From a virus: DNA of 64,000 nucleotides. The stretch is from positions 64,001 to 128,000 of IMG/VR virus record IMGVR_UViG_3300030616_000017; one strand, given 5' to 3'. The notes beneath the pieces are model-generated. The model was not told the DNA's origin and made no database searches. It worked only from the letters and a program-made list of their open reading frames with translations. The translations under genes were made by a program, and so were the position numbers. Of this stretch, positions 1 to 64,000 are shown in pieces. How positions within the stretch are numbered: the stretch's first letter is position 1; each line of letters starts with the position of its first letter.

Positions 1-36
1 CCAGGGTTTTTGAATCTTTTTTTGTTTTTTTTTACT

Positions 37-2814
37 TTAAGCAGTTATTTCTCTCCCAAACCCCCATACTTCGCCCTTCCCGTACCAATCTGCCTCTTCT
101 ACCTCTAGTACAAGAGGAACTCCGTTGTTTTCCGGGATGTTTTCCTCAAAAACTTGTTTGGCCAATTTTCTTAAATAGTGCTCATCTTTGTGGGTGTACA
201 TAACAATAGAATCATGCACTGTTCCTACAACCCTGCTCTTCAAGTTCTTTTTTCTAATTTCATTTACTAAAGCTACAAGAGTGCGATTAATAATAATAAC
301 TTCATAATTCTGTACAGGAGAATTCGCTGCTATATTTTTTAAGTTTTTAATATCGGCTTGCTCTCCGTGCTTCCCTTTGTACAGTAATTGAGGTAATCGT
401 CTTATAGCCCCAAAAGCGGAGATAACATATCCGTTATCCTCTGCGAATTTTATTTCCTTTTCTATATTACTCTTTAATCCCGGATATGTTTCGAAGTGTT
501 TTCTTTTTATATCGCTTGCTACTGCCCAATAATAAGCAAACTCCAAGGGTTCACTTTTATGTTCTTCGCTTAGCATTCTTTGAAGCATATCTACTTTCTT
601 TTCTAAATTATTTTTCTCTATATAATCTTGACATTCCTTTAATGACCATTCTTTTTCTATACTTGATTTTGCAAAACTGAAGGCAGTGGCATTAAACAAA
701 AGGGAAAAGTTAATCATTTTGGCCTTAAATCTGTCGTTTTTAATTTCTGAATCTCCTTCCTTTTTCAGGCGTAGAAATTCCTCTAACGTCAGGTCTCTCC
801 TTAAAACTGATTGGGCTGTTACACTATGCAAATCCCCTCCGAATTCAGTAAAGGCTCTGTACATATTGAGGTCTTGACTATAAATAGTTGCAATTCTAAG
901 CTGAAAACCTGCCCCATCCAACTCGTCTATTGAAAATTCCGGAGAAGGCGGCTTAAACATTTTTCTTACTTTTATAGCTTTCTCCCCGTGCTTAGGTATA
1001 TTCTGCAAATTAGGTTCGCGGCATTTGTTGCGATGTGAATCTGTAAGATTAACTCCGAATTTAGAATGAACTCTCCCGTCATTTTTGAGATATTTGTAAT
1101 AACCTTTTTTCTCACTTTTGCTTTTTGATGCAAATCCTTTAGAGGGGGCGTGGTCAAAAAAATCAAAATCGGTGCTGCTGTTTTTGTTTTCTTCATCCTC
1201 GCCTATAAAAGTTTTGAAGAGAGTTTTTAATTCTCTGTACTTGAGAAGCTCATCGATACCTTTTTCCCAACCCCTTCTCTTCCACGCCAACAACTGATCT
1301 TCTCCTGTGAGATAAATATTCCCTACCTTAACGTCCTCTTTTATTTTTAATAAGGTCTTAATTCTTTCTACCGTATTAACGTTTGCTCCCTTTTTACCCC
1401 TTTCTATGAAGGGATACCCTTTTAACTCTAGAAGAATACCTAATTCAGAATCACTATTAAAATTAATAGAGTTTGGAGGAACTCCGAAGGCTTTTTCTAC
1501 ATTTTCCAAAGCTATTTTTATTTCTTTTACCATTGAGAGAGAATTGTGATCTAAAGTAGGTTTGTCAACACAAAAACCTTCCAATTCAATATCTATAAAA
1601 GCGTTTACCGCAGGCATAGTTTCATTATAGAAATAATTTGCTTGGGTTTTGTTGGTGTGCTTGGCGGCTATTGCGGTTACTTTCTTAAAGTGATTTACCT
1701 GGTACTTATATACCAAATAAGTAACAATAGCGTCCATTGTTGCATAAGGCTTTAACACCTCCTTTGGTATTTTGGAATAATCCCTTTTGAATTCAGGGTG
1801 TTTGTCTAGGTAATCATCTAAGTCTCTATCATACCCTCCGTAGGGGGTAAACAACCAGGCAGAAGTTTTAAGACCATTTCTTTGAAGCTCGTTTAGCTGA
1901 TGGGAGGCATGCATAGTATCATGATAAATATAAATACTATTTCTTTCTACGCCGTGTTTAATAACAAACTTAGCATCAAACTTGCCGTTTTGCAGAATCT
2001 GTTTTTTAGGTTTCAAAAATTCTGAAAGAAGGCTTTTATCTATTTTGTCCCAGGGGAGATAATATCCTGTTTTCCCATCAAAGGAGCAGGTAAAACATAT
2101 TATTTTTCCTTCGGGATCAAAAGCATCCAATGTGTTTGTCTCAATATCCCACGCAACGTCTCCCTCGTACTCTTTCCATTCTTGTAAAAATTCGTTGGGG
2201 TTTTCGGGCTCGACAATAGCTGGTTTAGGTATTCTCCTAAGAGGCTCAGCCAGCGTAGCGGCCTGTTTGCATTGATATTGAAAAAAGTAATGATCCCAAC
2301 TATCTTTAGGGATTTTACCGTGATTCATCCATATACCTTCGAATCTCACAGGAAATACATAAGATTTTATATCTGGAGAATAAAAATATGACTTGTTAAA
2401 AACAACATCGTAAAATCCCTGATAGTTTACATCATCGCTTTGCATCAATCCGTATAATACTCTCTGGTTCGCTACTATTTTAGCTCCCGGGCGTATATAC
2501 TGAGATAAATCTATAGTATTTTTCTTATAAAACTTCTTAATAGTGTTTTTAAGGTCTTTATCTTCTCTCGCCCTGAACGGAATAACACATAATACATTTA
2601 TATTTACAGGCCGGCCAAACAAAGGTCCAATAGCGGCTTTAGCCTCTTTTACCAATCTGTCTACGTAATAGGTTTCATATACATTATCTTGCAAAAGCCA
2701 TATATCAGGCTGAACACCTCTCTTTCCTTCATAAAGAAGGACATCATGCAAGATATCCTTCCTTCGCTTTACATCTATGTTTCTTGGAACTGCATTCGTA
2801 AAAAAAGAACTCAT
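37..2814 (-). CDS. polA: DNA polymerase family A with 3'-5' exonuclease
   Basis: Exo motifs WDIET, QNGKFD, YATMD; polymerase motifs PNLQNIP, RFKAKMINFSLLF, TVHDS. Confidence 0.93.
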   Translation of the reverse strand: MSSFFTNAVPRNIDVKRRKDILHDVLLYEGKRGVQPDIWLLQDNVYETYYVDRLVKEAKAAIGPLFGRPVNINVLCVIPFRAREDKDLKNTIKKFYKKNTIDLSQYIRPGAKIVANQRVLYGLMQSDDVNYQGFYDVVFNKSYFYSPDIKSYVFPVRFEGIWMNHGKIPKDSWDHYFFQYQCKQAATLAEPLRRIPKPAIVEPENPNEFLQEWKEYEGDVAWDIETNTLDAFDPEGKIICFTCSFDGKTGYYLPWDKIDKSLLSEFLKPKKQILQNGKFDAKFVIKHGVERNSIYIYHDTMHASHQLNELQRNGLKTSAWLFTPYGGYDRDLDDYLDKHPEFKRDYSKIPKEVLKPYATMDAIVTYLVYKYQVNHFKKVTAIAAKHTNKTQANYFYNETMPAVNAFIDIELEGFCVDKPTLDHNSLSMVKEIKIALENVEKAFGVPPNSINFNSDSELGILLELKGYPFIERGKKGANVNTVERIKTLLKIKEDVKVGNIYLTGEDQLLAWKRRGWEKGIDELLKYRELKTLFKTFIGEDEENKNSSTDFDFFDHAPSKGFASKSKSEKKGYYKYLKNDGRVHSKFGVNLTDSHRNKCREPNLQNIPKHGEKAIKVRKMFKPPSPEFSIDELDGAGFQLRIATIYSQDLNMYRAFTEFGGDLHSVTAQSVLRRDLTLEEFLRLKKEGDSEIKNDRFKAKMINFSLLFNATAFSFAKSSIEKEWSLKECQDYIEKNNLEKKVDMLQRMLSEEHKSEPLEFAYYWAVASDIKRKHFETYPGLKSNIEKEIKFAEDNGYVISAFGAIRRLPQLLYKGKHGEQADIKNLKNIAANSPVQNYEVIIINRTLVALVNEIRKKNLKSRVVGTVHDSIVMYTHKDEHYLRKLAKQVFEENIPENNGVPLVLEVEEADWYGKGEVWGFGREITA

Positions 2815-2823
2815 TTAATCTCC

Positions 2824-3531
2824 TTAAATATTTTTAGTGTAAAAATCTACAGCTCTCTCCCAACTTTCGTCTGAAAGATATAGAGGATCTCGAAGATTAT
2901 TTTCTAGAAACGCTTCCGTTCTTTCTACGCAAGACCCGCATTTTCCGCAAGGCTCCTCTCCCCCTTTGTAACAGGTCCATGTTTTAGAGTAATCGACTCC
3001 GAGCTTGATTCCTCTTTCCAAAATAGAAATCTTATTCAAATGAACAAAGGGAGCTGACATCGTTGCTTCTTCATATGTTCCATACTTAATAGCTTGCGCC
3101 ATTGCTTGTTCAAACTCAGGACGACAATCGGGATAGATAGCATGGTCCCCCGCATGGGCCCCATATAGAATATAATTACATTTTTCTGCTTCTGCAATTG
3201 CGGCTAGAATAGAAAGGATAATTCCATTTCTAAAAGGCACAACTGTTGACTTCATATTTTCGTCTGCATAATTCCCCTCCGGAATAGCCTCCGCTCCTTG
3301 TACAAGGGAGGAGGTTTTAGCAGCGATCTCTCCCAAAAACGAAATATCAATTAAACGATGAGGAATGTTATTCGTTTTGCAATGCTCTGCTGCAAGCTCT
3401 ATTTCTTTGGAATGATTCTGTCCATAATAAAACGAGACAGCTTCGAGCTCAAAGCCTTCGTTAAGTGCATGATACAACAAAGTAGTAGAATCCATTCCCC
3501 CTGAAAGGGCAATAACTGCTTTTCTTTTCAC
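2824..3531 (-). CDS. queC: 7-cyano-7-deazaguanine synthase
   Basis: SGGMDS, VPFRNG, YPDCR, TWTCY..CGKCGSC motifs. Confidence 0.96.
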   Translation of the reverse strand: MKRKAVIALSGGMDSTTLLYHALNEGFELEAVSFYYGQNHSKEIELAAEHCKTNNIPHRLIDISFLGEIAAKTSSLVQGAEAIPEGNYADENMKSTVVPFRNGIILSILAAIAEAEKCNYILYGAHAGDHAIYPDCRPEFEQAMAQAIKYGTYEEATMSAPFVHLNKISILERGIKLGVDYSKTWTCYKGGEEPCGKCGSCVERTEAFLENNLRDPLYLSDESWERAVDFYTKNI

Positions 3532-4067
3532 TTCAAATCTCCTTTAATAAAATTAATAATATGATGGGCTTTTATAAGGGGAGGGCCAGGTAACTGCACG
3601 GCACGCAATTCGTAGTTTTCTATATAAGTTAAAAAGAGATTATGAGTTTCTTCCCTGAACTCTTTATTGACACTTCTTACTCCATCTTCAATAACAGCTA
3701 TTTCAGGAGGAAGATAAAAAAACACGTCATATTTATCATAAGTTTTTTCAAAAATGTTCAAAAAATACAAAAAATAGGATTCAGGAATCATTTTATGATA
3801 ATATGAGTACGTGGTATATACCATTGCATCCAATACCGATCTATCTGTAATAATATTACCTTTTATTATATTAGATAAATGCTCTAAAAAAACAAAAGCC
3901 TGAGTACAAGATGTCCCCTCTTCATTGATAGCTACGCCCATATTTTTTAAGGTGCGCACTATTTCGGTCTTAAATTCAAAATTATCTTTAAGATAATTAT
4001 CTTCGCGAAGTAAAGCCATTGTTTCTGTTTTGCCAGTACACTGAACACCCGATAAGCTAATAAGCAT
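3528..4067 (-). CDS. P-loop nucleotide (dNMP-type) kinase
   Basis: GVQCTGKT Walker A, DRSVLD, DGVR motifs. Confidence 0.7.
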   Translation of the reverse strand: MLISLSGVQCTGKTETMALLREDNYLKDNFEFKTEIVRTLKNMGVAINEEGTSCTQAFVFLEHLSNIIKGNIITDRSVLDAMVYTTYSYYHKMIPESYFLYFLNIFEKTYDKYDVFFYLPPEIAVIEDGVRSVNKEFREETHNLFLTYIENYELRAVQLPGPPLIKAHHIINFIKGDLK

Positions 4068-4925
4068 TTATTTCTCCTTTTTTTGCTTTAAAAATAATTC
4101 CCTGTCAATTATTGCTTTTTCCAACGATAAATATTTTTCATCTTTTATTAGCTGTTTGAAAAAGCGTATATTATATATAATATCCGAAGTTTGATCAAAA
4201 GTCAATTCAGCAAGTAAATTATCTGCTAATTTTCCTTCAGGCTTCGTCTCAAGCCCCTTATCCCCAGAGTATCTCACGTTATTGATACCTGCCATTATGG
4301 GGCTGCTGGTATCTATAGTTTCTATGAAAGAAGAATCTCTATAAAAAGAAAATTCATAAGGAAGAGCGCAGCCCAACAGATGATGCGGTTTCTTTTTATT
4401 TAGGATTTTCTTAGTAGATAACTGATAAACAAATCTTTGACGGGCTTTTACCAATTTTTCATCTTTGGAGAAATTGTCGCCGAATTGTTCCAAATAACAA
4501 GGAAGGCCAAAAGTTATAGCAATTTTATCCGCGTGTTCACTCATAAATCTATAGCATTCAAATAACTCAGTCCAAGTGCTTCCTTGCACCACGCCTATAG
4601 CTTTGCCTGGTAAATTAGGATATTTCTTTGTAAAATCTTTAAACTGGTTTATGGTAAGATTTTTATCTCCCCAAGCATCGGGAACAATATATTCTGTAGG
4701 TTTTAGTTTCTTAATCCAATAAGCAAAACGGTCCGCTTCGAAACTTTCTCCTAATTCAAAAAGACTATTATCTAATATAACTCGCCTACCCTCTAAAAGA
4801 GAGTCCTCAAAAAAAGAATAATAAGAAGGGTGTTCTTCAAAAAGATGAACGAGGGCATAGTCATAATCATTGAATATTTTGCTAATGTCTAATAGTTCTA
4901 AAGGAACTTCGTGTGCTACTTCCAT
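4068..4925 (-). CDS. TGT-fold transglycosylase-like protein (DpdA-like)
   Basis: ILDNS, VPD, GVVQG, HHLLG, IDTSSP motifs resemble the TGT barrel; embedded in the que cluster. Confidence 0.7.
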   Translation of the reverse strand: MEVAHEVPLELLDISKIFNDYDYALVHLFEEHPSYYSFFEDSLLEGRRVILDNSLFELGESFEADRFAYWIKKLKPTEYIVPDAWGDKNLTINQFKDFTKKYPNLPGKAIGVVQGSTWTELFECYRFMSEHADKIAITFGLPCYLEQFGDNFSKDEKLVKARQRFVYQLSTKKILNKKKPHHLLGCALPYEFSFYRDSSFIETIDTSSPIMAGINNVRYSGDKGLETKPEGKLADNLLAELTFDQTSDIIYNIRFFKQLIKDEKYLSLEKAIIDRELFLKQKKEK

Positions 4926-4934
4926 GTACTCTCC

Positions 4935-5420
4935 CTAAAAGAAAAATGTATGCGTATTAGCTATATATCTTGCCCTTTCTCTCAAAGAAAAAAATTCCTC
5001 TCTATATCTGTTGCTGTTTTTATAAGATCCTAAATACGATAAAAGATTTTCCATAAACTCGTTTTGTTTTTGATGTATATAGCCTTTTTTAAGCCATCTT
5101 TTATTTCTTGCGTGTAAATCTACAAACGTTTTATAAACATCTTCTATGTTGTAGTCTCCTATGGAAGAGTCTTCTACTTCAAAAGAAAAAGAAGGTTGCG
5201 CTTCGACCGAAGCCAAAAACGCATAAGCTTTACGTTTATCTTCTCCTTTAAGAGAGATAGCGCAACCTTTGATGTAATTAACGATTATATCTTTATAATC
5301 GTGATTGAACCTGCCTTCAGCAAACCTTCCTATTCTTACTTCCTTTTCTTCCCAAGAAAGCCCCTTCAAAGAAGCTCTGAAAACCTGCCAATCCATTCTG
5401 TACTTGTCTACCTTGCTCAT
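4935..5420 (-). CDS. hypothetical protein in the deazaguanine cluster
   Basis: 161-aa ORF co-oriented and tightly packed with its neighbours. Confidence 0.6.
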   Translation of the reverse strand: MSKVDKYRMDWQVFRASLKGLSWEEKEVRIGRFAEGRFNHDYKDIIVNYIKGCAISLKGEDKRKAYAFLASVEAQPSFSFEVEDSSIGDYNIEDVYKTFVDLHARNKRWLKKGYIHQKQNEFMENLLSYLGSYKNSNRYREEFFSLRERARYIANTHTFFF

Positions 5421-5442
5421 AGTAGATATTGTACCCTATTAT

Positions 5443-6069
5443 TTAAGAAGTTTCAAGTGCCGTGCCCTCAAATTCCCCTGTTTTTCCTTTAGTAAACAAG
5501 TAAAAGAACGGGGTATCTACTGCAGCAATTATTAGCTTGAGTACGTACTGGGAAATAATCATCCACCACAGATCAGGAACGATGCCCGCAAAAGCTATAG
5601 TAATAAAAATAGAAGTATCAATAAGCTGACTAGTCATAGTGCTTGCATTATTTCTTAGCCATTTATGTTTTCCCTTGGTAAAAGATCCTAACTTATGGAA
5701 AAACCATACGTCCCACGACTGGGATAAATAATAAGCAATCATCGAAGCCATTACCAGTCGGAAATTCATTCCCAGCAAGACCTTATAAGCATCGGCCTGT
5801 GCCTGAGCAAAGGGCGGAGAAGGCATAAGCTGAGTCAAATAAATCATACCAGCCGCGAACAGCGAACAAATAAAACCCGTCTGTACAAGCTTTATCGCTT
5901 CCTTTTTTCCCCACAACTCTGAGGTGAGATCCGTCATTAGAAAGGTAATGGCATAAAGAAGAAAGGCTCCCGGAACAATAAATCCAAAGATATTAAGTAC
6001 CTTCCCCGCCACCACATTTGAAACTACCAGAGCAGCAATAAACAAACTCTGAATAAGCAGCTTTTTCAT
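5443..6069 (-). CDS. yhhQ: queuosine precursor (preQ0/preQ1) transporter, YhhQ/Vut_1 family
   Basis: Multi-TM protein; FLMTDLTSELWG, WLRNNASTMTSQLIDT, DTPF. Confidence 0.92.
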   Translation of the reverse strand: MKKLLIQSLFIAALVVSNVVAGKVLNIFGFIVPGAFLLYAITFLMTDLTSELWGKKEAIKLVQTGFICSLFAAGMIYLTQLMPSPPFAQAQADAYKVLLGMNFRLVMASMIAYYLSQSWDVWFFHKLGSFTKGKHKWLRNNASTMTSQLIDTSIFITIAFAGIVPDLWWMIISQYVLKLIIAAVDTPFFYLFTKGKTGEFEGTALETS

Positions 6070-6077
6070 TAGTCCTC

Positions 6078-6569
6078 CTATTTATAATCTTTATGGCCCT
6101 GCCATTGGCCATTGTATAAGTTTTCTTCTTTTACTTCCTCTTTATTTTCAACCATATAAATCTGCGCAACTCTCGCATGCCTTTCAATCACTAACTCACT
6201 AAAGGGAAGAAGAAGAATAGCTCCACAATATTCTGTCTCGAAACCTGCGTCGTATACGCCGCTAGTAATCAAACCTCCTGCCCTGGCCACACTACTTCTA
6301 TGTCGTATAAAAGCGGTAGCCCACGCAGGAACTTTAATACCCTGATCAAATGTTAAAGCGTAAACCCCAGGAGTAAGACGGTATTGAGATCTTGCTTTAA
6401 CTTGAAAAACAGGTTCATAGTCGTTGATAATAGTCTCATCCCGGTTTACAACCCCTCCTTTAATACGATTAACGTATTTAAGAGTTAGGTCGTAGCCTAT
6501 TTGAGTTTTCTTACCTTCCACGTCGTGAATGCGAAGGTAAGAAAACAGTTCATCTGCTGATAATATCAT
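6078..6569 (-). CDS. dCTP deaminase/dUTPase family protein
   Basis: GYDLTL, RSSVAR, YDAGF, RVAQI. Confidence 0.85.
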   Translation of the reverse strand: MILSADELFSYLRIHDVEGKKTQIGYDLTLKYVNRIKGGVVNRDETIINDYEPVFQVKARSQYRLTPGVYALTFDQGIKVPAWATAFIRHRSSVARAGGLITSGVYDAGFETEYCGAILLLPFSELVIERHARVAQIYMVENKEEVKEENLYNGQWQGHKDYK

Positions 6570-7190
6570 TTACTTTCCCTGTTTAATAAGGTGGAAAAAT
6601 TCTTCCCTTACTTCTGGCTTAGAGCGAAATACTCCTCTCAAATCAGAGGTTCGCATGCTTGAATTCTCGCTCTCTTCTACACCCCTCATCACCATACACA
6701 TATGGGTGGCCTCAATAAAAACAGCTACGCCGAGAGGATCAAGAGTTTCCTGCACAAAATCCGCTATCTGCTTTGTTAACTCCTCTTGGATTTGGGGTCT
6801 ACGCATAAACCATTTAGTAATGCGTACCAGCTTACTAATTCCTACCACTTTGTCACCCGGAATATAAGCTACATAAGCGTTCCCCAGGAAAGGCATCCAA
6901 TGATGAGAACACATACTCTTAATCTGAATAGGTCCAAGCACAACCATTTCATCGTATTCTTTTGTATTAGGAAAAACAGTAATCTTAGGTTGCTCATCAT
7001 AATTCCCAGAAAAGACCTCATTAACATACATTTTAGCTATGCGGTGAGGCGACTCCTCAAGCTGAGGATCGTTTCGGTTGAAATGAAGAAGATCAAAAAT
7101 CTCTTCAAACTTTTCTTCTACTTTAGAAATCATATCATCCTTCTCTTCGCGGGTGAGGACAACATTGTCATTACTAACAATAGGTGACAT
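6570..7190 (-). CDS. folE: GTP cyclohydrolase I
   Basis: [26 protein letters not shown]. Confidence 0.96.
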
Positions 7191-7530
7191 TAAATAACTC
7201 CTTTTTATTTTTAATATTTTCTCTACAATAAGGACAACGCTTGTTTAGTTCTTTCAAACTGTTTTCGCTGTCTACTGATCCTGCTTCATACAGAAGGCTG
7301 TATTCATCGTCTTTTATAGGACTTTTATGGTTGTAGCCTCTCTTCAACATTTCCTCTACTAGGGCGTCATGTCTTTTAATTACATTATGAACTTCTACAA
7401 GACCGTTAGTAATATAACCCCTTAAAGAAATTCCTTTTCTTAGAGACCCCAGTAAAGTATGCATTTCCCTGTGCTCCCCCAGTAAATGTGATCTGCACAT
7501 TATAGAAGGGTCCACATTCCACATTCTCAT
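7174..7530 (-). CDS. pyrimidine-dimer DNA glycosylase (DenV-like)
   Basis: [14 protein letters not shown] and EMLKRGYNH motifs; start moved to the internal Met. Confidence 0.8.
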
Positions 7531-7531
7531 T

Positions 7532-8218
7532 TTATACTCCTTGAATATTACCAAAAATTATAATATGACTTCTTAGAGAAAGGTTCCAGCCTCTCTCTAT
7601 AAGAATATCATAATATTTTTTCACAATACCTAAAATAGTTTTTGCATCTACTCCTTTGGGTTGAATGTAGATTCTTTCAGAAGGTATAGAATGATTCTTT
7701 TGTTCTTCTATAATATAACCTAAATCTTCATCATTTTCTAGTAAAAACTTAACTATTTTATTTGAGTAGCCTATATCGAGAAGGTAGGGGTAAGTAGCTT
7801 TCTGCAAGCCGGCGCTGTCTTGAGCTACGTTAGTTTTGGGGGAAATGTTAAGCTTAACATTATACTTTTTAAACAAAGACAACACCATTTCATTAGGTAC
7901 CAATGTCCCGTTTGTTTCAATTTCAAATGAAATCTTATCTCCATAGTCCACCAAAAAATCTACAATAAAGCCCTCATGCTTAGGAAGAAGTGGTTCTCCC
8001 CCTGTTATAACTACATTAGAGGTTTTCTTGATCATCTCCCCCACTGTTTCTGCATTATAGGCAATCCCATTATCTGTCCATGTAAACTTAGAATCACAAA
8101 AAGAACATCTAAGATTGCACCCGGGAAATCGAATAAAAAGGGAGTGTTTACCTTGTGTATCTCCTTCTCCCTGAAACCCATAGAAAGGCTCTTCTGCGAG
8201 ATAAATTAATTCTTTCAT
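7532..8218 (-). CDS. queE: 7-carboxy-7-deazaguanine synthase (radical SAM)
   Basis: QGEG, CNLRCSFCD, TGGEP, ETNGT, ISPK; start overlaps the queD stop. Confidence 0.94.
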   Translation of the reverse strand: MKELIYLAEEPFYGFQGEGDTQGKHSLFIRFPGCNLRCSFCDSKFTWTDNGIAYNAETVGEMIKKTSNVVITGGEPLLPKHEGFIVDFLVDYGDKISFEIETNGTLVPNEMVLSLFKKYNVKLNISPKTNVAQDSAGLQKATYPYLLDIGYSNKIVKFLLENDEDLGYIIEEQKNHSIPSERIYIQPKGVDAKTILGIVKKYYDILIERGWNLSLRSHIIIFGNIQGV

Positions 8219-8589
8219 TAGTCCCAATCTCCGCATTCACACCATGTCTGCTTCCCCACGGCTGTCTCATACACCCTTACCTTAAATTCTAGGCTAGGAT
8301 TAGAAAGCTTAACTTCGTCGTAAAACCGTTGGCAGAGATTTTCTGCTGTAGGGTTAATATTGTCGAATGGAGCGATGTCGTTAATAAATTGGTGATCGTA
8401 CATTTCCTTCAATCGTTTGACATTCCCAAAATCCCAAAGAATCCCTACTTCATCTACTTGAGAAGACTCTCCTCTAACCCACACTTCTACGAACCAAGTG
8501 TGCCCATGAATCCTGCTACAGTTGCCATCATATCCTCTGAGCTGATGAGAACTGTCTATAGTTGTCTCTGTATGCAATGTAAGTATCAC
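8218..8589 (-). CDS. queD: 6-carboxytetrahydropterin synthase
   Basis: H..C..IHGH, DFG, DH, PTAEN, VYET. Confidence 0.94.
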   Translation of the reverse strand: MILTLHTETTIDSSHQLRGYDGNCSRIHGHTWFVEVWVRGESSQVDEVGILWDFGNVKRLKEMYDHQFINDIAPFDNINPTAENLCQRFYDEVKLSNPSLEFKVRVYETAVGKQTWCECGDWD

Positions 8590-8600
8590 TCTTTCTCCTC

Positions 8601-9176
8601 CTATATATTATATATTAATAACTCTTTTTGTGCGTTTTGTAAATCTAAAAGCCACTCATCCCATAAATTAGAGCCTTCACCTCCGTTTCTTACGATGTAA
8701 GAGGGGTGGTAAGTAGGCATAATTAAAAAGCCTAGTTCCTCAAAAGTCTGCCCATGCACTTTAGTAATTTTCGGTGGAATGGTTACAAAAGCATTACAAG
8801 GGTTGTTTCCTAAAGGAATAAGCATTTTATACCCTCTGCCTTTTAGATATTCTAATTCTTCATATAGCCCTTCGTTGCAGTGTTTTTTAAGAGCTATCTT
8901 TGTATTAGTTTCTGTAAACTTATTATCTTTTGGTCTGCAGTTTATTACGTTAGTTAGCCAATAGTAGTGACTTGTTATCCCCACCTCTCTAAGGGCTTTT
9001 CTTAGAAGCTTTCCAGCTGCCCCTATAAAAGGTTCTTTGTTCTCATCTTCCATTTTTCCAGGGGCCTCTCCTATGAAAACAAAATCGCCCCTTTCACTAC
9101 CCCTTCCCCAAACTCTATTTCTATAGGCAAGGGGGCATCCCTCGCATTTTACTTGTTGTCTTTCATATATAAGCAT
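8601..9176 (-). CDS. uracil-DNA glycosylase family 4
   Basis: CEGC, GEAPG, PFIGAAG, NVINCRP, YHPS. Confidence 0.92.
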   Translation of the reverse strand: MLIYERQQVKCEGCPLAYRNRVWGRGSERGDFVFIGEAPGKMEDENKEPFIGAAGKLLRKALREVGITSHYYWLTNVINCRPKDNKFTETNTKIALKKHCNEGLYEELEYLKGRGYKMLIPLGNNPCNAFVTIPPKITKVHGQTFEELGFLIMPTYHPSYIVRNGGEGSNLWDEWLLDLQNAQKELLIYNI

Positions 9177-9182
9177 GCTTCT

Positions 9183-11024
9183 CTACATCTCTCCCTTTAG
9201 TATGTGCTTCCACTCATCTTTGGATAAGCTTTCTCTCTTAAAAATAGATTCATCTAAATCTTTCTTGTTCTTGAGAGATTTATCTAATCTTGTATCAATC
9301 GTATTTTCAAAAATTAAATTATGAACAATCACAGGGTCTTCTTGGCCTATTCTATGAAACCTCTTAATAGATTGAGCGTACTCAACATAGGAAAAACTAC
9401 GAGAAAAATATACGACTCGTTTGCATTGAGTAATATTCACTGCTGTTTGCAGCACTTTAGAGGATGCAATTAAAAGATTACACTTAGGGTCGTGCTTGAA
9501 CTTCTCTAGTTGTTCGTTTCTCCACTCAATAGCTTCTCTCCCCTTCGGAGTATTTTGCCCATGCAGGACTATCGGATTATACTTTGCATACCTTTTTGCT
9601 AATTGTTCTATCGTACTAGGATGAAAATCAAAGATTGTTAATTTCTGTTTTTCATCCTTGATGTATGTAGTTACCAGCGAATCTAAAATGCTCAATTTAC
9701 CATGATGCTTATCAAACTTGAATTGCTGCACGAGAGACGCCAAAGTCGATGAGCGGACAGGATCGATTCTATCCTTTAATAAAGAGGCGTTTTCGTAAGC
9801 TAAAGAAATATAAGGGAACTTATTAAACAGCCTTTTAGGAATAAGTTGCCCGTCATCTTCTTCCTTCAGAACGCTTATAACATAATTGATCAGCTGTTCA
9901 TAAATCATAGATTGGGTAGGTGAAAGGGCTGCATACGTATCTTTTATATATAGATCGGGAAGATCTAACAGTTCATTAGAAGTAAATCTTGATACCCACG
10001 GAGCAAAAAGCTGTTCCCATTCCTCTCTTTTCTTCTCATAAATAAAGTTTATAGCGTAGGCGCTAAATCTATTTCCTGTATTGGCTATCTCATCTACCCA
10101 TTCATAATAATTATGAGGTACCAGACTAGAGTCTAAAAACTTCATCTGAGAATAGACCTCTGTAAAGTTATTAGGAGAAGGGGTTCCTGTCAATAAATAT
10201 CTATACTCAAAAAACTGTTTATGCAAATGCAGTGCTTTCGATTGCCTTGCTTTGTGGTTCTTTATGTTATGAGATTCATCCAATATAATAGCTCTATTAC
10301 TGCCCCAACTATCAAAGGGAATAGTTGCTTTTCTATAATTCTTACTTGTTTTCTTTCCGCTTCTTTTGTGATAATCATCGCTCAGCGTAAGAAAGTGACG
10401 ATATGTCATTATAATAACTTTAGGAGACAAAGGAAGAGGGTCACGCACCGTTTGTGGGCTGGAAATAATAATATCTTTATCCTTATTATCAATAAAAGTA
10501 GCAAATTGAAGTAACTCTCTCCTCCAGTTGTAGACGCCTTCAGGCGGGGTAACAACTAAAACCCTATCGCACTTTCCTTGCTCAAAATAATGATTCAAAG
10601 TAGAAATATTAATAAAAGTTTTTCCACTACCCATCCCCAAAAAGAAAGCATATCGATTGCTGTTGATACCTTTCTGTATGCAATCGAGTTGAAAACTCTC
10701 ATTGGGAGCTTTTCCTTTAATAGGCTCACTTTTTAAAAGCCGTTCGTTTAATTTATTACGTTTGAATTTGGTTTCTCTTTTTCCAAACTGCTGAGATGCT
10801 TCTTTTATTTTTTCTTCAGCCCCTTGCTCAAAGACCACGTCATCATAATCTTGAATATGAGGAAGGGCCTGCATAAGCTTGCGGGCGGAAGCCCCCCACT
10901 CTTTTGTTTCTCCATTATAAGTAAACTTATGGCGTTTAACTGTTTCCAACACGGCTGAAAATGCAGAGCCGGAAAAAGTCACAAAAGCTGTTTCTTCTCC
11001 TGTACTGTAAGAGATCTTAACCAT
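9183..11024 (-). CDS. SNF2-family helicase
   Basis: MGSGKT, DESH, LTGTP, RFHRIGQ. Confidence 0.92.
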   Translation of the reverse strand: MVKISYSTGEETAFVTFSGSAFSAVLETVKRHKFTYNGETKEWGASARKLMQALPHIQDYDDVVFEQGAEEKIKEASQQFGKRETKFKRNKLNERLLKSEPIKGKAPNESFQLDCIQKGINSNRYAFFLGMGSGKTFINISTLNHYFEQGKCDRVLVVTPPEGVYNWRRELLQFATFIDNKDKDIIISSPQTVRDPLPLSPKVIIMTYRHFLTLSDDYHKRSGKKTSKNYRKATIPFDSWGSNRAIILDESHNIKNHKARQSKALHLHKQFFEYRYLLTGTPSPNNFTEVYSQMKFLDSSLVPHNYYEWVDEIANTGNRFSAYAINFIYEKKREEWEQLFAPWVSRFTSNELLDLPDLYIKDTYAALSPTQSMIYEQLINYVISVLKEEDDGQLIPKRLFNKFPYISLAYENASLLKDRIDPVRSSTLASLVQQFKFDKHHGKLSILDSLVTTYIKDEKQKLTIFDFHPSTIEQLAKRYAKYNPIVLHGQNTPKGREAIEWRNEQLEKFKHDPKCNLLIASSKVLQTAVNITQCKRVVYFSRSFSYVEYAQSIKRFHRIGQEDPVIVHNLIFENTIDTRLDKSLKNKKDLDESIFKRESLSKDEWKHILKGEM

Positions 11025-11071
11025 AATTTCTTCCTTATATATAATATAAGGTTAAAAAGAAGAAAAGGCAA

Positions 11072-12100
11072 TCAACTTCTTTCAATTTTAGGGGGGCGAA
11101 ATTCAAATGCTTTTTGCGGGGGAGAAGGTTTGTAGTGCTGAGATACCTTACTATTATCTTTTCTATCTATGTGGCGAAAAAGGCGAGGATCAATCTTTTC
11201 AATATCAAAAGCTAGCCCTTCATATAATAATGCGAGATTGCGTGGCTTGAATTTCGAGTTGGTAGTAAATTCCTTTATGTAAGATTCTGAGATAGGGATA
11301 AAAGCAACTAACTGGTGGTTTAAGCGTAAGCGCGCGGACCTCTCTTTGAACTCTTGTTTCCATCTATCTGTTAAATAAGGTATTATATCTATATTAGCTA
11401 ATACCTCAAATATATCTTTATAATCCCCTATGAGCTGCTCTAATTTTTTAGAGGGGAAGTTTTTTATGCCTATGGGTATTTCATCGGCCTTATCTCCCCT
11501 TATTACCTTGTACAAGACTACGGAGGACTCGCTGGGCATGAAATTAAAACGTTCATTAAAAAGTTTTCTGTCATATACTTTCTTTCCCATGTATTGAGCC
11601 ACATCTCTTTTTTTATAGTATATGCCTCTTGACCAATCTAAATCTTCGCTTATAATTAAGGAGGATTCTTTCTCGTTTATAGAATTAAGTACGGGAGGTA
11701 ACAAATCATCTGCTTCAAACCCCGTACCATATACAACGGAGATATTCTCGCCGTAATTCATTAGAATCAATCTCAGATAATCCAGTCCTCTATAAAACGA
11801 ATCACTTTTCTTTTTGCGGGATACTTTATAAGTAGGATCATATAATTGCTGTCTCATGTTCTTTTTGCTATCCGCATTATCAAATAAGCAATAAATCCTT
11901 CCTCCCTGTTTGAGAAACTCCCTTTTAAATCTTTTAAGAGATTGAAGAAAACCCCACACTCCTCCTGTTATTAGATGTTTGCCGTCTATTTCAACTGTCA
12001 GATTTTTATGGATTTCGTAGTTACGATAATACCAATTATTGACGTCTATTATGAGGTTGTCATAATATTTCTGCGGTTGAAAAAAATCTTTTTTACTCAT
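11072..12100 (-). CDS. 5'-3' exonuclease/flap endonuclease (RNase H-like)
   Basis: IID, EADD, SEDLD, GDKAD..PIG. Confidence 0.88.
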   Translation of the reverse strand: MSKKDFFQPQKYYDNLIIDVNNWYYRNYEIHKNLTVEIDGKHLITGGVWGFLQSLKRFKREFLKQGGRIYCLFDNADSKKNMRQQLYDPTYKVSRKKKSDSFYRGLDYLRLILMNYGENISVVYGTGFEADDLLPPVLNSINEKESSLIISEDLDWSRGIYYKKRDVAQYMGKKVYDRKLFNERFNFMPSESSVVLYKVIRGDKADEIPIGIKNFPSKKLEQLIGDYKDIFEVLANIDIIPYLTDRWKQEFKERSARLRLNHQLVAFIPISESYIKEFTTNSKFKPRNLALLYEGLAFDIEKIDPRLFRHIDRKDNSKVSQHYKPSPPQKAFEFRPPKIERS

Positions 12101-12104
12101 ATCT

Positions 12105-12578
12105 TTATGCTTCTAACGTATCTTTTAAGTAAAGCTCAAACACTTCTTGCAACATAAGGTTATTTTCTTGTAATTGTGCAAGGAATTGTTTTTGATTTTC
12201 TTCGTCTTGGGCTATTTTCTTTGCTTCATCCTTCGCATGAAGAAAGTCAAAGGAGGAATCTACAGAAGAAGAGAAATTCATTTTCTCTGGTTTTTCTCCT
12301 CCTTCCATTGCCTCACCAACCAGTCCTAAAATATTTTGCACAGTATAGGCTATACCTTGTTCAGATTCTTCCTCTTCTAATAAGTTTTCTTGAATATTTT
12401 CTAAAAAATCTTCCAAAAAAATACCATATTTTTCTAAAAAAGATCGTAATGCCTTGAATAGGGACGCAGAAAGATCTTCGTCTGAGTCCCACTCATAAAC
12501 AGGAGCTTCTGATGAAATAATATCTTTAACGGACTCCCGATTAGAGGTTGTAAGTTCAATTTTTATTGTTCCCATCAT
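12105..12578 (-). CDS. hypothetical acidic protein
   Basis: ORF overlapping the upstream stop codon. Confidence 0.55.
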   Translation of the reverse strand: MMGTIKIELTTSNRESVKDIISSEAPVYEWDSDEDLSASLFKALRSFLEKYGIFLEDFLENIQENLLEEEESEQGIAYTVQNILGLVGEAMEGGEKPEKMNFSSSVDSSFDFLHAKDEAKKIAQDEENQKQFLAQLQENNLMLQEVFELYLKDTLEA

Positions 12579-14032
12579 TGGTACTTGTCCCCTAGTTTAA
12601 GTTCATCGACAAATCTTACGCCGTTCTCTTCGTCCACCACGTAATATGTTTGCGTGGGTTGTTCCCCTTTCTTCAAAGCTCCGAGGGAAAATTCATTAGG
12701 ACCTATAAGAGAGCCGTTCATAATAATCTTGGCTCCGCTAAAAGACTTGGTAATATTAGAAGAATGAAAATGGCCCATGTTCACGTATTCAAAACTCTTG
12801 TCTATCTGATTAAGAGTTCCTCCCAACAGAGAAATGTCTCTGGATAGATTACCTGGAACAGAGTTCAAACCATTTCCTCCTTTAATTACATCTCCATGCA
12901 GAGAAAGAAATTCATGCCCTACAATCTCGTGCAACTTCATATGTGATTCTGGAATATCAAATTCAACAATATTCTTGGTTTCTCTTTTTATAAATTCATA
13001 AAGAATATATTCATGGTTTTGTCTCTGCTTATGCTTGTAGCGGGGCTTGATATGATGACGAGGATGATTACCTACCAAGCCTAAAGCTTTAATTTTAGCA
13101 AAATGTTTGGACAGATTTTGAATATGCTGAGCGGTATAATCAGCAAGTTCTATAATTCCTTTGGTTACGCCTAGTTCACTATTCTCCGCCAAATCATGAA
13201 GCGTCCCTGAAATCATATCTCCAAGAAAAAGAATATTCAAAACATTTGTACCAAAGATTTTATTATTCTCTAAAACTTTTCTAAAAAGCTTATCAATTCT
13301 CTTTCGTGATATCGAAACAGAATATGCATTAAGGCCTAACATCTCCTCATAATCAACCACCTCATCCCAATGCCAGTCGCTAGCAAGAATGACCGATTCT
13401 GCATTATCCTTGAAATTCTTAACATTGATGTTAGAGGGCTTGAATTCGAAAGGTTCGTACTCTTCTACAACCTGTTCTAAAATGCTTACGAGTTTTTCAT
13501 CTTGAATTTGTCGTGTTTTGTAAAAATCTAATTCTTTTCTAATTTTTTTATTTTCGTGCTCTACTTTATTAACTTTTTTATCTGTCTGAATATGAAATAA
13601 ATTCATTTCATAAATACTTTTTAACACCTGCTTCAAATCAGGTATTTGATATAAGAATGCTTTGTAAGGTATGCTTACTTCTGCAGCTAAATCCCTCACA
13701 TCATCCATTTGAAAAGGCTTTTTAAGTTTTTTAGACTTTGCCTCCAAAAGAGAAATTAAATACTCTTCATCGTACTCTGCGTATTTCTCTTTTTCTCTCT
13801 CTTGTTCTTTTGCCTGCTCTTCTTTGGTTTCTGTTAAGTCGCTTTCTCCATCAGCCATCAGCTGATTGTAGTACAGATGAATAGCTTTCCTATAAGATAG
13901 ATAAGAAGAGTTTGAATCAGTATCTTTAATAAAGTCCGTGTACATACTTTCTGACAGAACCGGCTCTAATTCATAATTATGTTCTGACAGTTTTTCTAGT
14001 ATCCAATCTTTTTTCTTTATGGGTTTCGCCAT
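12575..14032 (-). CDS. calcineurin-like metallophosphoesterase/nuclease with N-terminal coiled coil
   Basis: SDWH, GD, GNH, HGD, GHFH. Confidence 0.85.
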   Translation of the reverse strand: MAKPIKKKDWILEKLSEHNYELEPVLSESMYTDFIKDTDSNSSYLSYRKAIHLYYNQLMADGESDLTETKEEQAKEQEREKEKYAEYDEEYLISLLEAKSKKLKKPFQMDDVRDLAAEVSIPYKAFLYQIPDLKQVLKSIYEMNLFHIQTDKKVNKVEHENKKIRKELDFYKTRQIQDEKLVSILEQVVEEYEPFEFKPSNINVKNFKDNAESVILASDWHWDEVVDYEEMLGLNAYSVSISRKRIDKLFRKVLENNKIFGTNVLNILFLGDMISGTLHDLAENSELGVTKGIIELADYTAQHIQNLSKHFAKIKALGLVGNHPRHHIKPRYKHKQRQNHEYILYEFIKRETKNIVEFDIPESHMKLHEIVGHEFLSLHGDVIKGGNGLNSVPGNLSRDISLLGGTLNQIDKSFEYVNMGHFHSSNITKSFSGAKIIMNGSLIGPNEFSLGALKKGEQPTQTYYVVDEENGVRFVDELKLGDKYQ

Positions 14033-14304
14033 TATGCCCTCTTTCTATTCTTGCGATGGTTTTGTATATGCTTGGTTCGATGTTCGCTGTTGGTCTTAAT
14101 GGTTCCATCTCTCCACCAACAACGAAACTTCATTCTACGTCTTTGAGCTCTATTTGGCCCCGCGGAGCCTTCAATATAAAAAGCAGCTTCTAAAGGCCGG
14201 GTCATTCTTTTATCCCATTTCCTCTTCTCTGCTCCATCCATTTTTTCAATTTTAGCTCTCTCGTAGCTTGTCAAATAATATATGCCTGTTTTTGCTCTAA
14301 ACAT
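14032..14304 (-). CDS. hypothetical basic protein
   Basis: RBS AAGGAG; coupled to the next gene. Confidence 0.55.
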   Translation of the reverse strand: MFRAKTGIYYLTSYERAKIEKMDGAEKRKWDKRMTRPLEAAFYIEGSAGPNRAQRRRMKFRCWWRDGTIKTNSEHRTKHIQNHRKNRKRA

Positions 14305-14319
14305 CTTTTCTACTCCTTT

Positions 14320-14907
14320 TTATTCATCTGTGGGGTCAAGCGGTTTTTGTTCTGATTTTTCTTCAAACAATTCCCAAGCCGCTATGGGAGTCAAGATGCC
14401 TTCCTGTAGCTTAGAAAGAAAGCTGGTGATAGGCATCTTCATCTTAAACCTATATAGATAGTTGTCATATAGATTGCGGACAAACAGTTCGTCTCTCTCT
14501 ATAAGCGCTTTCTCGATTCTCCACGTTCTTTCTGTTTCCTTCCAAAAACCTTCTCCTGTTACGTCTACTAACCCTAGAGTTCCTTCAGAGATCTTTTGAT
14601 TAATTTCTTCAGCAGGAGCCCTCACTTCCTCTCTTACTTTTTGTATCATGAGGGGAAGATAGGGTAAAAGTTTTTTCTTGATAAGATAAATGTTCTTTCT
14701 CACGTCCATCTCATAGTCATATTCAAAATAAAACAGCCTTTCTTTATTCTCAGGGTCATTTTCATCAAAATGTTTATAAAGAATAACTCCACTAGGCTGC
14801 AGAATAAAAGAAATCAGAATAGGAAGTTTGCTGCAGAAATTCGTGAATTTTTTCGTAAACACTTTCTTGAATTGATGGACATCGATGTTTTTCTTGTGTA
14901 CAATCAT
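14320..14907 (-). CDS. hypothetical protein
   Basis: RBS AAGGAG upstream. Confidence 0.6.
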   Translation of the reverse strand: MIVHKKNIDVHQFKKVFTKKFTNFCSKLPILISFILQPSGVILYKHFDENDPENKERLFYFEYDYEMDVRKNIYLIKKKLLPYLPLMIQKVREEVRAPAEEINQKISEGTLGLVDVTGEGFWKETERTWRIEKALIERDELFVRNLYDNYLYRFKMKMPITSFLSKLQEGILTPIAAWELFEEKSEQKPLDPTDE

Positions 14908-14941
14908 GGTGCTTCGTCTCCTTAATTATTATTTTATAATG

Positions 14942-16039
14942 TCACACAAACCGAATTGTGGCCACATGTCTCTCTATATTAGTCTCGCCAATCGTGTTAA
15001 AGGCAGGTTGATCTGTATCAAACTGAAAAACAATAAAATCATCATTTATAGATGCAACTGCTTTTTTAACAAGACTCCTTGAAACCCAAAATTCTTCGCC
15101 TACAAGCGCTTCGCTGCACTCTTTCAAAGCCATCTGTCTATTAGCAGGCGTATCTGATTGAGATTCCACCGAAAGAGTTTCCTCGTCTATAATACGAAAA
15201 CAAATCTGTTGATTAGGAACTGTAGTGACAAATACTTCTAAAAAGTCCAAAATATTGATTATTTCGCTTTTCTCAACACAGAGGCTTGTATCATGTTTGT
15301 ACTTACTAATGTGGTCTTCGTCGAAGACATCGGGCGTTGTTAAATCCGCACTGTCTGTCGTTAGACGAAGTTCCTCTCCCTCGCCTATAGTAAAATATAC
15401 GTCGCCATTTTCTTCATTAAAAAACAAGTAGGTGGGAAAAAGAGAAGCCACAGATGATATAAGGCGGGCGATATCTCCTCTTATTCTTATGTTGGGGTAG
15501 TCAATGGGGTTACCATCTTCGTCTTTCTCATCAACCTGAGCTTCGAATATCTGCGAGATGTCATTAGCTATTACTTCGTTTTTCCATAGAGAAACGCCAT
15601 AAAAATTCTCTCCGGGGACAGAAGAGTGTGACCCCGCGTAATTCATGGCTGTTTTAATATTCCGAATAAGGTTGGAAGTAAGAAAATAAGATGTAAAATT
15701 GTTTTCCTCTATTTCTGGAACCGGCATTTCTTCTTCAATAAGAGGAATCTTAAACTTTTCCTCGCCATTATAAAACTCGTAATCTTCATTGAGATAAAGC
15801 GTGTCATATTGACTACAGAGAGTAAGAAAAATGTTTTTATCTACGCTAATGGAGGGGAAAGCTTCTGCAGCCTCAAATTCAAATTCAAATGCAAGCTTTC
15901 CAAAAAGATGTTCTCCTGAAAAAGAAGCTTCTGATGATTCGAAGTTAAGACACAGGTACTTATGCCTTTTATCTTCTTTTTTATAAGAAGCCTCTATAAT
16001 CTTAGCGTACTTATTAAAATTTTCTGTTGAAATCTTCAT
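14942..16039 (-). CDS. putative sliding clamp (DnaN-like)
   Basis: 365-aa acidic protein of clamp size in a replication module; weak motif similarity only. Confidence 0.5.
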   Translation of the reverse strand: MKISTENFNKYAKIIEASYKKEDKRHKYLCLNFESSEASFSGEHLFGKLAFEFEFEAAEAFPSISVDKNIFLTLCSQYDTLYLNEDYEFYNGEEKFKIPLIEEEMPVPEIEENNFTSYFLTSNLIRNIKTAMNYAGSHSSVPGENFYGVSLWKNEVIANDISQIFEAQVDEKDEDGNPIDYPNIRIRGDIARLISSVASLFPTYLFFNEENGDVYFTIGEGEELRLTTDSADLTTPDVFDEDHISKYKHDTSLCVEKSEIINILDFLEVFVTTVPNQQICFRIIDEETLSVESQSDTPANRQMALKECSEALVGEEFWVSRSLVKKAVASINDDFIVFQFDTDQPAFNTIGETNIERHVATIRFV

Positions 16040-16150
16040 TTACCACCTCCAAATGGCTTATTATTTTTTATTTTAGTAGATATTATCTCACTAACATAAT
16101 ACATCCTGCAGTTACATTATATAATATAACCTAAAAAAATAGGAAAGTAA

Positions 16151-16549
16151 ATGGATCAACAACAAAAAATAAAAATAATTGTAGCTTTTCCTCGTAACCA
16201 AAGATACTATGGCTATTACGTCAATAACAATCTTACAGATAAACACTTAATGAAAAGAGATGCGTTTTATCTTTTTTTAGCTAAGATGGTAAAGGCTCCT
16301 CAAACAGCTAAAATCAAAGAGTTTATAGATTTAAATTTTTTCTTTATCGTTGATATAGAGAATAACATGGCAACGAGGCTTGAATTAAGTAATCAACAAG
16401 ATGTACAAAAATTAAAAGAATCAATCAGAAAAATAGATGGGAATAGAGTCAAAAAAGAACTAGAAAGAGAGATAAATAAAGTAAAAAACGATTTATATGA
16501 GCAAGATGTAAAGAAACTGCAAGATTCTTGTTTAAATTCGGAGGAATAA
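16151..16549 (+). CDS. hypothetical protein
   Basis: First ORF after the strand switch. Confidence 0.5.
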   Translation: MDQQQKIKIIVAFPRNQRYYGYYVNNNLTDKHLMKRDAFYLFLAKMVKAPQTAKIKEFIDLNFFFIVDIENNMATRLELSNQQDVQKLKESIRKIDGNRVKKELEREINKVKNDLYEQDVKKLQDSCLNSEE

Positions 16550-16568
16550 AAGTTATATTATATATAAT

Positions 16569-18176
16569 ATGAATGCTCAAAAAAATAAAACTATTTTAGA
16601 AAAGTTTCCTGGTGTAAGTGGTTTTGATTTTACTTCCAATAAAGTAGCTCTTAATCATGGGGGCCGGAACTGGGTTTCAAAAAACTTCAAAAATATTACT
16701 CCTAAATTGCTGAAAAAACATTTCAGCGGGGAGCAAACTATGGCCCTACCTAAATACCCTCATTCTAAATATTTGATCTTTGACATAGACCAGAGAAGTC
16801 AATTAAAAACAGTAAGGGTAAAAAAAATAGTCGATCAAATTATAAAAGATTTTGGATTTCCTTTTTATATAGAGCGCTCTTCACAAACAGGCAATTATCA
16901 TTTATACTATGAGATGGAAGAGTACTTATCTAAAAAAGGAATAAGCGCCCTTCTCGATTATTATGGAAAAAATTATGGATATATAATAGAAGTAGTTCAT
17001 GATCGTAAGGTTATGAGGCTACCTTTCTCATCTCCCTACCAGCAAAAGGCATTTACTTACAAGAATGAAAAAATAGAAGAGGTAGAGAGGCTTCTTGAAG
17101 TGTTTGCTTCTCATGAGCTTTCTCCCCTGCCTTCTTGGTTAAAAAAAGAAAACACATTTGGAGACCCTATTTCTAAAAGAAGGGATGTAAACAAAGACGG
17201 GGGCAAAGATAAAGTGTCTCCTCATTTATTTTACGGGGCCGGAGACAGGCATGAAAAACAACCTCGTATTGGCCTTGAAACCATAAGACTTTACGGCCCG
17301 GAAAGAGAAAGGTTTTATGAGTTGTGTGAATACTACAACGACGGCACCTCTAAAGATATGAAAAAAAATCTTTATGAAAGAAATCAAATCTTGGATAAGG
17401 TTTGGGACTGGTGCTTAACCCATTATGATGATTCTCTTACCTTTGAGAAAACAGAAGAGGGTATGATAGTAGATTATTACGGGAATTTTAAGTTCCTTAA
17501 TAAAAGTGAATTCTCATTTGATGACGAAGAATACAAAAAACTTGAAAAAATTCTAACTTTCTTTTTTAGGAGAAACAAAATAGGAAAGATAAATAGCAAA
17601 TATGAAAAGAGATTTATATTAGACGCTATTATCTTATTAGAGGCAGCGGAAAGCAAAAGATTGTATGATGAGGAAACCAACGCCCATTATTCTAAAGAGG
17701 AATTTTCTAAGTTCTCTAATGCAACTTTACTAACTCATAATCTAAAGAAAAATATAGCCAAATTCTATAAAATTAAAAATGGGATTAAGGTGTGGAGATT
17801 TTTAGAAAGTATCAGAGCTATCACCCCCGTATATATTGGGAAGTACACTCATTCGTATAAAGGAACAAAAAGATTCGGCAAGCATTACCGAATTAAAAGA
17901 GTCTCCCATCTCTATAATAGGTATATGAGAATTAGGAAAAACCACCAAAATCTAAAAAATCTCAAACGTACTCCTATTATTTATAATTATATTAATAAAA
18001 ATATTAATATTAATAATATTAATTCTCTTAGAGAGAGGAAGAAAAACAATATAAATTATAGTACCAACTTTTTGTTACAAGGAAAATCCTTAGATGAAAG
18101 ATTGGAGGCTGTACGCAAATGGAAGAAGACAAAACCTAAGGCTTATTTAAGAGCTTTAAGAAAAAAAGCGTTATAG
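16569..18176 (+). CDS. AEP (prim-pol)-like replication protein
   Basis: IFDID, SSQTGNYHLY, RLPF fit AEP motifs. Confidence 0.6.
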   Translation: MNAQKNKTILEKFPGVSGFDFTSNKVALNHGGRNWVSKNFKNITPKLLKKHFSGEQTMALPKYPHSKYLIFDIDQRSQLKTVRVKKIVDQIIKDFGFPFYIERSSQTGNYHLYYEMEEYLSKKGISALLDYYGKNYGYIIEVVHDRKVMRLPFSSPYQQKAFTYKNEKIEEVERLLEVFASHELSPLPSWLKKENTFGDPISKRRDVNKDGGKDKVSPHLFYGAGDRHEKQPRIGLETIRLYGPERERFYELCEYYNDGTSKDMKKNLYERNQILDKVWDWCLTHYDDSLTFEKTEEGMIVDYYGNFKFLNKSEFSFDDEEYKKLEKILTFFFRRNKIGKINSKYEKRFILDAIILLEAAESKRLYDEETNAHYSKEEFSKFSNATLLTHNLKKNIAKFYKIKNGIKVWRFLESIRAITPVYIGKYTHSYKGTKRFGKHYRIKRVSHLYNRYMRIRKNHQNLKNLKRTPIIYNYINKNININNINSLRERKKNNINYSTNFLLQGKSLDERLEAVRKWKKTKPKAYLRALRKKAL

Positions 18177-18269
18177 AAGTTACTTATTGAGTTTTTTAGG
18201 TTATATTATAGTGTGAACAGATAAGCTATCGGTTATAGCTTTGTATATTTCTATTAGGAGGTTGTACTA

Positions 18270-19595
18270 GTGAGTAGTACCGAAGACATTTTTCAAGCTG
18301 CGCTAAAGAACAGGCAGCAGGAGAGATCAAATCAAAACAATTATGGATTTGACTCAGCATTTGAACAGCCGGAATACACGGCTCTGGAAGCGAATGAGTT
18401 TAAGCTTCTTCGTTTTCTAGGAGAACCTATTTCAGTGAGAAAGGACCCTACTTCTCCTTCTCTTATCTTTCATTCTTTTATTGCAGGAGACGATGGGAAG
18501 AATTTTCGCTGCGTCTGGCCCGATAAGAAAGCTCAGCCGGATTGGCTTCTTTGGAAGATTTACAACAAGGTAATGGCGTACGATTGGGATAAGGACAGTC
18601 AGGTGCCCCGCTATCATCACAGCACCTCTCATCCTGATCTTTTTAACAGGGTCGCAAAAAACAACAAGATTGACAACAAGTATGAAACAGGGTGGAGACC
18701 TACTTCTTATGTTCTGTGGAATGTAATTGACAGGGCCGAGAAGGTGTATAATGGTTTTCATAAGGAACAAAAGAAAACACTTCTTCTTTCTAAGAAAGGA
18801 AGTCCTACTCAGTCTGGCTCCATGTTTTATTTGCCCGGTGTTCCTGTTTCTCTTTACAACATTATTCTTGATGAGATAGTGGAGATTAACGGGGATTGGA
18901 ATAAGTACGATATTTTTGTTACCAAGATGCAGCAAGACCCTTGGTACAAGGCTTATCATGCTGTAGATGATTTCAAAAAAGTATCTGCACGCTTAAACGA
19001 TGAGGCCACTATGAGAGCTATGGGATATGATCCTTCTGTTGCAGAGAGACCTCTCACCGAAGAAGAACTTACGTGGGAGAGATACAATATCGATAAGATG
19101 TTCCCCCTTACTTCGTATAGAAAGATTCATAATCGTCTTGGCGTTTTTATTCAGTCTGTAGATAAAGCTTTCGGAACTCATTTTTATGAAGAGCTGGAAA
19201 CTCTGAAAGAGAAAGAAATTGCGGAACAGCCAGAAAAAGAAGAAAGAACCCCAAGCAGGTCTGCTACGCCCTCTCCTTCACCGCAGCCTGAAGCTTCCAC
19301 AGATGAGGCTCCTGCACCAGAAAAAGCAGAAGCCAGGCCAAGACCGAGACGTACCCCTCCTGTAGAGGGGCAACTCAAAGAACCCAGCTTTGATGAAATT
19401 GCCAAGGAGAACAATTTTGTAGGAATGGACAAACTCACAGAAGAGATGAAAGCAATGATTACAGGGTACGATGATACTAAAGGCACATTCACCTACAGAA
19501 CCGATGAAACTGTGTATAGTTGCGTCGACGAAAACTGTACTATGGAGTCCCCCGAATCATTTACTCATTGTCCGAAATGCGGCGCTGAATTTTAA
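18270..19595 (+). CDS. putative ssDNA-binding protein with C-terminal Zn ribbon
   Basis: Own promoter, strong RBS and terminator; Pro/Glu-rich linker; C..C/CPKC tail; replication context. Confidence 0.45.
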   Translation: MSSTEDIFQAALKNRQQERSNQNNYGFDSAFEQPEYTALEANEFKLLRFLGEPISVRKDPTSPSLIFHSFIAGDDGKNFRCVWPDKKAQPDWLLWKIYNKVMAYDWDKDSQVPRYHHSTSHPDLFNRVAKNNKIDNKYETGWRPTSYVLWNVIDRAEKVYNGFHKEQKKTLLLSKKGSPTQSGSMFYLPGVPVSLYNIILDEIVEINGDWNKYDIFVTKMQQDPWYKAYHAVDDFKKVSARLNDEATMRAMGYDPSVAERPLTEEELTWERYNIDKMFPLTSYRKIHNRLGVFIQSVDKAFGTHFYEELETLKEKEIAEQPEKEERTPSRSATPSPSPQPEASTDEAPAPEKAEARPRPRRTPPVEGQLKEPSFDEIAKENNFVGMDKLTEEMKAMITGYDDTKGTFTYRTDETVYSCVDENCTMESPESFTHCPKCGAEF

Positions 19596-19621
19596 GATAA
19601 GATTTTTTAGATAATTTAAAT

Positions 19622-19665
19622 GCAGGGTACCGAAATGAAAATATTTTTGGTATCCTGCTTTTTTT
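19622..19665 (+). terminator. intrinsic terminator
   Basis: GCAGGGTACC/GGTATCCTGC stem followed by a T run. Confidence 0.75.
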
Positions 19666-19683
19666 ATTGACTAATAAAAATAG

Positions 19684-20193
19684 ATGAAAGAAAAAGATTT
19701 AAATACAGTGATAAATAATTCATTTAAGTGTTTGGGCTTTTCACATAAGATTTCAGATCCTATGGGAGGACAAGGAAGTCAAAATCCGTTTGATGGTTTT
19801 TCTGTATGTTTCGACCAGGCCTGGTACTGGGAAAGCAAGTTAATTAAAGAGGGCTACTACGCCTTTAATTTTAATAAAATAGAAGAACATCAGTGGGGGA
19901 ATCTCCTGCGTATCAAAAAAGAGATGCCAACCGCTAACTGTGTGATTATTGTAGGGTTTTGGGCTTCCAGATCTTTTTTTGAGTATTTGGTATTTGATGT
20001 TGTTTGTTTGTGGAAAATGAAGAATCAAGGTCAAAAATCAATTAAGAAAACAGAGTTGGAGAAGTTGCGAAAAAAAGGATATAATATGATTATTAAAAAG
20101 AATAAAAACACTAACAAGCTTATGACAGAGAACATGGAAGCAATACAAAATAAAATTATCACGTGCGAGGTGTTACAACATGCAGATAGTTAA
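19684..20193 (+). CDS. Holliday junction resolvase-like PD-(D/E)XK nuclease
   Basis: KISD..PFDG..WESK..F..IEEHQ, RecU-like. Confidence 0.7.
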   Translation: MKEKDLNTVINNSFKCLGFSHKISDPMGGQGSQNPFDGFSVCFDQAWYWESKLIKEGYYAFNFNKIEEHQWGNLLRIKKEMPTANCVIIVGFWASRSFFEYLVFDVVCLWKMKNQGQKSIKKTELEKLRKKGYNMIIKKNKNTNKLMTENMEAIQNKIITCEVLQHADS

Positions 20194-21022
20194 TACGAAA
20201 AAAACTACGAAACAAGGGGTGCTCTATTACCGCACTTGTGCCTATTGCGGCAATGTAGTCACTTATTACCACACAAACAAACCCACCCACTGCCCCTATT
20301 GTGGAGCTTCTAAGTTTGTAAAACCAAAAACAGAAACAACACTTTTTCTTCTTCAAAAGAAGTATTTTGATTCGGGAAGAGACCCCGCCGTTCTAGCTGA
20401 GTTATATAAAAAAATGAAACCGTATACTATTAGTCTTATAAAAAAAGGTCCCCTAAAAAACTTTTATTATGAATATGATGATCTGGACATTAAAGCTTCT
20501 GAAGCTACAAGTCTTGTGATAGAATACTATTTGGCCAAGCCCGCATTTAAGATAGAAAGTTCTTTCGGAGGTTATTTAAATTATAAAATTAAAGAAGTGT
20601 TTTACAATAAGGTCGACCAAAAAGAAGATCAAATGTTATCTCTAAATGGGCTGATTCCCAATCAAGAAGGTAAAACCAAAGAAGTACAAGACCTATCTAT
20701 GCAAATGAACCTCCAACCTATTTTTTACGACGAAAATAAACACCTTCGATACGAAAGGAATAAAAAAGAAGTATTGGAGGGAGTATATAAAATAATCGAT
20801 TTAATTTACAATACAGCGAGACAAGAATTGTCGGTTAAAGATGCAACCTTCGTAATACTAGGTATTTTAATAAGGGTGCAGAAAGATGGTTTAAGAAACA
20901 TAGATGCATATTACCATTTATTTGGCAGCAAATACAAAAAACACGTAGATAAGGCTCTCCTATTTCTTTATGAATTTATTAAGGAGAGCGAACAACACCA
21001 TGAGGAATGGGATCATGAATAA
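20180..21022 (+). CDS. sigma-factor-like protein with N-terminal Zn ribbon
   Basis: CAYC/CPYC, then region-2-like ELYKKMKPY..DDL..SFGGYLNYKIK. Confidence 0.55.
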   Translation: MQIVNTKKTTKQGVLYYRTCAYCGNVVTYYHTNKPTHCPYCGASKFVKPKTETTLFLLQKKYFDSGRDPAVLAELYKKMKPYTISLIKKGPLKNFYYEYDDLDIKASEATSLVIEYYLAKPAFKIESSFGGYLNYKIKEVFYNKVDQKEDQMLSLNGLIPNQEGKTKEVQDLSMQMNLQPIFYDENKHLRYERNKKEVLEGVYKIIDLIYNTARQELSVKDATFVILGILIRVQKDGLRNIDAYYHLFGSKYKKHVDKALLFLYEFIKESEQHHEEWDHE

Positions 21023-21467
21023 CAAAGAAGAAAAAAGAGAATATAAAAATGTTTGGGAATATAGAGTAAAAGAATATTTCAGAAAAAAAGAAAAACAACA
21101 CCAAAATAATTCTTCCACCATACTGTGGGAGATTGTTAATTTGGTTCTTTACGAAAGCACCAAAGATCGACTATTGGTGGACTTGTACAATGTATTAGAC
21201 AAAGAGAATTTTGTAAAAGTTATTTCCCTTCTCGACGGCCGTACTTTCAAATGCCCTACTAAAAAAGAGTTAGAAGAAACCCTTTTACTAGCTTTGTTGT
21301 ATTACGAGAGGGAGGTAGAGCATAAGAGTTGGGGGGAAATACAAAAGACATTCGACTTCCCCGTCTCGTCTATTAAGTATGGTATAAGGATTAAAAATCT
21401 AAACAACTGGATTAAACAAAAAATACAAGAGTTGATACGAGCTCAAGTAGGAGAAAGCAATGGATGA
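21015..21467 (+). CDS. Mor-like HTH transcription regulator
   Basis: LVDLYNVLDKENFVKVISLLDGRTFKCP plus HTH-like KSWGEIQKTF. Confidence 0.45.
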   Translation: MNNKEEKREYKNVWEYRVKEYFRKKEKQHQNNSSTILWEIVNLVLYESTKDRLLVDLYNVLDKENFVKVISLLDGRTFKCPTKKELEETLLLALLYYEREVEHKSWGEIQKTFDFPVSSIKYGIRIKNLNNWIKQKIQELIRAQVGESNG

Positions 21468-21921
21468 AGAAACTAAACAAGAGACACAAGAACTTATAAA
21501 TACACTGAAAAATAAAGATATAGCAGAGGAAATTAAAACCGTCCAAGCGCAAAGTCCTGTGCAGCAATTGAGAGAAAGTTTATTTAACTTTTTTGACAGC
21601 CGATTAAAGGCTATCGAGAAAGAAGACGATTTCCTCCGGGTGGTGAGGGAAGCCCTGATAGCTAAGGTAGAAACAGATGAGATGTCTACCGCCCAACTTA
21701 TGCAACTTTTTAATCAAATTAAAAATCAAAGCAGCAAGTCATTAGAAGTATTACTAAATGCATTTAAGCCAACCGAAGGGGATTCTACTATTATGGGGTC
21801 TAGTTCTCACCCGGATACAGATAGAGCTATTGAGGAATTCAATAATCTTTCCCCCGATCAAAAAGATAATCTGAATAAGATTGCTAATCTGTTGGAGATT
21901 ATGAAACAAAGTAGCGAATAG
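21460..21921 (+). CDS. hypothetical helical protein
   Basis: Coupled ORF with RBS. Confidence 0.55.
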   Translation: MDEETKQETQELINTLKNKDIAEEIKTVQAQSPVQQLRESLFNFFDSRLKAIEKEDDFLRVVREALIAKVETDEMSTAQLMQLFNQIKNQSSKSLEVLLNAFKPTEGDSTIMGSSSHPDTDRAIEEFNNLSPDQKDNLNKIANLLEIMKQSSE

Positions 21922-21960
21922 TACTTTACTATTCACAATAAAGTAGTTATATTATATAAG

Positions 21961-22539
21961 ATGTTACCATATTTATCATACAAAGATTATACTGAATTTT
22001 ACAATAGGAATGGGCGTACGGTTGACCAAATGGTTAAACCCAAGAACCCACTTAGCGAAAGGCAACTCCATTCGAAATACGAAAAGTATTTGAAAAAGTT
22101 GGATAAGCAAACCGCTAAGATAGAAAGGGGTATGAAAAAATCTCTTAAACCCTCTAAGACTAAGATTGACGAGGCGTGGAAAAAAGTAGCCACTAAAGTG
22201 AGAAGAAGAGATAGAGTATGCCAACTTTGGCCTCGTCTCTTCGCTAATGAGCAGAACGAAGTAATAACATCTACTGGCTATTTTTTACTAGACATTACAG
22301 ATCCTGCTCACATTTTTAGTAGAGGTTCGTACCCCCATATGAAATATGACGAAGAAAATGTAGTATTGTTATCACGTCTTTTTCATAGCCGCATTGATCA
22401 ACTCCAAGATCCTGTTACAGGAGAGTCAATTAGCCCTGAAGAAAGGCAACAGTGGTGGATACGCATTGTAGGTAAAAATCGTTACGACAAATTATATAAC
22501 AAAGCTCACAAGAAGGAAAAAGAGGAAACGAATGGCTAA
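21961..22539 (+). CDS. HNH/NinG-like nuclease
   Basis: RRRDRVC..DPAHIFSR..N....FH. Confidence 0.55.
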   Translation: MLPYLSYKDYTEFYNRNGRTVDQMVKPKNPLSERQLHSKYEKYLKKLDKQTAKIERGMKKSLKPSKTKIDEAWKKVATKVRRRDRVCQLWPRLFANEQNEVITSTGYFLLDITDPAHIFSRGSYPHMKYDEENVVLLSRLFHSRIDQLQDPVTGESISPEERQQWWIRIVGKNRYDKLYNKAHKKEKEETNG

Positions 22540-23665
22540 AAGACCAAAAAAAGAACAAGAAGCAACTACACCCGATGTAACAAAAGAATTAAATTCACTT
22601 ATGAATTCAATTAACAAAGCTTACGGAGATGGCATAGTACAAATAGGCGAAAGCGTAATGAATCAAAAAGTGGAAAGATGGGAAATTGATTCTCCGAACG
22701 TGTCTTATGTGTTAGGAGGAGGAATTCCTAAAGGACGTATTATAGAGTTGTACGGGCCGGAGAGTTCTGGCAAAACAACATTAGCTACTTTTATGGCCGC
22801 TCAGATTCAGCAGAGAGGTGGAAAAGTAGCTGTTATAGACGCTGAACATGGTTTCGATATGGAGTATGCAGAAACGCTCGGCTTGAAAAAAGAAGAGGTA
22901 GTTTTCTCTCAACCCAGCTCAGGAGAGCAAGCCCTCAATGTTACACAAAAAATGGCTGAATCCGGTTTAATCGATTTTATCGTTATAGATTCTGTTGCTG
23001 CTCTCACGCCCGAAGCAGAAATTGCAGGAGAAATGGGCGACCAGACTATGGGTCTTCAAGCTCGTTTGATGGGGAGAGCTTTAAGAAAACTCATCGCTGT
23101 TTGCAACGAAACAAAAACTACTCTTTGTTTTATTAACCAAATCAGAATGAAAATCGGGGTATTGTATGGTAACCCCGAAACCACTCCTGGAGGCAAAGCC
23201 CTCAAATTCTACAGTTCTGTTCGTCTTGAAATCCGTAAAGTAGAGTGGATCAAAGAGAAACAAGAAGTAATAGGAGTTACTTCTCGTGTAAAGGGGGCTA
23301 AGAATAAAGTAGCACCTCCTTTTAGAAAAGCGGAAATAAATATTATTTTTGGAAAAGGACTGCAATACGAAATGGAATACGTAGACCATGCCATCACCTA
23401 CGACATTGTAAAGAAAGGAGGGGCGTGGTATAGTGTATTTGATGAAAAGGGGGAATTCATAGATAAGTTTCAAGGCAAAGACAATCTTGTGGCTTATCTA
23501 AAAGAGAACGATGATGTATTCTCTCTCATCAAAGAACAAACTAAAAAAGCTATTGCAGGTAAGGTTATTAACGAGGTAGAGGAGGAAGAAAATGAACAAG
23601 CATTTGAAACCGATGAAATCGATTCCAATAGACTACAAGAAGATGGCTTACAATCAACTGATTGA
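22532..23665 (+). CDS. recA: recombinase RecA
   Basis: GPESSGKTT, DSVAAL, FINQIR, GGKALKFYSSVR. Confidence 0.98.
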   Translation: MAKRPKKEQEATTPDVTKELNSLMNSINKAYGDGIVQIGESVMNQKVERWEIDSPNVSYVLGGGIPKGRIIELYGPESSGKTTLATFMAAQIQQRGGKVAVIDAEHGFDMEYAETLGLKKEEVVFSQPSSGEQALNVTQKMAESGLIDFIVIDSVAALTPEAEIAGEMGDQTMGLQARLMGRALRKLIAVCNETKTTLCFINQIRMKIGVLYGNPETTPGGKALKFYSSVRLEIRKVEWIKEKQEVIGVTSRVKGAKNKVAPPFRKAEINIIFGKGLQYEMEYVDHAITYDIVKKGGAWYSVFDEKGEFIDKFQGKDNLVAYLKENDDVFSLIKEQTKKAIAGKVINEVEEEENEQAFETDEIDSNRLQEDGLQSTD

Positions 23666-23775
23666 GGTTATCTATTACAGCCAGTTGGAATTAGAAGAAA
23701 GGGGAACCAAAACCTCTTGTAAGGAAAACTCGCTAAGACAAAAATATATAAGACAATAAAAGGAGTACAACAATA

Positions 23776-24162
23776 ATGGATTGGAGTGAATATCAGGAAG
23801 GTACAACAGCAACAGCCATGTTTAAGAATTCTGTAAAGGATATTATTCTTTTTGATAGAGAGGAAGGACAGAGCAATCAGAGAGTATTGAATTCCTTAGA
23901 GTTAAGTTACATAGGCCTAGGTTTAGGAGAAGTAGGAGAAATTCAGAATAAGCTTAAAAAGATTATTCGTGATGATAAAGGGATTATTAGAGAAGAGGTC
24001 CGCAAGGATTTGTTAAAAGAAGCAGGAGACGCTCTTTATTATCTTACACAATTAGTTGATAAGCTTGGAGGAACATTAGAAGAAACAGCTCAGGATAATC
24101 ATGATAAACTTTTTTCACGAATGGATAGAGGGGTTATTCAGGGTTCTGGTGATAATAGATAA
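23776..24162 (+). CDS. MazG-like NTP pyrophosphohydrolase
   Basis: GEVGE..KKIIRD..EAGD..Y..GSGDNR. Confidence 0.88.
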   Translation: MDWSEYQEGTTATAMFKNSVKDIILFDREEGQSNQRVLNSLELSYIGLGLGEVGEIQNKLKKIIRDDKGIIREEVRKDLLKEAGDALYYLTQLVDKLGGTLEETAQDNHDKLFSRMDRGVIQGSGDNR

Positions 24163-24179
24163 AAAGTATAAGGAGTAGT

Positions 24180-26486
24180 ATGGTGGAGAAGTTTACGTTC
24201 AAGCAGAACATAAGTGAAGAAATATTTGAACAAAAATATAATCTGTATAATCAAGCAACTGTAGAAGATGTCATGGAGAGCGTTGCTGAAGAAGTGGCTT
24301 TAGCAGAAGAAACAAAAGAAGATGTGGAAAAATGGAAAAGTGTTTTTTATGATGAGTTAATAAGTACGCGATTAATCCCTGCAGGCCGTATTCTTGCGAA
24401 TGCAAGACCTTTTTCCACCATGAAAAATTACAACAATTGTTTTACCATTGATGTAGAAGATAATATGGAGGGAATTTATCAATCCATCTATGAAGATGCT
24501 ATGATAAGTAGAACAGGAGGAGGAGTAGGGTTTGATATTTCTAAATTACGCCCCAAAAATTCTCCTCTTTCTAAGTTACAGGGGGCTGTCAGTTCTGGTC
24601 CTATGTCTTTTCTGCGTATTTTTAACGAAAGTGCTAAAATTATTCAGACAGGGGGTTATAGAAGAAGTGCTCATATAGCCCTTATGGATATTTCTCACCC
24701 AGATATTGAAGAATTCATTACTGCTAAAAGAGGAGATATAAATAAAGAGTTTACTCAGTTTAATATATCTGTAAAAATACCAGACGCTTTTATGAAAGCG
24801 GTAAAAGATGATGCAGATTGGGATTTAGAGTTTGAAGGAACGGTTTATAAAACAGTCAAAGCCCGCCATTTATACAAGCTTCTTTCTGATAACGCTTTTA
24901 TGCACAATGAACCCGGTGTATTTTATTCTGATACCGTTGAAAAGTATAATAACGGCTGGTGGGCATTTAAACTTGATCGTGTTAATCCCTGTGGCGAGAT
25001 CGTAATGCCTCCTTATTCACTCTGTTGTTTGAGCGCGGTTAATTTATCTCAATTTGTAAGAAACCCTTTCGAAAAGGAAGCCGCTTTTGATTACAAAGCT
25101 TATGCGGAAACAGTCCGAGTAGGAATTAGATTTTTAGATAATGTGTTGGAGCGCACAGATTATCCCCTTGAGCGAATTGAAGAGTTTTCAAAGGAATGGA
25201 GAAGAATAGGTTTAGGTATTACAGGCTTAGGAGATGCCTTTGCTATGCTAGGAATAAAGTATGGCAGTAAAGAATCTAAAATACTAGCTGAAGCGATTGC
25301 AGAAACGCATATGGTAGAGTCTTATACTACCAGTGTAGAGCTTGCTAAAGAAAAAGGGCCTTTTTTAGCTTGTGATAAGAAAAAGCTATCTCAAAGCGCC
25401 TTCATTACAAACAGACTTCCTGAAAGCTTGCAGAAGAAAATAGCAAAAGTGGGTTTAAGGAATATCGCTCTTAATACAATTGCACCTACCGGCACCATTT
25501 CTTTTTCTATAGGGCAGAACTGCAGTAGTGGAGTAGAACCCATCTTTTCTCTTCAGTATGATAGAAATATCAGAACAGGAAGAGGGGACGAAACAAGAAC
25601 AGAAACAGTGTATGATTATGCTTGGTTGAAATATATAGAGCATCTAGGAGAAAATCATTTAGAGTTTAATGGAGATGTTCCTGAGTTTTTTAATACGACG
25701 CTAAATATTGATCCTTATGACGCTATTGATATCCAAGCTATTTGGCAAACGTATATTGATCACTCTATCTCCAAAACTCTCAATTTACCCAAAGGAACTA
25801 AAAAAGCAGATTATGATAAACTTTTTGAGTATGCTTACGAAAAAGGTCTTAAAGGGTTTACAACATTTAATCCTGAAGGTTCTATGAAGGGCGTGCTAGA
25901 ATATAACGAAGCGAAAGAAGAGCAGGTAGATGAATTCGGCCGTCCGCTTACTATTAATAGAACTAATGCTCCAAAGCGCCCTAAAGAGCTACAATGTGAT
26001 ATGCATCAAATCGTAGTGAATAAAGAAAAACATTTGGTGTTAATAGGAAGATTAGACGATGGGTCTATTTATGAAGTATTTGTTACTCCTAATACCGACA
26101 ACCAAATTGACATAGGAACATATAAAAAAGGCCTGCTGAGAAAAGTAAAGAAAGGGCATTATCAGTTGGTTGTCGTGAATGGAGAAGAGAAGAAGATTAT
26201 TGAAGATATTGGAAAACAGTTTAATGAACTTTATGGCTCCCTCTCTCGTTTTATATCTATGGGGCTAAGGCATGGAATTGATCTTCAGTTTGTAATTACA
26301 CAGCTTCAAAAAGATACTTCTTTTGCTTCATTTGAAAAAGCTGTCGCAAGAGTGCTTAAAAAATATCTGAGAGAAGGAGAGAAGGTAAAAATCTCAGAGG
26401 CATGCCCCGTGTGTGATTCAACTAATCTCTTTTTCAAAGAAGGCTGTATGACTTGTGCTGATTGTGGGTGGTCAAAATGCAGTTAG
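24180..26486 (+). CDS. nrdJ: class II (B12-dependent) ribonucleotide reductase
   Basis: PAGR, NCF, NPCGE, IAPTGT, C-terminal EGC..CGWSKC; no small subunit gene in the window. Confidence 0.93.
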   Translation: MVEKFTFKQNISEEIFEQKYNLYNQATVEDVMESVAEEVALAEETKEDVEKWKSVFYDELISTRLIPAGRILANARPFSTMKNYNNCFTIDVEDNMEGIYQSIYEDAMISRTGGGVGFDISKLRPKNSPLSKLQGAVSSGPMSFLRIFNESAKIIQTGGYRRSAHIALMDISHPDIEEFITAKRGDINKEFTQFNISVKIPDAFMKAVKDDADWDLEFEGTVYKTVKARHLYKLLSDNAFMHNEPGVFYSDTVEKYNNGWWAFKLDRVNPCGEIVMPPYSLCCLSAVNLSQFVRNPFEKEAAFDYKAYAETVRVGIRFLDNVLERTDYPLERIEEFSKEWRRIGLGITGLGDAFAMLGIKYGSKESKILAEAIAETHMVESYTTSVELAKEKGPFLACDKKKLSQSAFITNRLPESLQKKIAKVGLRNIALNTIAPTGTISFSIGQNCSSGVEPIFSLQYDRNIRTGRGDETRTETVYDYAWLKYIEHLGENHLEFNGDVPEFFNTTLNIDPYDAIDIQAIWQTYIDHSISKTLNLPKGTKKADYDKLFEYAYEKGLKGFTTFNPEGSMKGVLEYNEAKEEQVDEFGRPLTINRTNAPKRPKELQCDMHQIVVNKEKHLVLIGRLDDGSIYEVFVTPNTDNQIDIGTYKKGLLRKVKKGHYQLVVVNGEEKKIIEDIGKQFNELYGSLSRFISMGLRHGIDLQFVITQLQKDTSFASFEKAVARVLKKYLREGEKVKISEACPVCDSTNLFFKEGCMTCADCGWSKCS

Positions 26487-26559
26487 TTTTTAAGATATTA
26501 GCTACTAATATAAAAATGGTAGACATTGTAGATCGGGATAATTTTTATTGACTCATTTT

Positions 26560-26588
26560 AATACCCCCTTCGTGGAGGTATTTTTTTT
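26560..26588 (+). terminator. terminator-like hairpin in the permease leader
   Basis: AATACCCCC/GGAGGTATT stem plus T run. Confidence 0.6.
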
Positions 26589-26615
26589 GGGTAAAAACAA
26601 CTATAGGAGGTTGGA

Positions 26616-27827
26616 ATGAAACTTTTCACAGAAACATGGAAACAAAAGATGCAGGATATCATTGTAGGTATTCAGTATCTTTTCGTAGCGGCAGGAGCAA
26701 CAATTCTTGTTCCTCTGTTAACAGGTATTCCTGTATCAGTATGCGTAGTGACAGCTGGTATAGGGACTCTTATTTTTCACTTCATTACGGGTAAGGGAGT
26801 ACCTGTTCTTCTTTCTTCATCGTTTGCATTTATTGCGCCGATTGTGGCTGTAAAAGAACTATATGGTTTGCCTTTTGCATACGGAGGAGTTATTGTAGCT
26901 GGTTTATTGTACTTACTGTTTGCAGCTCTTATCTATTTTGTTGGGTTAGAGTTTATTAAAAAACTATTTCCCACCCCTGTGACAGCAACGATGGTAATTC
27001 TAATCGGTTTAATTTTAGCTCCTGTTGCGATTTCAAGTGCTTCACAAAACTGGATTATTGCTTTGATTACTCTTGCTGCTGGAGCTGCTATTAAAGTTGT
27101 GTGGGATAATAAATTCATTGGCTCATTAGCTATAATTGGAGCAATGGCTGTAGGATATCTTGTTTCAATAGCAGCAGGAATTGTAGATGTAAGCGCTGTT
27201 CAAGCAGCTGCGCTTGTAGGTGTTCCTGAATTTCAATTACCTCAATTTAATGCAAACGCTATTATGATTATTGCTCCGATTGCTATTGTAACATTTCTAG
27301 AACATTTTGCAGATATTTCCGCAGTGAGTAAAGTAGTTGAAAAAGATTTTCTAAAAGATCCTGGTGTACATAAAACATTGATAGGCGATGGTATAGCAAC
27401 AGCAATTGCTGGTTGTTTAGGAGGTTGTCCTAATACCACGTATTCAGAAAATATAGGGGCATTAGAGATTACAGGAGTTAAGAGAGCTAGCGTACTAAGA
27501 ATAACAGCTATAGCTTTAATCGTGGTAGGGTTTCTTCCTAAGATTGCATACCTTATTCATTCTATTCCTGCTCCTGTTGTGGGAGGAATCAGCATTCTTC
27601 TTTTCGGTCTTATCTCAGCAAATGGAGTTAAAAACCTAGTACAAGAACAAATTGATCTCAAAGATCATAAGAACCTCTTTATTATAGCGTCCATGTTAAT
27701 TGTTGGTGCTGGAGGCTCAGTTATTGAAATAGGTTCAGTTACATTTTCCAGCTTAGCTCTTGCAGCTCTTGTAGGTATAGTGATGAACGTAGCGTTCAAT
27801 TGGAAAACTTTTTTCAAAAAAAGTTAA
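26616..27827 (+). CDS. NCS2 nucleobase permease (uracil/xanthine, UraA-like)
   Basis: SSFAF, EH..D, GDG, PNTTYSENIG signature; many TM segments. Confidence 0.93.
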   Translation: MKLFTETWKQKMQDIIVGIQYLFVAAGATILVPLLTGIPVSVCVVTAGIGTLIFHFITGKGVPVLLSSSFAFIAPIVAVKELYGLPFAYGGVIVAGLLYLLFAALIYFVGLEFIKKLFPTPVTATMVILIGLILAPVAISSASQNWIIALITLAAGAAIKVVWDNKFIGSLAIIGAMAVGYLVSIAAGIVDVSAVQAAALVGVPEFQLPQFNANAIMIIAPIAIVTFLEHFADISAVSKVVEKDFLKDPGVHKTLIGDGIATAIAGCLGGCPNTTYSENIGALEITGVKRASVLRITAIALIVVGFLPKIAYLIHSIPAPVVGGISILLFGLISANGVKNLVQEQIDLKDHKNLFIIASMLIVGAGGSVIEIGSVTFSSLALAALVGIVMNVAFNWKTFFKKS

Positions 27828-27835
27828 GAAAGTAG

Positions 27836-27866
27836 TTGAAAAATCTCTTTCGCTTGGTTATATTAT
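27836..27866 (+). promoter_or_regulatory. sigma70-like promoter (recurrent phage consensus)
   Basis: TTGAAA-17 nt-TATATT, just upstream of the mini-tmRNA. Confidence 0.7.
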
Positions 27867-27873
27867 GAGGAGA

Positions 27874-27978
27874 GGGGGAGAAAATGGATTCGACTGCTAC
27901 ACTGCTGAAGCGACGAAAGGCCCAAAGTAACGAAAGCTGAGGTGTAGCAGGACTCGGGTTCGATGCCCGACTCCTCCA
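27874..27978 (+). ncRNA. ssrA: miniature tmRNA (tRNA-like domain only)
   Basis: 5' GGGGGAG-AAAATGGATTCGAC; helix CTGCTACACT/GGTGTAGCAG; GAC-TCGGG TTCGATG CCCGA; acceptor with G3:U70 and A73. Confidence 0.85.
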
Positions 27979-27991
27979 AAATAAAAAATAT

Positions 27992-28081
27992 GGGCAAGTG
28001 GCGAAGCTGGTTGAAACGCATGAGACTTAAAATCTCATACCCAAGCGGTAAACATCGTGGGTTCGATCCCCACCTTGCCTA
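27992..28081 (+). tRNA. tRNA-Leu(TAA)
   Basis: Cloverleaf; TGAGA-CTTAAAA-TCTCA; long variable arm. Confidence 0.93.
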
Positions 28082-28085
28082 ATAT

Positions 28086-28159
28086 GGCACCTTAGCTCAG
28101 CTGGATAGAGCATGAGATTTCTAATCTCAGGGTCACAGGTTCGAATCCTGTAGGTGTCA
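28086..28159 (+). tRNA. tRNA-Arg(TCT)
   Basis: Cloverleaf; TGAGA-TTTCTAA-TCTCA. Confidence 0.95.
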
Positions 28160-28175
28160 TACTAATATAAAAAAT

Positions 28176-28248
28176 GGACCGTTAGCTCAGTCGGTAGAGC
28201 AACGCACTTTTAATGCGTAGGTCACAGGATCGTAGCCTGTACGGTTCA
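28176..28248 (+). tRNA. tRNA-Lys(TTT), atypical T-loop
   Basis: ACGCA-CTTTTAA-TGCGT; T-loop ATCGTAG. Confidence 0.9.
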
Positions 28249-28252
28249 CTAA

Positions 28253-28324
28253 GGTTTATTCGTATATTGGTTAGTACGCTGGATTGTCGATCCAGAAGGC
28301 GGGGTTCGATTCCCCGATAGACCG
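28253..28324 (+). tRNA. tRNA-Asp(GTC)
   Basis: CTGGA-TTGTCGA-TCCAG; G73. Confidence 0.92.
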
Positions 28325-28368
28325 TTTTTGTAAGAAATCTATATAGTTTTTTCTTACAAAATCTCTTT

Positions 28369-28442
28369 GCTCCCTTCGTCTAATCGGTTAGGATATCGCC
28401 CTTTCAAGGCGAAGATATCGGGTTCAAGTCCCGTAGGGAGTA
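28369..28442 (+). tRNA. tRNA-Glu(TTC)
   Basis: TCGCC-CTTTCAA-GGCGA. Confidence 0.93.
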
Positions 28443-28454
28443 AAACATTTTACT

Positions 28455-28486
28455 TTACTTTTTGGTAGAAAATGATTATATTATAT
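28455..28486 (+). promoter_or_regulatory. promoter for the ncRNA triplet/TerD/RNA ligase unit
   Basis: TTTACT..TTATATTATA consensus ending 2 nt before repeat 1. Confidence 0.65.
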
Positions 28487-28488
28487 AT

Positions 28489-28546
28489 GTAGGCAGAGGG
28501 AGTTCCTCTAAAAAACACGGTGAAAGTTTGAATACTCTCCGCCTAC
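28489..28546 (+). ncRNA. bulged-stem ncRNA, copy 1 (Y-RNA-like candidate)
   Basis: GTAGGC-AGA-GGGAGT-TCCT...ACTCTC-C-GCCTAC. Confidence 0.75.
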
Positions 28547-28561
28547 TTTATTGAAATTAAT

Positions 28562-28617
28562 ATGGCATAGAGGGTTCCTATACTATCAACTTTAAATTGA
28601 ATTCTACCCTCCGCCAT
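28562..28617 (+). ncRNA. bulged-stem ncRNA, copy 2
   Basis: ATGGC-ATA-GAGGGT-TCCT...ACCCTC-C-GCCAT. Confidence 0.75.
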
Positions 28618-28633
28618 TTTAATATGAGTAATT

Positions 28634-28723
28634 AAGGGCATAAGAAGTTCCTAATGTAAAGAATTTACAGGGCAACTCCTACGGGAGCAGGGCCCTGTGC
28701 CAACAAACTTACTTCTCGCCCTT
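28634..28723 (+). ncRNA. bulged-stem ncRNA, copy 3
   Basis: AAGGGC-ATA-AGAAGT-TCCT...ACTTCT-C-GCCCTT; internal C(UACG)G hairpin. Confidence 0.75.
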
Positions 28724-28750
28724 TTATTAACCTACCAAAAGGAGAATCAA

Positions 28751-30694
28751 ATGATTTCCACTCTACGTCTTTTTAATGGTATTATTATTCCCAACAAAGA
28801 AGTTCCTGAAGATACTAATTCAGTAATATGGCCTCATGAAAAGTCTTACGAACAGCTTACTAAAGAAACTCTCAAGAAAGGATACATTGTTGATAAGGCT
28901 ATCTATTTTAATCTTACTCCTGAAGGCTTAAAAGACTTTAACAAGGCTATGAAAGAAAAGCTTACTTTTCATCGAGATTGGAATAATAGCTTTTATAAGT
29001 CTTGGAATAAACTGGAAACTCTTTCAGATTTTGAATTGCGTTTAGACCAGCTTTTTCATTACTTTACTACGTATGGAGCCGAAGCTCTTGGAATAAAAGA
29101 TTCTTTTGTTTACCTCCCTAAAGGCAATACTTTTATGCCCCCTGTAAGTGAAGATTTTTCTTTTCTTTATATTCGTGGATTTGAAAGAGAAGAAATTCAG
29201 GAAAAGATTGTAGCTATGGTTGGTTCTGGAATTGCTCTAAAAGAAGAAACCATTGAAGATCTTCTTACTATTGTTATGGAATTTTCAAAGAAGCACATTT
29301 TCGACATCTTCTCTGTTTGCAAGAACAAGGAAGTGAAGGTTCGATTAGCAGAGTTATATGATTTTATTCCTAAAAATGTAGGAGAATTTCTTAGATACGT
29401 TATTTACAAGAATACAGGGAAGTCTCTTGTTATTAAGAATAAAGCTACAATTGACGCTATAAAGATAGGGAGAGATAGAAAAACTCCTTCTTATTTCTAT
29501 GCGTATAGAGATGCTTATGGGCTTGAAAGTCTTGCTAAAAACTTTTATCGGTATAAGCCTCTTCTTCTTGCTTTTCGGTCTGCATTCCCTGAACTAAAGC
29601 CACTGATTAATCAAGTAAGAAAACTTGCTGTAAAGTTCCATGAACCTATGAAAGAAGATTTTCTTAATACTGTTACCAAAAAAATCAAACAGAATGCTGT
29701 TCTTAATCTCACCACTTTAGAACAAGAACTCTTTAAGGCAAACACCTTTAGAAAAGTACGGTTGCTATATGCTCTTCAGAATCTGGAAAGCCAAACTGAA
29801 GATAAAATCTATAATATTCGGAACGGTAAACAGTATGTAACGAAAGCAAGTATGCCTCGATTTAAAAAAGAGGATGTTGCTTTTTTAGCTGATAAGGTCT
29901 ATTCTCATATTGTTGAAGATATTAAACCAAATGTAGAAGGTAAGACAGTTTTGGTTCATCCAAGACTTGCATATGCTCTTCCTTCTTCAGAAAAGAATTT
30001 TATAGGAAACTACCCTGTCAAGAGTAAGGTAGAATTCAACAGTACAAGAGACCTGATTATTGGTGTTCACTGGAAAAATCAAAAAAATAGAGTAGATCTA
30101 GATCTTTCTCTTCTTAGTCTTGATGGAACCAAGTTTGGATGGAATGGTCGTTATAGGGATGAAGGAATTCTTTTTTCAGGCGATGTGACTGATGCTCCTG
30201 GAGCAGGAGCTTCTGAGTTTTATTATTTCAAAGGTGTTAAAGACGGGATGTATTCAGTAGTTTTGAATTATTACAATTCTTATGGGGTAGAAGAAGAATG
30301 CCCTTTTGATATAATTATTGGGGCTTTTGATGGACAAGATATTAATAGGAATTTTATGTTACGCCCTGAAAATATTGTTTTTCAAGCCTCCTCATCTATC
30401 GGCCCTGAACAGATTAATCTGGGAATGGTGGTTATAGAGGGAGACAAAAAAGTATTTAGTATGATAGAGGGAAAGAGAGCTCGTGCTTCAGTGTCTGCTA
30501 ACGATGAACTCAATGCTGTATATTTGAATGCACTTAAATCTGAAACTGAAAATATTATATTTCTAACAGATGTGCTTACTGATGCTGGAGCTGTAGTAGT
30601 AGAAGATCGAGAAGATTCAGTTATTGATTTTGATCTTACTCCTACCTATATTCAGAAAGATACCATTATGTCAATGTTTACAAAGGAGAGGTAA
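28751..30694 (+). CDS. large helical protein with C-terminal TerD-like domain (possible TROVE/Ro-like)
   Basis: RBS AAGGAG and ATG at 28751; W..DLDLS..W..FSGD..GASEF TerD-like motif. The TROVE fold is inference. Confidence 0.6.
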   Translation: MISTLRLFNGIIIPNKEVPEDTNSVIWPHEKSYEQLTKETLKKGYIVDKAIYFNLTPEGLKDFNKAMKEKLTFHRDWNNSFYKSWNKLETLSDFELRLDQLFHYFTTYGAEALGIKDSFVYLPKGNTFMPPVSEDFSFLYIRGFEREEIQEKIVAMVGSGIALKEETIEDLLTIVMEFSKKHIFDIFSVCKNKEVKVRLAELYDFIPKNVGEFLRYVIYKNTGKSLVIKNKATIDAIKIGRDRKTPSYFYAYRDAYGLESLAKNFYRYKPLLLAFRSAFPELKPLINQVRKLAVKFHEPMKEDFLNTVTKKIKQNAVLNLTTLEQELFKANTFRKVRLLYALQNLESQTEDKIYNIRNGKQYVTKASMPRFKKEDVAFLADKVYSHIVEDIKPNVEGKTVLVHPRLAYALPSSEKNFIGNYPVKSKVEFNSTRDLIIGVHWKNQKNRVDLDLSLLSLDGTKFGWNGRYRDEGILFSGDVTDAPGAGASEFYYFKGVKDGMYSVVLNYYNSYGVEEECPFDIIIGAFDGQDINRNFMLRPENIVFQASSSIGPEQINLGMVVIEGDKKVFSMIEGKRARASVSANDELNAVYLNALKSETENIIFLTDVLTDAGAVVVEDREDSVIDFDLTPTYIQKDTIMSMFTKER

Positions 30695-30695
30695 A

Positions 30696-31808
30696 ATGAG
30701 AGACCTTGCTTATATTGCTAAAATTGAAAAGCTTGAACCCATTAAAGATAAGGATAGAATTGAACTCGCCACAGTAGCTAATTGGGAAGTAATTGTAGGA
30801 AAAGGAGAATATAAGGTTGGAGACCTTGTGGTGTATGTTGAGTATGATACTGTTCTTCCTGTCAAGCCCGAATTCGAGTTTCTAAGAAAAAGATGTTATT
30901 CAAAACTTTATGACGGGTTTAGAATTCGTAATATGTCAATGGCTGGTGTATTTTCTCAAGGAATTGTGTTTCCTCTCTCTATTCTCCCAAAGAGTGTTAA
31001 GATTGAGGAGGGAAGAAATGTTGCTAAAGAACTAGAAATTGTTCGATATGATCCAGAAGAGATACGAGAAAATAGAATGATTCATAATTCCAAGCCTAAA
31101 AATCCTCTTATGAGATTTAAGTGGTTTAGAAAACTTCGGAATAAATATTTTGGTAAAACTTCCTCTTATCCTTCTACAGTAAAGAAATCTGATGAAACAA
31201 ATATTCAGAAGCTTTTCAACGCGTACAAAGAAAATTATAATGATGTGAAGTTTTATGCTACGGAAAAAGTAGAAGGACAAGCAGCAACCTATGTGCTTAA
31301 ACGAGGTCGCTTTCACGTTTACTCCCACAATAAGAGTGTGCGGAACGATGGAAAAAACAATTGGTCAGCAACTGCTAAACTGTATGACATTGAAAAGAAG
31401 CTGCGTCAGTATAAAAGAAAACACGGAGTAGAGCTTGCAATCCAAGGAGAAATTGCGGGGCCGGGAATTCAAAAGAATATCTATGGGTTTGATACATTTA
31501 GATTTTTCGTATATAAAATCACTAATGTGAAAACAGGTGAAGCGTACAACTTCGTGGATTTAGTTAATCTTATTGTAAAGTTAGATCTATTTCTTTGTCC
31601 TCTTGTTTATACATCTATATATCTTAATGCGTTTGAAACCGTACAGGAAATTCTTGAGCATAGTAATGGAGATAGTGTATTAAGAAAGGATAAGAAGATT
31701 CCAAGAGAAGGGCTTGTATGGAGAGCTGTAGAAGATCAAAATATAGGGTTTAAAGCTAAGAGTCCGGTATACCTTGCAGCTTGGGATAAAAAAGATAAAA
31801 CTGAATAA
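30696..31808 (+). CDS. ATP-dependent RNA ligase, DRB0094 family
   Basis: N-terminal DRIELATV..W..GDLVVY..D; TEKVEG, QGEIAGPGIQKN, REGLV, FKAKS. Confidence 0.9.
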   Translation: MRDLAYIAKIEKLEPIKDKDRIELATVANWEVIVGKGEYKVGDLVVYVEYDTVLPVKPEFEFLRKRCYSKLYDGFRIRNMSMAGVFSQGIVFPLSILPKSVKIEEGRNVAKELEIVRYDPEEIRENRMIHNSKPKNPLMRFKWFRKLRNKYFGKTSSYPSTVKKSDETNIQKLFNAYKENYNDVKFYATEKVEGQAATYVLKRGRFHVYSHNKSVRNDGKNNWSATAKLYDIEKKLRQYKRKHGVELAIQGEIAGPGIQKNIYGFDTFRFFVYKITNVKTGEAYNFVDLVNLIVKLDLFLCPLVYTSIYLNAFETVQEILEHSNGDSVLRKDKKIPREGLVWRAVEDQNIGFKAKSPVYLAAWDKKDKTE

Positions 31809-31874
31809 AATTACTTGATTTTTTTCAAATTAGCTGTTATATTATAATCTGTAACCAAAATGAAGGAGTTTAAA

Positions 31875-32381
31875 ATGAAAAAACTACTGCTTGTAATTAT
31901 GTTGTTTCTTTTTACCACGTCTTTTACTTTTGCAGGTAAAGCTATCAATACTGAGTTAACTAAGTTTACTTATGAGACTTGTCAGGCACATAATGTCCCT
32001 TTTGATATTGTTATTGCAATAGGGATAGTAGAAAGCGATTGGAGAAATCTTAAATCATATAGATCCAATTCTAATGGTTCTTATGATGTGGGAATCTTTC
32101 AATTGAATAGCCGTTATACTGATTATTATGAAAGAACATTTTGGTATAAAGAGGAGGATTTTAATCCTTGGAATGAATATCATAATGTAGAAATGGCTGT
32201 TATGTATTTGGAACATCTTTACAGTTATACGAAAAATTGGGAGGATGCTGTTAAAGCGTATAATACTGGTCTTCATGGTTTGAAAAAGTATCCTGAAACC
32301 GCTATGGCGTATTTAGCTAAAGTAGCTAATGCATTAAATCGAATTCAGGTGTTTACAGAGGATTATATTTATTATGATTGA
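31875..32381 (+). CDS. lytic transglycosylase (SLT)
   Basis: Signal peptide; VES, DVGIFQLN, AYNTG. Confidence 0.88.
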   Translation: MKKLLLVIMLFLFTTSFTFAGKAINTELTKFTYETCQAHNVPFDIVIAIGIVESDWRNLKSYRSNSNGSYDVGIFQLNSRYTDYYERTFWYKEEDFNPWNEYHNVEMAVMYLEHLYSYTKNWEDAVKAYNTGLHGLKKYPETAMAYLAKVANALNRIQVFTEDYIYYD

Positions 32382-32435
32382 ATCCATTATTAAAAAGAAA
32401 TAGATTGAAGTAACTGTTAAAGAAGGAGAAGAATA

Positions 32436-32633
32436 ATGAAAAGAGTTTGGTATAAACCTGAAGATAAACTTCCAGAGGATGGGGTTACAGTTATAGCAGA
32501 ATTATGCTGTGGGTTTGAACCAGATGAGCTTTTTGAACTTTATTATGACTCCAAAAAAGATGCTTGGTTTGATCCGGAAGACGGTCAAGAAGTTGTGAAT
32601 AAAGTACTAAAATGGAGCCACACTTCTTACTAA
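32436..32633 (+). CDS. small DUF551-like protein
   Basis: W..PEDKLPE...V..W pattern; RBS. Confidence 0.5.
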   Translation: MKRVWYKPEDKLPEDGVTVIAELCCGFEPDELFELYYDSKKDAWFDPEDGQEVVNKVLKWSHTSY

Positions 32634-32656
32634 TATAAATACACGAGAGGTTATTT

Positions 32657-32827
32657 ATGGGAAAAAGTATTAGCAAAAACGCTCGCCGTAGTGGAGAAGA
32701 TATATTAATTTCACGCTGGGGAGGAGAGATAAAGATGAAAACCATCTTTGAAAACGGCAAGATGAGACATGTTGCTGTATGTCAAAAAACAGGTAATGCA
32801 GCAAGAAAGCCAAAGGATTTGATGTAA
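32657..32827 (+). CDS. 56-aa basic protein (absent from the ORF track)
   Basis: GAGG RBS and ACTAATA motif upstream; MGKSISKNARRSGED...ARKPKDLM. Confidence 0.7.
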   Translation: MGKSISKNARRSGEDILISRWGGEIKMKTIFENGKMRHVAVCQKTGNAARKPKDLM

Positions 32828-32835
32828 TAGGTTTT

Positions 32836-32908
32836 TGAGGTATAGCTCAGTTGGCAGAGCGCTTGACTGTTAATCAAGATGTCGCAGGTTCAAGTCCTGC
32901 TACCTCAG
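32836..32908 (+). tRNA. tRNA-Asn(GTT)
   Basis: CTTGA-CTGTTAA-TCAAG. Confidence 0.95.
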
Positions 32909-32926
32909 ATATTTTAACAGAAAATT

Positions 32927-33017
32927 GGAAGGGTGACCGAGTCTGGCTTATGGTGATGCCCTGCTAAGGCATTGGGGGAAATAATTTCTTCTGAAGGTTC
33001 AAATCCTTCTCCTTCCG
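32927..33017 (+). tRNA. tRNA-Ser(GCT)
   Basis: ATGCC-CTGCTAA-GGCAT; long variable arm; G73. Confidence 0.92.
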
Positions 33018-33024
33018 TTTTTAC

Positions 33025-33096
33025 GCCTCTCTAGCTCAACGGTAGAGCAACGCTCTTGTAAAGCGTAGGTTATCTGTTCGAATCAGATGAGGGGCT
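33025..33096 (+). tRNA. tRNA-Thr(TGT)
   Basis: ACGCT-CTTGTAA-AGCGT. Confidence 0.93.
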
Positions 33097-33098
33097 AT

Positions 33099-33172
33099 GT
33101 GGCTGTAGCTCAGTAGGCTAGAGCGTCTGTCTGTGGAACAGAAGGCCGAGGGTTCAATTCTCTCCAGCCACC
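33099..33172 (+). tRNA. tRNA-His(GTG)
   Basis: TCTGT-CTGTGGA-ACAGA; C73; T rather than G at position -1. Confidence 0.92.
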
Positions 33173-33177
33173 TTTAT

Positions 33178-33250
33178 AGGTCTGTAATTCAATTGGCAGA
33201 ATACTGGTCTCCAAATCCAAAAGTTGAGGGTTCGATTCCTTCCGGGCCTG
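33178..33250 (+). tRNA. tRNA-Trp(CCA)
   Basis: CTCCAAA loop; imperfect anticodon stem. Confidence 0.88.
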
Positions 33251-33258
33251 TATATTAT

Positions 33259-33339
33259 AGAGTCTAGCGCTAAGGTAGCAAACTGGACTTGAAATCCAGG
33301 CCATGTGTATGCATGAGGGTTCGATTCCTTTAGGCTCTG
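33259..33339 (+). tRNA. tRNA-Ser(TGA), atypical D-arm
   Basis: CTGGA-CTTGAAA-TCCAG; variable arm CATG/CATG; G73. Confidence 0.8.
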
Positions 33340-33410
33340 TATAGTAAAAGGAGTAAAAGAATGAAAAGGAGAGCTGTTTTCTAACTACTTAAATAAAGGA
33401 GTTAGAAGCA

Positions 33411-33731
33411 ATGAGTAAAACGTATCGTAAGGTTATTAGTTTTAACGACGGCCAAACATCAGGAACTAAATGGGCTCAAAGACAAGCTAATAAGAAAGTT
33501 AGAAGAACTAAAGACGTTCCAAATGGTAGAGCTTATAAAAAGCTTTATGATAGTTGGAATATTAGAGACTTCAAAAGCAATTTCTACACAGAAAGAGAAG
33601 CAAGAGAGTATATAGAAGATTCTTGGTTTAGTACTTGGAAGGGGGATTTCCACAAAGTATGGAAGTATAAAGGCTTTCAAAAGAAAAAGCTTTTTTCCAG
33701 AACTTCTATACGTAAGCTTGAAAACGAATGA
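33411..33731 (+). CDS. hypothetical basic protein
   Basis: RBS AAGGAG lies within a hairpin. Confidence 0.65.
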   Translation: MSKTYRKVISFNDGQTSGTKWAQRQANKKVRRTKDVPNGRAYKKLYDSWNIRDFKSNFYTEREAREYIEDSWFSTWKGDFHKVWKYKGFQKKKLFSRTSIRKLENE

Positions 33732-33752
33732 GTTTTTGATTATATTATAATT

Positions 33753-33897
33753 GTAAGTTCAGTCAACCAACAGGGGGTCATGTCCTTGTAGAAGGTGTTA
33801 CTGAAATATACGTGACGACGAAAGTAGATGCTGCAGAATCAAAATCTTTGGCGGTATTTTGGTAGAGGAGGACTTTTAATCCTCCTCCTGAACTTAC
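33753..33897 (+). ncRNA. unknown structured ncRNA
   Basis: 10-bp closing stem GTAAGTTCAG/CTGAACTTAC, several internal helices, promoter at 33718-33749. Confidence 0.7.
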
Positions 33898-33907
33898 TTT
33901 TTATTAT

Positions 33908-33981
33908 GGGGTTGCATGTACCAAGGCTGGCGATTTTCCTTTGCAAGGAAGATGAGCTCGGTTCAATTCCGAGGGGCTCCA
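33908..33981 (+). tRNA. tRNA-Ala(TGC), atypical D-arm
   Basis: TTTCC-TTTGCAA-GGAAG; G3:U70; A73. Confidence 0.75.
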
Positions 33982-33987
33982 CTTTTT

Positions 33988-34062
33988 CCCTCCATACCCA
34001 AGTTGGTTTAAGGGAACGGATTGCAAACCCGTTATTCGCAAGTTCGAATCTTGCTGGGGGGT
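33988..34062 (+). tRNA. tRNA-Cys(GCA)
   Basis: ACGGA-TTGCAAA-CCCGT; U73. Confidence 0.9.
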
Positions 34063-34081
34063 TTAGAAAAAGGAGAAATAA

Positions 34082-34795
34082 ATGAGTGTATTTGTATGTG
34101 GTGATACGCATCATGATTATGACATAGAGAAATTAAGTATAGAAAGATGGCCCGAACAAGAACAACTTACACTTGATGACTTTCTTATTCAGCTTGGCGA
34201 TTTTGGTGTGCCTTGGAGCAATGATAGAGAAAACCCCTCTGATTTGAGAATGTTTCAATGGTGGGCAAGTAGACCTTGGACTACTTTAGTTATCCCAGGA
34301 AACCATGAGAATTATGATCGTCTTGCTTTATATCCGGAAATAGAGATGTTTGGAGGCCCAGTGCAAAGAATGGCCAATAATGTTTATATTCTTCAAAGAG
34401 GGTATGTATATGAAGTAGATGGTAAAAAAATATTTGCAATGAGCGGAGGGTTTTCAATCGATAAGGATTGGAGAACAGAGTTTGTTAGTTGGTGGAGTCA
34501 AGAAATGCCAACATATCAGGAAATTCTTGATGCAAGAAAAAGATTAGAAGAAGCAGGTTGTGATGTTGATTATGTTCTTACTCACACCTGCTCTAATATT
34601 ACATTTGAAAAACTTTTTCTTCAGATTGATCTTATGCCTGAAAAAAATAAAAGAAATCCTCTAAGGCATTTTCTCGATTGGGTAGAAGAAAATGTAAAGT
34701 TTAAGGAATGGCATTTTGGTCATTTCCATGACGATGTACAGGTAGATGAAAAGCATTTTCTTCATTACAATAAACCGCCTGTACGGTTAATATAA
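34082..34795 (+). CDS. calcineurin-like metallophosphoesterase
   Basis: GDTH, GDFG, GNHE, THT, GHFH. Confidence 0.9.
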   Translation: MSVFVCGDTHHDYDIEKLSIERWPEQEQLTLDDFLIQLGDFGVPWSNDRENPSDLRMFQWWASRPWTTLVIPGNHENYDRLALYPEIEMFGGPVQRMANNVYILQRGYVYEVDGKKIFAMSGGFSIDKDWRTEFVSWWSQEMPTYQEILDARKRLEEAGCDVDYVLTHTCSNITFEKLFLQIDLMPEKNKRNPLRHFLDWVEENVKFKEWHFGHFHDDVQVDEKHFLHYNKPPVRLI

Positions 34796-34804
34796 AAAGT
34801 ATAT

Positions 34805-34878
34805 GCCCCGGTAGACCAATTGGAAGAGTTAGCAGATTTAGAATCTGTACAGTGTGAGTTCAAATCTCACTCGGGGCA
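34805..34878 (+). tRNA. tRNA-Leu(TAG), short variable arm
   Basis: GCAGA-TTTAGAA-TCTGT; A73. Confidence 0.88.
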
Positions 34879-34910
34879 ATATCTGAAAAATAAAGGAGAA
34901 AAAAAAATAA

Positions 34911-35510
34911 ATGATTGATCCTCCAAAAAAGGAATATCGAGGAAAACTACCCGATGGACAAGTTAAGACTTATTTAGCGTGCTTGCGGCACATAGAAAGT
35001 GGAGTATGGTTTTCGAAAATAGGGACGACAAGCGACCAAGATGCAGAAGATCGTTTAACGTATTGGGGTCTATACCCTGATAGAAAAGGGTACTTAGAAT
35101 TTACAGATATAAAAATTATCTGGTCTATAAAATTCACAAAAAGATATTGGGCAGAAGCTCTGGAGCAACTCTATTTAGGCCTCTCCCCAAAAATTAATAT
35201 TGCAGCCATAGCTAACGAAGTCGGTAAGTGTAATATAGAACATGATAGATATGGACCTGGATATCTTAATGGATATAGCGAGTTTAGGTATCTTAGTGAA
35301 GAAGAGCTAAAGGATGCACGAGATACAGGGTATGCGATAAAACAACGTATGTTTGGAATAAAGGAAGTAGGAGATCAAGAGAGGGAGAAAGTAGTCAGTG
35401 GTGAGGAAGCGCAAAGAATAATGAAAGTATTACAAGACTATGATGTTCATTCGATTGAAGCTTTACACAGCCGTATTAATACGCATTATCCTCGCCGTTG
35501 GTATCACTAA
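34911..35510 (+). CDS. GIY-YIG/T5orf172-like protein (possible homing endonuclease)
   Basis: TYL...FSKIGTT..R..E pattern; free-standing in the tRNA cluster. Confidence 0.45.
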   Translation: MIDPPKKEYRGKLPDGQVKTYLACLRHIESGVWFSKIGTTSDQDAEDRLTYWGLYPDRKGYLEFTDIKIIWSIKFTKRYWAEALEQLYLGLSPKINIAAIANEVGKCNIEHDRYGPGYLNGYSEFRYLSEEELKDARDTGYAIKQRMFGIKEVGDQEREKVVSGEEAQRIMKVLQDYDVHSIEALHSRINTHYPRRWYH

Positions 35511-35517
35511 TATAAAT

Positions 35518-35602
35518 AGCGGGGTAGAGTAGAGGTCAAACTCGGTGGTCTCATAAGCCACTGCACGAAAGTGCTCGTTGGGTTCAATTCCCACCCCCGT
35601 TA
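35518..35602 (+). tRNA. tRNA-Met(CAT), initiator-like, long variable arm
   Basis: AGCGGGG acceptor; A11:U24; GTGGT-CTCATAA-GCCAC; GCAC-GAAA-GTGC arm. Confidence 0.8.
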
Positions 35603-35619
35603 TACCTTTTTATATCAAT

Positions 35620-35694
35620 GCGCCTGTGGTGTTTAACGGATTAGCATGACAGCCTTCCAAGCTGACGGTACGGGTTCGAATCCCGTCAGGCGCT
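35620..35694 (+). tRNA. tRNA-Gly(TCC)
   Basis: CAGC-CTTCCAA-GCTG; U73. Confidence 0.93.
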
Positions 35695-35703
35695 CTTATA
35701 ATA

Positions 35704-35794
35704 AGGAGATGATCTTCACGGGGGACTGTAAATCCCTTCTGCGTTAACAATTGTGAAGTGGCTGCAGGGTTGGGTTCGATTCCCTCATCTCCCA
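35704..35794 (+). tRNA. tRNA-Tyr(GTA) lacking a D-arm
   Basis: GGAGAT/ATCTCC acceptor; GGGGA-CTGTAAA-TCCCT; GGG-TTCGATT-CCC; only ~9 nt in the D region. Confidence 0.72.
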
Positions 35795-35905
35795 TTTTTT
35801 TTGAAAAAGTTTAATTTTTACTTGAATTTTAGAAAAAACTTCGTTATATTATAAATATGAATAAGATAATAAGAGGGAGTAAGGAATCGGTTAACTTAAA
35901 CATTT

Positions 35906-35976
35906 AGGGGTATCGTCTAACGGTAAGACGCAGGGTTTTGGTCCCTGAGATAGGAGTTCGATTCTTCTTACCCCTA
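35906..35976 (+). tRNA. tRNA-Gln(TTG)
   Basis: CAGGG-TTTTGGT-CCCTG. Confidence 0.92.
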
Positions 35977-35982
35977 TACTAT

Positions 35983-36056
35983 CTAGATGTGGTGTTTAAC
36001 GGTAGCACGCCTGGTTTGGGACCAGGATGGTGGAGGTTCAAATCCTTCCATCTAGA
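35983..36056 (+). tRNA. tRNA-Pro(TGG)
   Basis: CCTGG-TTTGGGA-CCAGG; C1-G72. Confidence 0.92.
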
Positions 36057-36084
36057 CTTTTTAAAAAACTTAAAGGAGCTTAAA

Positions 36085-36486
36085 ATGAAAGAAACTGAAA
36101 TGACTTTACCAATCGAATCAGTAGCAGCACTGTGGAGAGTTTCCTGTAAGACTCTCAGAGACCATTATCCTAACTCTTGTTGTGGAGAGCGTTTTGCTTA
36201 CAACACATACGAGAGAGAGGAGAAAAAGAAAAGAGACGGGTATTTTTGCGAACGAAAACATCTCGCTCTTTACTTGCAGGAAATAGGCTACGAAGAACGA
36301 GCATCATACTACAAAATTGAGCGCATTTATGATACGCGAGTATGCGGTAAGAAGATGATTCACGTTGAAGACGCAAAAGAAGCTGTAGAGCATCTTGCTG
36401 GGTTTTTCTACCCCGCTAAGGAAGTGCCGAATGCTGTTACTGAGTTTGTAAAAAGAGAGAAGGACGGGTATTATGAAGCAACCTGA
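36085..36486 (+). CDS. hypothetical protein
   Basis: RBS AAGGAG; start trimmed to exclude the tRNAs. Confidence 0.6.
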   Translation: MKETEMTLPIESVAALWRVSCKTLRDHYPNSCCGERFAYNTYEREEKKKRDGYFCERKHLALYLQEIGYEERASYYKIERIYDTRVCGKKMIHVEDAKEAVEHLAGFFYPAKEVPNAVTEFVKREKDGYYEAT

Positions 36487-36883
36487 TGTGCTGGTGATAT
36501 CAGATAGAAAAGGGGGATTTCTGCAAGTTGATTCTTATGAAACTTTTAAGCAGTCAATCCTGATTCAGTATGGGAACGGAGCATGGAAGGAGATGCTATC
36601 TGAATGGTATAAATCGCTATTGTTCCACCAGCGTTATGCCCATATTGAAAAAGAGCTAAAGGAGATGGGAGCAATCGTAGGATCAAAAAACGATCCTTCT
36701 TTTGCAGATGCTCTTGACAATTCTGTTATCTTTATTCGTTCACAAGTTGTGAGAGAATACGGAAACGGATATGTAGTTATTCTAGAAAGCGCTATGAATG
36801 TGAGATGGGAACAATTACGTACAGCTCTCAACGAAGGAGAGACAGAAAAGGTAAAAGAGTTTTTTGAAAAGAATCTATTTTGA
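36473..36883 (+). CDS. hypothetical protein
   Basis: Coupled ORF followed by a terminator. Confidence 0.6.
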   Translation: MKQPDVLVISDRKGGFLQVDSYETFKQSILIQYGNGAWKEMLSEWYKSLLFHQRYAHIEKELKEMGAIVGSKNDPSFADALDNSVIFIRSQVVREYGNGYVVILESAMNVRWEQLRTALNEGETEKVKEFFEKNLF

Positions 36884-36900
36884 AGCGTCTAATTAGCCAT

Positions 36901-36925
36901 AAGCCCTCAATTGAGGGCTTTTTTT
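36901..36925 (+). terminator. intrinsic terminator
   Basis: AAGCCCTC-AATT-GAGGGCTT plus T run. Confidence 0.85.
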
Positions 36926-36992
36926 ATTTACTTTTTCTGTTATTTTGTTTATATTATAAAAGATAATACTTTGTAGCAAAGGAATATATAAT

Positions 36993-39026
36993 ATGCAATT
37001 CAAATCTTTATATCTTAAAAATTATGGTATTTTTAAAGAAACCACGTTTAATTTCAAAGAGGGCTTCAATGTGCTGTCCGGGGAAAATGGACAAGGAAAG
37101 TCGCACGTGCTGAGAGCCATCAACTATTTACTTCTTAATAAAACTTTTGGAAAAATAGAGGAAGACTGCAACTGGGGAGCAGACTCTTTTGATATTAAGT
37201 TAGAGTTTGAACACAATGGTCAGACATTTATCGCTCACAATACTTTTGATAGAAAAAAAGGTGTTTCAAAAGAACTTTGGATTGATAAAGAATATTACTC
37301 AGGCAATAAAGATGTTACAGAAGTCCTTTCTCTTTATTTCGAGCCCTCTCTTACTTCAGCCGCTATGATAGCGCTGCAAGGAGATATGGATGTAGTAACA
37401 TCGGGTTCAGCTAAAAGACGAGACAACTTGAAAAAAATCTATGATTTAGATTTTACCAAACAAATTAATTATGTTAAAGAAGAGAAAGAGGTGAAGGACA
37501 AAGAGATCCAAGAAATTGATAAAAAGATTTATCACTTGGAGCAAAAAGAGTACAAAAAAGAGAGGCCTCAAAAGCTTCCTTTTTCCGAAGATGATAAGAG
37601 AGGCAAGAAAGAAGAAATAGAGAGAATTCAACAAACCGTTCGTCAACAAGAAACCATCCTAAATGCTAAACAAGAAAAAGAAAACTTAATTGATACTCTA
37701 GGCGAAAAAATTACAAACAAGCAAGCTAAGCTTTCTCAAATGGAAAGGGAAAGAGGGGAGCTGCAGAGTAAAGCCTCAGAGGATTCAGAGACTCTTATAA
37801 ATCTTCGCGAAGCTCGAGAAGGAGAACTGCAAAGTACTAAAGAAGATCTTGATAAAATTGTTATAGAGCGTGTTAAAGCCTTTGACGACCAGATTTTGGA
37901 AAAAGCTTATAAAGAGTATTTAGATACACAAAACGAACTCAAACAAGCAAGAGAGCACCTCAGCTTAGTGAAGCAAGGCCAATGCCCCGTTTGTAAGAGA
38001 GCTTTCGATAGCGGAGAAGAGAGTACATATACTCAGAAAATAGAAGAGTTGGAGAAGGAAGAGCAAAAGCGTTTCAAGCATTACACAGAACTTAGCGAGG
38101 AAAAGAAAAAGCTAGATAAGCTGAGGGAAGAACAAAAACAAAAACTAAACGAAAAAACAAGATTAGAGACCCAACTTTCTCATTTAGGAGAAGTATACCA
38201 AAGCAAAATAGAGAATGCTCTCAATGTACAGAAACAACATATTGAACAAAAAGTTTCTTTACACAAGGCTATAAAAGAGTCTCTTAAAGAATTGGTGGAT
38301 TTAGAAAAACAGAAAAAAGAAGCGAAAGATTCTCTTGAGGCGCTAGAAAAAGAAATAAAAGATTTCGATATTGATTTTCTCACTTCTATGAAGAAAGAGC
38401 TTGAAGAAGAAATAGCAGAATACGATAGAGTGGTCTCCACCAACGAAATAATTGTAAAGAATAACCAAAAGGTAGAGGAAGAAAAACAAGAAGATGCGAA
38501 AGAGATGGGGCAACTAAAGAAACAAAGGGAAAGTGCTGTAAGGCAAAGTTCTATTTGTACAACAGAAATAGACATTCTTAAAAAGACCTTTCCTAATTTT
38601 GTCATCTCCACTCTTGTACATTCGATTGAAAGTGGAATGAATGAGTTGTTAGATAAGGCGTATGCAGGAAGATACCACTGCAGTATTAAAGAATCGAGAA
38701 GTGGCCTAGACGTTGTGTATGCTGACAAAGAGGTAGATATTAAGCTCTCCTCTGGCGCTGAGCAGAATCTTTTTAATCTTGGATTTAAAAACGCTTTTAC
38801 TAAAATAGCAGGGTTAAAACTTCTTGTGCTGGATGAAGCTCTTAACTTTGCTAATGACACTATTGCTAAAAACGTATTTCATGCTATCAAAGATATGATA
38901 GATGAAGGAACAATCGAGCAAGTGCTTCTTATTACTCATAAAGATGAGGTTAAAGATATGCTTGCAAGTGATTATAGTTCTCGTACCTTTACAATCAAGG
39001 AGGGCGAAATTGAACGAACAGAATAA
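36993..39026 (+). CDS. SbcC/Rad50-like ATPase (gp46-like)
   Basis: GENGQGKS, coiled coil with CPVC hook, SSGAE signature, LVLDE, ITH. Confidence 0.92.
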   Translation: MQFKSLYLKNYGIFKETTFNFKEGFNVLSGENGQGKSHVLRAINYLLLNKTFGKIEEDCNWGADSFDIKLEFEHNGQTFIAHNTFDRKKGVSKELWIDKEYYSGNKDVTEVLSLYFEPSLTSAAMIALQGDMDVVTSGSAKRRDNLKKIYDLDFTKQINYVKEEKEVKDKEIQEIDKKIYHLEQKEYKKERPQKLPFSEDDKRGKKEEIERIQQTVRQQETILNAKQEKENLIDTLGEKITNKQAKLSQMERERGELQSKASEDSETLINLREAREGELQSTKEDLDKIVIERVKAFDDQILEKAYKEYLDTQNELKQAREHLSLVKQGQCPVCKRAFDSGEESTYTQKIEELEKEEQKRFKHYTELSEEKKKLDKLREEQKQKLNEKTRLETQLSHLGEVYQSKIENALNVQKQHIEQKVSLHKAIKESLKELVDLEKQKKEAKDSLEALEKEIKDFDIDFLTSMKKELEEEIAEYDRVVSTNEIIVKNNQKVEEEKQEDAKEMGQLKKQRESAVRQSSICTTEIDILKKTFPNFVISTLVHSIESGMNELLDKAYAGRYHCSIKESRSGLDVVYADKEVDIKLSSGAEQNLFNLGFKNAFTKIAGLKLLVLDEALNFANDTIAKNVFHAIKDMIDEGTIEQVLLITHKDEVKDMLASDYSSRTFTIKEGEIERTE

Positions 39027-39188
39027 TCCTTTTGTAGAAGAAAATAATATCATTCCTATGCCTTATGTATATAAGGATAAAGTAGCTATGCTAGCTGCTA
39101 CTATAAATCATAATCTAACTGTGCCTGAAATTCATAGGCTATACAAAATGTTAGAGAAAACTTTAGTGGAGGAGTATGGACAAATACC

Positions 39189-39449
39189 ATGAGTGAAAAG
39201 AAGCCCGAACTAGTTCCTGTCAATACACGCTATCTATGCGACATTATCGAAGATCTAAGAAAGACGTATGAAACACGCAATTTCTCCTATCTTCCTGGTA
39301 TTATTGAAGAGCTTCAATACCGAGCAAATAGAATGGAAAATTATATTGAAATAGGACGAGAATTGACGCGTATGGAAGATAGAAGAAGAACACTAAAAGA
39401 AGAAGTAAAAAAGTTGGAAAAAGAATTGGGAAAGAAAAATAGGTGGTAG
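39189..39449 (+). CDS. hypothetical coiled-coil protein
   Basis: ORF within the operon. Confidence 0.55.
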   Translation: MSEKKPELVPVNTRYLCDIIEDLRKTYETRNFSYLPGIIEELQYRANRMENYIEIGRELTRMEDRRRTLKEEVKKLEKELGKKNRW

Positions 39450-39453
39450 AAGA

Positions 39454-39972
39454 ATGAAAAGATTCTGGAGTTATTTCAAGTATGTAGCAAGACACAAATG
39501 GTTTGTAATGCAGGAGTGTTTTAAGCAGGGTCTTTTTTGGAGGGGGCTTGTTCATGATATGAGTAAGTTTCTTCCTTCTGAGTGGAAGCCTTACTCACAT
39601 TTTTTCTATAATCGAGACGGCAGTAAGAGGCAAGTTAGAGGTACAACAGGTTATTATAAGCCCACTGATACAGGAGATGAAGCTTTTGATTTTGCATGGC
39701 TATTACATCAGAAAAGAAATAAGCATCATTGGCAATGGTGGATTCTTCCTGAAGATGAAGGTAAGGTAAAAATACTTCCTATGCCTGTACAGTATTGGTT
39801 GGAAATGATTTGTGATTGGGTAGGAGCGGGAAAAGCTCAAGGGTTTGTATCTCCGAAGGATGACCCCTATTTAGAGACTAGAAAATGGTATGGGGTAAAT
39901 AAAAACAAAATGCAACTACACCCTAGTACTCGCACCGCTGTGGAGAAGTATATAAGGTATACAGGAGATTAA
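39454..39972 (+). CDS. HD-like protein (DUF5662-like)
   Basis: HK..V, HDMSK, H..RNKHHW, EMICDW. Confidence 0.75.
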   Translation: MKRFWSYFKYVARHKWFVMQECFKQGLFWRGLVHDMSKFLPSEWKPYSHFFYNRDGSKRQVRGTTGYYKPTDTGDEAFDFAWLLHQKRNKHHWQWWILPEDEGKVKILPMPVQYWLEMICDWVGAGKAQGFVSPKDDPYLETRKWYGVNKNKMQLHPSTRTAVEKYIRYTGD

Positions 39973-39974
39973 AA

Positions 39975-40562
39975 ATGATTATTGCAATTACTGGTTATAA
40001 ACAAAGCGGAAAAGATACAATAGCTTCTCACATTGTTAAGAAGTATGGCTACACTCGTTCTGCTTTTGCAGACCCTATCCGAGAAGCTTGCAAGATATTT
40101 TTTGGATGGGACGACTCTCACTTTTTTGGTGAGTTAAAAGAGGTGGTCGATGTAAGATGGGGGTTTAGCCCCAGACAGTTCATGCAATGGCTCGGCACGG
40201 AAGCTGTACAATTTCATCTTGGTGATGCTTTCCCTTCTTTTAAAGATCTTGTGGGAAGGAAGTTTTGGGTAAACCGCCTTATTCAACATTGCAAGCAAAA
40301 TCAGTTAGAAAACGTAGTAGTGCCTGACTGGAGATTCTATCACGAACAAACAGCTCTTATTGAAGCTTTTTCCTTTAACCAGCTTATCTTTCTCAGGGTT
40401 GAACGCCCTTCTGTTACTCCTAATGATCCCCACCCTTCTGAACAGGATATTCCTTATATGCTTGTTCACTCTACCATTGTAAACGCTGGATCTATAAAGG
40501 AGTTGTATGAAAAAGTAGATATGGTTTTAGATGCTGGGTGGAAGTTTCTAAAAGATTATTAA
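39975..40562 (+). CDS. deoxynucleoside monophosphate kinase (T4 gp1-like)
   Basis: GYKQSGKDT, FADP, PRQFMQWLGTE, DWRF, HPSE. Confidence 0.9.
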   Translation: MIIAITGYKQSGKDTIASHIVKKYGYTRSAFADPIREACKIFFGWDDSHFFGELKEVVDVRWGFSPRQFMQWLGTEAVQFHLGDAFPSFKDLVGRKFWVNRLIQHCKQNQLENVVVPDWRFYHEQTALIEAFSFNQLIFLRVERPSVTPNDPHPSEQDIPYMLVHSTIVNAGSIKELYEKVDMVLDAGWKFLKDY

Positions 40563-40646
40563 TTTGAAACTTTTTCAAAAAAACATTGAAATTCTCTGGT
40601 TTTTATGTTATATTATAAGTGTAACTAAAACAGAAGGAGGCCTAAA

Positions 40647-41165
40647 ATGACAGATGATAAGATGAAAATGGAAGGAGATGGCTTAACAGGCTTTGTCGGT
40701 AAGAATAAGAATATCGTACAGGTGAATCTGTACGGCGGGGTAGATACTTATAACTGCGGTCGAATGAGAGATCTTGTCGCGGACGTTATGGTGAAGTTTG
40801 AAGACGACGAATATGAACATCTAGTTTTAAATCTGGAGGGTGTTCACTACATATCTTCTATGGGCTTCGGAGTTCTGACTGAGATTTGGAAGATGGCCAG
40901 CAACCAAGGAAAGAAACTTTCAATCTATCGGGTACAGCCAAAAGTAGCAGAAGTTGTATCTCTGCTTGGCTTGACCCGATACTTTAACTTCATTGAAAGC
41001 TTTAGAGAGTTGGAAGAACCCAAACCTCATGTTTTCCCTAAAGTAGTGAGTTGCCCAAAGTGCGGCAAAAAGTATCGTGTCAAAAAGGATGGGAAATATC
41101 GTTGCAGCAACTGTAAGTGTCTTTTTCAGGTATTCCCGCAGGGTAATGCTCAATTAGCCCGATAA
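40647..41165 (+). CDS. STAS anti-sigma-factor antagonist with C-terminal Zn ribbon
   Basis: G.VD.YN, V.YISSMGFG, QPKV.EV..LLG; CPKC..CSNC. Confidence 0.88.
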   Translation: MTDDKMKMEGDGLTGFVGKNKNIVQVNLYGGVDTYNCGRMRDLVADVMVKFEDDEYEHLVLNLEGVHYISSMGFGVLTEIWKMASNQGKKLSIYRVQPKVAEVVSLLGLTRYFNFIESFRELEEPKPHVFPKVVSCPKCGKKYRVKKDGKYRCSNCKCLFQVFPQGNAQLAR

Positions 41166-41226
41166 AAAGTACTAATATTTATATGGGGAGCTTTATTGCT
41201 CCCCCACATTATATGGAGGTCTATAA

Positions 41227-41922
41227 ATGGCTACGATTATTAAGAAACAAAAGACAAGAAAAAGGGTTAAGAAAAACCCTGCTCCTGTACTTGGGATTGC
41301 TTTTCTTATATCTCTTCTCCTCCTTAGTGCTACTATTTTTATGCTCGCGGTAAGTACTGTAGAACTGATTCAGGTACAAAGGCAGAATCAAACATTTATT
41401 GTAGAGCGAGGGGCAACAACTCAAGCTCTTAATCAGATGGGAGTACGGGTACAGGAACTTGAAAGCGATCTGTATCTTTTTCCTATTCATCCTGAAGATG
41501 TAACCGGAAAGTTTACTTCTGCTTTTGGTGTACGGAATAACCCTCTGATTGAAGGTATCGGTGGTGAAGATTTTAATGAACACAATGGAATTGATGTTGT
41601 GGGAAGACCGAAAGCCCGAATAATTGCAATAGCTGATGGTGTTGTTGAAGATCATTGGTATCCTGCTGGATATCATTATGGCCGTTGGTTTAGGGGGCAT
41701 CCTGTATTTGATGGTTATATAGTAATTAGGCATGACGATGGCCGAAAAAGCGAATATGGGCACCTTTCGGAAACTATGGTTCACATGGGTCAGCGAGTAG
41801 AGGCTGGAGATATTATCGGTAGACAAGGTAATGGGGGAATTTCTACTGGTGAACATTTACATTTTGGTTTGCAGAATATGATAGGAGAATATGTACAGCC
41901 GTTGAACTATATTAAGTATTAA
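41227..41922 (+). CDS. M23 peptidase, membrane anchored
   Basis: HNGID, YGHL, STGEHLHF; N-terminal TM segment. Confidence 0.9.
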   Translation: MATIIKKQKTRKRVKKNPAPVLGIAFLISLLLLSATIFMLAVSTVELIQVQRQNQTFIVERGATTQALNQMGVRVQELESDLYLFPIHPEDVTGKFTSAFGVRNNPLIEGIGGEDFNEHNGIDVVGRPKARIIAIADGVVEDHWYPAGYHYGRWFRGHPVFDGYIVIRHDDGRKSEYGHLSETMVHMGQRVEAGDIIGRQGNGGISTGEHLHFGLQNMIGEYVQPLNYIKY

Positions 41923-41938
41923 ATGAAGGAGTAATAAA

Positions 41939-42568
41939 GTGAAGGTAAAGGAATTTCTCCGCAAATACGAACTCACTGAAAAACGCCGTTTTAATCGAGA
42001 TGAGTTTTGCGAAGACATGCTTGAAGAGCTTTGGTATATGTTTAAGAATACCAGTAAAGCTATGCACCCAGTTCCTCGCTGGGAAAAAATCATATCTGAT
42101 CTTAAAATGAAATGGGACTCAGTCTTCAACAAATCAATTCTTTCTTACGAAGCAGGTGAGAATCTCTGGAAATATTTCTTTGCTACTAAAATTATTCCTA
42201 CTCGTGAGGCTGTATTTGGGGATTGGAAACAAGCAAAACATGAATTTCGTTATCAGTATGATGCTGATTTTAGACGCCGTTATGATAATTGGAAGTTTCA
42301 TCAAGAGTTTGAAGAAAAGGAAAGAACTTGGTATCAAAACATTTTCAATGATCATATCAATTTCCTAAAGAAACTTTTATTTGGAGTTGATAAGTATGTT
42401 GAAGTACTTGAGATTCCTTCAGGGGTTGAGCTAACTCCAGACGTGGTGAACATGCAGTACCGCAAATTATCTAAATCTTGTCATCCAGATGTAGGAGGTA
42501 GCCAAGAAGCTTTTATTAAAATAAATCGAGCTAAAGATAAGTTGATGGCTTATCTAAAGGAGAATTAA
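41939..42568 (+). CDS. protein with C-terminal DnaJ domain
   Basis: YRKLSKSCHPDVGGS..F..IN.A. Confidence 0.82.
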   Translation: MKVKEFLRKYELTEKRRFNRDEFCEDMLEELWYMFKNTSKAMHPVPRWEKIISDLKMKWDSVFNKSILSYEAGENLWKYFFATKIIPTREAVFGDWKQAKHEFRYQYDADFRRRYDNWKFHQEFEEKERTWYQNIFNDHINFLKKLLFGVDKYVEVLEIPSGVELTPDVVNMQYRKLSKSCHPDVGGSQEAFIKINRAKDKLMAYLKEN

Positions 42569-42569
42569 A

Positions 42570-42893
42570 ATGAAAAAGAGAGAAATGATGAAGAAAATGA
42601 ATACAGTCTTGAGGGAGAAAAGCCGAGAAACAATCCATGTTGCTGTTTCCCTTGCCTCACCCACTCATTGTGATGTCAACCTTTCCCTAGATATCGAAAA
42701 AATTATCAGCATTAAAGCAGAGGTGGAGATGGTTCTGATCGAAAGCAGAAGAATTGCAGAGTACAACAAATTCTTTTCTATTTATAATGAACTTGAACTG
42801 CTCCACCATAATCTCCAGAATCTTTTGACTTCTGCAAGAAAACGATACAAGGAGTATATCGTTAATCAGGTTTATCTTGGAGAAGAGGAATAA
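42570..42893 (+). CDS. hypothetical protein
   Basis: RBS AAGGAG. Confidence 0.55.
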   Translation: MKKREMMKKMNTVLREKSRETIHVAVSLASPTHCDVNLSLDIEKIISIKAEVEMVLIESRRIAEYNKFFSIYNELELLHHNLQNLLTSARKRYKEYIVNQVYLGEEE

Positions 42894-42897
42894 CACA

Positions 42898-44037
42898 ATG
42901 AAAGAGTTGTCATTACAAAGATTTTTAAAATCCTATAATACTGTTTTTCATAATGAGAAGTGGATAGATACCCTCACTAAAGATCCTTACAATATTAAAG
43001 TAATGGGTAAAGGTGAACGAGTACTATTTAAGTACAATCAGATAGCCAGCGATTTTAATAAAACCCTTGTGCAGGAGTGTAGAGGGATTATTCTTTGGAA
43101 GGATAATTGGGATAAAATTGTATGCCACCCTCTTCATAAGTTCTTCAACTATGGAGAACAGAATGCAGCAGAGCTGGATTGGGAAAGTACTGTAGTTCTT
43201 GAAAAAATGGATGGCTCCCTAATTAAGGTCTACTGGTGGGATGGAGAATGGAGAGTAGCTACTAATGGGACTATTGAAGCTTGTGACGCGGAGTTGCAGT
43301 TCCCTGCAGAAAGTAAAGGATTATATACATTTGATGACCTCTTTCATTATACATTGAGTGAATACACCGCTGACTCTGAAGGGGATTTCTTCTCTCAGCT
43401 TGATAAAGAATATACATATTTGTTTGAACTTTGCACACCATATAACCGTGTGGTTGTTCCTCATACGGAGTGCAAGCTGTATTATATTACAGCTAAAAAG
43501 AATGATGCGGAAGGAGAGGAAATAAGAGAGAATCATACTATTGTTGATACTATTCGTGAATATAAAATGAATAGTTATGATGATGCGATTAAGATGGCTC
43601 AACTTCTTCCGTATGATAATGAGGGATATGTCTTGGTAGATAAATACAATAATAGAGTGAAAGTGAAAAGCCCAGCATATCTTGCTGTACATCGATTAAA
43701 AGGTGAAGACGTCCCCTCTAAAAGAAAAATATTTGATCTTATTCTTATGGGAGAGGAAGGAGAATTCCTTTCCTACTTTCCTGAATATACCGAAGAATTT
43801 GAAAGAATAAAAAAAGGCTGGGAGATTATTCAAGAAAAGGTGCGTATGGATATTAAGTTTCTTGCTATGGGAACAGAGTTTAATACACGAAAAGAGTTTG
43901 CAATGGTAGCTAAAGAAGCTGTTTTTCCCGGATTAATGTTTCAGCTTTATGATGGTAAAGAAATCACTATCACTGAATATGTTCAGAATATGAGTCAAAA
44001 AAGTAAGGATACTCTTCTTAAAGATATGGAGGATTAA
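42898..44037 (+). CDS. T4 Rnl1-like RNA ligase
   Basis: ECRG, KFFNYGE, EKMDGS, FEL, EGYV, RVKVK..Y...H. Confidence 0.92.
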   Translation: MKELSLQRFLKSYNTVFHNEKWIDTLTKDPYNIKVMGKGERVLFKYNQIASDFNKTLVQECRGIILWKDNWDKIVCHPLHKFFNYGEQNAAELDWESTVVLEKMDGSLIKVYWWDGEWRVATNGTIEACDAELQFPAESKGLYTFDDLFHYTLSEYTADSEGDFFSQLDKEYTYLFELCTPYNRVVVPHTECKLYYITAKKNDAEGEEIRENHTIVDTIREYKMNSYDDAIKMAQLLPYDNEGYVLVDKYNNRVKVKSPAYLAVHRLKGEDVPSKRKIFDLILMGEEGEFLSYFPEYTEEFERIKKGWEIIQEKVRMDIKFLAMGTEFNTRKEFAMVAKEAVFPGLMFQLYDGKEITITEYVQNMSQKSKDTLLKDMED

Positions 44038-44039
44038 AA

Positions 44040-44345
44040 ATGAACAGTGATTTTAATAAATCAGCGATGGCGTGGCAGGCAATATTATCTGAACTAGGGG
44101 CATTTCATAGACCTAAACCTAAAACAATAAAACTGGTAGATGAACCTAAATACACTATTAATCTGTTTGATACTTTTGAATCTCTAAAAGATAAGGTACT
44201 TAGTATTCTTGAAGAATCTGTAGATGGAAAAAGTTATCTTTGTGTAGTGAAGAATAGTGTTCAAGATCATCATGGTCTATATCTTATTGATGTTGATAAG
44301 AGAGATATCAAAAGAGAGGAGAGAAATGTTAACGATTCAGATTAG
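44040..44345 (+). CDS. hypothetical protein
   Basis: RBS GGAGG. Confidence 0.55.
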   Translation: MNSDFNKSAMAWQAILSELGAFHRPKPKTIKLVDEPKYTINLFDTFESLKDKVLSILEESVDGKSYLCVVKNSVQDHHGLYLIDVDKRDIKREERNVNDSD

Positions 44346-44542
44346 CTTAAAAAATAATAAAGCCCTATCCATAAATATTGGAAATAAGGGACCGCAGTGT
44401 TCTCAGGTATATTGGATTACAGTTGTACGAGAAGAATACAATGAGAACAGAGAAGTGGTTTACGCTACTATGATTTGGAAGTTCTGGGAATTCAAAAAAT
44501 ATAAAATTCAAAGAAAAAAACTTGAAAAGATAAAGAGGTGAC

Positions 44543-44821
44543 GTGTTGCTAAGATGTCAGCTGTGTGGTCGCGAAGGGGATGGGAAATACTTTGAAAAAC
44601 ATCACCTTGAACTTCAAAATAAGAAATCCGAAACAATAACTGTTTGTCATCAGTGTGGTGATCAGCTGCATCTCATGTTCTCCAACTACGAACTAAAAAC
44701 TAAACTTTTTTCACTTTCCGCTTTACTTAACGAAGAAAAAGTGTTATATTATATACGATGGGTAAGAAACAAACCATTAAACCGCCATTTTTCGGCGGCA
44801 AAAAAGAAACGGAGGACTTAA
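44543..44821 (+). CDS. small HNH-like protein
   Basis: CQLC..EKHHL..VCHQC..QLH. Confidence 0.7.
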   Translation: MLLRCQLCGREGDGKYFEKHHLELQNKKSETITVCHQCGDQLHLMFSNYELKTKLFSLSALLNEEKVLYYIRWVRNKPLNRHFSAAKKKRRT

Positions 44822-44822
44822 A

Positions 44823-45671
44823 ATGAAGAAAATGATAATGTTTGTACTTTTAATGCTAATACCTTTGTCCCTCTTTTCTCTATCGATAGATGGGGAAATG
44901 GGGTGGACATCTTCTCCTTTTGGAGACATCTCCACATCTACCGGCAACGAAGACACGCCTTACAATGTTTATACTAGCGTAGATGTTTCTATCCCCTTCT
45001 TTCAAGTGTTTTGGATGCAAGGAAGTATAGCGTGTCAAATGTATCAAGAAGAGAAAGTTGGAACAGGAAGTTGGACTCTTACTCCAACCTTCCTTAATTA
45101 CTCTTTTTCTACAGGTCTACAGCTTGAGGTTTTTAAGATCGGTTGGGAGCATTCATGCACGCATCCTCAATTTGTATATTCTCACGTTATTAACCCAGAA
45201 GAAGTGTACAAGGAAGGGAGTCTCGATAGAGTATTTATTTCTTTCTTTACTGAAGACTACAATCAGCGAGAAAAGCCAAGTATTGATGATGGGTATGAAC
45301 TCGAGTTTTTATTTGAAGCTGGTAAAGTAAGAGGAGGATATGTTGATTATGATCTTGTAGCCTCCACACAAACTGCTCATATCTTGAATAATGCATACGC
45401 GCATCTAGGAATAAAGCTGTGGTTAGTAAATGTGCTGTATTTTGAAGAACTGTTTACTGTACAGTTTGAACAGCCTCTGAGCGCACACTCTTCTATTTAT
45501 TTCAGTGATTTTAGGTGGGAAGGAGGCCTACAGCTTCAAAGCTTTAATATCTTTATAGCAAGAATTTTAACCCTTCCTCGTTCTGAAGAAGACTACTCTT
45601 ACAGAATAAAGAATTTGTGGGGCGGCAGCGCTTCTGGGGTAACACAAATAGGAATTAAGTATACGTACTAA
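44823..45671 (+). CDS. secreted, putative outer-membrane beta-barrel protein
   Basis: Signal peptide, alternating beta strands, C-terminal QIGIKYTY. Confidence 0.5.
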   Translation: MKKMIMFVLLMLIPLSLFSLSIDGEMGWTSSPFGDISTSTGNEDTPYNVYTSVDVSIPFFQVFWMQGSIACQMYQEEKVGTGSWTLTPTFLNYSFSTGLQLEVFKIGWEHSCTHPQFVYSHVINPEEVYKEGSLDRVFISFFTEDYNQREKPSIDDGYELEFLFEAGKVRGGYVDYDLVASTQTAHILNNAYAHLGIKLWLVNVLYFEELFTVQFEQPLSAHSSIYFSDFRWEGGLQLQSFNIFIARILTLPRSEEDYSYRIKNLWGGSASGVTQIGIKYTY

Positions 45672-45677
45672 GGAGAC

Positions 45678-45983
45678 ATGGGAATGGAAAGACCTACAAT
45701 TAATTGGGGCTATAGATTTTTTGAATACAAAAATGGAGAGGTTGCTCTTCATCCTGTAGTGTTTAATTTGCATGGAGAGGCAATTGGTTTTTCAACTAAG
45801 CCGGTTGGCTCTCCCAAAGAATCTAAAGAAGAGGTAATTAAAGACCTGAAACTACAGCTACGAGACGCAGTAGTCAATAGGGAAACAACTTTTAATTATA
45901 AAGAGGCTATTGAGAAAGCACGAAAAAATGCAGAAAATATGCCCGAAGAAAAACTAGATGTACTAGAGGAGGAAAAGAAATGA
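45678..45983 (+). CDS. hypothetical protein
   Basis: RBS AAGGAG. Confidence 0.55.
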   Translation: MGMERPTINWGYRFFEYKNGEVALHPVVFNLHGEAIGFSTKPVGSPKESKEEVIKDLKLQLRDAVVNRETTFNYKEAIEKARKNAENMPEEKLDVLEEEKK

Positions 45984-46405
45984 AGAAGGTTATGCTGCTG
46001 ATTGTTGTATTGATGTGTCTGTTGGGAATGCCTCTTATGGCTCAGCAGAGAACAGTTATTGATCTCACTGCAGGAGAAATGTGGGGCGTCTATTCCGAGG
46101 ATGAAAAGCTGGCTTTTGTTATCGGGTACATGATGGCTATGGCTATGACAATGGAATTCGCTGATGGAATGGTTGAAGAAGAACTAATAGAGGGAGTAGG
46201 CCTGATGGTTCTTTACCGCTGGCTTCTGTATGATATTCAGGTAGGATATCTTGTTGAGCAAATTGATTATGTAGCCAATAAGCATAGGGCTTGGGATTAT
46301 CCCCTCAGTGATGTAATTCTAATGGCAGCAGGAGTAAACCCTGAATACCTGATGCAAGACTATGAAGAGGAAATAGTTCCACAGCCAAATAACTCATCTA
46401 TGTGA
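45980..46405 (+). CDS. secreted hypothetical protein
   Basis: Signal peptide MKKVMLL..LMA. Confidence 0.6.
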   Translation: MKKVMLLIVVLMCLLGMPLMAQQRTVIDLTAGEMWGVYSEDEKLAFVIGYMMAMAMTMEFADGMVEEELIEGVGLMVLYRWLLYDIQVGYLVEQIDYVANKHRAWDYPLSDVILMAAGVNPEYLMQDYEEEIVPQPNNSSM

Positions 46406-46415
46406 GGGTTTTAAA

Positions 46416-47306
46416 ATGAAGAATCAAAGAATAATTTTTCTAAAAGGACTTCCCGCTTCTGGGAAGTCCACTAGAGCCAGATATATGGTAACAGAAGGTA
46501 AAGGCGATTATGTCCGTGTAAACAAGGATGATCTTCGTCTCATGCTTTTTGATAAGCATTGGAGCTCTAGTAGAGAGAAACTCGTAGTGAAAGTTCGTGA
46601 TCAGATTGTAAGGGAAATTCTTGAAAGCGGAAGAACCCCCATTGTTGATGATACCAACTATGCACCTAAGCATTATAATACTATCAAAGCAATTGCGAAC
46701 GCATATGGGGTTGAAGTTGTAGTAGTGGAAATGGAGACCTCTATTGCGGAATGCATAGAAAGAAATCGTAATCGTCCTATCTCTGAAAGAGTTCCTGAGC
46801 ATGTTATTTGGGATATGTATGAAAAATATATTCTTCCTAGAAAGCAGCAAGAGCTTATTTTTGCTAAACTTCTTCCTAAAGCTATTATGGTGGATGTAGA
46901 TGGTACTCTTGCTCTTCATGAAGAGAGATCTCCTTTTAACTATCATGAGTGTCTCGATGATACTTTGAATGAACCAATTGCAGAGCTTGTACGAGAATAT
47001 GCCCTTACTCATAGGGTATTAATTGTAACAGGCAGAGAGAATATGAAGTATGGGGATAAAGAGTTTAGCTCTGTTTTAGAATTCACAAAGGAATGGCTTG
47101 ATAGAAATGGTGTGCCTTATGATGCAGTTTTCATTCGAGAAGAAGGTGATCATCGAAAAGATTATCTAGTGAAGAAAGAACTTTGGGACAGATATATCAA
47201 AGGACAGTATAACGTGAAGTTTGTTCTAGATGATCGTAAACAGGTAATAGATATGTGGCGCGAAGAGGGGCTTACTGTTCTTGATGTAGCGGGGCATACC
47301 TTTTAG
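46416..47306 (+). CDS. pseT: polynucleotide 5'-kinase/3'-phosphatase (T4 Pnkp-like)
   Basis: GLPASGKST, NKDDLR, DVDGT, TGR, DDR. Confidence 0.93.
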   Translation: MKNQRIIFLKGLPASGKSTRARYMVTEGKGDYVRVNKDDLRLMLFDKHWSSSREKLVVKVRDQIVREILESGRTPIVDDTNYAPKHYNTIKAIANAYGVEVVVVEMETSIAECIERNRNRPISERVPEHVIWDMYEKYILPRKQQELIFAKLLPKAIMVDVDGTLALHEERSPFNYHECLDDTLNEPIAELVREYALTHRVLIVTGRENMKYGDKEFSSVLEFTKEWLDRNGVPYDAVFIREEGDHRKDYLVKKELWDRYIKGQYNVKFVLDDRKQVIDMWREEGLTVLDVAGHTF

Positions 47307-47527
47307 GAGGTAAATATGTTTATAACTCAAGATGGAAAAGATTGGATTAATTTGGGACAATTGTATGCTATTACAAAGGTGCCAGCTCAAGAGGTAGGGA
47401 CGTCAAAACATCAAATCTATTTTAGATTACCAGGTGTTCCTAAAATCTGGTATTATTCTACTGAAGAAGAGATGAACAAAGCTTTTGATCAAATTATGGA
47501 GACTATTCCAAAGAAGTGGATAATAGA

Positions 47528-47920
47528 ATGATAGACAAGACAAAAGTTGAAGAATATTTGGATCTGTCTATTGAAATAGAAGATGCTGCAAATAAGCTTT
47601 TAGAATGGGCTGAAAAAGTTCCTGAAATTATAGTGCCTACTTATTCGGTTTTATCTTTTGAATATATTGAGGATAATAAACTCTGGTATACTGGATATGA
47701 AAATTATTGTGGTTATTCTGAAGATGTTGGTTTTATCCTTCCTTTAAATCTTCTTTATAGTGAAGAAAATCGCCAAGCCTATGTAAATAAGATAAAAGAA
47801 GAAAAACGTAAAAAGGAAGAACGGAAGAAACAAATAGAAAAAGAAAAGAAAGTAAAGCGTCAGAAAGAGCTCTTTGAATATTATCAAGAACTCAAGAAAG
47901 AGTTTGAAGGAAAGGAGTAA
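47528..47920 (+). CDS. hypothetical protein
   Basis: ORF within the operon. Confidence 0.5.
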   Translation: MIDKTKVEEYLDLSIEIEDAANKLLEWAEKVPEIIVPTYSVLSFEYIEDNKLWYTGYENYCGYSEDVGFILPLNLLYSEENRQAYVNKIKEEKRKKEERKKQIEKEKKVKRQKELFEYYQELKKEFEGKE

Positions 47921-47923
47921 AAA

Positions 47924-48304
47924 ATGGAACTTGTGCAGTACGTAACAGATGAAAAAGGAAAAAAGATTGGCTGTTTGGTATCCACTGGAAAGGGAAAGAT
48001 TGGTTGGAGTATTTGTCATCGACTAGATACCTTTAACAAACAGAAGGCAAGGGAAATTGCAAGAGGCCGAGCTGAAAAGGGAAAGAAAATGGTGATTGTA
48101 GACTCGAATGATACAGCTATGACTATTTTTTCTCAAAGCTTTATTATTGCGAAGGAAGAATATAATATGATTCTGAATGATCCTTTGTCTAAATGGGATG
48201 TGGCTTCTGAGATTGTTTTCGCTCCTCGTGAGTATAAAAGACATTTTATGCTTAAAGCAGCAAAGAAGTTCGAAGAACGAGTTAACAAGTACTACAAGGA
48301 CTAA
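47924..48304 (+). CDS. hypothetical protein
   Basis: RBS; IGWSICH..D.F motif. Confidence 0.6.
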   Translation: MELVQYVTDEKGKKIGCLVSTGKGKIGWSICHRLDTFNKQKAREIARGRAEKGKKMVIVDSNDTAMTIFSQSFIIAKEEYNMILNDPLSKWDVASEIVFAPREYKRHFMLKAAKKFEERVNKYYKD

Positions 48305-48467
48305 GATATGAATCTGAAGCTAAAGTATCAGAAATACAGATTTCGCCGGGGGCTTTTTGGAAGGATTATTCTTCAGGTTAGTCATGGAAGAAAAGCCCTT
48401 ACTTCCCCAGGAGACTTTAGGGACATATGGCGGGACGCTAAGATGACCGATTTTAAGGTGGAGGATA

Positions 48468-48773
48468 ATGGAGATTAAAAGAATTATTCAACTTAATCTA
48501 GATACTCCTGATTCTATTTATACAGATATTTGTAATATCATGGAAAATCAAGGTGTCTTTGTGCGCTGTGGCTCCCCTGATGATAAATGGATTGAGGGTA
48601 AGTGGCCCGATGAAGAAGCATATATGGCTTGGTTAGCCGCGATAGGTGTAGGAGGAAAAGTAGAAGACCCTCCATCAACTGTAGGTAATGAAAGAACTTG
48701 TCCTTTTTGTAAACTAGTAATTCCAAATGTTGGGAATTACTGCCCTTATTGTGGAGCTAATATATGCGATTAG
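48468..48773 (+). CDS. Zn-ribbon protein
   Basis: CPFC..CPYC. Confidence 0.55.
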   Translation: MEIKRIIQLNLDTPDSIYTDICNIMENQGVFVRCGSPDDKWIEGKWPDEEAYMAWLAAIGVGGKVEDPPSTVGNERTCPFCKLVIPNVGNYCPYCGANICD

Positions 48774-49123
48774 GAATAGTAGGTAGTAGAGACTTTACAG
48801 ACTTCGATTTTATGGAACAGCATATTTTTCAAAACTTCAAAGTTGACTATATCACAGCTATCGTTTCAGGTGGGGCTATGGGAGCAGATATACTTGCCGA
48901 ACGTTTTGCAGACAAATATAAAATACCTACACTTATCTACGAGCCAAAATGGGCTACATATGGTAAAAAAGCAGGCTATATGCGTAATATAGACATTGTG
49001 AAAAACAGTGACCATTTACTTGCTTTTTGGGACGGAAAAAGCAAAGGCACGTCCCACTCTATCAATTTAGCTAAAGATATTCTTGGACCAACAAAAGTCA
49101 CTATTGTTTACTTTACAAAATAA
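48764..49123 (+). CDS. SLOG/DUF2493-family protein
   Basis: GSRDF, SGGAMGAD, AG..RN, FWDG.SKGT. Confidence 0.85.
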   Translation: MRLGIVGSRDFTDFDFMEQHIFQNFKVDYITAIVSGGAMGADILAERFADKYKIPTLIYEPKWATYGKKAGYMRNIDIVKNSDHLLAFWDGKSKGTSHSINLAKDILGPTKVTIVYFTK

Positions 49124-49154
49124 TATTTTTTTGTTATATTATAGATGAAAGGAG

Positions 49155-50159
49155 ATGAAAATGCTTGAGAAAACAATGAAACAGATTCTTACTAAGAAAA
49201 TTAAAGCTTGGAAAGCAACGATTGAGGACACAGAAATTCAAAGGATCATAGATAAAGATCTTATTGTAACTGGTGGTTGTTTTACTTCTATGATTCTTAA
49301 TGAAGCCCCAAAGGATTATGATTGTTATTTTCGTACTAAAGAAAGTGTTCTTAAAGTGGCTAATTACTATGTAGATAAATGGAATGAAGAACATGGGAAA
49401 AAGAAAAACGGAGCGGGATATCATTCTAAAGTATTTGTGGTAGATGGAGACAATCCTTCTCAAGAGGTTCTTGAATATTTTCATGTTGAAGATCCTAATG
49501 AATCACGAGCAGTAATGATGAGTAATATCCAGAAAGGAAGAGTCAAGATCATTTATCCATCAGATGGAGTAGTGGGCGATCCTGAGGAAATTCATGCAAG
49601 TGAAGAGCTTGGAACCGCAGTAGAAAATATTGGAGAAATTGATGAAGTAAAAGCAGATGAAATTCTGGAAAAAGAAAAGAAAGAATATTTTCCTGTTTTT
49701 ATCTCTTCTAATGCAATAACCCTTTCTAATGGAGTTCAGATTGTAGTACGCTTCTATGGTGAGCCAAGTGATATTCATGATACATATGATTTTGAACATA
49801 CTAAAGCATACTACGATAACAAGGCTAAAGAAGTTGTAATTCCTAAAGAAGTTTATGAGATGGTTATTAATAAGACCCTCCGTTATTCAGGAAGCAGATA
49901 TCCTGTATGTAGTCTTTTTAGATTAAGAAAGTTTATCAATCGAGGGTGGAAGATAAACGCTGGTCAAATCCTCAAAATAGCTATGCAAGTGTCTGAACTT
50001 AATCTTATGGATATCAATGTTTTGGAAGATCAGCTTATCGGAGTAGATAGCCTTTACTTTATGAATCTTATTCATCAGTTCCGCAAACAGAAAGAAAAGA
50101 GTCCTGATTTTGAACTAACACCGAACTACATTATTTCTATTATTGATAAAATATTTTAA
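49155..50159 (+). CDS. nucleotidyltransferase-like protein
   Basis: TGG..SM....PKDYDCYF pol-beta-type motif; RLRKF..RGW. Confidence 0.6.
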   Translation: MKMLEKTMKQILTKKIKAWKATIEDTEIQRIIDKDLIVTGGCFTSMILNEAPKDYDCYFRTKESVLKVANYYVDKWNEEHGKKKNGAGYHSKVFVVDGDNPSQEVLEYFHVEDPNESRAVMMSNIQKGRVKIIYPSDGVVGDPEEIHASEELGTAVENIGEIDEVKADEILEKEKKEYFPVFISSNAITLSNGVQIVVRFYGEPSDIHDTYDFEHTKAYYDNKAKEVVIPKEVYEMVINKTLRYSGSRYPVCSLFRLRKFINRGWKINAGQILKIAMQVSELNLMDINVLEDQLIGVDSLYFMNLIHQFRKQKEKSPDFELTPNYIISIIDKIF

Positions 50160-50168
50160 GGAAAAATT

Positions 50169-50702
50169 ATGCCAGAAAACCATATAATGGTAGACCTTGA
50201 AACAATGAACTCCACTCCCGATTCTGCTATCACTTCAATAGGGGCTGTAAAGTTTAATCTCGATAAGGGGCTTATTACTGATGATTTTTATGTAAGAGTT
50301 AAGCTTCAATCTTGTCTTGATGTTGGTTTAACTATAGGAGCCGACACTATTCAATGGTGGCTAAAACAAAGTGAAGAAGCGAGAATGGAAATAGCCAAGC
50401 CAGGAGATTATCGAATTGAAGAAGCTTTAGAACAACTTAAAAAGTGGATGGGAGATTATCCTGTTGTTTGGGGCAATGGGGCTGCATTTGATAATGTTAT
50501 TCTTAAAAATGCATATAAGGCCGTAGGAGAAGAAGCTCCGTGGCCCTATTGGAATGATAGATGTTTTAGAACATTAAAAGCTCTGTTGCCTAAAATAAAG
50601 TTTGAAAGAAAAGGAGCCCATATAGCAGTTGAAGATGCCCGTTATCAGGCTATTTATCTTATGAAAGCATTGGGAGTATACGGTGGCGAAGAAAAAAACT
50701 AA
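50169..50702 (+). CDS. DEDDh 3'-5' exonuclease
   Basis: DLET, WGNGAAFD, H.A..DA. Confidence 0.9.
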   Translation: MPENHIMVDLETMNSTPDSAITSIGAVKFNLDKGLITDDFYVRVKLQSCLDVGLTIGADTIQWWLKQSEEARMEIAKPGDYRIEEALEQLKKWMGDYPVVWGNGAAFDNVILKNAYKAVGEEAPWPYWNDRCFRTLKALLPKIKFERKGAHIAVEDARYQAIYLMKALGVYGGEEKN

Positions 50703-50894
50703 AGATACGGAGCTTACACCGAAGCAAAAGAAAAAAGTAGAAGCTTCTAAAAGGAGACCTTCTTTATCAGACTTTATAGGTCTTAAACTTACAGATGTAA
50801 GTGGTGAGGATGGAAAAGCATATTTACATTTTTCTAACAATTATAAGCTTATCTTATCAGGTAATATATCATTTAAGGTAGAGGAAGTAAATAA

Positions 50895-51560
50895 ATGATA
50901 AAGATTAAGAATGTCAAGATTTATGGATTAGAAGAATCAATTAAACGTAGTGGTTATCCAATGCAGTGTGGAGAGCCAGATGATTTTGGATTTTTTGGAG
51001 TATTACCTACTGCAAAGCCTACAGAAGAACAAGAATCGGTTTGGCAGGATAATATCATTCTTTCTGATAAAGATTGGAACAGAGCAGAAAAGTTAAGTAG
51101 TGTCCGAACAGGAACAGGACATGATAATTTTCTAAAAGGAATTGTTGTACAATTTGATCTTAAATATCCTCTCTATTTTACCAAACAGCTACAGCGGTAT
51201 CATTTTATTGATTTTGTTTCTTCTCAATCCACCATGCATAGTGTTACTAAGAGAGGATCTATTGCTCCTTTTTGTAATAAGTATGTGGAGCATCATATAA
51301 TTGAATTAGTGAATCTTTTTATTCAGTCTTACAATAATGCAAAACTTAAAGAAGATAAGTATTTTTGGTTTATGAAGATTGTTTCTAATCTTCCTTCTGG
51401 ATTTGAACTTTGGGCTGGAATGACAACGAATTATCTTCAGCTTAAAACAATTTATCAGCAACGCAAAAAGCATAAGTTGAAAGAAGATTGGGGTGAATTT
51501 TGTGAATGGATAGAAACATTACCTTATTTTAGAGACTGGGTTATCAAGGAAAAGAAATGA
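50895..51560 (+). CDS. divergent ThyX-like protein
   Basis: GH..FL, QRYH..SQSTMH, TNY.QL, W..FC. Confidence 0.45.
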   Translation: MIKIKNVKIYGLEESIKRSGYPMQCGEPDDFGFFGVLPTAKPTEEQESVWQDNIILSDKDWNRAEKLSSVRTGTGHDNFLKGIVVQFDLKYPLYFTKQLQRYHFIDFVSSQSTMHSVTKRGSIAPFCNKYVEHHIIELVNLFIQSYNNAKLKEDKYFWFMKIVSNLPSGFELWAGMTTNYLQLKTIYQQRKKHKLKEDWGEFCEWIETLPYFRDWVIKEKK

Positions 51561-51892
51561 TAATAAGAGACAGAGAAGAAAAATTAATTCGTGTGAAAAT
51601 CGAAAACGAATGGCCTGAAGCTATCAGTGACGGGCTTAATATTTCTTGTGCCTGGTGCGGAAGAAAGGTTTTTTTAGACTACGCTGTTAAAGATGAGATT
51701 TGGAAGAAAGTAGTTCCTCCTGCCGATCGTCCTAAAGTTATTTGTATCGATTGTTTTCTCAAAGAAGCTCTTAGATTAAAAATAGATGTAGGAACAGCAT
51801 TTGAGGATATCCAGATTGTTACAGGAGCAGGGCAAACTATACAAATGCTTCCTACAGTAGTATTTCATTATGAGGATTGGATAAATGAGTAA
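51557..51892 (+). CDS. Zn-finger hypothetical protein
   Basis: CAWC..W..CIDC. Confidence 0.55.
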   Translation: MIIRDREEKLIRVKIENEWPEAISDGLNISCAWCGRKVFLDYAVKDEIWKKVVPPADRPKVICIDCFLKEALRLKIDVGTAFEDIQIVTGAGQTIQMLPTVVFHYEDWINE

Positions 51893-52308
51893 TGATAAAA
51901 CTTTTAAAATATCAGGGGTAGAGGGATGAAAACAAAAAAAGCTAAAGTATTTTCGTTTATTGGTTTGCTAACAATTCTGTTTATACTGATGGTAATAGGA
52001 GTTGTAGCAGTACATTTTAATTGGGGAGACAACGGACCTTTTGTATGCTTTTTCTGTGGTGCATTAGCTGCTAAGGTTGTCGATTGGTTTGGCAAGATGA
52101 GTGATGAAGAAGAAAAAGAGGTAACAGATGGAAAATAGTGTAGGTTTTTCTCTTCTATCACTAACTGTTTATCCTAATATTGATTTTTCTGTAGGGACTG
52201 TTCATATAGGAGAGAGTGCTATCTCTCTTTTTAGGGTTAAGGTTTTTGAAAACGGGGTAACTGTATTTCATAGTTTGGGATTAAACTTTGCAATAGGAGA
52301 AATATCTG

Positions 52309-52668
52309 ATGATTACCAGGACAAAGAGTAAACGGACTATTTACATTTCAGGGCCAATGGAAGGAAAACCCAATAACAACTTTGCAGCATTTGAAGAAGC
52401 AGAGGAAATGCTAAAAGGGATGGGGTATGAGGTTATCAACCCCGCTAAACTTGCTGTCGATTCTAATTTTATAATTACCAATACTCCCAATAGACAGGAT
52501 TATTATCGAAAGGATGTTAGAGCTCTTTCATATTGTACTGATATTTTTATGCTAAAGGATTGGAACCTCTCTCATGGAGCAAAGTTTGAAAGGTATGTTG
52601 CTCTTGAAATTGGGGTAAAAATTCATTATTTTGGTGAGGTAGAAAGCGGGGTTTTGCGAGAAAGATAA
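52309..52668 (+). CDS. DUF4406 / nucleoside deoxyribosyltransferase-like protein
   Basis: IYISGPM, N..AF, NPA, W..S.GA..E. Confidence 0.85.
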   Translation: MITRTKSKRTIYISGPMEGKPNNNFAAFEEAEEMLKGMGYEVINPAKLAVDSNFIITNTPNRQDYYRKDVRALSYCTDIFMLKDWNLSHGAKFERYVALEIGVKIHYFGEVESGVLRER

Positions 52669-52685
52669 TACTAATATAATATGAA

Positions 52686-52955
52686 GCATACCTTCTATTG
52701 CTTGCCGATCCTAATTAGCTTAAAGGTAAAAGTGTCCTCACATCATCAAACAGAAAGTAGGGTTTTGAGAGCTCTCCCCACCGAGCTGTTTGTAGAGGAA
52801 GAGACGTGGGTTCAATTCCCGCGATTAGCCGTAGAATAGTAAAAGAAGAGTATGTAACCCTTTCTGAAAAGGAGGTTGCTTTTTGAAGTTTTTCTAATAA
52901 CATTCACTACTTGCGTTGCAAGAAAGCAAACCAAAAATGAAAGGAGTAAAAACAT
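52686..52955 (+). ncRNA. structured ncRNA containing a tRNA-like domain (52711-52828)
   Basis: D-arm, TCCTC/GAGGA stem and T-arm GTGGG-TTCAATT-CCCGC enclosed by a long stem; ACTAATA motif upstream, terminator downstream. Confidence 0.65.
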
Positions 52956-52956
52956 C

Positions 52957-52980
52957 AACCCCTCTTTTTGAGGGGTTTTT
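52957..52980 (+). terminator. intrinsic terminator
   Basis: AACCCCTC/GAGGGGTT plus T run. Confidence 0.85.
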
Positions 52981-53036
52981 ATTTACAAATACAAAGAAAG
53001 TTGTTATATTATAAATAGAGACATAAACATAGGAAG

Positions 53037-54347
53037 GTGAAGTATATGAGTTTGAGAGAAGGCATCCGCCAAAAAGTTCTTATTCGAGCGCTAGATCAAA
53101 CACCTTGGGCTGTTAGTCTAGGGTTCGACTTTACAGCTGAGCACGAATGGGGCGTAAAAGCTATCGCGGAGAAACTTGGAATAGAAGAGAAGCCTAAAAA
53201 TTGGAAGAATCTCTTAGTGCGCAAAACCTCAGAATTGCACATTGGGGAGACGAAGACTAAAGAGGAAGACACTCTTTACTACCTCTCCACTACAGAAGAC
53301 CCTCTTGTAGTAAAAGAAAAACTTAATTATCTCAAGCCTAAAGAGGATATGTTCACTTTTTGGAATTGGGATGATTTTGTAATCTTCTTCCGGAGAGAGT
53401 ACGATAGAGACTCTCTATATGCAAAATTCAAGGAAAAGAAGATGATGGTAGGCACAGTACTTCCTGTCCGCACATACTTGCAAGAAGTCTACGGAAAGGA
53501 AGCTGGAGGTTTGATTTTTATAGATCAGACACATCTGCCTACTTCTGTTAAAGTAGAGATAGGGGAGTACTATCGTCAGCGTCACAATCTGGATATTGTG
53601 GCTAAGAATACACAAGTGGAGCAAGCACTTGAAAAAGTTAGTCAGCAATGGAAGAAAACTTTTCCAAATAGCTTCAGTTCCCCATGGGCTACCTTTAGCA
53701 TTCACCCCACATGGATCGAGCAGACATCTTTGGATGAGACCTCTTCCGAACACGCTGTTGCTTTCTTTATTAACCCAATGTACCAAGATGCAGTAGCATC
53801 AGGATGGTTTACTGTTGAGCAGATATTTGATTGGGTCAATGAAGAGGTAAAAGAAGGGGGAATGATTAAAGATAAAGCTGAGTGGGAAAAAGTCGTTTTT
53901 TCTTGTAAGAACCATTCTCTTTACTCTGTTTTTCATCATTATAAGAATTTTAATCATTACGAAAGCAAGCATTGGAGTACCGGCAAGAGACATCCTCACG
54001 AACAGGTAAGAATTCTTAAAAAAGATTTTGATGATGAGGAAACCTTTTCGACTATTGAAGCACACATTAAGTGGATTATGCGCGATGCTCTAAATGCTCA
54101 AAATTATATTACCCCTTCTACTATAGCTGATTACAATTTTGTTCTTCCTGTCTCTATTCAAGAGAGAACGTTTGGCATTTTTGAAGCACTATCAGCTATG
54201 GGTTTTTGCTATTTCGGAGCTGTGAATCATCCAGAGGAAAAAGAGAATGCTTCCTACTTGCTCGAGAAACTGCATGCAGAGGTAATACTAGAAATTGTAA
54301 GAGAATATTACCCTAATGAAATTCAAAGTACTTGGTTTGACAACTAA
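53037..54347 (+). CDS. hypothetical protein
   Basis: 436-aa ORF with a consensus promoter upstream. Confidence 0.7.
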   Translation: MKYMSLREGIRQKVLIRALDQTPWAVSLGFDFTAEHEWGVKAIAEKLGIEEKPKNWKNLLVRKTSELHIGETKTKEEDTLYYLSTTEDPLVVKEKLNYLKPKEDMFTFWNWDDFVIFFRREYDRDSLYAKFKEKKMMVGTVLPVRTYLQEVYGKEAGGLIFIDQTHLPTSVKVEIGEYYRQRHNLDIVAKNTQVEQALEKVSQQWKKTFPNSFSSPWATFSIHPTWIEQTSLDETSSEHAVAFFINPMYQDAVASGWFTVEQIFDWVNEEVKEGGMIKDKAEWEKVVFSCKNHSLYSVFHHYKNFNHYESKHWSTGKRHPHEQVRILKKDFDDEETFSTIEAHIKWIMRDALNAQNYITPSTIADYNFVLPVSIQERTFGIFEALSAMGFCYFGAVNHPEEKENASYLLEKLHAEVILEIVREYYPNEIQSTWFDN

Positions 54348-54595
54348 GAAGGAGAAAACAAAGTATGTCCGGAGAAAAGGTTTTTGATAAACGAGAAATC
54401 GATAGAATGCATAAAGGGGAGTTGTATCGAGAAAGAAGCTCAACTGAGCGCCAGATCAGAACACAAATTCAACATCTTGAACGGCTTGGGCCTACAGACA
54501 AATACCATGATATTAGAAGACAGCATCTCCGTGTATTATACGAAAAGAGATCTTATATAGAGAAGAGAATCAAAGAACTAAATAAAGGATAAAAA

Positions 54596-55018
54596 ATGCC
54601 TACTCAAATTAAAATTGATCATAACTCATACTTTAATGGGTTAGCAGATGAGAAACTTGTGGTGTTATTATCTCGCTACGTGACTACATCTTCTCCTCAA
54701 GATGTTACACAGGAATTTATAAGAGAAGAACTAGGATCTATTTCTGAAGCTTTTGTATACAAAATGCTTCTTTCATATAAAGAAAACTTAATTAGAGAAG
54801 CAGCCAAAAGATGGTATGCTAAAGAGAAAAAGAATAATCAGCAATATATCTTACAATGCTTAACTTGTAAGCACATTGAGTTGGTTACAAAAGAAGAAAA
54901 AGATAAATTAGAAAAGGCTTTTTCAGTTTGTGGAGCCTATTGGTGGCGTTGCCCCGTATGTGGTGTTAATCACTATTTAAAAGATATTTTGGTAAATGCC
55001 AAAATAAAAGGAGAATAA
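54596..55018 (+). CDS. Zn-ribbon hypothetical protein
   Basis: CLTC..CPVC. Confidence 0.55.
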   Translation: MPTQIKIDHNSYFNGLADEKLVVLLSRYVTTSSPQDVTQEFIREELGSISEAFVYKMLLSYKENLIREAAKRWYAKEKKNNQQYILQCLTCKHIELVTKEEKDKLEKAFSVCGAYWWRCPVCGVNHYLKDILVNAKIKGE

Positions 55019-55212
55019 ATATGAAAGGCTATAGAATAAGAAGAATCTATTTTCATGTCACTCCGTGGACGGATTGGTTTATAATTCCAACACTTCGAGT
55101 TTATCGCGCTAGTGTAGAGAAGAGTTCTTTAGTGGCTTATGTAGAAGTGGGTGTAATGTTTTTGAAATGGGAAGTTGTATGTACTTATTATCCTGGTAGA
55201 AAGGTATAAAAA

Positions 55213-56049
55213 ATGATAGACCCTAAAAGCTATCAACTATTAAGAAGCGAAGAAGAACTGGAATGGTTCTATGAAAATGTAATGCCTCCTTTGAATAATC
55301 ATGAGGTGTATTTTCTCTCTCTTAGTGCAAGAAAAAAACTTCTCACCGATTTTGAAAAGCAAACAATTCAGCTTGGTAGAACAGAAATGTTTGAAAGAAG
55401 AATTGTAAGAACAAAAGAATGGAATCGGCTGTATAGAACCGTTCGAAAGTTTGAAGCGAATTGGGGAGCATATACAAGTAAAAGAGGTTCTAATATTCCT
55501 AATCATGCAATAGTGGTGTATGTTAATATTAATCCTTCTGATGTTCTTAAAGCATATAAAGAGTTTAACCAAACTATGAATGAATATATGTATGAGCTGG
55601 TTCAATGTGCTGCAGAAAAGAGAAGTACAGACAATATTCTTTATCGTATCAAAAAACAAGATACACTTCTTATGAATTGCTATCAGAAGAATAGGGGAAC
55701 AAAACATTGGATGGATTTTGATTTCGATATTCCTAGAAGCCCAAAAATTCTTTCTATTTTATACTTGTTCGTTGAAGAGATTAAAGAACATAAAGGAAAA
55801 GCATATATTGTAGAGACACAAGGAGGATACCATATCTTAGTAAGTATGGATACTGAATTTAATCAGCAGTTTAACCCTCCTGTTTTAACTAAAAAATATG
55901 GAGAGGCCATTGCAAGATACATATCTCAAGGAGCTTGTGCAAAGATAGAAAACTTAGGGTATGAAGTAATTCATAATAAGAATGCTATGATCCCTCTTCC
56001 AGGAACTGTGCATAATGGTACGTTAGTAAAAATTCTAAATAAGGAGTAA
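55213..56049 (+). CDS. AEP-like protein
   Basis: MDFDFD, ETQGGYH, PLPGT. Confidence 0.5.
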   Translation: MIDPKSYQLLRSEEELEWFYENVMPPLNNHEVYFLSLSARKKLLTDFEKQTIQLGRTEMFERRIVRTKEWNRLYRTVRKFEANWGAYTSKRGSNIPNHAIVVYVNINPSDVLKAYKEFNQTMNEYMYELVQCAAEKRSTDNILYRIKKQDTLLMNCYQKNRGTKHWMDFDFDIPRSPKILSILYLFVEEIKEHKGKAYIVETQGGYHILVSMDTEFNQQFNPPVLTKKYGEAIARYISQGACAKIENLGYEVIHNKNAMIPLPGTVHNGTLVKILNKE

Positions 56050-56288
56050 TAAGATGGATGTGGATGTAACAGTTACTATCAACATTAGGGGCATGAAGAT
56101 CGAACTTGATCTAAACGAAGTAGATGAACTTCGTCTTAAACTAGAGGAAATAGGTAATAGGTTCGGAGGGCCAAGGCAAATTGAGTATATTCCAATTGCT
56201 CCGCATACTCCCCCTATAGATCCTCCTTGGGTAAATCCTTGGACTAATCCTACCATCACCTATTCTGTTGGAACAAGGAGTAAAGCAA

Positions 56289-56891
56289 ATGATTAGGCAA
56301 TGGTTCACCTCTGATTGGCACCTGAGACATCAGAATATGGCTAAACTAAGAGGCTTTGAAAGTGTAGAAAAAATGGATACACTTATTTATAATCATCTTA
56401 TAGAAAAAGTTCAAAAGCATGATGAGCTGTATGTGCTAGGTGATCTGGGATGGGAAGTTCCGGTTGTAGAGGAAATTCTTAAACTGCTCAAGCAAATGAA
56501 AGTTAAAGTTTATTGGGTTACAGGAAACCACGACAAGCGTCTGCCTCTTACTAAACTTGCTCCTTACTGTGTGGAGATTCAACAAACGCGAATAGTTAGG
56601 AATGTAGATGGTAATGGTCGCAAGTTTTTTCTTTCACATTATCCTCACGTTGTGTTTGAGAATTCTTTTCGAGATTCTATCAATCTTTACGGGCATGTTC
56701 ATAAAAGCAGTAAAGAGTTTTTAGAAGTTGAAGATATGATGAGAGGACAAGCCCTAAATGTTAACGTAGAGTTGCATGATTATTATCCTCTCTCAAAAGA
56801 AGAAATTCTTGAAAAAGTTTCAAAGAAAGAACACAATTGGGACTATGTTGTTTTCCAAAGAGAAATAGAAAGGGAGAAAAATAATGTATGA
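56289..56891 (+). CDS. calcineurin-like metallophosphoesterase
   Basis: SDWH..H, LGD, GNHD, SHYP, GHVH, NVNV. Confidence 0.9.
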   Translation: MIRQWFTSDWHLRHQNMAKLRGFESVEKMDTLIYNHLIEKVQKHDELYVLGDLGWEVPVVEEILKLLKQMKVKVYWVTGNHDKRLPLTKLAPYCVEIQQTRIVRNVDGNGRKFFLSHYPHVVFENSFRDSINLYGHVHKSSKEFLEVEDMMRGQALNVNVELHDYYPLSKEEILEKVSKKEHNWDYVVFQREIEREKNNV

Positions 56892-57204
56892 AGGAATAAA
56901 AATTGAAAACTTCATAAGTGAAATAAGCCCTTTAAGAAAGACTAACCCTGCTACAGGAAAAGAAACGGTTCGATTTCTGTTCTCAGGGGATGGGAGGGGA
57001 GATTTTACCAAAAGAGGCTACGATGCCTCTGTTGATGCCCTCGTGGATTATTGGGCTTATCTCACCAAGCAGTTAGATTTTGTTTCAGAAATTGTTTCTG
57101 AAAAATACAAAAGCACCAATCTTCCAGAAGAAGATAAAGAAAAGATCCAAAAACATTTAGAACAGATATATAAAGAAACTTTAGCTATTTTTAGAAAAGA
57201 TTAG
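56884..57204 (+). CDS. hypothetical protein
   Basis: Coupled ORF. Confidence 0.55.
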   Translation: MYEGIKIENFISEISPLRKTNPATGKETVRFLFSGDGRGDFTKRGYDASVDALVDYWAYLTKQLDFVSEIVSEKYKSTNLPEEDKEKIQKHLEQIYKETLAIFRKD

Positions 57205-57271
57205 CGTTTTTTCTTGAAATCTTTCTGATTTTATGTTATAATATAGAAAGACACAAGAAAGGAGGCAGAAG

Positions 57272-57535
57272 ATGATTATAACAAAGCATGCGGAGAAGCG
57301 CTTACGTTCACGTGTAGGCATTCCTAAGAAAGCTGTTAAGAGGTATGTAGAAATTGCCACTACAAAAGGAACACCTCATACCGAGCTTAAAGGCCAGCTA
57401 AAGGAGTATGCTGATAAGATGGAGAAGGAGTACGCAATAGAGGGAAGTAACTACTACGTATTTGGTACTATTATGTTTGTGTGTGCTAATGATGTGCTGA
57501 TTACCGTATATCCTCTGAGAGGAGGCTTGACTTAA
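57272..57535 (+). CDS. hypothetical protein (ITKHA..R motif, DUF4258-like)
   Basis: Promoter plus RBS; ITKHAEKR..LITVY. Confidence 0.55.
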   Translation: MIITKHAEKRLRSRVGIPKKAVKRYVEIATTKGTPHTELKGQLKEYADKMEKEYAIEGSNYYVFGTIMFVCANDVLITVYPLRGGLT

Positions 57536-57548
57536 AAAGGAGAAAACT

Positions 57549-57953
57549 ATGGATAATGAAAAACTAAGAGAATACATTGAGTTAAAAAACCAAGAAGCTG
57601 AAATTAAGAAGAAGATTAAAGAGATTGAAAAGACTGAATTGAAAGGAAAGGTCAAAGAAACCCTTTTCTTTGCAGATCTAGGCTACAAGATTACATATGT
57701 AGCTCCTAAAGAGAAAGCAGAAGTAAGGGTGGCGGATTTTTTTAAAGCTCTTAAAGCTGAGGGCAAAGAATATTCCTTTCCCAAATACTGCTCCGTATCT
57801 TTGGCTTCCTTGGACAAGTTTTACCGAGAAGATGATTGCGTAGGATTTCCTTATCGAGAAGCTGATTTTATTGATATAAAAGATAATGCTATTTCAGAAA
57901 GTTTCAGAGTAACTAAAATGGATAAAAATGAATTGAGAGAACATGAGGAGTAA
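57549..57953 (+). CDS. hypothetical protein
   Basis: RBS AAGGAG. Confidence 0.6.
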   Translation: MDNEKLREYIELKNQEAEIKKKIKEIEKTELKGKVKETLFFADLGYKITYVAPKEKAEVRVADFFKALKAEGKEYSFPKYCSVSLASLDKFYREDDCVGFPYREADFIDIKDNAISESFRVTKMDKNELREHEE

Positions 57954-57955
57954 AT

Positions 57956-58948
57956 ATGTTTGTAGGAATAATTGCAATTCTTGCTGCGGTGGCTCTTAGT
58001 TTAGTTTCCGCCGTATTTTCTATATCAGGAGTTATGACCATTTTTTCTGGCGCTGCGGTAGGTGCTGGGATTATGGGCGGTGTACTTGAGTTTGCCAAAA
58101 CTGTTGCAACAGTATGGCTATATAATTTCTGGAAAAAAGCCAACACATTACTTAAAACGTATTTTCTTATCGCTATTACTATTTTGATTCTGATTTCATC
58201 TATTGGTATTTATGGCTATCTCTCTAAAGCATATATCGGGCAGGGAACAGTAGCTCTTCAAATTGAAACAAAGATGGAAAGGCTGAATCAATATATTAGC
58301 AGAGAACAAAGAGACATTGATAGGGCTAATTCTCAGCTGGATATGTTAGAAGAAGCTTTTGATCGATATCTAGAATTGAATATTATTACAAGAGCTCTCG
58401 ATGCAAGAGATCAGCAGGAAGAAGAGCGTAGTAAATTAATTGGTATTATTGAAGAAGCTGAAAATAATATTGCTCAGTATGAAGATGAACTTTTCGAGTA
58501 CAGACAAGAATTGAACACTATTGAAGTAAATGTTGGGCCTGTTAAATATCTTGCTATGTTGATGTATGGAGAGGATAAAGCAAAAGAAAAGTTTGATGAT
58601 ACTGCTCGTATTCTTATTCTTCTTATTGTGGCGGTGTTTGACCCCTTTGCTGTTCTACTGATGGTAGCTGGGAATATTTCTCTTGATAGGAAAATGAGAA
58701 AAAGGAAAAGGAGAAGAAAACCTTCTACTCCTAAACCGCCTGTTACTGAAAAGAAGAAACCAGAGGAAGCCCTCGTAAGTGATACATATGAGTTAAGGGA
58801 GATAGCTAAAGACAGTGTAAAAGAAGAAAGGAAGCCTTCTCACCCAGCCCATGAAAAAACCTTTATCACAAAAAGAGGGCTAGTAGATAATGATACACCT
58901 CCGGAGATTCATAAAAAACGTAAAATTGTAAAACCGGGAAAAAAATAA
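57956..58948 (+). CDS. membrane protein with coiled coil
   Basis: Three N-terminal TM segments, GIYGYLSKA, coiled coil, VFDPFA TM segment. Confidence 0.75.
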   Translation: MFVGIIAILAAVALSLVSAVFSISGVMTIFSGAAVGAGIMGGVLEFAKTVATVWLYNFWKKANTLLKTYFLIAITILILISSIGIYGYLSKAYIGQGTVALQIETKMERLNQYISREQRDIDRANSQLDMLEEAFDRYLELNIITRALDARDQQEEERSKLIGIIEEAENNIAQYEDELFEYRQELNTIEVNVGPVKYLAMLMYGEDKAKEKFDDTARILILLIVAVFDPFAVLLMVAGNISLDRKMRKRKRRRKPSTPKPPVTEKKKPEEALVSDTYELREIAKDSVKEERKPSHPAHEKTFITKRGLVDNDTPPEIHKKRKIVKPGKK

Positions 58949-58991
58949 TATTTTTAGGTTTTTGTTTCGGTGAGTGACTAATATATATAGT

Positions 58992-61043
58992 ATGGAAGAT
59001 AAAAGACTCACCGAAGCAAAAGCTATTATTAAAGATCTGCTCTACGGGGACAACTCTGTAACATACCGAGAAGACTATAACGACTTGACGGGAGAGGAGA
59101 TAAGAAAAGCTCTCTCCCTCATAGTTAACAATCCTAACTTATCAGAAAATACTAAAACACATTTTTTAGAGAATACATGGAGAATTCATTATGAGGTAAA
59201 ACCTCCCACTGTAAATGAATTCTTAACACCTAAATGGATTGGTGCTGTTGCAGATTCCGTTTATCCCCATGTAGCTGATGTGTTCCGTTCTTTTATGGAT
59301 CCGTATTCTAATAAAAGAGTGTTAGCCTTGTCTACATGTATTGGATTTGGAAAGAGTTCCCTTTCCTCTCTTATTGCTCTTTACATTATTGTGCATTTGC
59401 AGTATATGAGAAATCCAAAAGAATTCTTTGGCTTAAATGTAATGGGTTCTCTTGTAATAGCTCTTCTTTCTTTTACCATGAAAAAGGTTGAACAAGTACT
59501 GTTACAACCCTTTGCGAATTTGTTAAGAGCTTCTCCTATGTTTGATAAAGTCAGAAGAGAAGATAGACTAGAGGCAAGACAAACGGAAATAGGTCCCGAG
59601 CATATTGTGTACACGTCTGCTGGTAGAATGGGCTCGTTTCAGTTTTCTAAAGACATTCATATCACCACCGTATCCGACAGAAGTGCACTCTTAGGATTGA
59701 ATATTATTCTTGGAATAGCTTCTGAGATTTCTTTTTGGCTTCAAAAAGGTGTTCCTATTCAAGAAATATGGGGTACATTTAATGACTTGTGGAATAGAGT
59801 TGATTCTCGTTTTGCTATGCGCTATTTAAGTGGGGTGATTTTAGACAGTTCCCCATTAGACCTTTCTCTTTCCCCTATTGATAAATGGATATATTCAGGG
59901 GAGGCAGAAAAAGATCCAAGTGTTATGGTGGTGCAAGCAAAACATTGGGAAGTGTTTCCCGAGAAGTATCCGAAATGGTATAAAGAAGGACAAACCTTTC
60001 CTGTATTTAGAGGAGATGCATCTAAACCTCCTAAAGTACTTCTCACAACCGAACAAATATCCGAATATGCAAAAGAGGATATACTGCATGTACCTATTGA
60101 CGTAAAACAAAAGTTTATCAACGATACTAAAAAAATGGTAGCAGACTTTGCGGGGTGGCCTGCAGGAGGAATTGCAAAACTTATTAGTGACTTTAGATAC
60201 ATTGAAAGCATGTTCACACCTGTTCTCTTAAATCAGTATGGGGCAATCACAGCCCCTGCGGACAAAAGGCCAGAAGGACTTATTTGGAATAAAGTGGTGA
60301 ATGACTTCTTTATCAACGTGAATGGAAGATATGAATTTTACAGAGCACCTAAAGCAAAAAGAACGGTGCACATCGACTTGGCGGAAGCAAAGGATATGGC
60401 GAGCATTAGCATGAACCATTTCGAAATCGATAACGAAGGGGAATTATATATTGTAAACGATTTTACTATTCCTATTTCCCCCGAGAAATCAAGAATCAAT
60501 ATCGATGCAGTAGCTCAGTTTGTTCTAGACCTAAAAAGAAAAGGACATATTTATTTTCATTCTATTACCGCTGACCAGTATCAAAGCTCCGATCTTTTAC
60601 AGAGACTAGCGAGAGAGGGTTTGCCCGTTTCAAAGCTTTCTGTAGATAGAGAGACAGCCCCATACAGAGTGGTAGCTTCTTGGATATTAAATGGAAGAGT
60701 GAAAGTGGGGAAAAACATTTTCTTAAAAAATAATTTTCAATCGCTTATAGAAACTCGGACAGAAAAAGGTAAAGTAAAAATTGATCACACACAAGGCGAC
60801 ACAGTATATGATGACGGAGGAGATTGGGATCAGTCTTTTATGGGTGTTCATGCAAAGGACGTATCAGACTCTTTCACGGGGAGTGCTTACACTCTTATTA
60901 CAGATTTGCTTCACGAAATACCTCAATATCATTGGACTAATGATGATCAATTTGTGAAAGATAGTGAGGGAAATGTTACAAATATTAATAACCAAATCTT
61001 AAAAGAACTTCAAGAAAAGTTTAGCATGACAGTATCCTTCTAA
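58992..61043 (+). CDS. terL: terminase large subunit
   Basis: IGFGKS P-loop; RNase H-like VHIDLA, DQYQS, KDVSDS. Confidence 0.8.
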   Translation: MEDKRLTEAKAIIKDLLYGDNSVTYREDYNDLTGEEIRKALSLIVNNPNLSENTKTHFLENTWRIHYEVKPPTVNEFLTPKWIGAVADSVYPHVADVFRSFMDPYSNKRVLALSTCIGFGKSSLSSLIALYIIVHLQYMRNPKEFFGLNVMGSLVIALLSFTMKKVEQVLLQPFANLLRASPMFDKVRREDRLEARQTEIGPEHIVYTSAGRMGSFQFSKDIHITTVSDRSALLGLNIILGIASEISFWLQKGVPIQEIWGTFNDLWNRVDSRFAMRYLSGVILDSSPLDLSLSPIDKWIYSGEAEKDPSVMVVQAKHWEVFPEKYPKWYKEGQTFPVFRGDASKPPKVLLTTEQISEYAKEDILHVPIDVKQKFINDTKKMVADFAGWPAGGIAKLISDFRYIESMFTPVLLNQYGAITAPADKRPEGLIWNKVVNDFFINVNGRYEFYRAPKAKRTVHIDLAEAKDMASISMNHFEIDNEGELYIVNDFTIPISPEKSRINIDAVAQFVLDLKRKGHIYFHSITADQYQSSDLLQRLAREGLPVSKLSVDRETAPYRVVASWILNGRVKVGKNIFLKNNFQSLIETRTEKGKVKIDHTQGDTVYDDGGDWDQSFMGVHAKDVSDSFTGSAYTLITDLLHEIPQYHWTNDDQFVKDSEGNVTNINNQILKELQEKFSMTVSF

Positions 61044-61115
61044 GTTTTATTCTTCTTTTACTTTACTTTTTTGAGTTTTTTACTTATATTATAAATATGA
61101 AAGGAGCGGCAAGAA

Positions 61116-61322
61116 ATGAGGTACAAGATTGTGGCTATGGAAGATTTTCCCATCTTCCACATCAAGGATTCTCATTTTCCCCAAGGCGAGGAGATTCACC
61201 TTACAAGAAAAGAGTTGGACGAGTATATGCAAGTTACAACAGAATATCTTCACATACAAGATAAGCTGAAGAGACTGTATACGAAAGCCAAGAGAGAAAA
61301 AAGAAAAGAGGAGGTAGTATGA
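61116..61322 (+). CDS. hypothetical protein
   Basis: Promoter plus RBS. Confidence 0.55.
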   Translation: MRYKIVAMEDFPIFHIKDSHFPQGEEIHLTRKELDEYMQVTTEYLHIQDKLKRLYTKAKREKRKEEVV

Positions 61323-61465
61323 GCGACGAAAAAAAGATCAAACTCAACGAACAATTTCTGACCGAAGAAGAATTCCAAAAAAAGAAAGAAGAAATTGAAA
61401 AGCAAAAAGATGCTGAACTCGTTGAAGTTGCTCCCAATGAATACAAACTTAGACTACGAGATTAA
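61319..61465 (+). CDS. 48-aa hypothetical protein (absent from the ORF track)
   Basis: GGAGG RBS; ATGA overlap; MSDEKKIKL..RLRD. Confidence 0.55.
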   Translation: MSDEKKIKLNEQFLTEEEFQKKKEEIEKQKDAELVEVAPNEYKLRLRD

Positions 61466-61477
61466 AGGAGTACTTGT

Positions 61478-61825
61478 GTGAAAGTTACAAACAACGAAAA
61501 AGAGACTCTTGAGAAGGTGCATTTAATAAGCGGTGTACGTAAAGATGACGTACGCCTTGTTTTTGAAGCACTCTTTTCATTAGTAGTGATGAATTATATG
61601 GAAGAGGAAACAACCCTACTACCTTTCTTAGGCGACTTGGTAGTAGAAAAGAAAGGAGATGAATACGAAAATGATAAAAAGAAAGCTCTCTTAGACGCTT
61701 ATCTTGTGCCTGGATACAATCTCATTAGAAACATAGGGCAGGTGGCGGACGGAGAAGAGACTGATGTGGAGGAGTTGTTTCGTAAGAGGTTACGGAACAC
61801 ATTATACGAACAGATAAATTCATAG
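61478..61825 (+). CDS. HU/IHF-like DNA-binding protein
   Basis: SGV.KDDV..VFEAL..LPFLGDL.V pattern. Confidence 0.5.
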   Translation: MKVTNNEKETLEKVHLISGVRKDDVRLVFEALFSLVVMNYMEEETTLLPFLGDLVVEKKGDEYENDKKKALLDAYLVPGYNLIRNIGQVADGEETDVEELFRKRLRNTLYEQINS

Positions 61826-61832
61826 AGGCAGT

Positions 61833-62561
61833 ATGGCAGAAACATTTATTCCATGTGACAAATGTAATAGTGGATACATTTATGACGAAAAGACAGACAG
61901 TGCTGTAAAATGTGAATGTTTGAAAGAATTTCAAAGAAAAAGAAAACTAGAAATTACACTTAATAAAGCTTCAATTCCATATGACTACATTAAAGACTAC
62001 CATATGAGAAAGTACATAGGGAGAAAGTCTATTGATAACCTCCAGAAGTTGAAGCAATATGTTGATAAGTTTGAAGAAAAGTTTTTTGATAAACACATTT
62101 ACTTTTACGGAGCTATGGGTACTCAAAAAACAACAGTAGCGTATTGGGTAGGGAGAGAGTTGATTAAAAAAGGTCTCTCGGTCAAGTATGTGTTAATGGA
62201 CCAACTCATAAAAGATTTACAGAAGCAGGGGTGGGAGGATGAGGTAGATATCTCGCAATACTCCTCTGTAGATTGTCTTATTATAGATAGAGCTTTTATG
62301 GCCGATCAAGTAACGCTGTATAAAAGTGGTTATCAAATTCCTTTCTTAGATAATTTTTTAAGACAGAGAATGGATCAAGAGCAAAAATCTACAATCTTCA
62401 TTTCCAACAATGAGATTGATAACATTGCTTCAAATGGTTTTGGAAAGGATATAGAAGATTTGGTGCGAAGAAAAATAAAGCCTTTTAATTCTCTCTTTTA
62501 TTTTCTAGATCACTACACCCAAAAAGATGATTTTGATACGATTGATTTGTGGGAGGACTAA
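61833..62561 (+). CDS. DnaC/IstB-like helicase loader
   Basis: Zn-binding CDKC..CEC; GAMGTQKT; LIID; TIFISN. Confidence 0.8.
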   Translation: MAETFIPCDKCNSGYIYDEKTDSAVKCECLKEFQRKRKLEITLNKASIPYDYIKDYHMRKYIGRKSIDNLQKLKQYVDKFEEKFFDKHIYFYGAMGTQKTTVAYWVGRELIKKGLSVKYVLMDQLIKDLQKQGWEDEVDISQYSSVDCLIIDRAFMADQVTLYKSGYQIPFLDNFLRQRMDQEQKSTIFISNNEIDNIASNGFGKDIEDLVRRKIKPFNSLFYFLDHYTQKDDFDTIDLWED

Positions 62562-62564
62562 TAA

Positions 62565-63941
62565 ATGAGCATCGAAAATTCAATCATTCTTCAAGAACAA
62601 AATATCTTATCTCTTTGCGTCAAGCATCCCCATCTTATACACGAAGTATCGTCTCAGTACTTTATTTCTAACTCCGCACTTTCCGTATACAATGCAATTG
62701 ATCACTTGCTAAAACAAGAAATTCAAGTTACACCTCGTAATGTGTACACAGAAGTTACAAAGAGTACAAACCTTACGCAAGAACAAGTACAAGCTCTTTT
62801 CGATCTTGATGTATCTAAAGACGATTTAAGAGGAATGTACACAAGTTTGCGCAAACAGTGGGCTAAGGTAGATATTCAAACTAACATTCTTCAGGGCATT
62901 TTAGGAAAAGTCTCCTCTAAAAACGAGCTGGCTGTGGATGAGCTATGGAAGTTGAAAAATCTCTTAGAAAACAGAATCAAAGAGGTAGATGATACTTCTA
63001 AAAAAACGTATACTTTGTCTCAAATGTTTGACACATACATAGAAGAATTGTACGCAAGAGATAAAGGAGACTCGTTTTACGATACAGGGTGTTCCTACCT
63101 TAATCAATATCTATTAGAAGGATTTGCTCCTCAGAAAATTACAACACTTTTTGGACAATCCGGTGTAGGTAAAAGTACTTACGCTCTTTATCTTATTAAC
63201 AAACAGATTAATAAACAGATTCCATCTATTTACTTTTCTCCTGAAATGCCTCTCATTTCTACTATGGATCGGTTGGCAGCAATGAGACTGCGTTTACCTC
63301 TTCAGCTGTTTCATCCTCAAGTGGATGCATCTACAGGAGACAGATCGGGTATTAACGAGTTTGTACTGCACAGAGTAGAACAAGAAGCTCAAAAGATTAA
63401 AGATCTTAATTATTTTCGCTTCGTAGAAGAACCCTCTCTTTATATGTCTGATATAGAAGACATAATAGAAAAAACAAAAAAAGAAATGGGAGTAGATTAC
63501 TTAGTTGTTACTATCGACTTGCTGACAATGGTAAAGGATTTTAATTTAGGAAGTAAAAATACAGCCACACTATATGAAAATGCAATGAATGCTCTTCATG
63601 AGATGGCTCGCCGCCAAAATGTTCACGTGGTAGGGGTTGTGCAGAGTAGAAGACCTCAAGGCAAAGTACATGTTACAACAGTAGAGGATATAGAGAGATT
63701 GCGACCAGGAATAGAAGAGATTAAGAATTCATCGGGTATGGAAGAAAGGAGTCGAATTGTAATATCGACTTTTAGAAAGAAGTTTTTTGCGAAGAAATAC
63801 CTTCCTGAAGATCCTGAAGTAGAGTTATTAGATGACATATTAGATGTGCAGATTTTGAAACAGAATATGAGTGATGTTGCAATGCTTCATTATTTATATT
63901 CAGGGGAGTCTGCTCACATCTGTAAGTTCCAAGAAGAATAA
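62565..63941 (+). CDS. dnaB: DnaB-like replicative helicase
   Basis: GQSGVGKS, SPEM, ID.L, Q.RR, S.GMEE, KQN. Confidence 0.88.
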   Translation: MSIENSIILQEQNILSLCVKHPHLIHEVSSQYFISNSALSVYNAIDHLLKQEIQVTPRNVYTEVTKSTNLTQEQVQALFDLDVSKDDLRGMYTSLRKQWAKVDIQTNILQGILGKVSSKNELAVDELWKLKNLLENRIKEVDDTSKKTYTLSQMFDTYIEELYARDKGDSFYDTGCSYLNQYLLEGFAPQKITTLFGQSGVGKSTYALYLINKQINKQIPSIYFSPEMPLISTMDRLAAMRLRLPLQLFHPQVDASTGDRSGINEFVLHRVEQEAQKIKDLNYFRFVEEPSLYMSDIEDIIEKTKKEMGVDYLVVTIDLLTMVKDFNLGSKNTATLYENAMNALHEMARRQNVHVVGVVQSRRPQGKVHVTTVEDIERLRPGIEEIKNSSGMEERSRIVISTFRKKFFAKKYLPEDPEVELLDDILDVQILKQNMSDVAMLHYLYSGESAHICKFQEE

Positions 63942-63966
63942 GCTGAGAAATCAGCTTATTTTTTTT
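63937..63966 (+). terminator. intrinsic terminator
   Basis: AATAAGCTGA-GAAA-TCAGCTTATT plus T run. Confidence 0.88.
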
Positions 63967-64000
63967 CTATAAAAAAGTTCAAAAAAATTCAAAAAACTCT

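What the first reader, a model, noticed from the sequence alone, without database searches (positions are those of the whole stretch)
27874..27978. 105-nt mini-tmRNA with no room for an mRNA-like domain
Seen: both tmRNA termini are intact (stemless D-loop ending GGAUUCGAC, helix 2, GAC linker, T-arm, G3:U70 and A73), but only ~37 nt lie inside helix 2. No frame there encodes an Ala-Ala-type degradation tag (examples: ATKGPK*, DERPKVTKAEV*). It has its own promoter and heads the tRNA cluster. Established: bacterial tmRNAs are several hundred nt; TLD-only forms are known from some protist mitochondria. Inference: it could rescue ribosomes without tagging, or sequester SmpB to block host trans-translation.
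Basis: partly seen in the sequence, partly recalled or inferred. Interest (0 to 1): 0.88.

Follow-up and report, generated by a model that had tools for sequence, protein, structure and literature searches.

The report
Phage mini-tmRNA keeping restart-site loop
A marine-sediment phage carries a real 105-base miniature of the bacterial ribosome-rescue RNA (tmRNA) that has lost the destruction-tag message but kept a small loop derived from the restart site; one tag-less phage tmRNA was already known, and this one probably competes with the host's rescue system.

Summary
Confirmed. Window 27874-27978 is a tmRNA tRNA-like domain (Rfam RF00023, 59.9 bits) in a 147-kb phage. It has G3:U70 and A73, sits behind a phage promoter motif, and has no pseudoknots or degradation tag. 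It is not an assembly deletion: contigs from other studies bridge it, and a syntenic distant phage has a 127-nt version. The kind is known: mycobacteriophage DS6A has an 80-nt TLD-only tmRNA, reported to inhibit host tmRNA. This scan has logged about 40 similar genes on other DNA; I found 140 in public contigs. A covarying stem closes a 15-nt loop (AAAG|GCC) where the sister phage and others carry a canonical resume site (AUAAUU|GCA, AUAACU|GCC). The window's own site has drifted from consensus. Its frame reads AQSNES*, but the stop is not conserved. Best reading: an alanine-charged, host-SmpB-dependent competitor that enters non-stop ribosomes without adding a degron. Rivals: passive SmpB sponge, non-degron micro-tagging, poly-Ala tailing. 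An earlier scan note on a 136-nt RNA suggested the kept restart site, which I tested here. New variant of a known kind.

The parts
27836..27864 (+). Sigma-70-type promoter (TTGAAA-17-TATATT), one copy of a motif repeated in this phage; predicted start a few nt before the RNA
   Evidence: 12 strict copies vs 0.5 in shuffles; activity not shown
27874..27978 (+). Mini-tmRNA gene, 105 nt (108 after host CCA addition)
   Evidence: RF00023 59.9 bits; only tmRNA hit above cut-off in the genome
27874..27894 (+). 5' half of the tRNA-like domain: acceptor strand with G3, and stemless D-loop (SmpB-binding side)
27895..27949 (+). Helix 2a (27895-27903 with 27941-27949) and the arm it encloses
   Evidence: first three h2a pairs formed in 130-132 of 133 minis with many pair types (my filter asked for at least 4 of 6 pairs)
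27904..27940 (+). K-turn-like junction (bulge 27904-27906, tandem G.A 27907-27908/27939-27940), stem A (27909-27911/27936-27938), GA/AAA internal loop, stem B (27914-27915/27931-27932)
   Evidence: stem A: 3 of 3 pairs change on both sides in window/L059/L261; same stem A-GA-CG...CG-AAA layout in L351 and L002; K-turn seen by eye in only 2-3 members, tentative
27916..27930 (+). 15-nt terminal loop AAAG|GCC CAA AGU AA, homolog of the tmRNA resume site (purine at -4, A at -3, Ala codon at 27920)
   Evidence: positional homology with AUAAUU|GCA in L002 (score 10.3, p 0.007) and with 25 hand-aligned minis; the window's own site scores -0.2, below all 70 training sites
27920..27940 (+). Possible 6-codon frame AQSNES*; not a degron; stop not conserved in relatives
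   Evidence: a relative's contig in run X5 lacks one base at 27926
27950..27978 (+). 3' half of the tRNA-like domain: G-GAC linker, T-arm with unusual loop UUCGAUG, acceptor strand with U70, A73
   Evidence: this T-loop occurs in 1 of 138 minis; the same seven letters stand in the sister phage L002, whose T-arm is one base shorter
27991..28443 (+). tRNA cluster (Leu, Arg, Lys, Asp, Glu) starting 12 nt downstream, probably on the same transcript
   Evidence: co-transcription inferred

Best explanation
A functional, phage-encoded, tag-less tmRNA that works with host SmpB as a charged competitor of host tmRNA. Shown in sequence: intact tRNA-like domain with alanine identity, own promoter motif, no pseudoknot ring, no degron frame, a conserved loop homologous to the resume site, and no smpB in the phage. 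Inferred steps: (1) it is cut from the tRNA-cluster transcript and given CCA by host enzymes; (2) it is alanylated and binds SmpB and EF-Tu; (3) it enters non-stop ribosomes and takes the nascent chain, as a TLD fragment does in vitro; (4) the resume-like loop docks on SmpB, gripping it more tightly or holding the post-translocation state, but is too small to be threaded round the 30S head like a normal message; (5) the chain leaves with Ala, or a few non-degron residues, by drop-off and peptidyl-tRNA hydrolase or by a backup release route. Net effect: host ssrA tagging and proteolysis are out-competed during infection.
For: RF00023 match. G3:U70 and A73 are kept in all 7 minis found without requiring them, and in DS6A, while pair 4 varies, so charging appears to be under selection. 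Covarying stems. Syntenic 127-nt ortholog in a phage whose shared proteins are 38-52% identical. Resume-site scores are enriched in minis of 100 nt or more (8/35 at p<=0.05, against 2/89 of 60-87 nt). No smpB in this genome or in 41 mini-bearing viral records. Five MAGs with such minis also hold a full-length ssrA. Stops are not enriched in the resume frame (9/25 against 13 and 11 in the other frames). Literature: the DS6A-type RNA inhibits endogenous tmRNA (PMC11915505, PMC4131195); TLD plus SmpB does template-free peptidyl transfer, and SmpB protects the -5 position of the resume site (PMC3929946); the normal ring measures 81x97 to 96x128 A (PMC8363625).
Against: No expression, charging, SmpB binding or ribosome data exist for this RNA. 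A DS6A-like molecule inhibits whether or not it can be charged, so ribosome entry is not needed for inhibition. The window's resume-like site has non-canonical G at -5 and -1 and is not significant on its own. The release route is unknown. The phage encodes Pth2, but only 3 of 41 mini-bearing records do, so this is no general partner.
Confidence: 0.5

Rival explanations
1. Passive SmpB sponge: the RNA binds host SmpB through the TLD and the resume-like loop and simply starves host tmRNA of its cofactor, without productive ribosome entry.
For: Titration was proposed for the DS6A-like molecule, which inhibits whether or not it is chargeable (PMC4131195). One SmpB bridges the TLD and the upstream resume element even in solution (PMC3929946). 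No phage smpB.
Against: G3:U70 and A73 are kept in every independently found mini, which a pure sponge would not need.
Confidence: 0.2
2. Micro-tagging: translation resumes on the loop at GCC 27920, adds AQSNES after the first Ala and ends at UGA 27938-27940, just before helix 2a. This is full rescue with a protease-resistant tag.
For: Ala codon with A at -4 and -3 in a loop where relatives have a canonical resume site. In-frame stops in 3 of the 5 closest members: window, L002 and L351. Loop geometry is conserved, about 6 nt upstream and 13 downstream.
Against: The stop is absent in L059 and L261 and not enriched overall. One-base indels after the Ala codon occur in L059, L351 and a relative's contig. 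Codons 2-3 behave like a small hairpin rather than coding sequence. A 15-nt closed loop cannot encircle the 30S head (inference).
Confidence: 0.13
3. Template-free poly-alanine tailing: successive Ala-mini-RNA/SmpB complexes add a run of alanines, so the product is still tagged for degradation.
For: TLD plus SmpB makes polyalanine in vitro without template (PMC3929946, PMC2481249). That poly-Ala tails act as degrons (RqcH pathway) is from my own knowledge.
Against: It does not explain the retained resume-like loop, and in vivo a similar RNA was inhibitory.
Confidence: 0.07
4. Decaying pseudogene or integration-site remnant of a captured ssrA.
For: The resume site is drifted in this copy, and the syntenic relative L017 has no tmRNA at this place.
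Against: All stems are intact with compensatory changes, the promoter motif is present, both ends are kept, and the short form persists in a distant sister phage and in 140 other sequences.
Confidence: 0.08
5. Assembly deletion of a full-length ssrA.
For: None found.
Against: Contigs from runs of other studies bridge the site: X3 27377-28222 with 0 differences; X4 27644-27964 with 0 differences; X5 27609-27978 with 26 substitutions and no gap. No joints were listed. The sequence is identical in three further assemblies.
Confidence: 0.01

Closest known systems
CDS-less ('TLD only') tmRNA of mycobacteriophage DS6A (JN698994; tmRNA Website tmID 11587; Mao et al. 2009 as cited in PMC4131195 and PMC11915505)
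   Same: Phage-encoded, standard one-piece orientation, intact acceptor with G3:U70 and A73, D-loop, helix 2a, T-arm; no pseudoknots, no tag frame; an A-rich stretch followed by a short CA-containing hairpin at the end of the arm.
   Different: DS6A is 80 nt, with the A-rich element directly on helix 2a. This RNA is 105 nt, with two extra stems and a 15-nt loop that aligns to canonical resume sites in relatives. It heads a tRNA cluster in a 147-kb phage.
Standard bacterial and phage tmRNA (ssrA, Rfam RF00023)
   Same: Whole tRNA-like domain and helix 2a; a resume-site homolog with an Ala first codon.
   Different: About 250 nt shorter; no pk1-pk4 ring, no H5, no degron-ending tag frame.
Mitochondrial tmRNA (RF02544) and the ~65-nt CDS-less plastid tmRNAs of Mallomonadaceae (PMC11915505)
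   Same: No tag reading frame; presumed SmpB partner.
   Different: Those are the organelle's only tmRNA, with a nucleus-encoded SmpB for the mitochondrial ones, and the mitochondrial ones are mostly permuted. This one is viral and acts beside a normal host ssrA.

Membership tests
Standard tmRNA (RF00023) | tRNA-like domain: 7-bp acceptor with G3:U70 and A73, stemless D-loop, T-arm, helix 2a | tested here: met
Standard tmRNA (RF00023) | Tag reading frame ending in a hydrophobic degron and a stop | tested here: not met
   all frames translated; stops not conserved in relatives
Standard tmRNA (RF00023) | Pseudoknot ring, about 300-400 nt | tested here: not met
   37 nt inside helix 2a; model positions deleted
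Standard tmRNA (RF00023) | Resume determinant (U-5, A-4, purine -3, G+1) | tested here: inconclusive
   A-4, A-3 and G+1 present but score -0.2, below all training sites; canonical at the same position in L002
CDS-less phage tmRNA (DS6A type) | One-piece TLD with both ends and no tag CDS, encoded by a phage | tested here: met
CDS-less phage tmRNA (DS6A type) | Little more than the TLD (about 80 nt, short hairpin on helix 2a) | tested here: not met
   105 nt with an additional conserved stem-loop module; hence filed as a variant
CDS-less phage tmRNA (DS6A type) | Inhibits endogenous tmRNA; binds SmpB | not testable with these tools
   reported only for the DS6A-like molecule
Permuted two-piece tmRNA (RF04321) | 3' tRNA half upstream of the 5' half, with an intervening segment | tested here: not met
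   normal order; RF04321 only 26.5 bits, cut-off 47
tRNA-Ala | D-stem and anticodon arm | tested here: not met
   not called by ARAGORN or RF00005
Kink-turn motif | Canonical stem, 3-nt bulge, tandem G.A/A.G, non-canonical stem, conserved in homologs | tested here: inconclusive
   fits by eye in the window and L261, degenerate in L059, absent in L002 and L351

The most novel reading that the evidence does not exclude
The 100-140-nt phage minis form a distinct class that performs trans-translation with a minimal 'resume loop' of 14-22 nt in place of the pseudoknot ring. The ribosome re-registers on the loop through SmpB and adds a few non-degron residues (AQSNES here), freeing ribosomes while sparing proteins. 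This would be a natural minimal tmRNA and would challenge the view that the message must be loaded round the 30S head.
Probability: 0.15. Interest if true: 0.78.

Novelty: new variant of a known kind. Interest (0 to 1): 0.45.

Why it matters
Tag-less phage tmRNAs are known from one published example, yet they are common and are missed by ARAGORN. This member and its relatives form a series from canonical resume site to drifted motif, which shows what selection keeps when the tag is lost: alanine identity, the SmpB-binding face and a resume-site loop of fixed size. That gives natural constructs for testing whether tmRNA can free ribosomes without tagging, whether the pseudoknot ring is needed to restart translation, and how phages steer host protein quality control. 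A confirmed RNA inhibitor of trans-translation would also be a useful probe of a pathway under study as an antibiotic target.

Tried and rejected
Two exact patterns built on this RNA's own D-loop found nothing in viral contigs; looser reverse patterns worked. blastn against annotated phages gave only short 3'-end matches. The neighbouring 665-aa protein found no IMG/VR relative. No RNA holder was listed among sequencing runs, so expression is untested. Mao et al. 2009 is not held and is cited second-hand. One search used a mis-indexed structure and is void; one search replaces it. Pth2 as a dedicated partner: rejected as a general rule (3/41). No ArfB/RF-1-domain gene or CCA-adding enzyme in the genome. 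Direct descent from the full-length 292-294-nt tmRNAs behind permease homologs (L024, L025, L027): not supported, as the ends differ and only the permease is shared. An 18-codon ORF from ATG 27884 in frame with AQSNES*: taken as a by-product of the D-loop consensus, with its ribosome-binding site buried in the acceptor stem. Hammerhead, Y-RNA or other Rfam families: no match. Several genome contigs 'minis' containing Ns (L280, L288) are scaffold gaps and were excluded. Host not identified. Caveats: the family survey patterns required the 3' acceptor motif, so G3:U70 counts are circular and only one search is independent; the loop regex and hand alignment were designed after seeing the sequences.

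Full report
Observation. The window is part of a 147,158-bp virus record, rated complete, with 18 tRNAs. At 27874-27978 Rfam RF00023 matches end to end at 59.9 bits against a cut-off of 47, with the whole mRNA-like part deleted from the model. ARAGORN does not call it. The predicted fold gives the acceptor stem, an open D-loop, helix 2a and the T-arm, z = -3.2. G3:U70 and A73 are read directly from the sequence. CCA is not encoded, as for every tRNA of this phage, and the phage has no CCA-adding enzyme. The upstream promoter-like site is one of 12 strict copies of a motif expected 0.5 times by chance. It is the only tmRNA in the genome, and there is no smpB.

Not an artefact. Contigs from runs of three other studies bridge the interior without a gap: X3 identical over 27377-28222, X4 identical over 27644-27964, and X5 a relative with 26 substitutions over 27609-27978. 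Three further assemblies are identical. The listed holders are marine-sediment and salt-marsh metagenomes.

Precedent. Hudson, Lau and Williams (PMC4131195) list mycobacteriophage DS6A as 'TLD only' and say a similar molecule strongly inhibits tmRNA whether or not it is chargeable, perhaps by titrating SmpB. Nawrocki et al. 2025 (PMC11915505) count 9 standard-form sequences without a CDS among 97,179 and repeat the DS6A inhibition result. I read the DS6A gene as 80 nt. Earlier notes of this scan record 43 such findings in at least 37 genomes; these are leads only. My own pattern scans gave 140 distinct minis of 59-140 nt, about two thirds of them 70-89 nt. Acceptor pairs 5-7, T-stem pairs 1-3 and helix 2a covary freely. 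None of 41 mini-bearing viral records has smpB, and five MAGs carrying minis also have a full-length ssrA.

What is inside the arm. The 37 nt are not filler. The closest relatives, L059 (107 nt), L261 (109 nt) and L351 (125 nt), share the layout stem A - GA - CG - AAAG GCC CAN(N) GY NN - CG - AAA - stem A'. In the three aligned, all three stem A pairs change on both sides and every cell pairs, while slid controls pair 25-42% (only three sequences). A model built from them found a 127-nt mini at the head of the tRNA region of a 146.6-kb phage from a JGI sediment sample (L002; RF00023 44.9 bits, E 1e-16). That phage shares the ribonucleotide reductase, the 643-aa neighbour, the AAA/SMC-like ATPase and Pth2 at 38-52% identity. 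Its RNA has the same layout and the same unusual letters UUCGAUG in the T-arm, and its loop reads AUAAUU|GCA with 11 nt downstream, exactly as in the window. Scored against 70 resume sites from full-length tmRNAs, that site gives 10.3 (p 0.007), above the training median, while the window's site gives -0.2, below every training site. Across minis of 100 nt or more, 8 of 35 have a significant resume site, against 2 of 89 short ones. A de novo motif search returns AAGGC(C/G)C with information 8.98 against 6.7-7.2 in shuffles. A stem-closed loop module is found in 23 of 28 non-redundant members against 8.7 expected (rule set after inspection). In 25 hand-aligned members the loop is 14-22 nt, with about 6 nt before and 13 after the first codon, a purine at -4 in 22 and C at +2 in 23. 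The series runs from AUAACU|GCC through GAAG|GCG to AAAG|GCC. I conclude that the window's loop is a drifted homolog of the resume site. The 80-nt DS6A class has a similar (U)AAAG|CC element directly on helix 2a; whether that is the same element or the normal helix 2a/2b internal loop I cannot tell.

No conserved tag. But L059 and L261 have no stop, and stops are no commoner in the resume frame (9/25) than in the other two (13 and 11). Single-base indels follow the Ala codon in relatives, including a contig lacking 27926. None of these peptides ends in a degron.

Mechanism. A86 (-4) is the main determinant of frame choice (PMC2481249) and stacks on SmpB Tyr55 after translocation, and the normal message is carried on a ring about 100 A across round the 30S beak (PMC8363625). 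SmpB bound to the TLD protects position -5 even off the ribosome, and TLD plus SmpB carries out template-free peptidyl transfer (PMC3929946). G3:U70 and A73 are kept in all seven minis found without asking for them, and in DS6A. I infer a charged RNA that loads host SmpB at two contacts, enters non-stop ribosomes and takes the chain, but gives no degron, so it out-competes host tagging (0.5). A 15-nt closed loop is too small to be loaded in the normal way, which argues against routine micro-tagging (0.13) without excluding it. A passive sponge (0.2) fits the DS6A data but not the kept alanine identity. Poly-Ala tailing (0.07), pseudogene (0.08) and artefact (0.01) follow. The phage encodes Pth2, which could recycle a peptidyl-mini-RNA, but this is not a general association. 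Every biochemical step is untested.

Verdict. It works like the DS6A TLD-only tmRNA and belongs with the CDS-less phage tmRNAs. It is not a member of the standard tagging tmRNAs. The retained resume loop makes it a variant that I did not find described in the papers searched. Interest is moderate: the kind is known and recurrent in this scan, but the syntenic pair with canonical and drifted restart sites makes a clean test set.

Noticed in passing
L024:2215-2508, L025:6084-6377, L027:6472-6763: Phage-like tRNA clusters with a 67-69% identical uracil permease carry compact full-length tmRNAs (292-294 nt; tags DEFDYALAA, DESNYALAA) directly or one gene behind the permease, beside a CCA-adding enzyme; the tag starts at position 65, leaving little room for pk1.
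   Followed up: partly
window 26616-27827: Phage-encoded xanthine/uracil permease (PF00860) next to a ribonucleotide reductase and a MazG-like gene; close homologs also lie in phage-like contigs (L017, L018).
   Followed up: partly
G000:C1:54225-54623 (-), outside the window: Peptidyl-tRNA hydrolase 2 (PF01981, E 9e-37); homologs also in L002 and L059, both of which carry close minis.
   Followed up: partly
window 28454-28700: Promoter followed by three similar stem-loop elements upstream of the 665-aa unknown protein and an RNA ligase (30624-31808); noted earlier as e1-5836515; no Rfam match at gathering score.
   Followed up: no
window 52758-52823: Isolated tRNA-like element (weak RF00023 hit, 17.7 bits), not called by ARAGORN; noted earlier as e1-5836528.
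   Followed up: no
L351 (G042:C1:205196-205319, -): Close mini in a 285-kb phage with an extra insertion of about 15 nt between the GAC linker and the T-arm; falls below the Rfam search.
   Followed up: partly
L017:9060-9360 and 9359-9480: Syntenic relative has about 300 nt of structured-looking non-coding DNA with no Rfam match where the window has the mini, then a tRNA-Leu-like gene with a roughly 35-nt insertion in the anticodon loop.
   Followed up: partly
L030, L032, L050, L052, L067: A 92-nt mini subclass whose arm is rich in GAC/GAU repeats that read as poly-Asp (DDDA/DDDE).
   Followed up: no
window 35720-35795: T-loop-like GGTTCGA with flanking stem at about 35773 between tRNA-Gly and tRNA-Gln, not called by ARAGORN or Rfam; possibly a further tRNA.
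   Followed up: no

What the first reader, a model, noticed from the sequence alone, without database searches (positions are those of the whole stretch)
28455..31808. Candidate phage RNA-repair RNP: three covarying bulged-stem ncRNAs, a TerD-domain protein and an RNA ligase
Seen: after a consensus promoter come three tandem elements sharing GGC-A(G/U)A-[6-bp stem ending GU]-UCCU-variable loop-[AC..]-C-GCC. The stems differ but stay paired (GGGAGU/ACUCUC, GAGGGU/ACCCUC, AGAAGU/ACUUCU; outer GUAGGC/GCCUAC, AUGGC/GCCAU, AAGGGC/GCCCUU). That is compensatory change around a constant 3x1 internal loop with a single unpaired C. Directly downstream are a ~647-aa helical protein with a TerD-like C-terminus and a closely coupled DRB0094-type RNA ligase, all inside the tRNA cluster. 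Established: Ro60/TROVE proteins bind Y RNAs at a terminal bulged helix and occur in RNA-ligase operons. Inference: this is a non-canonical Ro/Y-like module in which the RNAs tether or decoy for tRNA repair against host anticodon nucleases. An alternative is that the repeats are autoregulatory binding sites in the mRNA leader.
Basis: partly seen in the sequence, partly recalled or inferred. Interest (0 to 1): 0.92.

Follow-up and report, generated by a model that had tools for sequence, protein, structure and literature searches.

The report
Y-RNA-like hairpins with TerD-domain partner protein
Three small folded RNAs sharing one conserved "handle" sit in front of an uncharacterised phage protein; the same RNA-protein gene pair recurs in all loci sampled with upstream DNA, bar a few cellular ones, so it is probably an undescribed RNA-protein particle built like Ro60 with its Y RNAs.

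Summary
Three co-oriented hairpins (28489-28546, 28561-28618, 28634-28723) share the handle GC/A-N-A/6 bp ending GU/UCCU...U-AC/single C/GC. They precede a 647-aa helical + TerD-fold protein (28751-30694). An Rnl5-type RNA ligase follows (30696-31808), probably translationally coupled, all inside an 18-tRNA cluster.

A covariance model of the handle finds these three copies and nothing else in the 147-kb phage. It finds 209 copies in 80 viral loci holding a homologue and 56 in 52 bacterial/archaeal loci. All lie on the gene's strand, next to the gene. In 42 Mb of five host genomes the only hits lie beside the gene.

Sister copies carry permuted tRNA-like domains that score below threshold against Rfam YrlA. 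Others carry exact anticodon-loop mimics.

The protein has no Pfam, PHROG, PADLOC or PDB sequence match. I found no TROVE signal: sequence tests were negative and the fold comparison inconclusive. The ligase link is not conserved (1 of 133 loci; RtcB in 5).

Best reading: a Ro60/Y-RNA-like particle with an apparently unrelated protein. Binding and function are untested. I found no description in the papers or Rfam families searched. This scan has already noted the same module in at least 16 other genomes.

The parts
28454..28482 (+). Promoter-like site TTTACT-17-TATATT, ending 6 nt before hairpin 1
   Evidence: 9/12 match, not above chance on its own. In sister loci strong TTGACA-17-TAnnnT sites lie 4-13 nt before the first hairpin.
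28489..28546 (+). Handle hairpin 1 (30-nt apical region, no stable insert)
   Evidence: R1 51.0 bits, E 1.2e-10; fold -18.2 kcal/mol, z -2.45.
28561..28618 (+). Handle hairpin 2. Its apical region holds an anticodon-arm-like hairpin UCAA[CUUUAAA]UUGA
   Evidence: R1 56.9 bits, E 3.3e-12; anticodon-arm-format hairpin listed.
28634..28723 (+). Handle hairpin 3, with a 62-nt apical insert forming a GC-rich nested hairpin followed by GUGCCAAC
   Evidence: R1 42.8 bits, E 1.4e-8; fold -33 kcal/mol, z -3.75. Similar GC-hairpin inserts occur in sister loci.
28751..30694 (+). 647-aa partner protein: N-terminal alpha/beta part, helical repeats (about 146-396), TerD-fold domain (426-576) and C-terminal helices. 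SD AAAGGAG at 28738-28744
   Evidence: It has 1945 relatives at the 50% identity level and none is named.
30696..31808 (+). Rnl5-type (DraRnl/NgrRnl) ATP-dependent RNA ligase. The ATG lies one base after the upstream stop and the SD lies inside the upstream gene. It is a lineage-specific passenger of the module
   Evidence: No counterpart in 132 other loci.
27991..28443 (+). Context: five tRNA genes (Leu, Arg, Lys, Asp, Glu) directly upstream
32835..36057 (+). Context: thirteen further tRNA genes downstream, interspersed with small ORFs and a metallophosphoesterase

Best explanation
The locus encodes a two-part RNA-protein module. One transcript probably starts at about 28489 and carries three small RNAs followed by the genes for their partner protein and, in this phage, an RNA ligase.

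Each RNA has the same basal 'handle': an outer helix closed by G-C/C-G, a 3-nt A-N-A bulge opposite a single unpaired C, a 6-bp helix ending G-C/U-A, then UCCU...U. Each carries a different apical module. I infer that the helical + TerD protein binds the handle, as Ro60 binds the basal helix of Y RNAs, and so displays the apical modules.

Across the family these modules copy parts of tRNA: a permuted T-arm/acceptor/D-arm elbow as in YrlA, or an anticodon stem-loop. The particle therefore most likely acts on tRNA-directed enzymes or on damaged tRNA, by recruiting, trapping or sensing them. In this phage it would work alongside the coupled nick-sealing ligase and the phage's own tRNA set.

Shown: the RNA motif, its covariation, its near-exclusive linkage to the gene, the fold of the protein, and the tRNA-like content of sister RNAs.

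Inferred: binding, processing into discrete RNAs, and the biological role.
For: (1) Linkage. R1 finds 209 copies in 80 IMG/VR loci and 56 in 52 genome loci, all on the gene strand and almost all within 400 nt of the gene. The only viral loci without a hit have the gene's 5' end and its upstream DNA cut off by the contig end. Whole-genome scans of five hosts (42 Mb) give three hits, each beside the gene. The phage itself has only these three.
(2) Structure. Both helices covary while the bulges and UCCU/U stay fixed. 85% of half-site matches are closed, against 5% by chance.
(3) The module is self-contained. No protein neighbour is conserved in 133 loci.
(4) Y-RNA-like layout. Long copies hold a T-arm, a closed acceptor-like hairpin and a D-arm. 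They score 35-49.5 bits against Rfam YrlA, below its gathering score of 69. 45 of 109 distinct arrays hold a T-arm-like hairpin.
(5) Anticodon mimicry. 14 of 123 apical regions have a stem plus a 7-nt loop identical to a real anticodon loop (Asn, Lys, Ser, Gln, Glu, Tyr, Leu), against 1.3 +/- 1.1 in shuffles.
(6) Context. tRNA genes lie within 3 kb in 21 of 80 viral loci, often as arrays. RtcB occurs in 5 loci, CCA-adding enzyme in 5 and SPFH in 3. An Rnl5 ligase is coupled here.
(7) Not only a leader. Copies lie downstream of the gene in L010, L020, L050, L051, L066, L076 and in cyanophage S-CRM01.
Against: The hairpins are not followed by terminators (T fraction 0.36 against a 0.29 background). 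There is no room for a promoter before the gene. The RNAs are therefore part of the mRNA leader unless processed.

None of the three copies in this window has a tRNA elbow, and copy 2's loop CUUUAAA matches no real anticodon loop in the set.

RNA-repair neighbours occur in only about 10% of loci.

The N-terminal domain has no recognisable RNA-binding fold.

The enrichment statistics count related phages as independent.
Confidence: 0.6

Rival explanations
1. The hairpins are cis-acting operator sites in the 5' leader. The protein binds them to repress or stabilise its own mRNA, and no free small RNAs exist.
For: The array lies directly upstream of the gene in most loci and ends 27 nt before the ATG here. 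There is no terminator after the hairpins and no promoter before the gene, so co-transcription is likely.
Against: There are up to 8 copies per array. Copies lie downstream of the gene in several loci, including S-CRM01. The apical modules are elaborate tRNA mimics, which an operator does not need. The SD is not sequestered by hairpin 3. In Salmonella, Y RNAs also lie inside the rsr-yrlBA-rtcBA operon (locus as named in PMC4201824), so co-transcription does not rule out free RNAs.
Confidence: 0.17
2. The protein is a highly diverged true Ro60/TROVE homologue whose vWA domain was replaced by TerD, and the RNAs are diverged YrlA/YrlB. That would make this an ordinary Ro/Y system beyond the reach of the sequence models.
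For: The tRNA-like inserts of sister RNAs score against Rfam YrlA with E down to 4e-8. Thermus phage phiLo Ro60 (9l5y_B) gives one of the longest structural alignments to the N-domain, 210 residues. The overall plan is the same: a helical domain plus a C-terminal metal-binding-type domain.
Against: No TROVE hit at E 0.1 or below. The hhalign comparison, a profile of this family against one Ro60 sequence, gives probability 0.2. The Ro60 structural match is Z 5.4 at rmsd 6.0, within noise for helical repeats, and Ro60 is absent from the Foldseek lists. The handle differs from GNCGAAN0-1G / GGUCCGA (PMC4201824). A genuine TROVE + vWA_Ro60 gene lies 2.5 kb from a family member in one Bythopirellula locus, so the two coexist.
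Confidence: 0.1
3. The hairpins are processing or stability elements of the phage tRNA-cluster transcript and have no specific tie to the protein.
For: The location is inside a tRNA cluster, co-oriented with it. The same placement is seen in S-CRM01 and other phages.
Against: 59 of 80 viral loci have the hairpins but no tRNA gene within 3 kb. The motif occurs nowhere else among the 18 tRNAs of this phage. It tracks the gene in bacteria and archaea.
Confidence: 0.03

Closest known systems
Bacterial and phage Ro60 (Rsr) with Y RNAs YrlA/YrlB (Salmonella rsr-yrlBA-rtcBA; Rfam RF02553; Chen et al. 2014, PMC4201824; Thermus phage phiLo Ro60, PMC12135203)
   Same: One protein gene is tightly linked to one to several small structured RNAs on the same strand. 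Each RNA has a basal helix with bulges plus an apical module. In many copies that module is a permuted tRNA-like domain (T-arm, closed acceptor-like stem, D-arm). The pair sometimes sits beside RtcB, and it occurs in phages.
   Different: The protein has no detectable TROVE domain and carries a TerD fold instead of vWA. The handle sequence and geometry differ: a 3-nt A-N-A bulge on the 5' strand and a single C on the 3' strand, followed by UCCU. Arrays reach 8 copies. Some apical modules mimic anticodon arms, a feature I did not find in the YrlA paper I read (PMC4201824).
TerD family (tellurite-resistance proteins; PDB 2kxt, 3ibz, 2qz7)
   Same: Residues 426-576 adopt the TerD beta-sandwich (Z 9.0-9.2). 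They keep DLDxS and SGD...G motifs that look like TerD calcium-site motifs; that resemblance is from my own knowledge and was not tested here.
   Different: No Pfam TerD sequence match. The domain is fused to a 425-residue helical part. The gene is not in a ter operon and is linked to RNAs.
MXAN_6230/SCO0854 RING-domain proteins (NCBIfam NF041916)
   Same: The ESM Atlas model aligns over 552 residues (TM 0.64 by query), so the helical + TerD body seems shared. There is a weak sequence match in the TerD part (E 9e-4).
   Different: Those proteins are about 850-1000 aa, carry a RING finger and are bacterial (mostly Actinomycetota). No RNA partner is known and none was examined here.
Rnl5 RNA ligases (Deinococcus DraRnl, Naegleria NgrRnl; PDB 5cot)
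   Same: The downstream gene has the N-terminal OB fold and the nucleotidyltransferase domain, and matches NgrRnl at E 2e-23.
   Different: This applies only to the ligase, which is not a conserved member of the module.

Membership tests
Ro60 / TROVE (Rsr) | TROVE domain detectable by sequence (Pfam PF05731) | tested here: not met
   No hit at E 0.1 or below. No TROVE anywhere in the phage genome. hhalign of the family profile against a genuine TROVE+vWA_Ro60 protein gives probability 0.2.
Ro60 / TROVE (Rsr) | Ring of HEAT-like repeats (toroid fold) | tested here: inconclusive
   Best Ro60 match is 9l5y_B at Z 5.4, rmsd 6.0, 210 residues, within the noise for helical repeats. The top matches are CID/RPR-like helical domains at Z 6.5-6.6.
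Ro60 / TROVE (Rsr) | C-terminal vWA domain with MIDAS site | tested here: not met
   The C-terminal domain is a TerD beta-sandwich (2qz7 Z 9.2; 3ibz probability 1.0).
YrlA / bacterial Y RNA (Rfam RF02553) | Match to the Rfam model at its gathering score | tested here: not met
   No match at E 1 or below for the three window copies. Long copies in sister loci reach 35-49.5 bits against a gathering score of 69.
YrlA / bacterial Y RNA (Rfam RF02553) | Rsr-binding motif GNCGAAN0-1G near the 5' end (PMC4201824) | tested here: not met
   The handle reads GC-ANA-NNNNGU-UCCU. I saw no GNCGAA in the three copies or in the handle consensus; this is by reading, without a pattern search.
YrlA / bacterial Y RNA (Rfam RF02553) | tRNA-like domain (T-arm and D-arm) | tested here: not met
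   Absent from the three copies of this window. Present in 45 of 109 sister arrays.
Helical + TerD protein with handle RNAs (unnamed family defined here) | Full-length homology to the ~630-aa family | tested here: met
   More than 1130 hits, 37-46% identity over 99-100% of the length. 1945 representatives.
Helical + TerD protein with handle RNAs (unnamed family defined here) | One or more handle hairpins on the gene strand next to the gene | tested here: met
   Three R1 hits at 28489-28723, ending 27 nt before the start codon.
TerD (Pfam PF02342) | TerD fold / sequence profile | tested here: inconclusive
   The fold is met. The Pfam profile does not match at E 0.1 or below.
Rnl5 RNA ligase (DraRnl type) | N-terminal OB fold + RNA_ligase nucleotidyltransferase domain with a lysine motif | tested here: met
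   PF21189 E 1e-27 and PF09414 E 2e-16. TIGR02306 scores 151.0 against a cut-off of 151.15. NgrRnl E 2e-23. EKVEG is present; that it is motif I is my reading.

The most novel reading that the evidence does not exclude
This is a new class of ribonucleoprotein, unrelated in protein ancestry to Ro60. A helical + TerD protein holds an exchangeable set of small RNAs by a common handle, and their tips copy parts of tRNA (anticodon arm or elbow). Phages and cells would use the set as programmable decoys, sensors or repair platforms for tRNA-targeting nucleases.
Probability: 0.3. Interest if true: 0.9.

Novelty: new variant of a known kind. Interest (0 to 1): 0.8.

Why it matters
Ro60 with Y RNAs is the closest described particle built on this plan, a protein plus tRNA-mimicking small RNAs, and its function in bacteria is still poorly understood. 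A second particle built on the same plan, with an apparently unrelated protein, would show that displaying tRNA mimics on a protein is a recurrent solution.

The family has about 2000 members at the 50% identity level, in phages, bacteria and archaea. It often lies inside phage tRNA arrays and sometimes beside RtcB. That would give a new handle on how phages and hosts fight over tRNA integrity.

It can be tested in cultured systems: cyanophages S-CRM01 and S-CBWM1, Ktedonobacter racemifer, and Geminocystis sp. CENA526.

It would also add an RNA family that is missing from Rfam, and would correct likely spurious ORF calls such as S-CRM01 g173c.

Tried and rejected
- Rfam on the region: no match to the three hairpins.
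- Pfam, PHROGs, NCBIfam, PADLOC and PDB sequence searches of the protein. The only hits were a chance-level I42 hit, a weak PHROG of unknown function and a weak NF041916 hit in the TerD part.
- Fold searches of the whole protein and of residues 1-425 (Foldseek PDB, VIA wide, VIA second look, ESM Atlas): only TerD is clear. The N-part gives CID/RPR-like and generic helical-repeat matches at Z 6.6 or below, and no Ro60 match above noise.
- hhalign against a Ro60-like protein: negative.
- Search for a conserved protein neighbour: none. The antisense 'clusters' are shadow ORFs inside the gene.
- The ligase as a conserved partner: rejected.
- Hairpins as intrinsic terminators: rejected. The scan found none in the array, and U-tracts after the hairpins are weak.
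- K-turn reading of the 3-nt bulge: rejected by reading, because the pairs after the bulge are covarying Watson-Crick pairs rather than sheared G-A.
- Complex prediction was not used. It takes no RNA, and I do not claim that the protein binds the ligase.
- Literature searches found no description of this pair. The library is incomplete, so this is not proof of absence.
Full report
**What is there.**
The window is part of a 147-kb viral record, judged complete by CheckV. Between five tRNA genes (27991-28443) and thirteen more (32835-36057) lies this stretch:
- a promoter-like site at 28454-28482;
- three hairpins at 28489-28546, 28561-28618 and 28634-28723;
- a Shine-Dalgarno sequence and a 647-aa ORF at 28751-30694;
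- a 370-aa ORF one base after the 647-aa ORF's stop, starting at ATG 30696.

The outer helix closes with G-C and C-G. Three unpaired bases (AGA or AUA) follow, then a 6-bp helix ending G-C/U-A, then UCCU and a variable apical region. The 3' strand returns through U-AC, one unpaired C and GC.

**Is it more than chance?**
A simple pattern for the 5' half of the motif hit 73 of 80 viral loci that encode a homologue of the protein. Every hit lay on the gene's strand.

Of 160 distinct 5'-half matches, 136 are closed downstream by a perfect 6-bp complement, one base and GC. After shuffling the figure is 5%, and in displaced windows 12.5%.

In an alignment of 71 copies, both helices covary: 228 double-sided changes against 74 in shuffles, with 8 of 12 pairs covarying. 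The bulges, GU/AC, UCCU and the U before AC are invariant. That alignment was selected for pairing, so the half-site test is the fairer one.

The covariance model R1 gave these results:
- exactly three hits in the window and in the whole phage genome;
- 209 hits in the 80 viral loci and 56 in 52 bacterial and archaeal loci, with none on the opposite strand;
- three hits in 42 Mb of five complete host genomes, each directly upstream of the gene.

The only viral loci without a hit have the gene's 5' end and its upstream DNA cut off by the contig end.

**The protein.**
It has more than 1130 full-length relatives of about 630 aa. An exhaustive search finds 1945 representatives at 50% identity, and none carries a name.

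Pfam, PHROGs, NCBIfam, PADLOC and PDB sequence searches give nothing usable.

The AlphaFold model is confident (pLDDT 84.6, pTM 0.82). Residues 426-576 are a TerD beta-sandwich (2qz7 Z 9.2, 2kxt Z 9.0, 3ibz Foldseek probability 1.0).

The N-terminal 425 residues were folded alone (pLDDT 75.7). They match nothing convincingly:
- CID/RPR-like helical domains at Z 6.5-6.6 over residues 178-299;
- generic helical repeats over residues 301-396;
- a Thermus-phage Ro60 at Z 5.4, rmsd 6.0 over 210 residues, which is within noise.

An hhalign comparison with a genuine TROVE+vWA_Ro60 protein is negative.

The ESM Atlas points to bacterial MXAN_6230/SCO0854 RING proteins as sharing the helical + TerD body (TM 0.64 over 552 residues).

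**The RNAs as a family.**
Arrays hold 1 to 8 copies, usually 1 to 4, spaced 5-20 nt apart. The apical regions are of several types.
- Short AU-rich loops.
- GC-rich hairpin inserts. Copy 3 of this window is of this type.
- Full permuted tRNA-like domains (T-arm, closed acceptor-like hairpin, D-arm). Rfam's YrlA model scores these at 35-49.5 bits, below its gathering score of 69. A T-arm-like hairpin is present in 45 of 109 distinct arrays.
- Anticodon-arm look-alikes. 20 of 114 short apical regions have a stem of 4 bp or more with a 7-nt N-U-NNN-R-N loop, against 6.0 +/- 2.5 in shuffles. 14 of 123 have a loop identical to a real anticodon loop of tRNAs in the same loci (Asn x5, Lys x3, Ser x2, Gln, Glu, Tyr, Leu), against 1.3 +/- 1.1.

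Copy 2 of this window has the anticodon-arm format (UCAA[CUUUAAA]UUGA), but its loop equals no real anticodon loop in the set. These counts treat related phages as independent, so the significance is overstated.

**Context.**
No protein neighbour is conserved, so the pair is self-contained. Recurrent but minority neighbours are RtcB (5 of 133 loci), CCA-adding enzyme (5) and SPFH/Band 7 (3). tRNA genes lie within 3 kb in 21 of 80 viral loci, often as arrays.

The Rnl5-type ligase of this window has no counterpart in the other loci. It is a lineage-specific addition, though here probably translationally coupled.

The cultured cyanophage S-CRM01 carries the module inside its tRNA cluster. Two hairpins lie upstream of g174, under an annotated minus-strand ORF that looks spurious to me. 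One more lies 7 nt after the stop codon.

**How it probably works.**
In several sister loci a strong TTGACA-17-TAnnnT promoter ends 4-13 nt before the first hairpin. The weaker site in this window has the same geometry. The hairpins are not followed by terminators, and there is no room for a promoter before the gene. One transcript therefore most likely carries the RNAs and the gene or genes.

I infer three things:
- the protein binds the invariant handle;
- the RNAs are either cut out or act within the transcript;
- the apical tRNA-part mimics engage tRNA-directed enzymes or damaged tRNAs.

This is the Ro60/Y-RNA logic. Copies downstream of the gene, copy numbers up to eight and the elaborate apical modules all argue against a pure autoregulatory operator, but they do not exclude it.

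**Comparison with the known.**
The module works like Ro60 with YrlA/YrlB but fails the membership tests:
- no TROVE domain by sequence;
- no vWA domain;
- a different handle from GNCGAAN0-1G (PMC4201824);
- no Rfam match for the window's copies.

A true Ro60 gene lies 2.5 kb from a family member in one Bythopirellula locus, so the two are not simple substitutes.

I found no paper describing the pair.

**Earlier notes of this scan.**
The scan has already recorded the same kind of module on other DNA: 19 findings in at least 16 genomes, with the same reading. My tests were made independently here and agree. The exception is a 'Ro60-like helical domain', for which I found no support.

**Verdict.**
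The particle and its role in tRNA or RNA damage control are inferred. The Ro/TROVE identity and the ligase partnership are not supported.

Noticed in passing
window 27874-27981 (+): A 108-nt RNA matches only the tRNA-like ends and P2 helix of Rfam tmRNA (59.9 bits in the large search, 46.9 in the small one; gathering score 47). It has acceptor stem GGGGGAG/CUCCUCC with a G3-U70 pair and a T-arm, but no pseudoknots and no obvious tag frame. It heads the tRNA cluster behind a TTGAAA-17-TATATT site, and ARAGORN does not call it. It is possibly a minimal phage tmRNA-like RNA.
   Followed up: partly
window 34082-34795 (+): A calcineurin-like metallophosphoesterase gene (Pfam Metallophos, PHROG 1649) sits among the tRNA genes. 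It could be an RNA end-healing enzyme working with the Rnl5 ligase; this was not tested.
   Followed up: no
window 24180-27827 (+): A ribonucleotide reductase large subunit with a TSCPD domain is followed by a xanthine/uracil permease-family gene. A nucleobase permease strikes me as unusual cargo for a phage.
   Followed up: no
L137 (Synechococcus phage S-CRM01, HQ615693) 2747-2878 and 4828-4881: The cultured cyanophage S-CRM01 has handle hairpins on both sides of g174. The annotated minus-strand ORF g173c (132391-132537) overlaps the second of them and the end of the first, and looks to me like a spurious call.
   Followed up: partly
L101 / L136 (Bythopirellula sp. MAG, OZ245849 about 4.92 Mb): A genuine TROVE + vWA_Ro60 gene lies about 2.5 kb downstream of a family member, on the opposite strand, beside a 13-tRNA array. 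Ro60 and the TerD-type protein therefore coexist in one element.
   Followed up: partly
P0001 whole length (ESM Atlas): Bacterial MXAN_6230/SCO0854 RING-finger proteins (about 850-1000 aa, mostly Actinomycetota) appear to share the helical + TerD body. This hints that the body is a sensor or binding module that can be joined to other effectors. I did not check whether they have RNA partners.
   Followed up: no
L038:2750-2823, L030:2713-2785, L032:2665-2736: Some copies carry two apical hairpins. The second is a 4-6-bp stem with the loop CUUUUAA, the exact anticodon loop of tRNA-Lys(UUU). From my own knowledge, that tRNA is the classic target of the PrrC anticodon nuclease.
   Followed up: partly
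L127 (Marinicella meishanensis NBU2979): This cultured bacterium has the protein gene but no R1 hit within 6 kb, even with filters off. The RNA is either lost or too diverged there.
   Followed up: partly

What the first reader, a model, noticed from the sequence alone, without database searches (positions are those of the whole stretch)
52670..52980. Stand-alone ~300-nt RNA with a caged tRNA-like fold and expanded anticodon arm
Seen: between an ACTAATA motif and a terminator there is no credible plus-strand ORF. A short acceptor-like stem (CTAAT/ATTAG), a D-arm (GCTT-AAAGGTAA-AAGT), an anticodon-like stem (TCCTC/GAGGA) and a T-arm are present. The anticodon loop is replaced by 55 nt (CAAACAG/CTGTTTG stem plus a possible pseudoknot using AGCTC/GAGCT and GTAGGG/CCCCAC). 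The whole fold is closed by a ~17-bp stem (52686-52702 with 52838-52855) and followed by two more hairpins. Inference: a non-chargeable tRNA-elbow mimic or scaffold RNA of unknown class.
Basis: partly seen in the sequence, partly recalled or inferred. Interest (0 to 1): 0.78.

Follow-up and report, generated by a model that had tools for sequence, protein, structure and literature searches.

The report
Phage tRNA-shaped RNA with dimer loop
A sediment phage and two relatives carry a conserved 300-base RNA gene that copies the corner of a tRNA but cannot carry an amino acid or read codons; where the anticodon should be it has a self-complementary loop that probably joins two copies together, and its tail holds a tiny four-codon reading frame.

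Summary
Real. The element is a stand-alone RNA gene of a 147-kb myovirus, between a late-promoter motif and a terminator. I found two diverged homologues at the same gene junction in related phages (58-66% identical). All three keep the tRNA elbow nucleotides, a long arm replacing the anticodon loop and an outer closing stem, several helices with compensatory changes.

(1) The arm's apex is a palindrome in all three, with centres AGCU, GGCC and GAUC, the same covariation that marks the intermolecular kissing loop of OLE RNA. This points to homodimerisation; the third homologue was a blind test. (2) The 3' third holds a strong Shine-Dalgarno plus a four-codon frame (MKFF, MKIL, MKFI), a weaker lead.

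No Rfam match; not a Y RNA (no Ro60 gene), tmRNA or T4/T5 stable-RNA member. Limits: three sequences, no expression data, function inferred.

The parts
52670..52680 (+). Late-promoter motif (ACTAATATAAT); start of transcription inferred just downstream, about 52680-52683
   Evidence: 16 copies vs 0.27 expected; upstream of tail sheath, tail tubes, endolysin, terL; kept in both homologues
52686..52855 (+). 5' domain, closed by outer stem P1 (52686-52702 with 52838-52855)
   Evidence: pair probability 0.94-0.99; core 9/11, 9/9, 10/11 pairs in three homologues with changed pairs
52716..52733 (+). tRNA U8-A9 and D arm (4-bp stem, loop with A14, G18, G19)
   Evidence: 11-nt block invariant in all three; stem 4/4 in all but never varying
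52735..52799 (+). Long arm replacing the anticodon arm: basal stem, internal loop, insert stem 52747-53/52786-92, apical loop
   Evidence: basal stem 5/5, 4/5, 7/7; insert stem 7/7, 6/6, 8/8, each with a different sequence
52767..52776 (+). Perfect 10-nt palindrome at the apex (centre AGCU); proposed intermolecular kissing/dimer signal
   Evidence: 10-nt palindrome with centre GGCC in L122; 6-nt palindrome (8 with G-U) with centre GAUC in L219; dimer gain beats 291, 298, 298 of 300 apex shuffles
52802..52826 (+). T arm whose stem is extended to 9-10 bp by the 'variable loop' strand, in place of an acceptor stem
   Evidence: 8/9, 9/9, 10/10 pairs with compensatory changes
52831..52839 (+). Conserved linker motif GTA-N2-3-TAG, partner unknown
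   Evidence: present in all three
52859..52946 (+). 3' domain: closing helix Pa (52859-64/52939-44), helix Pb (52874-77/52929-32), triloop hairpin Pd (52910-22), invariant GAAAGGAG (52939-46)
   Evidence: Pa, Pb and Pd can form in all three; compensatory U-A to C-G in Pd; helix Pc absent in L219
52869..52897 (+). Strong Shine-Dalgarno (52869-75) and 4-codon minigene TTG...TAA (52883-97; MKFF)
   Evidence: MKIL and MKFI in the homologues, spacing 7/10/7 nt, anti-SD duplex -11.6 to -13 kcal/mol; chance retention 5-23% per homologue
52957..52981 (+). Intrinsic terminator
   Evidence: 8/8, 9/9, 9/9 pairs
52982..53010 (+). Sigma70-type promoter of the next operon (not part of the RNA; marks it as a separate unit)
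   Evidence: 10/12 match with TG; TTGACA at the same place in both homologues

Best explanation
A late-expressed, roughly 300-nt phage non-coding RNA derived from a tRNA. It keeps the D-loop/T-loop elbow as a docking surface. It cannot be aminoacylated (no acceptor stem, no CCA, ends locked in a stem) and cannot decode. The anticodon arm has become a dimerisation arm: a palindromic apical loop pairs with the same loop of a second molecule, as in OLE L9.3. Most likely the dimer works in trans as a stable, two-headed decoy or scaffold for host tRNA-elbow-binding and translation components late in infection, with the 3' SD-minigene module loading ribosomes. Shown by computation: conservation, synteny, secondary structure, loss of the acceptor stem, palindrome covariation. 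Inferred: transcription and late timing (about 0.9), elbow tertiary fold (0.75), dimer (0.65), translation of the minigene (0.45), decoy/scaffold role (0.4).
For: Homologues at the same junction: L122 (nhmmer E 9e-12) and L219 (DUF4406 - RNA - 75-aa gene). Invariant blocks and compensated helices. U8, A9, A14, G18, G19, G53, U54, C56, A58, C61 kept. Palindrome centres AGCU/GGCC/GAUC: the innermost pairs cannot form within one chain. PMC12286853 reports the same three centres for the cryo-EM-resolved intermolecular loop of OLE. Shuffle tests: 0.029 and 0.006 for a 10-mer in the first two apices (post hoc); blind third copy 0.18 (6-mer), 0.06 (8-mer with G-U), 2/300 (dimer gain). Such palindromes are not enriched in 96 generic expanded-arm tRNA mimics (7 vs 6.5 expected). 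The phage encodes PTH2, an Rnl1 ligase and PNKP, compatible with minigene translation and tRNA conflict.
Against: Only three distinct sequences, so covariation is anecdotal and the alignment was anchored by hand. RNA identity clearly exceeds four-fold-site identity for window/L122 (55-62% vs 26-46%) but only slightly for window/L219 (58% vs 53%). The common model costs 5-9 kcal/mol over each MFE. ViennaRNA buries the L122 palindrome in the monomer. L122 has C at T-loop position 55, and the window has A15/C48 rather than a Levitt pair. TTG starts are rare in this phage (2 of 92). The RNA was not detected in relatives at 59-62% terminase identity, nor within 8.5 kb upstream of terL in one at 71%. 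No expression data and no partner identified.
Confidence: 0.5

Rival explanations
1. A Y-RNA-like tether: the stem formed by the 5' and 3' strands binds the host's Ro60/Rsr and the tRNA-like domain projects from it, as in D. radiodurans Yrn1, redirecting host RNA decay.
For: Same order as Yrn1 (D-like, anticodon-like and T arms on a closing stem; PMC4201824). The window has GCCGAT at 52704-09, 5 of 6 positions of the GNCGAA motif.
Against: No TROVE gene in the complete genome. No RF01053 match and no RF02553 match at this locus. The motif is ACTGAA and ATTGAA in the homologues. Does not explain the palindrome or the 3' domain.
Confidence: 0.12
2. A toxic-minigene RNA (lambda bar or CreT type): the working part is the SD plus 4-codon frame, which drains tRNA-Lys/Phe/Ile or ribosomes as peptidyl-tRNA; the tRNA-like domain only stabilises the transcript.
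For: SD, TTG and in-frame TAA kept in all three; the codon-2 change is synonymous and the others are hydrophobic swaps; the phage has PTH2.
Against: Chance retention 5-23% per homologue; all changes avoiding second positions has p about 0.12 (hand calculation); weak TTG start; the SD is partly paired in Pb; codons 3-4 vary, so no single tRNA is targeted.
Confidence: 0.15
3. Two separate RNAs in one precursor: the outer stem is an RNase III-type processing stem that releases a stable tRNA-like species (T4 RNA C / T5 RNA1 kind) and a 3' piece.
For: The two domains fold independently; flanking stems are a common processing signal (established knowledge).
Against: P1 is short and interrupted (9-11 conserved pairs); no acceptor stem or CCA for RNase P maturation, unlike T5 RNA1/2.
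Confidence: 0.13
4. A cis-acting attenuator or leader for the downstream operon, in which the SD strand pairs with the terminator's 5' strand.
For: SD and terminator strands can pair (-10.8 and -7.6 kcal/mol); short leader ORF before a terminator.
Against: The downstream operon has its own sigma70 promoter in all three and the first downstream gene varies; a similar terminator occurs elsewhere in the genome; terminator probability 0.91-0.95.
Confidence: 0.05
5. A decaying tRNA pseudogene, or DNA-level signals, with no RNA function.
For: Modest excess over neutral identity for one pair; patchy distribution; acceptor stem lost.
Against: Own promoter and terminator 16 kb from the tRNA cluster; invariant blocks; whole helices replaced with pairing kept; G-U-tolerant palindrome extension fits RNA rather than DNA.
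Confidence: 0.05

Closest known systems
T4 species 1/2 RNAs (rnaC, rnaD) and T5 RNA1/RNA2 ('tRNA-like stable RNA with unknown functions', AY543070)
   Same: Phage-encoded, non-decoding RNAs with a T arm and an enlarged middle; rnaC/D are late and of unknown function (PMC9697503, PMC3014915).
   Different: They are 119-144 nt, lie in tRNA clusters, and T4 RNA C and T5 RNA1/2 end in an acceptor-type stem right after the T arm. This RNA is a separate 300-nt unit, lacks the acceptor, continues into a second domain, and model R1 does not match them.
OLE RNA kissing loop L9.3 (bridge B3); ROOL and GOLLD RNA-only multimers (PMC12286853)
   Same: Symmetric loop whose centre switches among GGCC, GAUC and AGCU; ROOL and GOLLD are also phage RNAs of unknown function.
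   Different: No sequence or model match; far smaller; built on a tRNA frame; only one candidate intermolecular contact, not five or more; the dimer is predicted, not measured.
Bacterial Y RNAs: D. radiodurans Yrn1 (RF01053) and YrlA (RF02553)
   Same: tRNA-like module on a stem made by the RNA's 5' and 3' strands; not charged.
   Different: No Ro60 gene; binding motif not conserved; YrlA is permuted; extra 3' domain and palindromic arm.
tmRNA (RF00023)
   Same: tRNA-like domain plus short reading frame in one RNA, long helix in place of the anticodon arm.
   Different: No Ala acceptor end, a D stem is present, and the frame lies 3' of the T arm with its own SD and start codon.
Toxic minigenes (lambda bar) and CreT RNA toxin (from my own knowledge)
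   Same: Strong SD, very short frame, adjacent hairpin.
   Different: TTG start, variable codons, fused to a tRNA-like domain; translation untested.

Membership tests
tRNA (incl. intron-containing) | 7-bp acceptor stem ending at NCCA or a processable discriminator | tested here: not met
   3/7, 2/7, 4/7 pairs in the canonical register; no CCA within 30 nt of the T arm
tRNA (incl. intron-containing) | 7-nt anticodon loop, directly or after removal of an intron | tested here: not met
   insert of 33-55 nt with no conserved junctions; not called by ARAGORN or RF00005 at normal thresholds; a lowered-threshold call used a different 5' half
tRNA (incl. intron-containing) | D-loop GG and T-loop elbow nucleotides | tested here: met
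   exceptions are C55 in L122 and A15/C48 in the window
T4/T5 tRNA-like stable RNAs | Acceptor-type stem closing the RNA just after the T arm | tested here: not met
T4/T5 tRNA-like stable RNAs | Located in, and processed from, a tRNA cluster | tested here: not met
   nearest tRNA ends at 36057; own promoter and terminator
T4/T5 tRNA-like stable RNAs | Sequence/structure homology | tested here: not met
   model R1 gives no match on the annotated RNAs
T4/T5 tRNA-like stable RNAs | Stable RNA made late in infection | not testable with these tools
Bacterial Y RNA | Ro60/TROVE gene within about 4 kb | tested here: not met
   none in the genome
Bacterial Y RNA | Conserved GNCGAA motif near the 5' end | tested here: not met
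   5/6 in the window only
Bacterial Y RNA | Match to RF01053 or RF02553 | tested here: not met
   (weak hits fall on true tRNAs only)
Bacterial Y RNA | Binds Ro60 | not testable with these tools
   host unknown
tmRNA | Ala acceptor stem with G3-U70 and CCA; RF00023 match | tested here: not met
   only an 18-nt T-arm piece at 11 bits
OLE/ROOL/GOLLD multimeric RNAs | Rfam model match | tested here: not met
OLE/ROOL/GOLLD multimeric RNAs | Symmetric loop with covariation of adjacent central bases | tested here: met
   AGCU/GGCC/GAUC in three sequences; small sample
OLE/ROOL/GOLLD multimeric RNAs | Measured homo-oligomer | not testable with these tools
   only ViennaRNA cofold predictions
Toxic minigene / CreT | Conserved SD, start codon, 2-8 codons, stop | tested here: inconclusive
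   present in 3 of 3, but chance retention is 5-23% per homologue
Toxic minigene / CreT | Translation and tRNA sequestration | not testable with these tools
   needs toeprinting or expression

The most novel reading that the evidence does not exclude
A phage RNA in which the anticodon arm of a tRNA has been turned into a homodimerisation arm, giving a two-headed particle with two tRNA elbows and two ribosome-binding minigenes that captures or pairs host ribosomes late in infection: an RNA-only ribosome tether with no described counterpart.
Probability: 0.15. Interest if true: 0.88.

Novelty: new variant of a known kind. Interest (0 to 1): 0.62.

Why it matters
Phage tRNA-like stable RNAs have had no function for decades, and natural RNA multimers with evolutionary support are rare. 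This RNA is small, has its own promoter and terminator, and makes two sharp, cheap predictions: it dimerises through a swappable palindrome, and it loads ribosomes on a four-codon frame. If the first holds, it is a compact natural RNA dimer on a tRNA frame and shows one use for the replaced anticodon arm. If both hold, it links tRNA mimicry to ribosome capture.

Tried and rejected
Rfam at gathering and E-value thresholds for the window and L122: nothing relevant. BLAST against 50,697 phage records: only terminator-like fragments. Eight DNA-pattern scans of viral, metagenome and genome collections gave no homologue; homologues came only through neighbouring proteins. Three more distant phage genomes and loci L141-L146, L153, L220 lack a detectable copy. 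The 433-aa gene downstream is not linked to the RNA: its only homologue lies in another operon. The 75-aa downstream protein has three clusters and no known fold or family, so I do not claim it as a partner. The 52- and 62-codon overlapping ORFs are not conserved. The 3' motif as a sigma70 promoter: no conserved -10 (by eye). DNA-level palindrome: the words are not enriched in the genome. No complex prediction was run, as no protein partner is claimed.

Full report
Setting. The window is part of a complete 147,158-bp phage genome with tail sheath and tube genes, 18 tRNA genes at 27991-36057 and a 108-nt tmRNA-like RNA. The element fills the gap between a DUF4406 gene ending at 52668 and a 433-aa orphan gene starting near 53046, 16 kb from the tRNA cluster.

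Observation. The outer stem, insert stem, T arm and terminator have pair probabilities of 0.9 or more; the D stem (0.33), the anticodon-like stem (0.24) and the acceptor-like stem (0.5) are weaker. ACTAATA alone is at chance frequency, but ACTAATATAAT occurs 16 times against 0.27 expected and lies before tail sheath, tail tube, endolysin and terminase genes, so it is very likely the late promoter. A sigma70-type promoter follows the terminator. Rfam has no match.

Homologues. DNA searches failed, but neighbouring proteins led to two. L122 (terminase 73% identical) has a 364-nt gap at the same junction that matches over its full length (E 9e-12). L219 has the order DUF4406, 366-nt gap, 75-aa gene, 272-aa gene. 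Each has the promoter motif, the RNA, the terminator and a TTGACA promoter behind it. Pairwise identity is 58-66% on a hand-anchored alignment; four-fold degenerate sites in neighbouring genes give 26-46% for window/L122, 53% for window/L219 and 49% for L122/L219. The identity excess is therefore clear for one pair and modest for the others; the better evidence for selection is the invariant blocks and the replaced helices. Covariance models find no fourth member in 0.68 Mb of related phage DNA, including two complete genomes at 59-62% terminase identity. The family is narrow.

Anatomy, 5' domain. The outer stem has 9/11, 9/9 and 10/11 pairs. U8-A9 and the D arm form an 11-nt invariant block. 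The arm replacing the anticodon arm has a basal stem (5/5, 4/5, 7/7) and an insert stem (7/7, 6/6, 8/8) with different sequences in each copy. The T stem changes sequence with compensation and extends to 8/9, 9/9 and 10/10 pairs using the strand that is the variable loop in tRNA. So the conserved fold is an elbow without an acceptor end. The window copy may alternate between the two pairings. The proposed pseudoknot segments exist only in the window. The common model costs 5-9 kcal/mol over each MFE, so tertiary contacts or a partner must favour it (inference).

The palindrome. With two sequences I noticed that both apices hold a perfect 10-nt palindrome of different sequence (shuffle frequencies 0.029 and 0.006, post hoc), and noted it as a lead before fetching L219. 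L219's 13-nt loop holds TGATCA, extended to eight by G-U pairs (0.18 and 0.06 in shuffles). The centres are AGCU, GGCC and GAUC. The innermost bases cannot pair within one chain, so keeping self-complementarity through double changes points to pairing between two molecules. Kretsch et al. used this argument for OLE L9.3, where the centre switches among the same three words and cryo-EM shows an intermolecular kissing loop (PMC12286853). Predicted dimer gain for the arm is -16.5, -18.1 and -13.6 kcal/mol, matched by 9, 2 and 2 of 300 apex shuffles. The centre is predicted unpaired in the window and L219 but buried in L122. Among 96 generic expanded-arm tRNA mimics from IMG/VR, 10-nt palindromes are at chance level (7 vs 6.5), so this is specific to this family. 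I put dimerisation at about 0.65.

Anatomy, 3' domain. Helices Pa and Pb and the triloop hairpin Pd can form in all three, Pd with a U-A to C-G change; Pc does not hold in L219. Inside lies a strong SD (anti-SD duplex -11.6 to -13 kcal/mol) followed after 7, 10 and 7 nt by TTG, three sense codons and TAA: MKFF, MKIL, MKFI. This too was noted before L219 was read. But simple divergence would keep such a frame 5-23% of the time per homologue, and TTG starts are rare in this phage. It is a lead (about 0.45). The phage encodes PTH2 but no Pth, and an RNA ligase and PNKP lie 5-10 kb upstream; this is compatible context, not evidence.

Mechanism. Best reading: a late, stable, uncharged and non-decoding RNA that presents a tRNA elbow, dimerises through its former anticodon arm, and acts in trans as a decoy or scaffold for host tRNA-binding or translation components, with the 3' module able to load ribosomes. 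Conservation and secondary structure are shown computationally; transcription, dimer, translation and role are inferred. Rivals: Y-RNA-like tether (no TROVE gene; no model match; motif not conserved), toxic minigene, processed precursor, attenuator, pseudogene.

Comparison. It works like the tRNA-like stable RNAs of T4 and T5, which are of unknown function, but fails their features: those lie in tRNA clusters, most end in an acceptor-type stem after the T arm, and they do not match model R1. The topology resembles D. radiodurans Yrn1 (PMC4201824) without meeting Y RNA criteria. The scan's own notes list 61 findings with the words of expanded-arm phage tRNA mimics; no note matched this sequence in another genome or held all of the palindrome, dimer and minigene words. 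These notes are leads, not support.

Verdict. A real, conserved, apparently undescribed RNA family of a small phage clade: a new variant of the phage tRNA-mimic kind, with a testable dimer signature. Interest 0.62, limited by three sequences and no expression data.

Noticed in passing
window 27874-27981 (+): 108-nt tmRNA-like RNA with the tRNA-like domain only (RF00023, 59.9 bits); already followed up in this scan (e1-5836536).
   Followed up: no
window 35705-35793 (+): Unannotated tRNA-like element missed by ARAGORN and Rfam: 8-bp acceptor-type stem ending in CCCA, short T stem, GTA-centred loop and long extra arm; resembles the 8/4 allo-tRNA layout (PMC5389517 abstract). MFE z only -0.7.
   Followed up: partly
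window 35517-35603 (+): tRNA-Met(CAT) with a class-II-like long variable arm (4-bp stem, GAAA loop), unusual for a Met tRNA.
   Followed up: partly
window 28500-28720 (+): Three stem elements after a promoter, upstream of a long ORF; noted earlier as e1-5836515.
   Followed up: no
window 55213-56049 (+): 278-aa protein with over 320 homologues and no Pfam family; invariant DxDxD and TxGGxH motifs look, by eye, like an archaeo-eukaryotic primase fold.
   Followed up: no
window 53046-54347 (+): 433-aa orphan with a single 32% homologue, which sits in a different operon (L004); apparently inserted behind the RNA gene in this phage.
   Followed up: partly
window 49155-50159 (+): Gene whose product hits Gad2 (PF26128, anti-Gabija) in the precomputed annotation of the identical contig L001.
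   Followed up: no
G000 C1 54225-54623 (-), outside the window: Phage-encoded PTH2 peptidyl-tRNA hydrolase.
   Followed up: partly
L009 5354-5512 (-): Another caged tRNA-like RNA: outer stem, 7-bp acceptor, D arm, expanded arm, T arm, then a terminator-like tail; weak match to model R1 (E 0.02), probably a different family.
   Followed up: partly
L176 7000-12300 (-) (G002): Several T-arm-bearing elements with a shared upstream motif in a related phage that otherwise has almost no tRNA genes.
   Followed up: no
L168 5457-5529 (+) (G001): tRNA with CUA (amber) anticodon in a related 146-kb phage.
   Followed up: no
L167 15330-15490 and 15858-15948 (+) (G001): Two tRNA-like genes with enlarged anticodon arms inside the tRNA cluster of a related phage.
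   Followed up: no
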